773 bases of DNA from the NCBI RefSeq assembly GCF_003334405.1, contig NZ_QOWM01000052.1. The stretch is one strand, 5' to 3'. How positions within the stretch are numbered: the first letter of the stretch is position 1; the number at the start of each line of letters is the position of its first letter. The notes beneath the pieces were generated by a model. The model worked only from the letters and a program-made list of their open reading frames with translations. It did no database searches and was not told the DNA's origin. Source of the stretch: Escherichia coli (lineage in GTDB: Bacteria > Pseudomonadota > Gammaproteobacteria > Enterobacterales > Enterobacteriaceae). The translations under genes were made by a program, and so were the position numbers. Shown in pieces: positions 1 to 773 of this stretch.

Positions 1-773
1 GCCAGCGGCAGGCCGCGATGGTCGCAGTGGTACAGGTGGATTTTTCGCGCCGGCGTGTACACCGGGTCCATCTGGTTTTGCATCTGCTCCACGGTCAGGC
101 CGCACGATGCCAGCCAGCGGCGGCTTTCCTCACTCACCCGGTCAGCCAGGATTTCACTTTCCAGCCGGTCGAGCATCTGCACCAGCACCGGCGGGAACAC
201 CACACTGCCACCGTCTTCGCCGCCGGACTGCTGAAGGGTATCCGCCAGGCTGCGGCGCTGCGTTTTCGCCAGCTCACCGGTGGCGGTTTCAACCCTGATG
301 AGTGGCGTGAAGCTCCCCGGCTGATAAATCGTCTGGATGCGGGTTCTGTCGTTCTGTATCGTGGTCAGGCGGTCGCCGTCCCAGCCGTACCAGGTCACTT
401 GCGGTTTCCGTGACAGCGACATCCAGCCCGTCAGGTCCCGTTCACGCCGCCACACCCGTTTTGCCACCCTGCGGCCCAGCGGGTCGTAAAGATAGCGACT
501 TTCGACCAGCGGCTCTTCATATTGTGTCCGCGTGTAGTGCACCAGCCGGTGCTGACTGTCGTAATGGTACCGGTGAGTCCGCTCATCATCCGTGCGGATA
601 ACCCCTTCCGGGATGAGGTCGGTTTTCTCTGTCAGCCTGCCGTGACGGTCATACCGGTAAAGATAGTGCGCGTCACGGGCGATACGGTTATCCGGCCACA
701 TGCTGAGGGTGCTGTCCGGGTGCAGCTCCGGGTCGGGCAGGCGGTTACCTGCCGGGTCTGTGGCATACGGGAT
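1..773 (-). CDS. rhs: Rhs-family (YD-repeat) polymorphic toxin core protein, internal fragment; partial at both ends (N-terminal side beyond position 773, C-terminal side beyond position 1)
   Basis: Seen in sequence: the reverse-complement frame starting at position 773 (codon 1 = 773..771) runs 257 codons to position 3 with no stop, plus a 2-nt partial codon at 2..1. Hand translation: [258 protein letters not shown]. It contains canonical YD repeats ([42 protein letters not shown]) at roughly 25-38 residue spacing. Established knowledge, recalled not searched: this matches the C-terminal third of enterobacterial Rhs core proteins (E. coli RhsA/B/C-like). GC is about 63% by hand count, as expected for Rhs cores. 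The gene symbol is generic because core paralogs are near-identical and the distinguishing tip is outside the window. Confidence 0.93.

Follow-up and report, generated by a model that had tools for sequence, protein, structure and literature searches.

The window, by which we mean the whole stretch of 773 nucleotides analysed here, is a piece of the conserved part of an E. coli Rhs toxin gene that codes for the shell. This Rhs element core gene, well known and multi-copy, is read on the minus strand; it enters the window at the last base and leaves it at the first, so we call these two ends the gene-5' and the gene-3' end, respectively. The features found in the window are collected in Table 1, together with three plus-strand open reading frames that were rejected as genes.

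Table 1. Features of the 773-nucleotide window, in window coordinates
Feature	Position	Strand	Remarks
Rhs element core protein, partial frame cut at both ends	3..773	-	257 codons, no stops, NF041261 match
YD-repeat beta-hairpin part of the Rhs shell	279..773	-	Translation residues 1-165; TIGR01643 and solved-core alignments
Lineage-specific linker or insert of about 79 residues, from the last shell repeats to the C-terminal RHS domain	42..278	-	Translation residues 166-244
Start of the Pfam 'RHS protein' domain PF03527, first 13 residues	3..41	-	Remainder off the window
Gene-5' branch point	773..773		First base common to full-length cores and the 5'-truncated ybfO-type orphan
Gene-3' branch point	1..1		Last base ahead of a copy-specific variant cluster
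Antisense shadow ORF, 131 aa, rejected as gene	18..413	+	Codon-for-codon register opposite the rhs frame
63-aa ORFs, rejected as genes	107-298 and 410-601	+	Without family match

All six frames of the window were translated. Read from base 773 to base 3, the minus-strand frame holds no stop in its 257 codons, while the remaining five frames hold 1, 6, 6, 12 and 13 stops. For DNA of this base composition one would expect about 7.3 stops in 257 codons, and the chance that a frame of this length stays open is about 6e-4 per frame. The GC content at the three codon positions of the minus-strand frame is 0.66, 0.46 and 0.77. Compared with K-12 rhsD, 109 of 170 differences are third-position changes in this frame, as expected if purifying selection acts on the protein. 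An earlier note on this DNA had described a minus-strand frame open across all 257 codons and an ORF track that reported plus-strand ORFs only. Both statements were confirmed. A stop codon or a frameshift in the minus-strand frame was looked for and is excluded, and at a minimum length of 60 aa the track consists of plus-strand ORFs of 131, 63 and 63 aa. The listing takes in only ORFs that are closed inside the window and leaves out those running off either end, and this is why the rhs frame is absent from it. For scanning there is a practical lesson in this, namely that short windows which are open from end to end escape ORF lists requiring stops within the window.

The family of the protein was determined with curated profiles. 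The 257-aa translation matches the NCBIfam model NF041261, 'RHS element core protein', with 557.4 bits (E=7.2e-167), in one colinear stretch placing residues 1-257 on profile positions 913-1169 of 1261. The curated cut-off of this model is 2000 bits for a whole protein, a score for which a fragment of 257 residues is too short. The full-length gene of E. coli H8, holding the same stretch without any amino acid difference, scores 2647 bits with the same model. Within the window the NCBIfam model for the YD repeat, TIGR01643 (YD_repeat_2x), matches residues 61-83 with 25.9 bits against a cut-off of 15.8.

Together with alignments to solved Rhs cores (below), these matches bear out the proposal that the window is a piece of an Rhs/YD-repeat core; an absence of Rhs-core similarity, which was also looked for, is excluded. 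The two models that the earlier note had named for checking the assignment did not deliver it. Pfam RHS_repeat (PF05593) stayed below threshold on the 257-aa translation with E=0.05 and 0.72, the weak matches covering residues 38-52 and 66-83, and TIGR03696 gave no match in the window translation. The latter is explained by the position of the domain, which lies wholly downstream: in the H8 protein it occupies residues 1170-1247, whereas the window corresponds to residues 899-1155. As PF03527 is also below threshold on this translation (E=0.016), Pfam gives sub-threshold matches only. Pfam alone would therefore not confirm an Rhs protein; the NCBIfam equivalog model did.

Three parts can be distinguished along the translation. 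In the shell part, residues 24-164 align with residues 863-983 of Tse5 (8cp6_B, E=8.8e-14), and residues 17-171 align with the Rhs core of Salmonella bongori. The linker is not covered by any Pfam, NCBIfam-repeat or PDB alignment. It is kept, with substitutions, in rhsD and rhsE, and in Tse5 the corresponding gap spans about 33 residues (983 to 1016). Residues 245-257, finally, match positions 1-13 of the 38 positions of PF03527; in the H8 homologue the complete domain is found with E=3.6e-16. An autocleavage motif ending in ITQDPIGL follows about 68 codons past the gene-3' end of the window in every copy compared. The toxin tip and the immunity gene are positioned beyond the same end, further out than this motif.

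The window therefore encodes the last YD-repeat strands of the shell, a non-repeat linker and the first residues of the C-terminal RHS domain. In the solved Rhs proteins a closed beta-shell holds the toxin inside until delivery, and aspartyl autoproteolysis takes place at a PxxxxDPxGL motif (PMC8765631). By homology with these proteins, the shell to which the window contributes would enclose a variable C-terminal toxin, and the toxin would be released by aspartyl autoproteolysis at the PxxxxDPxGL motif, which lies outside the window. We infer both the shell function and the autocleavage of the window's protein by analogy with these proteins.

The plus-strand ORFs were considered as genes in their own right, with the open minus-strand frame as an incidental feature. 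They have start and stop codons within the window, and the plus-strand frame starting at base 3 has a single stop in 257 codons. None of the three ORFs (131, 63 and 63 aa) has an NCBIfam match at E<=1, however, and the long plus-strand frame runs antisense to the rhs codons in exact register. Its openness follows from rhs codon use, since the rhs frame has 77% GC at third positions and is nearly without the codons TTA, CTA and TCA (one occurrence, TCA at codon 121). Moreover, the substitutions relative to rhsD pile up at the third positions of the minus-strand frame, and it is this frame that matches a curated family (NF041261, E=7e-167). That the plus-strand ORFs are real genes has practically no probability; they are ruled out as genes and read as antisense shadows. 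An Rfam match to the trypanosomatid H/ACA snoRNA TB11Cs5H2 at window positions 176-239 (minus strand) was also rejected. It scores 19.3 bits (E=0.18), where the gathering score is 47, and is ascribed to chance.

A nucleotide search was carried out against 5426 complete E. coli genomes. The segment is present in 3885 of them, at 17,528 places, nearly all chromosomal, with a median of 5 and a maximum of 10 places per genome. The features annotated under these matches are named RHS element core protein or rhsA, rhsB or rhsC. The best DNA identity is 99.9% (1 mismatch), and no exact nucleotide copy of the window occurs among the 17,528 places. Within K-12 the identity is 99.35% to rhsA, 99.22% to rhsB, 98.45% to rhsC and 99.1% to the ybfO orphan, and 78.0% and 78.3% to rhsD and rhsE; all alignments with K-12 rhs genes are free of gaps. 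Counted as mismatches, the distance is 1 to the gene at the rhsA locus of H8, 5 to K-12 rhsA, 6 to rhsB, 7 to ybfO and 12 to rhsC.

An identity of about 98-99% to rhsA/B/C versus about 78% to rhsD/E places the window, as judged from its sequence, in the RhsA/B/C core subfamily of E. coli (or Shigella). This subfamily is 'clade I' of Jackson et al. 2009 (PMC2935791). Assignment to a single rhs locus is ruled out, because the window is nearly equidistant from K-12 rhsA, rhsB and ybfO; its variants form a mosaic across the H8 rhsA-locus gene, rhsA, rhsB, ybfO and rhsC. The statement that the real gene lies on the minus strand thus holds for the Rhs coding frame. It does not hold for a single identifiable locus, as the segment is multi-copy (median 5 per genome) and looks collapsed. 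High-identity matches to Rhs proteins of Enterobacteriaceae had also been expected; the identity is indeed high, and it is with E. coli specifically and not merely with the family.

The best-matching copy was used as a guide to the surroundings of the window. In E. coli H8 the window equals residues 899-1155 of an Rhs protein of 1377 aa, with no amino acid difference and the one nucleotide mismatch, and the gene is located between yibF and yibA (the rhsA locus). Besides the C-terminal TIGR03696 domain, this protein has a significant DUF6531 match near its N-terminus and a tip identified as Ntox34 (E=2.9e-43). An array of orphan and immunity-like genes follows. The suggestion that the window is part of a toxin/immunity locus whose toxin is not visible is therefore a fair one.

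The array (positions 10461-13907 of the H8 locus, L001) contains yibA, with a HEAT repeat; a first rhs fragment, truncated at its N-terminus; yibG, with a Sel1 repeat; a second rhs fragment, interrupted by a stop; and an Imm57 immunity gene with a frameshift. Strings of this kind, made up of displaced tips and immunity genes, are typical. Of the two orphan fragments, the first overlaps only the last 207 bases of the window, with 96.6% identity.

No significant PAAR domain was found in the full-length Rhs protein of H8, and no vgrG annotation lies within 9 kb of its gene. As far as this homologue can be taken as a guide, neither the neighbouring genes nor the N-terminus support type VI delivery of the subfamily, and the remark in the earlier note on frequent delivery of Rhs proteins by type VI secretion is best kept as one on the family in general. 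At residues 2-20 of the same protein (L001 6307-6366), ahead of DUF6531, the last 19 positions of the PAAR motif can be aligned with E=0.24. This weak similarity may be what is left of a PAAR domain since lost, or it may have arisen by chance.

At each of its two ends the window stops exactly where the rhs copies branch. At the gene-5' end, full-length cores read ...GATATCCGC|ATCCCGTATGCC, where the bar marks the window end and the core continues as ATCCCG. The K-12 ybfO orphan reads ...GGCATTGAT|ATCCCGTATGCC, with the same ATCCCG after the junction. The junction between ybfB and the orphan was found in 2664 of the 5426 complete E. coli genomes. At the gene-3' end, the copies differ at the first base outside the window: K-12 rhsB, ybfO and H8 have G there, K-12 rhsA and rhsC have C. 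The 55 nt past this end contain 10 variable sites (18 per 100 nt); inside the window the density is 3.1 per 100 nt. Other K-12 orphans were tried for the gene-5' boundary and rejected: the yibJ region has only about the final 207 bases of the window in common with it, and the ylbH region practically nothing. Judged by these alignments, among the K-12 orphans only ybfO explains the boundary.

K-12 ybfO is an orphan rhs core fragment with a tip, situated downstream of rhsC-ybfB and annotated as a pseudogene. In our data its core similarity starts 45 bases past the ybfB stop, with an abrupt switch from AT-rich to GC-rich sequence. From the first core-similar base, through DPIGL and a distinct tip, it has an open frame of about 500 codons (L004 7149-8651).

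The exact 257-aa product was looked up in metagenome assemblies. It is found on six contigs from six independent ENA assemblies, which were made with SPAdes and MEGAHIT at k=119 and k=141. Each of these contigs is 773 bases long (one is 772), with identical start base and frame. Relative to the window each has 1-5 changes, all of them synonymous, which fall at sites that are also variable among K-12 rhsA/B/C and H8. In gene orientation the synonymous variable sites are 195, 198, 321, 405, 414, 480 and 681.

When several copies have a stretch in common, a de Bruijn-graph assembler outputs the maximal common stretch as a separate contig. The segment is multi-copy, both its ends lie at branch points and the same contig recurs in independent assemblies. 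From this we infer that the window is most likely a whole collapsed-repeat contig. In full, our reading is that the window is an internal, 3'-proximal piece of an RhsA/B/C-subfamily core on the minus strand and most probably a collapsed-repeat contig from short reads, to which we assign a probability of about 0.88. Several near-identical rhs copies would have been merged during short-read assembly in the de Bruijn graph, leaving the window as a contig of its own. The contig would start where a ybfO-type orphan cassette begins to resemble the full-length genes, and it would stop where the copies split into several haplotypes beside their different tips. The window then probably stands for copies in both the intact gene and the orphan cassette. 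In a collapsed repeat, several copies may be blended into one consensus sequence, and the genomic context is lost. The lack of an exact genome match may be explained in the same way, the sequence being a path through the variants of the paralogues; it may be either such a consensus path or a rare real allele.

Two other origins were weighed against a collapsed repeat. The window could be an arbitrary cut from one intact rhs gene, for instance the one at the rhsA locus beside yibF and yibA, with ends that meet the branch points by chance. In favour of this is that the best match, with 1 mismatch and no amino acid change, is an intact gene of 1377 aa at precisely this locus in H8. An arbitrary cut is nevertheless improbable, as the gene-5' end falls on the very base of the ybfO-type junction and the gene-3' end meets the first multi-allelic site. 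It would also leave the contigs of six independent assemblies, all with the same start and 773 bases in length (one 772), as a coincidence, and the near-equal distances to K-12 rhsA, rhsB and ybfO (5, 6 and 7 mismatches) allow no locus to be assigned.

Still less probable, indeed very unlikely, is that the window comes from a 5'-truncated ybfO-type orphan only, a silent remnant that lost its promoter when a C-terminal end was displaced. The gene-5' end is the exact onset of core similarity in K-12 ybfO, which is 99.1% identical to the window and stays in frame across a DPIGL motif and a tip of its own, and the orphan junction occurs in 2664 of 5426 complete genomes. With an orphan as the only source, however, the assembler would have run on upstream through the AT-rich spacer, which is unique, and into ybfB. 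For a contig to end at the ybfO junction, one or more further copies must exist whose upstream sequence differs. The window also has fewer mismatches to full-length copies (1 for H8, 5 for K-12 rhsA) than to K-12 ybfO (7). Since the window stops at the ybfO boundary, the type of its source copy, full-length or orphan, is not readable from it.

Knowledge of the E. coli Rhs cores goes back to the 1980s, and it is established that they serve as shells of polymorphic toxins. The finding as such is already known and biologically there is nothing new in it. The tract of identity between the copies, too, belongs to known biology. Dissociated tips bear core fragments of variable length, and displacement of tips by homologous recombination in the core has been proposed (Jackson et al., PMC2935791). 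Orphan rhs-CT/rhsI modules were described by Poole et al. (PMC3150448). By analogy with such systems, the tract covered by the window would be a substrate of the type used in the classic rhs rearrangements and in the switching of tips between main gene and orphan, and a role of the tract in rhs recombination is suggested on this ground.

Two more specific possibilities seem to us rather unlikely when taken together: that the allele in the window arose by gene conversion between rhs copies, and not as an assembly consensus, or lies in a preferred tract for tip swaps, or that the linker is a structurally unsolved subdomain of the enterobacterial Rhs shell. If the former were true, the recurrent 773-base block, bounded by a junction that is common to about half of the complete E. 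coli genomes (2664 of 5426), would mark a preferred tract for swapping Rhs toxin tips. Even if true, a reading as gene-conversion product, recombination tract or new linker would be of modest importance.

The window may finally be compared with known Rhs systems. The core genes rhsA, rhsB and rhsC of K-12 are 98.4-99.35% identical to it over all 773 bases, with 1-5 amino acid differences in 257, and have it at the same position of the core (NF041261 913-1169). The window is identical to none of them and combines variants of different paralogues. The second core subfamily, K-12 rhsD and rhsE, is colinear along the window without gaps at about 81% amino acid identity; the nucleotide identity of 78% puts the window outside it. 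In K-12 ybfO the core similarity begins at exactly the first base of the window in gene orientation, and upstream there is an AT-rich spacer where the full-length genes have core sequence.

Solved structures are available for type VI Rhs effectors, namely Tse5 of P. aeruginosa (8cp6), the Salmonella bongori core (8qjb/8qjd) and RhsA of P. protegens (PMC8765631). The shell part of the window, residues 17-171, aligns with the solved Rhs effectors with E-values from 9e-14 to 5e-8, and by analogy the general mechanism of a beta-shell, autocleavage and an encapsulated toxin is expected to be common to them and the window's protein. The window is, however, distant from them in sequence, and its linker between shell and RHS domain is about 45 residues longer. 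The best full-length homologue in E. coli also differs from the solved type VI effectors in being without a significant PAAR domain or a vgrG neighbour.

The closest parallel for a pair of main gene and orphan is found in Salmonella Typhimurium. Here rhs-main, a full-length gene, and rhs-CT-orphan, a 5'-truncated orphan downstream of it, share a near-identical core tract. Recombination within this 522-bp homology joins the orphan toxin to the full-length gene and leads to its expression (Koskiniemi et al. 2014, PMC3967940). The Salmonella pair and the E. coli loci are not orthologous. The Salmonella tract measures 522 bp at 95% identity, and the window represents the equivalent, longer tract of E. 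coli, with 773 bp covered at 99.1% identity to ybfO.

Follow-up and report, generated by a model that had tools for sequence, protein, structure and literature searches.

The 773-nucleotide stretch of Escherichia coli DNA analyzed here, referred to as the window, is by sequence comparison an internal piece of an already known, multi-copy clade-I rhs gene of the rhsA/B/C type. The five YD motifs on its minus strand are almost certainly genuine YD-repeat hairpins of the Rhs shell, to judge from sequence conservation and a predicted model, with the return strand of motif 1 reduced to a vestige. Rhs elements of E. coli have been under study for decades, the YD repeats were first defined on E. coli Rhs proteins, and several Rhs cocoons have now been solved. 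The YD-repeat reading of the window is thus correct and ordinary, in that it recovers a known E. coli Rhs core. Its value is mainly one of calibration, as an initial annotation made from the letters alone had the family, strand, frame, and position in the protein right.

To place the window in its gene, we relied on comparison with complete genomes. A megablast search of 5426 complete E. coli genomes found the window in 3885 of them, at 17,528 places (1 to 10 per genome, with a median of 5), only two of which are plasmid-borne. This copy number and distribution fit rhs cores as dispersed recombination targets. Among the matches listed, all lie under genes annotated as RHS element core protein, rhsA, rhsB, or rhsC. 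The best DNA identity, 99.9%, is to a coding sequence at positions 3307..7440 of the locus L001, from which the window differs by one synonymous base. The window (1..773, minus strand) is an internal fragment of this gene, open at both ends; its translation corresponds to residues 899–1155 of the 1377-residue RHS element core protein encoded there, with no amino acid differences. This best-matching copy, whose product we call the host protein, sits at the classical rhsA position, yibF–rhs–yibA. Against the equivalog profile NF041261 (RHS_core), the window scores 557 bits over profile positions 913–1169 of 1261 (E 7e-167), as expected for a fragment that spans about 20% of the profile. The full host protein scores 2647 bits over positions 1–1261, where the curated cutoff is 2000.

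The coding signal within the window agrees with this assignment. Frame 0 of the minus strand, read from base 773 downward, runs through 257 codons without a stop, and its GC content at the three codon positions (0.66/0.46/0.77) is the signature of a GC-rich coding frame; the window as a whole is 62.9% GC. At the DNA level, a repeat search of the window gave no direct repeats and just two weak inverted pairs (71% and 83%); it is in the protein alone that the repeats can be seen. No RNA family in Rfam was matched on either strand of the window.

The host protein carries several further domains and motifs. A DUF6531 N-terminal plug at residues 46–123 is followed by ten significant units of PF05593 (RHS_repeat) at residues 360–712, by PF03527 (“RHS”) at residues 1143–1179, and by TIGR03696 (Rhs_assc_core), above cutoff, at residues 1170–1247. 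An aspartyl-protease motif, DPIG-x18-DPLG, occupies residues 1221–1246, the core boundary PVTNTDPLGL (of the PxxxxDPxGL type) residues 1238–1247, and an Ntox34 toxin tip (PF15606) residues 1298–1372. Over L001 3200–7600, GC content is 0.59–0.64 (about 0.62) in the rhs core and 0.37 in the toxin tip. The tip and the downstream genes are 35–39% GC, and the fall comes just past the core boundary. Jackson et al. 2009 (PMC2935791) gave a GC-rich core with an AT-rich tip as the classical composition of Rhs elements.

The best-matching gene is followed by yibA (HEAT repeat), a putative immunity-type gene. Beyond yibA are two orphan rhs C-terminal fragments, at L001 8333–9289 and 9796–10014, both annotated as “missing N-terminus”. 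An immunity-type gene comes after each of them, yibG (sel1 repeat) in one case and an Imm57 gene with a frameshift in the other. Orphan C-terminal fragments with immunity genes are the displaced-tip arrangement of rhs loci.

It is improbable that the source of the window itself is an rhs fragment, truncated or orphaned (a displaced core end with its tip, or a pseudogene), in which case the motifs would be real and the remnant perhaps unexpressed. By themselves, 773 bases are compatible with a full-length expressed copy as well as with a truncated one. Orphan fragments do lie directly downstream of the best-matching gene (L001 8333–9289 and 9796–10014), several matches carry only the label “RHS repeat-associated core domain-containing protein”, and one matching record (H27) contains just 27% of the window. 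However, all 257 codons of the window frame are intact, and at least 80% of the window is present in 3875 of the 3886 matching records. Moreover, the core-like GC of the orphan at L001 8333–9289 extends for no more than about 400 bases, which is too short for the window.

The five motif peptides were found on the minus strand exactly where the initial annotation had put them. Motif 2 (630..659) matches the consensus YDxxGRL(I/T) exactly, as YDRHGRLT. Motifs 3 (540..572) and 4 (465..497) carry one substitution each, and motif 3 has His in place of the turn Gly. Motif 5 (363..392) has a turn one residue shorter than the consensus, and motif 1 (738..767, residues 901–910) has T for Y, as well as GNRL. 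A loose YD regular expression gave four matches in the real translation and at most one in any of 20,000 residue shuffles. Conserved columns in 34 homologues with at most 50% identity read, from motif 1 to motif 5, DpAGNRL, yrYD..GNl, YD..hrL, Y.YDalGRR, and yGWDGDRL, and distant relatives show motif 1 as a regular YxYDPAGNRL. The homologues used for this view of protein conservation reach down to 35% identity.

To score the motifs one at a time, we used a position-specific scoring matrix (PSSM) trained on the 20 YD repeats of the host protein that lie outside the window, with a position-by-position scan and shuffle controls. A custom HMM of the same outside repeats, run with hmmsearch, had returned only three domains. 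Domain definition is unreliable for 17-residue units, and this is why the PSSM scan took the place of HMMER. Motif 2 scored 17.9 bits (window-wise p <0.0005), motif 3 scored 14.2 bits (p 0.001), and motif 4 scored 7.3 bits (p 0.04). Motif 5 reached 8.0 bits only when a one-residue deletion in the turn was allowed (p 0.08), and motif 1, at −12.6 bits, was not detected. Motifs 1 and 5 are consequently supported by conservation and by the predicted model, not by sequence score.

The curated repeat profiles gave a divided answer to the repeat scan that had been proposed as a check. TIGR01643 scored the window at 25.9 bits, against a cutoff of 15.8, over two stretches, the better of which is window residues 61–83 (motif 3). 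PF05593 stayed below threshold: it placed no significant unit on the five motifs and gave two sub-threshold partial matches, at motifs 2 and 3 (i-E 0.05–0.7), the weak match at motif 2 covering window residues 38–52. Both profiles (PF05593 with 38 positions; TIGR01643, “YD_repeat_2x”, with 42) model two motifs about 21 residues apart. We have for this reason set aside the failure of PF05593 as an argument against YD repeats. The apparent reason for the sub-threshold scores is spacing. The initial annotation had given a spacing of about 25–38 residues and regarded it as that expected of the shell. The numbers hold, as the Asp-to-Asp distances are 36, 30, 25, and 35 residues, but they are not the canonical shell spacing, which is 19–24 residues (median 21) in the host protein as compared with 25–36 for the window motifs. 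The motifs had also been described as degenerating towards the C-terminus, and this is not what we see. The N-terminal motif 1 is the weakest of the five, and YD-type hairpins continue downstream of the window in the plug region (AEYDEWGNLL, QYDEESGLYY, and RYYDPLQGRY), the first of them a good YD hairpin.

For the structural placement of the motifs, 64 sequences were chosen from the best 150 relatives in a representative search, giving a 65-sequence alignment with the query. The AlphaFold2 model built from this alignment for residues 48–1247 has a mean pLDDT of 88.8 and a pTM of 0.82, and so the hairpin mapping that follows is that of a predicted, not a solved, structure. By DSSP, a common pattern is seen in 18 of the 20 canonical repeats that lie outside the window, namely six strand residues up to the Tyr (only five in two of these repeats), a five-residue DxxGR turn, and a further strand. 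Motifs 2–4 are predicted to have an identical pattern. The motif 2 hairpin (residues 935–950; 618..665, minus) is canonical, with strand YLYRY, turn DRHGR, and strand LTEKTD (DSSP EEEEE-----EEEEEE). The motif 3 hairpin (residues 963–982; 522..581, minus) consists of strand RTHRYHY, turn DSQHR, and strand LVHYTRTQ (DSSP EEEEEE-----EEEE). In the motif 4 hairpin (residues 985–1010; 438..515, minus), strands of 10–11 residues flank DPLGR (model residues 938–947 and 953–963). The motif 5 hairpin (residues 1023–1038; 354..401, minus) joins strand QVTWYGWD to strand RLTTIQ through a tight two-residue GD turn (DSSP EEEEEEE--EEEEEE). This short turn matches the deletion of one residue that the PSSM scan detected, and the motif aligns to FGWDGDR in Tse5 of Pseudomonas aeruginosa.

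Motif 1 (738..767, minus) appears in the model as a degenerate YD unit, with a five-residue DPAGN turn and a return strand consisting of a single bridge residue (DSSP EEE--E-----E---). After it comes an irregular stretch of about 25 residues (residues 910–934; 666..740, minus), a loop that lacks regular secondary structure and has a pLDDT of 77–86. This loop carries W..NRI, which is conserved in homologues with at most 50% identity and aligns to RWAGNRV in Tse5. Taken together, the model bears out the suggestion that the YD motifs are beta-hairpin units of the Rhs/YD shell, with motifs 2–5 predicted to form regular hairpins and motif 1 to form a YD-type turn. In the solved structure of Tse5, the turn is formed by DxxGR, with the Tyr directed into the cavity (PMC10684867), which agrees with our model. 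The same arrangement is described for Salmonella bongori Rhs, where a strand gives way to a sharp turn at the YD motif (bioRxiv 10.1101/2024.02.26.582050).

The window had further been proposed to cover the last repeats before the shell closes. As to position this was right, since the window ends 15 residues before TIGR03696. The motifs themselves, however, do not contribute the final hairpins before the shell closes. About 100 non-YD residues, including a helical insert of 69 residues, separate motif 5 from the plug-proximal PF03527 region. The first part of this stretch is a non-YD shell hairpin (residues 1042–1062; 282..344, minus) with strands at residues 1042–1048 and 1055–1062, and few stretches are as well conserved in distant homologues as its hTvYePgSFvPLlR. 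After the insert, residues 1141–1155 (3..47, minus) form strand RKIHLYHC, then turn DHRGL and the first part of another strand, a segment that opens PF03527 and leads into the C-terminal plug. PF03527 model positions 1–13 correspond to window residues 245–257 (3..39, minus), the last 13 of the window. G1152 and P1154 in this segment are among only three nearly invariant columns of the 65-sequence alignment. The C-terminal plug of Tse5 comprises residues 1092–1168 (PMC10684867), from which it follows by alignment that TIGR03696 corresponds to the C-terminal plug.

The model could be superposed on solved Rhs cocoons, on teneurins, and on TcB–TcC, in line with the initial annotation, which had proposed threading as a check. 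In a Foldseek search of the PDB, the top match was Tse5 (8cp6; E 7e-96, TM 0.80/0.88), followed by 7q97, 8qja, 8uy4, 8qjb-d, 7pq5, and 8h8a/b (E 1e-51 to 1e-74), then by teneurins at about 1e-38 and TcdB2–TccC3 at about 1e-34. Searching the PDB with a sequence profile gave the same hierarchy of Rhs structures, teneurins, and TcB–TcC. Compared with RhsA, RhsB, and RhsC of E. coli (clade I, NF041261), nothing of substance differs: the DNA is 99.9% identical and the protein identical over the window, and the GC-rich core, YD repeats, PxxxxDPxGL boundary, AT-rich tip, and downstream immunity-type gene are the same. Tse5 has the same fold at 31% identity. Its alignment with window residues 24–164 (E 9e-14) takes in the WxxNR loop and motifs 2–5, and it shares the DPxG-x18/19-DPxG plug with the E. 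coli host protein. The two differ in their toxins, which are pore-forming in Tse5 and Ntox34 in the best-matching E. coli copy. The remaining solved Rhs proteins, at 19–25% identity to the host protein, are beta-hairpin cocoons with N- and C-terminal plugs as here; they are RhsA of Pseudomonas protegens (7q97), Rhs1 of Photorhabdus laumondii (7pq5), Rhs of S. bongori (8qjb-d), VgrG-Rhs of A. mimigardefordensis (8qja), Tse15 of A. baumannii (8uy4), and RhsP of V. parahaemolyticus (8h8a/b).

The YD shells of Tc-toxin TcB/TcC and of teneurins, the families that the initial annotation had named for comparison, are homologous to this one, and the C-terminal region of TcC can be aligned with the plug-proximal part. 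TcdB2–TccC3, YenC2, and teneurins are indeed within reach of profile and fold searches. Nevertheless, it is exceedingly unlikely that the window encodes the YD shell of a TcB/TcC pair or a teneurin-like protein instead of a type VI secretion system (T6SS)-type Rhs effector. The fold matches to these families are far weaker (E about 1e-34 to 1e-38, TM 0.3–0.5, as compared with E 7e-96 and TM 0.80 for Tse5), with the TM to TcdB2–TccC3 no higher than 0.54, and the window DNA is 99.9% identical to E. coli rhs. Tc toxins have a two-protein shell with a beta-propeller gate, whereas the host protein is a single chain of 1377 residues that includes a DUF6531 plug, and Pfam and NCBIfam scans of it found no beta-propeller domain such as that of TcB. 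Teneurins have a eukaryotic ectodomain and an external C-terminal domain, unlike the host protein, in which Pfam scans found no EGF, NHL, or FN-plug domain and matched TEN_YD-shell only at an i-E of 0.081. A T6SS-type Rhs protein is thus the better description than either family.

There is practically no chance that the motifs are accidental matches in a GC-rich open frame and that the real gene is instead the ATG-started plus-strand open reading frame of 131 residues (18..413), which does exist, given that GC by codon position makes it the mirror frame of the rhs coding frame, that the E-value of the minus frame against RHS_core is 7e-167, that the YD motif count beats all 20,000 shuffles, and that rhs genes underlie every annotated feature at the matches of the window. 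This open reading frame was rejected as a candidate; it is very likely not a gene and would be a mirror-frame artefact of a GC3-rich gene, antisense to rhs.

The window almost certainly encodes the last stretch of the Rhs beta-cocoon wall. Each YD motif is predicted to end a beta-strand with an aromatic residue, or a substitute for one, and to pass through a tight DxxGR turn into the next antiparallel strand. Successive hairpins would then join side by side, and the sheet that they form would spiral round to close the shell. If the homologous T6SS Rhs effectors of solved structure are a guide, the shell would enclose the C-terminal toxin (Ntox34 in the best-matching copy), and the aspartyl-protease plug (DPIG-x18-DPLG) just downstream of the window may both close the shell and cleave the toxin off. 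While gene identity, motif conservation, predicted hairpin placement, and predicted fold match come from the results above, it is by analogy with tested and structurally solved relatives that we infer toxin encapsulation, autoproteolysis, and T6SS delivery. For delivery in particular, the sole PAAR match of the host N-terminus is weak (PAAR_motif, i-E 0.27, residues 3–20), and no vgrG or other T6SS gene lies beside the best-matching copy (no vgrG within 6 kb), so a route through a T6SS can only be put forward conditionally. The N-terminus itself (L001 3307–3450, residues 1–48) begins MSGKPAARQGDMTQYGG. The expected N-terminal cleavage site of the host protein reads PVNPLLGA, as compared with the published PVxxxxGE.

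The one feature of the window that solved structures do not cover is the helical insert (residues 1063–1131; 75..281, minus), a set of five predicted helices between two shell strands that varies between lineages. The helices appear in both models (pLDDT 70–95), and the insert modelled alone has a pLDDT of 86.5. Measured from strand to strand with linkers, this site spans about 78 residues in E. coli Rhs and 4–40 in the solved Rhs structures: about 32 in Tse5, about 40 in Tse15, about 5 in 7q97, and residues 1312–1315 in S. bongori. The insert has no match in Pfam, its predicted fold has none in the PDB by Foldseek (best E 0.19), and a literature search found no described helical insertion in E. 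coli Rhs. The insert could be a functional module specific to clade-I Rhs of E. coli and Enterobacteriaceae, for example one that serves in docking or gating when the toxin is released or a partner bound, rather than a neutral loop expansion. We regard this as unlikely overall, though it draws on the confident prediction, a kept amphipathic pattern, the absence of the insert from solved Rhs structures, and the absence of a non-Rhs fold match. If the insert were to open the shell or bind a partner, this would be relevant to how Rhs toxins escape from the cocoon. Among the matches listed for its fold in AFDB50, all are E. coli/Shigella-type Rhs, two of them bearing other organism labels. In most relatives, the insert is 70–119 residues long, and in a few distant ones 9–17. 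Across relatives, its amphipathic pattern is kept as SLAE.LQQ...LE.EL....S.ES..WL.QCGL.

Follow-up and report, generated by a model that had tools for sequence, protein, structure and literature searches.

An internal piece of the Escherichia coli Rhs core and the polymorphic tips that follow it in related loci

The Rhs Core Fragment

The DNA considered here is a 773-nt stretch from Escherichia coli (the window), which holds an internal fragment of a Rhs core ORF along its whole length (1..773 (-)). Minus-strand frame 1 is open end to end for 257 codons plus 2 bases, with neither a start nor a stop codon of the Rhs frame falling inside the 773 nt on that strand, and GC content lies between 0.58 and 0.66 along the full length. 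Translation of the window gives letters identical to the minus-strand peptide quoted in an earlier, sequence-only reading of this DNA, the final 'A' of that peptide being valid because the two leftover bases begin a GCN codon, which is Ala. One contig alone, L023 (OUVJ01000009.1; 7,077 nt), was found to carry all 773 nt of the window without a mismatch (L023 2797-3569). It encodes a 1,411-aa E. coli Rhs core protein of RhsB type, of which the window makes up residues 899-1155.

Over residues 1-1247 the L023 protein scores 2,647.9 bits with the NCBIfam equivalog model NF041261 (RHS_core), whose cut-off is 2,000, and it carries 10 PF05593 matches at E <= 0.001 together with a TIGR01643 match (E 2.7e-41). 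DUF6531 is found near the N-terminus (residues 46-123, E 2.2e-17), while towards the other end PF03527 'RHS' spans residues 1143-1179 (E 3.9e-14) and TIGR03696, the Rhs-associated core domain, spans residues 1170-1247, with only the first 13-16 residues of this Rhs-associated region falling within the window. Of the 5,426 complete E. coli genomes searched by megablast, 3,885 have matches to the window, at 17,528 sites altogether (median 5 per genome). Nearly all of these sites are 95% identical or more, and their annotations read RHS element core protein, rhsA, rhsB or rhsC. The window therefore almost certainly comes from within the conserved core of a Rhs polymorphic-toxin gene of the E. coli RhsA/B/C type, and there is no evidence that contradicts its identification as Rhs core.

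YD Repeats and the Segment Lacking Them

Residues 36-139 of the window (357..668 (-)) form four beta-hairpins of the Rhs shell with canonical YD repeats, which were recognised by motif scan and by weak PF05593 matches. YD dipeptides occur in the window at aa 41, 71 and 96 only, the fourth repeat-like element being WYGWDGDRL near aa 129. The same residues align to shell repeats of Tse5 (8CP6) and of the Salmonella bongori Rhs protein (8QJD), and they form beta-strands in an AF2 model of the 349-residue C-terminal core region (mean pLDDT 66.6).

The sequence-only reading had described codons 140-257 as a conserved segment free of YD motifs, and in this it was confirmed both by the motif scan and by the presence of the window at 17,528 places in the complete genomes, far more than chance would give. 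As judged from alignment and from the AF2 model, this segment is made up of three predicted parts, a shell hairpin, a helical insertion that accounts for the bulk of it (see below) and, at the window edge, the opening strand of the C-terminal plug. The hairpin is the last of the shell (282..356 (-), window aa 140-164), lacks a YD dipeptide and is kept in other Rhs proteins, aligning to ...VHEPGGFVPLLRLE of Tse5 (8CP6) and to ...IYEPGSFTPLARYE of S. bongori (8QJD), with AF2 strands at window aa 144-150 and 157-164. The first strand of the C-terminal RHS / Rhs-associated plug (3..50 (-), window aa 242-257) runs past the window edge and aligns to IAFFHTDHLGTPL of Tse5 and KIRYYHNDLNGLP of Pseudomonas protegens RhsA (7Q97), with an AF2 strand at window aa 243-250. 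PF03527 matches this part of the window fragment alone (aa 245-257, E 0.016), and the last 10 residues of the window fit a degenerate YD-type pattern, Y-x-C-D-x-x-G.

The Core/Tip Junction in Related Loci

The flank beyond position 1 was read in relatives, with 75 loci analysed and the junction between core and tip read in the 73 of these with enough downstream flank. The expectation from the sequence alone had been that the core would continue for some tens of residues, about 0.2-0.3 kb, to a PxxxxDPxGL motif. This was borne out in 73/73 loci, in which the motif ends 92 codons (274 nt) past position 1, P....D[PS].GL finishing at aa 349 of the segment in each of them. The 92 residues from the window to the junction are nearly invariant, with the last ~20 co-varying with the type of tip, and similarity between loci stops at the junction motif. 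These residues do contain YD motifs, in AEYDEWG, QQYDEESG and RYYDPLQG, and make up the TIGR03696 domain.

Beyond the junction, the predicted shift to an AT-richer toxin domain was found, with GC falling from ~0.60 in the core to 0.31-0.45 in those tips of the relatives that are 37 aa or longer. Near-identical windows are followed by nine tip types unrelated to one another, which in their longest versions measure 120-178 aa. A small immunity gene had also been foreseen after the tip, and a same-strand ORF of at least 60 aa begins near the stop codon in 41 of 43 relatives, this set being limited to loci whose tip reaches 100 aa and whose downstream flank reaches 450 nt. In the common types this ORF is specific to the tip, encoding YhhH, YibA, YbfC or YibG (putative immunity proteins), of which YhhH is an Imm-NTF2-2 protein (E 1.2e-24), YibA a HEAT-repeat protein and YibG a Sel1-repeat protein. 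The tip of the RhsA type matches Ntox34 (E 2.5e-42) and is followed by YibA.

Judged on these related sequences, the earlier forecast of the layout of the flank is right, distance included, but textbook. The division of Rhs loci into core, tip and immunity gene has been textbook knowledge since 2011-2013. As a separate observation, tips cut to 0-81 aa by early stops were seen in eight loci on low-coverage metagenome contigs (L006, L020, L037, L041, L049, L062, L063 and L073), and these stops could be frameshifts, IS insertions or assembly errors.

Diversity of Tips and Independence From the Core

Among copies that differ from the window at one position at most, six different tips occur, all of them common and annotated in complete E. 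coli genomes. Four of these modules were searched for directly and were present in 1,893-3,640 complete genomes, with ETLKC.../ybfB found in 2,779 and VDINLY.../yibG in 3,640; by BLAST, ETLKC/ybfB and ASKYGH/ybfC belong to the rhsC locus and VDINLY/yibG to the rhsA locus. Across 69 loci the mean distance between windows was 6.65 within tip types vs 6.84 between them, a difference that 405/2000 permutations of the tip labels did as well as, and nearest neighbours shared a tip with a frequency of 0.16 vs 0.19 expected by chance. The sequence of the window is uninformative on tip type. The cores have evidently been homogenised among paralogues with tips exchanged independently, and with some 5 near-identical cores in each genome kept alike in this way, the window does not identify its tip. 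A window that lies inside a core both homogenised and uncorrelated with the tip is in consequence unusable for finding new tips, and the lesson to be drawn is that a core-only window is no guide to new toxin tips.

These findings bear on the proposal that a novel toxin/immunity pair lies in the flank beyond the window. The variable tip that it supposed is present in relatives; the novelty was not supported, the exact-match contig carrying the known RhsB-CT/YhhH pair. That the source locus itself has a previously unseen pair just left of the window is very unlikely. Rhs tips are highly polymorphic, and three of the tip types were seen once with an absent or weak Pfam match (L005, L019, L035), both of which would favour such a pair. 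Set against this are the RhsB-CT/YhhH module of the sole exact match, the occurrence of one of the six common modules in every copy with four mismatches or fewer from the window, the abundance in complete genomes (1,893-3,640) of the four common modules searched directly, and the lack of any handle on the tip in the window sequence. The tip next to the window had further been taken as the only place in the locus where a toxin/immunity pair could be found, a view that has to be abandoned because 10 loci carry additional orphan junction motifs downstream, the primary tip hence not being the sole site of such modules. A known module is thus the far better expectation for the flank of the window.

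The modules VDINLY.../yibG and ASKYGH.../ybfC were observed as promoterless downstream orphans in some strains and fused to a full-length core in others (L001 7333-8762 vs L012, L015 and L002, L004), which directly illustrates how recombination at the junction replaces one tip with another. Regarding the tip types seen once each among the 75 loci (L005, L019 and L035), one has a HAHAH motif, another a HEMGH motif with a weak match to Peptidase_M91 (E 0.0097) and another an N-terminal hydrophobic stretch with a weak match to Ntox33 (E 0.035). When tips were searched in isolation, or YhhH on its own, no NCBIfam model matched.

Alleles of the Window and the rhsB-yhhH-yhhI Locus

None of the 5,426 complete E. 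coli genomes has a 100% match to the window, the best being 99.9%. The four best matches, with one mismatch each, come from three loci (yibF-rhsA-yibA, ybfA-rhsC-ybfC and rpmE-rhs-metJ). The window is distinguished by its alleles at positions 93 and 453, each of which is absent from one or more of these best-matching copies. A scan with a gapped pattern spanning both positions found the two alleles together in no species-representative genome but in 71 metagenome contigs, of which only L023 matches the window at every position; nor does any complete E. coli genome have both alleles in a single copy. SNPs of the core are mixed between paralogues in a way consistent with gene conversion, and the allele combination of the window is ordinary mosaic variation.

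The same alleles raise the question of whether the source of the window is an rhs fragment (truncated or orphan) or a repeat contig that is collapsed or chimeric, in which case it might have no functional tip. Such an origin would explain why a window of only 773 nt has no exact match in a complete genome and joins two alleles each missing from one or more of the best complete-genome copies, and it finds some parallel in the truncated tips of several low-coverage metagenome loci. Contigs of 220-630 nt are the source of many partial Rhs proteins in the databases, showing that assemblies break within this repeat, and a repeat fragment of 773 nt is therefore a typical assembly product. The joining of both alleles in 71 metagenome contigs speaks against a chimera, as does the identity of L023 to the window over 773 nt within an intact ORF of 1,411 aa. 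In the case of an orphan source, the one orphan examined (L001 7333-8289) is 957 nt long, whereas a stretch reaching from the junction to the far end of the window takes 1,047 nt. Taken together a truncated, orphan or chimeric source is unlikely, and an intact core gene of the kind seen in L023 is preferred.

To the left of the window L023 continues to PISDIDPLGL and then to a tip of 164 aa matching DUF4329 (Tox-JAB-2; E 1.9e-38). The next ORF, of 127 aa, has a 29-nt overlap with the stop codon region and gives a match to Imm-NTF2-2 (E 1.2e-24). The contig represents the rhsB-yhhH-yhhI locus, which is present in 1,893 complete E. coli genomes at ~99.5% identity. In the catalogue of Zhang et al. 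2012 (PMC3482391), the partner of Tox-JAB-2 (=DUF4329) is Imm-NTF2-2 and that of Ntox34 is Imm-HEAT, the latter being the RhsA/YibA pair; the biochemical activities of both pairs are predictions in that study. The tip and ORF of L023 match the first of these pairs, with both elements lying outside the window. No functional study of RhsB-CT/YhhH was found in the searchable literature.

At the same locus a HEAT-repeat (YibA-like) remnant without a toxin follows yhhH (L023 1323-1583 (-), L076 2729-3079), with the ISEc1 transposase gene yhhI after it. This remnant looks like the debris of an earlier RhsA-type Ntox34/Imm-HEAT module.

Internal Promoters and the Antisense ORF

In Salmonella Typhimurium, internal rhs promoters drive expression of Rhs-CT and the immunity gene, with the P2 promoter driving toxin-antitoxin-like expression of the tip (PMC7043789). 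This precedent, and a plus-strand ORF at 18-413 that is 131 aa long in the window and 216 aa long in L023 (2559-3209 (+)), could be taken to mean that the DNA of the window has a second function as an internal promoter or an antisense gene. The coordinates of the Salmonella promoter count against the first of these, with the transcriptional start site 89 nt upstream of the sequence coding for the junction motif, and hence ~155 nt past window position 1, and with the promoter region ending ~55 nt past position 1 and so outside the window. As to the second, long antisense ORFs are expected in coding DNA of 62-66% GC, and the ORF at 18-413 probably arises simply from the GC richness of the coding strand. 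A second function is accordingly improbable in the extreme, leaving the window as coding sequence of the Rhs core. By the same mapping the Salmonella P2 promoter and start site would fall ~55-155 nt to the left of position 1 (L023 ~2640-2740).

Proposed Mechanism and Comparison With Known Systems

The core encodes a cocoon of YD-repeat beta-strands, of which the window supplies the last shell hairpins, the helical insertion and the first strand of the plug. In related loci the core ends at PxxxxDPxGL, followed by an AT-rich variable domain of ~130-180 aa, the predicted toxin, and by a putative cognate immunity gene. The PxxxxDPxGL motif is known to demarcate the toxin (PMC3150448), and in P. 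protegens RhsA the conserved C-terminal region spirals into the cocoon and seals it, acting as an aspartyl autoprotease through D1324 and D1346 (PMC8765631). By homology with other Rhs proteins and with Tc proteins, the plug may likewise act as an aspartyl autoprotease cutting after GL, with the toxin presumably held inside the cocoon and delivered by the T6SS through the N-terminal domain, as proposed from homologues.

QDPIGL and DPLGL each contribute an Asp (segment aa 323 and 345), the two being separated by 22 positions, the same spacing as that of D1324 and D1346, and by this likeness the pair would match the autoprotease dyad of P. protegens RhsA. The solved chains of Tse5 (8CP6_B) and of the S. 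bongori protein (8QJD_A) terminate at ...DPxGL. The N-terminal DUF6531 makes delivery by the T6SS plausible; no vgrG or other T6SS gene is annotated next to rhs in L001-L004 or L076. For the E. coli clade we infer autoproteolysis, encapsulation and T6SS delivery.

The known sequences closest to the window are E. coli RhsB and its paralogues RhsA and RhsC, whose annotated cores are 99.6-99.9% identical to it, and L023 matches the whole of the RhsB locus at ~99.5% identity. The window differs from these in joining the alleles at 93 and 453, which are separate in the best complete-genome copies. The solved T6SS Rhs effectors, namely RhsA (7Q97), Tse5 (8CP6), the S. bongori protein (8QJB/C/D), Acinetobacter baumannii Tse15 (8UY4) and Photorhabdus laumondii Rhs1/Tre23 (7PQ5), were the top Foldseek matches of the AF2 model and share with the protein of the window a shell of YD repeats and a C-terminal Rhs-associated plug ending in DPxGL. 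They have 3-26 residues where the protein of the window has its insertion of ~80 residues, and are otherwise 19-32% identical.

More distantly, the YD shells of the Tc toxin TcB-TcC and of teneurins have the cocoon fold and the C-terminal conserved region in common with the protein of the window, the Rhs-associated core aligning at E 1e-5 to 1e-9, and TcC shares its aspartyl autoprotease with P. protegens RhsA (PMC8765631). They differ in their distant sequence, in N-terminal capping and delivery, and in being without the helical insertion. The finding made in the window is real but ordinary, the Rhs core and the RhsB/YhhH pair being already known, and the window, which is among the most familiar repeated sequences of E. 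coli, matters little in itself.

A Helical Insertion Between Shell and Plug

The one feature of the window that is without prior documentation, and it is a minor detail, is a lineage-specific, predicted all-helical insertion of ~77-80 aa at the boundary between shell and plug (51..281 (-), window aa 165-241), defined by alignment and by the AF2 model. The alignments with sequences of solved structures span both flanks of the insertion, and at the corresponding site there are 5 residues in P. protegens RhsA (7Q97), 3 in S. bongori (8QJD) and 26 in Tse5. The AF2 model has helices at window aa 165-169, 176-183, 195-209, 215-223 and 228-234, bordered on either side by beta-strands, with pLDDT values of 85-92 over window aa 191-230, the part of the model predicted with the highest confidence. 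When modelled alone, the insertion gave a low-confidence model (pLDDT 62), and with this model as query Foldseek found no structural relative in the PDB (best E 4.7). A scan of the full-length L023 protein matched no Pfam family over the insertion, and literature searches found no paper that describes it.

A word-indexed protein search with a 120-aa segment brought back only short partial proteins. An exhaustive phmmer search found the insertion in only 131 clusters among 1.84 billion cluster representatives, all of them Rhs proteins or fragments save for three low-complexity false positives. The named carriers are E. coli, Salmonella, Citrobacter and Enterobacter, and on the basis of these searches the insertion is confined to enterobacterial Rhs; none of the solved Rhs structures has it. 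Three candidates for distant homologues of the insertion (P0206, P0226 and P0204) were dropped as low-complexity repeat or junk sequences. The insertion exists in versions of 87 aa and 82 aa, with 12 residues invariant at 49-68% identity between variants.

There is an outside chance that the insertion is a lineage-specific functional module of the enterobacterial Rhs cocoon and not a passive loop. If so, it might serve as a docking surface for VgrG, an adaptor or a chaperone, or as a latch on the C-terminal plug with an influence on toxin release, and it may be worth attention when the structure of an E. coli or Salmonella Rhs protein comes to be solved.

Follow-up and report, generated by a model that had tools for sequence, protein, structure and literature searches.

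A 773-base window in the Escherichia coli rhs core that probably represents full-length and orphan copies at once

The window, by which we mean the whole 773-base stretch of DNA analysed here, lies inside the core of an Escherichia coli rhs gene, and both of its ends fall at positions where rhs copies converge or diverge. Since both ends lie at such branch points and the source record has the same 773 bases as the window, the simplest reading is that the window is a complete short contig of a short-read assembly. We infer that several near-identical rhs copies were probably collapsed into this contig, which would then belong to a full-length gene and to a ybfO-type orphan alike. The original prediction had left undecided whether the DNA derives from a full-length rhs gene or from an orphan C-terminal fragment, and the likeliest answer is both, in collapsed form. 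The biology concerned is already known: these are among the best-described and most repeated genes of E. coli, and the main genes as well as the ybfO orphan are annotated in K-12.

The rhs core encodes a YD-repeat shell that encloses a C-terminal toxin, and the toxin is released after cleavage at the DPxGL motif that ends the core. A small gene downstream of rhs encodes immunity, and orphan copies are without the initiation and delivery parts. When the window (1-773) was reverse complemented, frame 1 was open across all 257 codons and the remaining two frames of this strand contained many stops. GC by codon position in the open frame was 0.66/0.46/0.77, as expected of coding sequence, and the window had the GC-rich composition of the core throughout (58-65%), the AT-rich tip lying outside it. 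Residues 1-257 of the translation matched positions 913-1169 of the 1261 positions of the NCBIfam profile NF041261, 'RHS element core protein' (E 7e-167, 557 bits); it is solely the fragmentary nature of the window that keeps this score under the whole-protein cut-off of 2,000 bits. The translation also scored above the threshold of the YD-repeat model TIGR01643 (25.9 bits; cut-off 15.8), and its matches to Pfam RHS and RHS_repeat were weak. Open frame and profile match together agree with the original prediction, which had placed the window in the 3' part of an rhs core on the minus strand with the N-terminus to the right of position 773. The following features were assigned within the coding frame:

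1-773, minus strand: fragment of the Rhs core ORF of E. coli clade I (rhsA/B/C type), codons ~899-1155, gene nt 2695-3467, open at both ends; assigned from the frame, NF041261 and 99.9% identity to full-length genes.
525-593, minus strand: best-scoring YD repeat (residues 61-83), found with TIGR01643 and weakly with Pfam RHS_repeat.
3-41, minus strand: start of the hyperconserved 'RHS protein' segment, a weak match to PF03527 positions 1-13 (E 0.016).

The window lies in the 3' quarter of the rhs core and encodes the closing section of the YD-repeat shell, ahead of the DPxGL cleavage motif and of the variable tip. It contains neither the N-terminal region (DUF6531) nor the tip or the immunity gene. 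The DPxGL end of the core is likewise absent, being situated past window position 1, and Rhs_assc_core is placed just downstream in full-length and ybfO proteins; the corresponding Rhs-associated core domain (TIGR03696) was present in two relatives, the ORF of metagenome contig L030 described below and ybfO. In full genes ~898 codons precede the window, somewhat fewer than the 1,000 or so that had been expected. Among solved structures, Rhs shells come nearest, namely Tse5 and the core of Salmonella bongori Rhs, and they align over residues ~17-171 only. The stretch at 41-259 (minus strand; residues ~172-244) is without YD-repeat character and is not covered by the alignment to solved Rhs shells, the PDB matches ending near residue 171. 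Searches of the window found no Rfam families and no meaningful repeats. A plus-strand ORF at 18-413 (131 codons) gave no family match and runs antisense to the frame with a GC3 of 0.77; it was treated as a shadow ORF.

We then considered the two ends, which carry the main conclusion:

773, minus strand: gene-5' end of the window; the core homology of ybfO-type orphans begins at precisely this base (gene nt 2695).
1, minus strand: gene-3' end of the window, followed by a base (gene nt 3468) that is G or C depending on the rhs copy.

Upstream of position 773, the six full-length copies compared read …GGATATCCGC, and the K-12 orphan reads unrelated, AT-rich …CTGGGCATTGAT. The base preceding the junction is C in main genes and T in orphans, and farther upstream the two are unrelated. 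An identical junction was found in K-12 ybfO and in six metagenome orphan contigs. Comparison of the K-12 ybfB-ybfO region with rhsC, made independently of the window, placed the homology between gene nt 2695 and 3738 (97.2% over 1,045 nt). At the opposite end, gene nt 3468 in K-12 is C in rhsA and rhsC and G in rhsB and ybfO; among 55 copies it was G in 37 and C in 18, and a cluster of more differences follows directly. Read on the gene strand past window base 1, a collapsed contig would be expected to continue as GCTCATCAGCAC or GCTTGTCAGCAC in copies of the G type and as CCTTATCAGCAA or CCTTATCAGCAC in copies of the C type. The same picture emerged when the five K-12 rhs loci were put into a de Bruijn graph and the ybfO copy was walked: paths converged at the first base of the window and diverged after its last (k = 31, 55 and 77). 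Of the window sites, 1.7% are commonly polymorphic. For a slice taken at random, we put the probability of both end coincidences at ~1e-5, a figure that takes ~3,400 possible starts and a commonly polymorphic fraction of roughly 2-7%, the latter from a panel picked by a 150-mer from the window and biased towards similar copies. We also looked for a pile-up of other assemblies' contig ends at the two ends of the window; only contig L015 stops within 3 bases of the window's end and the others break at SNPs of their own, so this comparison was uninformative.

A collapsed contig of this kind would begin where the ybfO-type orphan and the longer rhs gene or genes of one genome first turn identical, and it would halt at the next difference between copies that the assembler could not resolve. 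The source genome would accordingly be expected to carry at least one full-length rhs gene and at least one ybfO-type orphan. It had been held that the window could not decide between the two kinds of copy and that flanking sequence was needed, yet the ends themselves bear on the question: one falls exactly on the orphan/main junction and the other exactly at an inter-copy polymorphism, which points to both copy kinds in the source with no unique flank assembled. The junction is common, being found with a junction-spanning query in 2,655 of 5,426 complete E. coli genomes, and main gene and orphan can be identical over the window. This is the case in metagenome contig L013, which carries a main gene and its orphan with 0 mismatches across the 773 bases, preceded by C and T, respectively. 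No exact 773-base match was found in the 5,426 complete genomes, which agrees with the window being a merged-copy consensus, or just a rare allele. Three points speak against a collapse. It would be deduced from the window ends alone. An exact match inside one full-length gene (contig L030) means that a real single copy with the window sequence exists. Finally, K-12 copies differ at 5-12 sites of the window and form SNP bubbles between the two branch points of the graph, and an unbroken run of 773 bases needs either a source genome whose copies have been homogenised or an assembler that popped the bubbles.

The window might instead come from a single copy, as part of one full-length rhs gene of the rhsA, rhsB or rhsC type, with end positions unrelated to any feature of the repeats. 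We regard this as unlikely, with the following database matches in its favour. Window DNA matched 17,528 places in 3,885 of the 5,426 complete E. coli genomes (median 5 per genome). The top identity was 99.9% (1 mismatch), reached at gene nt 2695-3467 of two full-length genes: one of 1,377 aa in strain H8, at the rhsA locus (yibF side), and one of 1,399 aa in strain I3, at the rhsC locus (ybfA/kdp side). The combination of alleles in the window is unseen in complete genomes, yet is one base away from known genes. The K-12 copies compare with the window as follows:

rhsA: 5 mismatches, 99.4% over 773 bases.
rhsB: 6 mismatches, 99.2% over 773 bases.
ybfO pseudogene: 7 mismatches, 99.1%, all 773 bases covered.
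rhsC: 12 mismatches, 98.4% over 773 bases.
rhsD and rhsE: 78% identity, ungapped homology across the whole window.

K-12 rhsA, rhsB and rhsC share frame, register and GC-rich core with the window and differ from it by 5-12 single bases. The rhsD/rhsE subfamily was rejected as a source at an identity of only 78%. SNP typing was likewise abandoned as a means of naming the paralogue: the window is one mismatch from the rhsA-locus gene of H8, one mismatch from the rhsC-locus gene of I3 and exact in an rhsB-locus contig. SNPs cannot name the locus because rhs cores are too homogenised. The clade-I loci examined in E. coli adjoin yibF/selA, nikR and ybfA/kdp, and no vgrG copy neighboured any of them; the expectation that such genes often lie near vgrG or PAAR genes did not hold here. 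Jackson et al. (2009) likewise described E. coli as an exception to the vgrG neighbourhood (PMC2935791).

Metagenome copies were gathered by an exact match to the 150-mer from the window, which yielded 59 contigs with 56 full placements and had no match in species-representative genomes. Of these placements, 50 continue upstream as core, in line with a full-length source, and 6 are orphans. The only exact 773/773 match among the contigs sharing the 150-mer was L030, where the window sequence sits inside a single full-length ORF of 1,411 aa. The RHS_core score of this ORF is 2,647.9 against the cut-off of 2,000, its frame runs to an ATG, DUF6531 lies at residues 46-123 and its PAAR match was insignificant. 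It is collinear with the K-12 rhsB-yhhH locus (99.09%) and is followed by a yhhH-type small ORF. The closest metagenome matches, including this sole exact one (L030, L039, L041 and L061), are low-coverage contigs labelled marine metagenome, a sign that E. coli may have reached these samples by carry-over or with faecal input.

Copy numbers in complete E. coli genomes point the same way. Gene nt 1-500 were held at ~12,059 places and the gene-5' 100 bases of the window at ~14,212. Copies able to contain the whole window were full-length in ~81-85% of cases and orphans in ~15-19%, shares that we took from a gene-start query together with the junction-spanning query. If the window were single-copy, these frequencies would favour a full-length gene. 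A count at the 500 nt just upstream of the window was dropped as a comparison, as its 17,297 places exceeded the 14,212 at the window's 5' end; the surplus is probably due to megablast also matching the divergent rhsD/E subfamily. Against a single full-length gene stand the ends of the window, of which one is the orphan junction to the base and the other is followed directly by an inter-copy polymorphism. In addition, a single-copy region in an assembly would not end at 773 bases. A collapsed contig remains our preferred reading.

Orphan modules differ in how much of the window they retain, and two further features relate to them:

1-207, minus strand: part also kept by yibJ-type orphans (96.6% identity over 207 nt in L001 and L004; nothing further upstream).
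699-701, minus strand: internal Met codon, residue 25 of the window translation; equals the annotated start of the K-12 ybfO pseudogene (b0703).

The ybfO-type orphan, located downstream of rhsC-ybfB, retains the entire window. With its junction present in about half of the complete genomes, the doubt raised in the original prediction between a full-length gene and an orphan was legitimate. The accompanying statement that orphans tend to keep exactly this region was not supported, the ybfO type being the only class that retains all of it. The yibJ-type orphan (downstream of rhsA-yibA) has core homology from gene nt ~3261 and keeps window 1-207 alone; it was rejected as a source, as the window has 566 more bases of core. 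An ISEc1-split form of the ybfO-type orphan keeps window 1-687, with a 97-base remnant of the orphan start across the insertion. This ISEc1 (ISAs1-family) element, seen at L003:7614-9687, lies within the orphan and is flanked by an 11-base duplication, CCGTATCGCCC (window 677-687, gene strand). The main rhsC of the same strain is also truncated, and this rhsC/orphan locus is decaying.

We consider it highly improbable that the window comes solely from a ybfO-type orphan, that is a 5'-truncated core with tip and ybfC-type immunity gene downstream of rhsC-ybfB. Such an origin would account for the gene-5' end of the window, where the core homology of the orphan starts exactly, and K-12 ybfO (99.1% over the 773 bases) is closer to the window than K-12 rhsC (98.4%). 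One base separates the window from the I3 gene, which bears the ybfO tip. A contig from a unique orphan, however, would extend into the AT-rich spacer and ybfB instead of ending at the junction. In K-12, ybfO (b0703) with ybfC has this AT-rich sequence and ybfB upstream of the point where its core homology begins, and the window does not reach them. Moreover, genomes that bear the orphan almost always have several longer copies (median 4-5 places per genome), and orphans make up only the small shares of eligible copies and of metagenome placements given above. A merger of orphan and longer copies, our preferred reading, places the contig start at the junction.

We also considered whether the orphan might act by itself. 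K-12 ybfO is annotated from L006:7221, which is 72 nt past the junction at 7149, and its start is the in-frame Met codon at 699-701. It is conceivable, and in our view very doubtful, that a ybfO-type fragment is translated alone from this codon, giving a shell-less C-terminal piece with toxin inside the producer cell alongside a ybfC-type partner, and would not merely be a silent reservoir. One study reports a toxin-antitoxin-like role inside the cell for rhs elements of Salmonella (PMC7043789).

The relation between orphan and main gene is best seen in strain I3 (L002:6307-11073), in which a full-length gene at the rhsC locus carries the ybfO tip and the ybfC immunity gene and no orphan lies between them. 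From nt 2695, the I3 gene with ybfC matches K-12 ybfO-ybfC (L006:7149-9220) at 99.67% over 2,100 nt. E. coli shows both states of one toxin tip, attached in I3 and orphaned in K-12, as a natural pair. The layout is the same as that of the rhs-main/rhs-orphan pair of Salmonella Typhimurium LT2, in which main gene and orphan share a core segment that serves as recombination substrate (PMC3967940). The shared segment measures 522 bp with 95% identity in Salmonella, whereas that of E. coli is ~1,045 bp with 97-100% identity. Koskiniemi et al. (2014) reported that the Salmonella orphan is activated by recombination through the 522-bp shared core, which fuses the orphan tip to the main gene (PMC3967940), and Jackson et al. 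proposed that tips are displaced by incoming core-plus-tip fragments (PMC2935791). The idea that orphans are a reservoir swapped in by recombination, also put forward in the original prediction, fits the I3 and K-12 pair and has been shown experimentally in Salmonella. By analogy, the window is predicted to be part of the main/orphan recombination substrate of E. coli.

For genome scans, these results advise caution: a very short source that lies wholly inside a multi-copy gene is likely a collapsed repeat, in which case the question of which copy it represents has no single answer. The ends of such a contig are themselves evidence on which copies coexist. If the window is indeed collapsed, its source strain would hold a delivery-competent rhs gene and a ybfO-type orphan that share at least 773 identical bases, a substrate on which tips may be exchanged between main gene and orphan.

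Follow-up and report, generated by a model that had tools for sequence, protein, structure and literature searches.

An internal fragment of an Escherichia coli Rhs core: GC-rich composition and its bearing on the origin of the element

The window analysed here, a stretch of 773 nucleotides of E. coli DNA, is spanned on its minus strand by a stop-free frame of 257 codons running from base 773 to base 3. This frame (3–773, 62.8 % GC, 76.7 % GC at third codon positions [GC3]) is a partial coding sequence that extends past both window ends and corresponds to residues 899–1155 of a 1,377-aa Rhs protein, in the core of the RhsA/B/C/F subfamily. Its translation matches the NCBIfam profile NF041261 (RHS_core) over positions 913–1169 of 1261 (E-value = 7e-167, 557 bits). 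NF041261 is an equivalog ("RHS element core protein") with a curated cut-off of 2,000 bits, which a 257-aa fragment is too short to attain; membership was therefore judged on the full-length gene of the 99.9 %-identical locus of E. coli H8, whose protein scores 2,647 bits, its residues 1–1247 spanning profile positions 1–1261. The matching stretch of H8 (L001, 20001–20773) lies within an annotated RHS element core protein, and the sole difference from this nearest complete genome, at window position 93, is a synonymous third-position one (ACC vs ACG, Thr, sense codon 227). By megablast, the window was found at 17,528 places in 3,885 of 5,426 complete E. coli genomes (median 5 per genome, best identity 99.9 %), always in genes annotated as RHS core, rhsA, rhsB or rhsC, so that the multi-copy chromosomal repetition characteristic of Rhs cores is present for this sequence.

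The top-scoring YD repeat of the window lies at 525–593 on the minus strand (residues 61–83 of the window translation; TIGR01643, YD_repeat_2x, E = 9.6e-6), in the same region where the full protein gives weak matches to Pfam RHS_repeat; over the full H8 protein, TIGR01643 reaches E = 1e-40 and there are several PF05593 matches too. At the other end of the frame, positions 3–41 (minus strand; RhsA residues 1143–1155) hold the beginning of the Pfam "RHS protein" domain PF03527, which runs on outside the window: in a fragment beginning at RhsA residue 579, it was detected at residues 565–601, that is RhsA 1143–1179 (E = 1.7e-15). Judged by its sequence, the window comes from the interior of the conserved core of a minus-strand E. 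coli Rhs element gene, as the preliminary description had recognized, and by homology this core would form a YD-repeat shell enclosing a C-terminal toxin.

In H8, the match sits within rhsA, between yibF and yibA. The encoded protein has a DUF6531 match at its N-terminus (E = 9e-18), together with a weak Pfam PAAR motif (E = 0.19), and its Rhs-associated core domain (TIGR03696) covers aa 1170–1247. The core ends, outside the window, with PVTNTDPLGL (aa 1238–1247), an instance of the PxxxxDPxGL motif, and the variable tip that follows is an Ntox34 toxin (PF15606, E = 2e-42). The toxin tip varies among strains at this one rhsA locus (L062 5502–9731; L066 7434–12024; L067 and L068 5099–9689; L069 4213–9713; L065 4873–9752). 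In O157:H7, yibA and the Ntox34 tip have been lost, and the core runs straight into the orphan tip downstream; in three strains, an rhsB-type tip and yhhH are inserted before yibA; in one strain, a different tip is accompanied by an intact Imm57 gene, and one core is truncated beside an IS5. Two Chi octamers (CCACCAGC, locus plus strand) occur in the rhsA core, at about 21028 and 22828 of L001, both outside the window, which itself contains none.

The closest known systems are RhsA, RhsB and RhsC of K-12 (RhsA-B-C-F subfamily), to whose annotated cores the window is 99.6–99.9 % identical and from which it shows no substantive difference; K-12 RhsA lies in the same setting as the matching H8 locus (yibF-rhsA-yibA-orphan tip-yibG). 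The K-12 RhsD/E core has the same architecture but belongs to a separate subfamily, with 77 % nucleotide identity to the rhsA core. [quoted passage not shown] The latter stretch (window 3–260, minus strand) is unmatched in solved Rhs structures, the matches ending at residue 164–171, and it may be a clade-specific shell insertion located just before the PF03527 domain.

Counted over the window, G+C amounts to 486 of 773 bases (62.9 %), practically the figure of about 487, or 63 %, that had been obtained by hand, and the clear majority of G/C-ending codons noticed in the minus frame is one of 197 in 257 (76.7 %; GC1, GC2 and GC3 of 0.661, 0.455 and 0.767, respectively). The host baseline consisted of four 49-kb regions of K-12 and the H8 flanks, all stripped of Rhs elements (205,491 bases, 51.4 % GC). 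In 3,974 windows of 773 nt taken from it (mean 51.4 % GC, sd 4.8), the highest value was 61.6 %, short of 62.9 %, and no gene among the 138 predicted in it had a GC3 of at least 0.767 (mean 0.569, sd 0.071, maximum 0.752); mean GC1 and GC2 of these genes (0.602 and 0.408) are somewhat lower than those of the window. The 30 genes flanking H8 rhsA average 53.0 % GC (sd 3.2, maximum 59.4) and a GC3 of 0.575 (sd 0.048, maximum 0.661). The GC content of the window is beyond chance and beyond the variation of its host, and the sampled E. coli DNA falls short of the 60 % or so at which, as the preliminary description had pointed out, such a composition would be uninformative.

The rest of the gene and its neighbours deviate as well, and not all in the same direction. 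In H8, the rhsA core has 61.7 % GC (GC3 0.726), the tip 40.2 % (GC3 0.282) and yibA 33.7 %, and the same pattern of a GC-rich core followed by an AT-rich tip and an AT-rich immunity gene is found in K-12 rhsB, rhsC and rhsD. The cores of the four K-12 genes range from 61.3 % to 63.3 % GC, RhsA, RhsB and RhsC being alike (61.3–61.7 %, with tips at 37–42 %) and RhsD/E being GC-richer still (63.3 %, GC3 0.754, with an AT-rich tip of 36.7 %); tips as a whole lie at 37–42 % GC and a GC3 of 0.18–0.31, and base composition switches sharply at the core/tip junction. With 31–34 % GC, the immunity genes yibA, yhhH, ybfB and ybbC are poorer still. Cores thus deviate from the host mean by +2 to +2.8 sd, against −3 to −5 sd for tips and immunity genes: the AT-rich tip and immunity genes, which lie outside the window, are compositionally more deviant than the core. 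The preliminary claim that Rhs cores are markedly GC-richer than their host therefore holds for this one (61.7 % against 51.4 % in the sampled host, 40 % in the tip and 34 % in the immunity gene). High GC has been a hallmark of Rhs cores for so long that it has been textbook knowledge since the 1990s, when the laboratory of Hill reportedly described the GC-rich core and AT-rich tip. The combination of a G+C-rich core with an A+T-rich extension was restated by Jackson et al. (2009; PMC2935791), and this feature of Rhs elements is already known. [quoted passage not shown]

The same composition accounts for an open reading frame on the opposite strand. A mechanical ORF list contains a 131-aa antisense ORF at 18–413 on the plus strand, in codon register with the Rhs frame; the frame in which it lies has a single stop, and its longest open run, of 136 codons, contains this ORF, while the remaining two plus frames, with 12 and 6 stops, are unremarkable. 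Stops of the in-register antisense frame correspond to the sense codons TTA, CTA and TCA, with 0, 0 and 1 occurrences, respectively, among 26 Leu and 14 Ser codons, and it is because these codons are nearly unused that the frame is open. Simulations with host codon usage gave 5.3 ± 2.2 antisense stops, with at most one stop in 3 % of cases, whereas synonymous shuffles of the window itself gave exactly one every time. The 131-aa ORF is a by-product of the choice of G/C-ending codons and not a gene. The explanation of the stop-free antisense frames as a side effect of composition, already put forward in the preliminary description, is thus right for the in-register frame (1 stop vs 5.3 expected) but does not apply to the other two.

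The GC excess has two sources of unequal weight. Recoding the window protein according to synonymous codon usage in the host genes flanking rhsA yields 56.5 % GC and a GC3 of 0.588, compared with the observed 62.8 % and 0.767. The excess over host genes (53.0 %) is 9.8 points, approximately 3.5 of which are due to amino-acid content (about one third) and approximately 6.3 to synonymous choice (about two thirds). On the amino-acid side, Arg makes up 12.1 % of the window protein vs 5.3 % of host proteins; an excess is likewise seen for Thr, Tyr, Asp, Pro and His, and a deficit for Lys, Ile, Phe, Asn, Ala and Val. To measure codon adaptation, we derived relative adaptiveness from 29 ribosomal-protein and elongation-factor genes of K-12 (4,716 codons). 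The codon adaptation index (CAI) of the window is 0.389, at the 52nd percentile of the 138 host genes, and cores lie at 0.39 (51st–54th percentile) with the exception of the rhsD core (0.34, 25th percentile). Poor codon adaptation to the host is absent from the window and from the core and present only in the tips (0.22–0.26) and immunity genes (0.14–0.29), which occupy the 0–5th percentile. Comparison with ribosomal protein genes had been proposed as a further check on foreign origin; it places the window at the host median and does not mark the core as foreign.

Whether the element is accessory can be assessed without recourse to composition. With a query made of rhsA and yibF-selA-selB, the flank was found in all 5,426 of 5,426 genomes, and rhsA was covered there in 3,598 (66 %). 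In an ST131 genome, yibF begins 70 bp after yibH and the site is empty; alignment of the junctions sets 8,249 bp in H8 (L001 15409–23657) against 32 unrelated bases in ST131 (L056 8969–9000). This 8.2-kb presence/absence polymorphism with a clean empty site supports an accessory, acquired element independently of composition, and supports placing the rhsA element outside the E. coli core genome. Taken as a whole, the stretch between yibH and yibF has 48.9 % GC, made up of the core at 61.7 % and a remainder at 38.3 %, the other half of the element (toxin tip, immunity genes and orphan tips) being strongly AT-rich. No integrase, IS or tRNA is annotated within the H8 rhsA element, and no obvious direct repeats were seen at its junctions when these were read by eye; ISEc1/ISAs1 copies are present in the rhsB and rhsC elements of K-12. 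At the left junction in H8, a G-rich run (GGGGGAGGGGGGAG) directly follows the stop codon of yibH.

We next consider homologous cores in other hosts. One genome per species was scanned, starting from an alignment of 68–81 % identical homologues and seeding on WYGW[DE]GD and PYATDPAG, which gave 54 loci. DNA lying beyond 4.5 kb upstream and beyond 5 kb downstream of the core served as a proxy of host GC, a far flank of only 5–10 kb that may include islands and that in one case (L014) is probably still Rhs; flank GC was used in preference to the GC3 of far-flank stop-to-stop ORFs, which is unreliable in high-GC genomes owing to spurious antisense ORFs. Across 23 hosts with flanks of 37–69 % GC, the GC content of the core increases with that of the flank (r = 0.57, p = 0.004, slope 0.54). 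In 17 of the 17 hosts with flanks of 48–60 %, the core is GC-richer than the flank, by 7.2 ± 2.7 points. Values of core and flank are 43.9 % vs 37.3 % in Ignatzschineria and 45.8 % vs 47.2 % in Pragia, both low-GC hosts, and 67.3 % vs 68.8 % in Pseudomonas MRCP1333 and 63.1 % vs 66.8 % in Curvibacter, both high-GC hosts. Among the 54 loci, homologues with at least 54 % amino-acid identity are all from Enterobacteriaceae, with flanks of 50–58 % GC and the same offset. The E. albertii core (L002) is 92 % identical and equally GC-rich and lies at a different locus, having only the core in common with the rhsA locus. A GC-matched host with a close homologue was not found among these loci, such hosts carrying homologues of only 31–34 % identity, although seeding on two motifs could miss a close relative. 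These observations agree with the description of rhs as an ancient enterobacterial family, in which genes of the same clade differ in base composition between genomes in a host-dependent manner (Jackson et al. 2009; PMC2935791).

Two further observations came from the same scan. In Pseudomonas sp. RIT-PI-AD (L053 3125–3541), the core segment has 48.0 % GC and a GC3 of 0.367 vs 60.3 % GC in the flank; this outlier of opposite sign is a better candidate for recent transfer between genomes of different GC content than the E. coli core. E. coli-type Rhs-core DNA (73–100 % identity) was also found on contigs of 270–3,574 nt (L004, L013, L036, L043, L048, L052 and L054) in assemblies or MAGs labelled Collinsella, Bacillota, Jeotgalibacillus, Oscillospiraceae, Akkermansia, Lentisphaerae and Frankia, which most likely reflects contamination or mis-binning of enterobacterial reads.

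Because the offset is positive in every mid-GC host sampled, it behaves as a trait of the family rather than as the mark of one transfer into E. coli. We therefore consider it reasonably probable that the GC-rich codon style of the window is a trait of the Rhs lineage that is carried along with the element, and not the unameliorated imprint of a recent high-GC donor. The core moves as part of the 8.2-kb accessory element, and its codon style would travel with it within a pool of Rhs cores common to the Enterobacteriaceae. Of the preliminary interpretation of high GC as a sign of foreign origin, the accessory status of the element, an indel with an empty site, is what stands; a CAI at the host median, an offset that is family-wide and the lack, among the loci sampled, of a close homologue in a GC-matched host speak against reading that origin from GC itself. 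The composition of the core can neither date nor prove its acquisition.

The classical scenario differs in that the core would have come fairly recently from a donor of about 60–65 % GC and would still be unameliorated, the AT-rich tips having been acquired separately from low-GC donors. The title of Wang, Zhao and Hill (1998), as cited in PMC2935791, reflects such a view. It would explain why the core is a compositional outlier, with values that no host window (n = 3,974) and no host gene (n = 138) attains, and why composition is mosaic with a sharp core/tip switch, and it fits an indel that is empty in ST131 and occupied in 66 % of genomes. The expected donor, however, is not what the homologues at the sampled loci point to: those at or above 54 % identity reside in Enterobacteriaceae of 50–58 % flanking GC that show the same offset, the GC-matching Pseudomonas MRCP1333 and Curvibacter have cores of just 31–34 % identity, and the E. 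albertii core, 92 % identical and equally GC-rich, lies at another locus. A core CAI equal to the host median and the antiquity and host-dependent composition of the family (Jackson et al. 2009; PMC2935791) also argue against it, and we regard this scenario as possible but unlikely.

Alternatively, the high GC3 might be actively kept up in enteric hosts, be it through GC-biased gene conversion between the multiple core copies, which recombine, through selection acting on the sequence, or in some other way. Polymorphism data bear on this issue. The alignments cover the core and nine host genes next to it in 14 genomes whose rhsA locus is occupied; one empty-site genome was added for the flanks only. 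Minor alleles were taken as derived, which, like imported tracts, biases the estimate toward present GC; E. albertii (L002) was usable as an outgroup for the core only, so the host genes have no outgroup polarisation. With minor-allele polarisation, third positions of the core show 81 GC→AT and 57 AT→GC changes, giving an equilibrium GC3* of 0.65 (0.57–0.72), compared with 232 and 148 changes and a GC3* of 0.47 (0.42–0.52) for the nine host genes. The share of AT→GC changes in the core is 0.41, vs 0.25 predicted from host per-site rates (p = 3e-5; p = 0.015 for singletons). When the core is polarised by E. albertii, its GC3* drops to 0.56. Moreover, 110 of the 282 minor alleles (39 %) also occur in K-12 rhsB or rhsC, which indicates that much of the core polymorphism represents paralogue exchange; these shared alleles carry no extra AT→GC bias (GC3* 0.62 vs 0.67 for private ones). 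Isolated singletons, which come closest to representing new mutations, comprise 12 GC→AT and 4 AT→GC changes (n = 16), not distinguishable from the host prediction (p = 0.3). The core GC3* signal is fragile, because outgroup polarisation lowers the estimate, paralogue alleles contribute to it and isolated singletons are not distinguishable from the host prediction.

Active maintenance of high GC3 would, if true, explain both the offset of about 7 points seen in every mid-GC species sampled (17 of 17 hosts) and a raw GC3* of 0.56–0.65 where the host has 0.47. The raw AT→GC excess of the core is in its favour, as is the frequent exchange between paralogues. Against it, both minor-allele polarisation and imported tracts pull GC3* toward present GC, the E. 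albertii polarisation brings it down to 0.56, the paralogue-shared alleles are no more biased toward AT→GC than the private ones, and the isolated singletons do not depart from the host prediction; we find it rather improbable. The directions of substitution, fragile as they are, show neither faster decay than in host genes nor maintenance.

The same alignments reveal how loosely the core is constrained. SNPs at codon positions 1 and 2 relative to position 3 number 112/170 in the core vs 73/416 in the nine flanking host genes, and constraint on the rhsA core (L001 19727–23467 and the homologous stretches in L057–L069) is much weaker than on the genes next to it. Among the 14 cores, three (L060, L063 and L066) carry a pseudogene annotation, with an internal stop or frameshift.

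That the core has no special history at all, its GC resulting wholly from the amino-acid content of the YD repeats or from translational codon bias at a high expression level, is very improbable: the protein does contain much Arg, Pro, Asp and Thr and little Lys, Ile, Phe and Asn, with a GC1 and GC2 somewhat over the host means, but host synonymous usage would bring it to only 56.5 % GC and a GC3 of 0.588, and a CAI of 0.389 is merely average, unlike that of a highly expressed gene, so that both accounts were rejected as complete ones, amino-acid content covering about one third of the excess.

Taken for itself, the high GC of the window matters little, since it is a known property of Rhs cores; its use is that of a sanity check, which identifies the window as an Rhs core and accounts for the spurious antisense ORF. 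Its one wider bearing is cautionary. As the offset is family-wide, the CAI ordinary and the tip and immunity genes more deviant than the core, atypical GC alone is here a poor indicator of recent horizontal transfer.

Follow-up and report, generated by a model that had tools for sequence, protein, structure and literature searches.

Rhs cores first came to light as the repeats responsible for RecA-dependent duplications in Escherichia coli K-12. The core encodes a shell of YD repeats around a variable C-terminal toxin, and its known signature is a high GC content against a genome average of about 51%. Orphan tip switching and the displacement of C-termini have already been published. The repeat nature of the E. 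coli Rhs cores, their recombination and the confusion that they cause to assemblers are thus established knowledge; our literature search found no paper directly on the point of Rhs-specific assembly collapse. A main rhs gene has been shown to recombine with its orphan, with switching of the tip (Koskiniemi et al. 2014, PMC3967940), the displacement of tips through homologous recombination has been proposed (Jackson et al. 2009, PMC2935791), and parallel amplifications of 139 kb have been traced to unequal crossover between the 3.7-kb homologies of rhsB and rhsA (Chou et al. 2015, PMC4340650). As of 2009, no natural chromosomal rearrangement via rhs had been reported (Jackson et al. 2009, PMC2935791).

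The DNA analysed here (the window, a stretch of 773 bp in its entirety) comes from the interior of a GC-rich core of 3.7 kb that belongs to an E. coli rhs gene of RhsA-B-C-F type, and is read on the minus strand. When the six reading frames were compared, frame 0 of the minus strand was the only one open over all 773 bases. Its 257-residue translation matches over its whole length the NCBIfam profile RHS_core (NF041261) with an E-value of 7e-167 over profile positions 913-1169 of 1261; the score of 557 bits is to be read against a 2000-bit cut-off that is set for whole proteins and is out of reach for a fragment spanning one fifth of the model. The translation is also matched by YD_repeat_2x (TIGR01643, E 1e-5), while the Pfam families RHS and RHS_repeat give weak matches, the latter at residues 38-52. 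Open reading frames on the plus strand (18-413 and others) were considered as genes and rejected; they are short, antisense to the Rhs frame and unsupported. With a GC content of 58-65% the window falls among GC-rich cores (about 60% or more); the chromosome of the K-12 derivative J53 has a GC content of 50.8% (PMC5968721). The coding features are as follows.

Positions 1-773, minus strand: internal fragment of an Rhs core open reading frame, within the C-terminal third of the YD-repeat shell (open frame and RHS_core match).
Positions 639-659, minus strand: YD repeat motif YRYDRHG, fragment residues 39-45 (sequence motif).
Positions 474-494, minus strand: YD repeat motif YLYDPLG, fragment residues 94-100 (sequence motif).

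The fragment corresponds to residues 899-1155 of K-12 RhsA (1377 aa) and RhsB (1411 aa). The PxxxxDPxGL motif that marks the boundary between core and tip lies at residue 1238, 83 codons beyond the coding end of the window, so the window is wholly core and contains no toxin tip. Matching loci have the same motif at residue 1238, followed by differing tips and by yibA, yhhH or ybfB.

A megablast search of 5,426 complete E. coli genomes with the window returned 17,528 places in 3,885 of them (~72%), with a median of 5 and a range of 1-10 per genome; all but 2 of these places are chromosomal. The 200 bases at the right end of the window occur at a median of 4 places per genome. Roughly 72% of complete E. 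coli genomes therefore carry this stretch, each about 4-5 times, both within full-length genes and within ybfO-type orphan fragments, and the copies are 97-100% identical. Against K-12 MG1655 the window has 5 mismatches to rhsA, 6 to rhsB, 7 to the ybfO orphan and 12 to rhsC, and these four close copies are 97.7-99.1% identical to one another within the window; rhsD and rhsE of the same strain match at 78%. The similarity extends well beyond the window: rhsA and rhsB agree at 99.24% of the 3,700 bp of core, their longest exact run being 1,811 bp, and rhsC is 97.0-97.2% identical to either. Variable positions among the K-12 copies number 126 of 3,700, or roughly 3% of the core. The best match among the complete genomes is 99.9% identical, no exact copy of the window being among the megablast matches, and the top matches in other strains bear the annotation RhsA, RhsB or RhsC. 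As the locus of the best match varies from strain to strain, the window has no assignable locus. An earlier note on this DNA had held that genomes with Rhs elements commonly carry several cores sharing kilobases of near-identical sequence and that a core window of this size cannot be uniquely placed, and on each of these points the counts given here bear it out.

A source genome with a single core copy would offer neither a partner for recombination nor a risk of collapse. The lower end of the distribution allows for such a genome, in that some complete genomes hold one place and 1,541 of the 5,426 (28%) lack the window altogether, but the median of five speaks against it, as does the presence of at least two copies in all 11 closed strains examined (MG1655, H8 and nine sampled for the ybfO-type junction). 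Moreover, every allele of the window occurs among the K-12 paralogs, yet their combination is found in no single K-12 copy. We consider a single-copy source very unlikely.

The distribution of these alleles along the window is that of a mosaic. The window is identical to K-12 rhsA at about positions 1-236 and again at 370-773, and the whole of it is carried by none of the copies in K-12; the intervening differences belong to the other paralogs.

Positions about 222-369, no strand assigned: mosaic patch with ybfO/rhsC-type alleles at 237, 239, 294, 360 and 369 (alignment to the K-12 copies).

Exchange among copies was assessed on 76 full-length ungapped copies (the first 65 fetched loci, K-12, H8 and metagenome contigs), which with the window make 77 sequences. 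Just 61 segregating sites account for the 62 haplotypes among them, and the four-gamete test fails for 458 of the 1,035 informative site pairs (44%; PHI-like permutation, p=0.004). The test was repeated on the 23 copies from closed genomes alone in order to exclude assembly chimeras; here 21 haplotypes were found, 384 of 861 pairs (45%) failed, and none of 2,000 PHI-like permutations reached the observed value (p<0.0005). Purifying selection on the protein shell would be another way of keeping the copies near-identical, and the absence of in-frame stops from all 80 copies inspected, orphans included, together with the enrichment of variation in the third position of codons (35 of the 61 segregating sites), shows the kind of constraint that this explanation calls for. 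It leaves unexplained, however, the identity of the copies at synonymous sites and the 45% of failed site pairs; the variant alleles show only a mild synonymous bias (29 nonsynonymous against 33 synonymous), silent orphan fragments are still 98-100% identical to the main core, and some paralogs of one genome are nearer to each other than to their counterparts at the same locus elsewhere. Selection in place of exchange is thus most improbable.

The within-genome resemblance is clearest in the closed genomes of TA8571 and MLI109, in which the main core and the adjacent orphan are mutually nearest (3 and 7 differences); the main-orphan pair in other strains differs at up to 24 sites. In strain 08-00022, the main core at the rhsC locus is nearest to K-12 rhsA. 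A module consisting of an rhsC-type tip, ybfB and an orphan occupies the kdp-ybfA site in most strains and the rpmE/yiiX-metJ site in FUJ80154 and FDAARGOS_497; the occurrence of one rhsC-type module at two chromosomal sites indicates that modules have moved between Rhs loci. The mosaic haplotypes, and the paralogs that are nearest within a genome, show that the copies trade sequence through homologous recombination and gene conversion; according to the literature, crossover between two cores yields tandem duplications between rhsB and rhsA and the switching of tips between core and orphan. The description of the core as a recombination substrate, made beforehand from the window by itself, agrees well with the failed site pairs and PHI-like values of the closed genomes and with the nearest pairs of TA8571 and MLI109. 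Of the outcomes that were listed with it, duplications are borne out by the rhsB-rhsA amplifications (PMC4340650) and tip switching by the work on Salmonella (PMC3967940). Inversions were also listed, and this part does not stand for the K-12 layout: all five K-12 rhs genes share one strand, so crossovers between them give duplications or deletions, and inversions are not expected.

Several further observations were made on these loci. In the metagenome contig L011 (3673-4722 against 5544-6562), the main core is 100% identical over 976 bp to an orphan lying 1.9 kb downstream, which reflects either a recent conversion or a single graph node that was threaded twice; main-orphan pairs in closed genomes differ at 3-24 sites within the window. 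Among the module-bearing loci compared, L073 and L074 lie at the rpmE ... yiiX-metJ site and L066-L071 at the kdpF-ybfA site, L072 is composite, and MLI109 carries a composite array that includes an ISAs1 element.

The two ends of the window coincide with points at which the copies of the repeat diverge.

Position 773, no strand assigned: right edge, the first homologous base between the full cores and the ybfO-type orphan, at rhsA gene position 2695 (alignment).
Position 1, no strand assigned: left edge, adjoining 10 clustered variable sites (-54 to 0) at which each of the four K-12 copies has its own haplotype (alignment).

Starting with base 774, the sequence of the orphan bears no relation to the full cores. 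The junction of the ybfO-type orphan is found in 2,643 of the 5,426 complete genomes, where partial matches begin exactly at query base 201, the junction base, and homology starts at the same rhsA position 2695 in six metagenome contigs (L007, L011, L030, L045, L057 and L060). At the other end, the metagenome contig L015 terminates 3 bases past the left edge of the window. Between its edges, the window follows a unique plurality path through the K-12 paralogs in 8 of 10 groups of variable sites and a tied path in the remaining 2. Graph assemblers that collapse a repeat merge simple bubbles, and break the contig where there is no majority or where the paths never rejoin. Repetition of this degree would lead short-read assemblers either to break at branch points or to thread a mixed path, and the window may accordingly represent one collapsed graph node, running from the cluster at which all paralogs differ to the orphan junction, with plurality alleles in between. 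A collapsed repeat would be the likeliest reason why the window spans exactly these bases, judging from the alignments.

The same region is recurrent in metagenome assemblies. An exact 160-base pattern taken from the window (87-246) has no match among the GTDB species-representative genomes, which fits the finding that no K-12 copy has that combination of alleles; it is present in 59 metagenome contigs. At least 9 of these end inside the core (L015, L020, L021, L028, L034, L047, L056, L061 and L062). Relative to rhsA, two others (L029 and L050) are missing about 110 bp between gene positions 1767 and 1878 and a third (L054) is missing about 86 bp around position 2643; such internal discontinuities are either allelic indels or assembly artefacts.

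Only one sequence, L010, contains the whole window exactly, among the 59 contigs and the 5,426 complete genomes alike. This contig (ENA OUVJ01000009; 7,077 bp, coverage 3.8) was assembled from a marine metagenome, and in it the upstream flank of rhsA (yibF) is joined to the RhsB tip, yhhH and yhhI. Where the contig is single-copy, over 811 bp upstream, the tip of 536 bp and the initial 926 bp downstream, it is 100% identical to MG1655. Its core contains no allele foreign to the MG1655 paralogs, yet has 34 mismatches each to rhsA and to rhsB; natural strains subjected to the same test have 4-41 private alleles. Downstream, the multi-copy H-rpt element accounts for all 23 mismatches, 22 of which equal other K-12 copies of H-rpt. 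L010 is thus E. coli DNA of K-12 type in which the repeats have been assembled as mixtures of paralogs, and its presence in a marine metagenome suggests contamination with a laboratory strain. We rejected the lack of private alleles as proof of a K-12 origin for the window by itself, rhsA of H8 having none in the window either; the test is informative for the whole of L010 only.

These results bear on whether the window is a collapsed repeat or a genuine, correctly assembled allele, such as an H8-like rhsA, that was cut from a longer sequence, in which case the element would still be multi-copy. A natural allele, the rhsA of H8 (a closed genome), is 1 base away from the window, whose sequence thus need not be a consensus made by an assembler; an exact copy lies within the 7,077-bp L010, a natural allele of ancestral-like character would likewise carry the plurality alleles, and the position of the ends on branch points may come from how the stretch was cut. 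On the other hand, out of the 3.7 kb of a core, the right end has fallen exactly on one particular junction, a variable site adjoins the left end, and the reported length of the source is itself 773; for ends placed as these two are, in a window cut at random, we estimate that the joint chance would be on the order of 1e-5. The carrier of the exact match, moreover, is itself a chimera of paralogs. A genuine allele is on balance improbable, though a substantial minority reading. Returning to the collapsed repeat, we regard it as a serious possibility, a little short of an even one, that the window is a consensus path through Rhs paralogs of K-12 type and not a real allele, and that the same weakness reaches genomes deposited as 'complete', for example those of J53. 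The risk of collapse and mis-joining had been named in advance, and it is visible in the placement of the window ends on branch points, in the chimeric structure of L010 and in the metagenome contigs (at least 9 of 59) that end inside the core. Taken together, it is highly probable that the window is a piece of a multi-copy Rhs core that exchanges sequence between its copies and is prone to assembly breaks and mixed paths.

The join of yibF, core, RhsB tip and yhhH is present in closed genomes too. At least 15 closed assemblies of J53 contain reciprocal rhsA/rhsB hybrids with swapped flanks (nikR-Rhs-yibA and yibF-Rhs-yhhH). In J53-p1-pV-hybrid-1, the two reciprocal joins, nikR-[rhsB 5'::rhsA 3']-yibA and yibF-[rhsA 5'::rhsB 3']-yhhH-yhhI-yhhJ-rbbA, are separated by about 745 kb and run on opposite strands. 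We compared these hybrid loci (L075, NZ_CP068706.1 4,096,355-4,100,590; L076, the same record, 159,696-163,829) with those of the Calgary assembly of J53 (L078 and L079, NZ_CP028702.1). The latter (CP028702) retains the parental flanks, rhsB (plus strand) and rhsA (minus strand) being 742 kb apart, and its rhsB differs from that of MG1655 by 1 base. The authors of the Calgary assembly reported an inversion of 825,667 bp between two IS5 copies, at MG1655 coordinates 3,652,638 to 4,476,957 (PMC5968721). One endpoint of this inversion falls between rhsB and rhsA, so that the two cores became inverted repeats in J53. In the other J53 assemblies, the interval between rhsA and rhsB, oriC included, is inverted relative to the Calgary assembly. 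The hybrids L075 and L076 are identical over their central 3.4 kb (rhs gene positions 82-3468), which could be a gene conversion tract or an artefact of polishing or of the graph, and at positions 954, 2889, 2892, 2951, 3099 and 3229 they carry MG1655 rhsC alleles that are absent from rhsA and rhsB. The hybrids reflect either a real 742-kb inversion across oriC via the Rhs cores, which the preceding IS5 inversion would have enabled, or systematic mis-bridging and homogenisation by hybrid assemblers. We found no mention of them in the open-access literature searched for J53 and rhs. They are of concern wherever J53 assemblies serve as the reference in transconjugant genomics.

In practical terms, neither a locus nor a toxin tip can be assigned to a 773-bp contig of Rhs core, and the base calls at about 25 paralog-variable sites in such a contig may be a mixture. 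Toxin and immunity repertoires drawn from short-read or metagenome assemblies are unreliable at Rhs loci.

The nearest relatives of the window are rhsA, rhsB and rhsC of K-12 (RhsA-B-C-F, the 'clade I' of Jackson et al. 2009), to which it is 98.4-99.4% identical at the nucleotide level over 773 bases. It shares with them the reading frame, residues 899-1155 and the GC-rich core, and differs in that it pairs flanks of rhsA/B type with a patch of ybfO/rhsC type. The ybfO-type orphan, located downstream of rhsC-ybfB, includes the full window with 7 mismatches in K-12; unlike the full gene it lacks the first 2,694 bases and the start codon, is annotated as a pseudogene and ends in a different tip. 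The shorter yibJ-type orphan shares one part of the window.

Positions 1-207, minus strand: segment common to the yibJ-type orphan downstream of rhsA, at 96.6% identity (alignment).

The same layout, with a full rhs gene and behind it an orphan having the 3' end of the core in common, occurs in Salmonella Typhimurium LT2, where recombination within the shared 522 bp (95% identity) moves the orphan tip onto the full gene (PMC3967940). LT2 represents a different Rhs lineage and species, and the corresponding shared stretch of E. coli is both longer and closer in sequence, at about 1,020 bp and 97-100% identity. At the level of the protein, residues 17-171 of the fragment align to the late YD-repeat cocoon of Pseudomonas aeruginosa Tse5 (8cp6) and of the Salmonella bongori Rhs core (8qjd) with E-values of 9e-14 to 5e-8, a distant sequence similarity; residues from about 172 to 257 gave no sequence alignment to any solved chain. 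As a genomic repeat, the Rhs core resembles rrn operons, IS elements and H-rpt/ISAs1, all of which are dispersed, near-identical substrates of kilobase length for RecA-dependent crossover that bring about rearrangements and interrupt assemblies, and the H-rpt adjoining the rhsB tip in L010 shows the same mixing of paralogs as the Rhs core. As a point of difference, the Rhs core is protein-coding and has no mobility function of its own.
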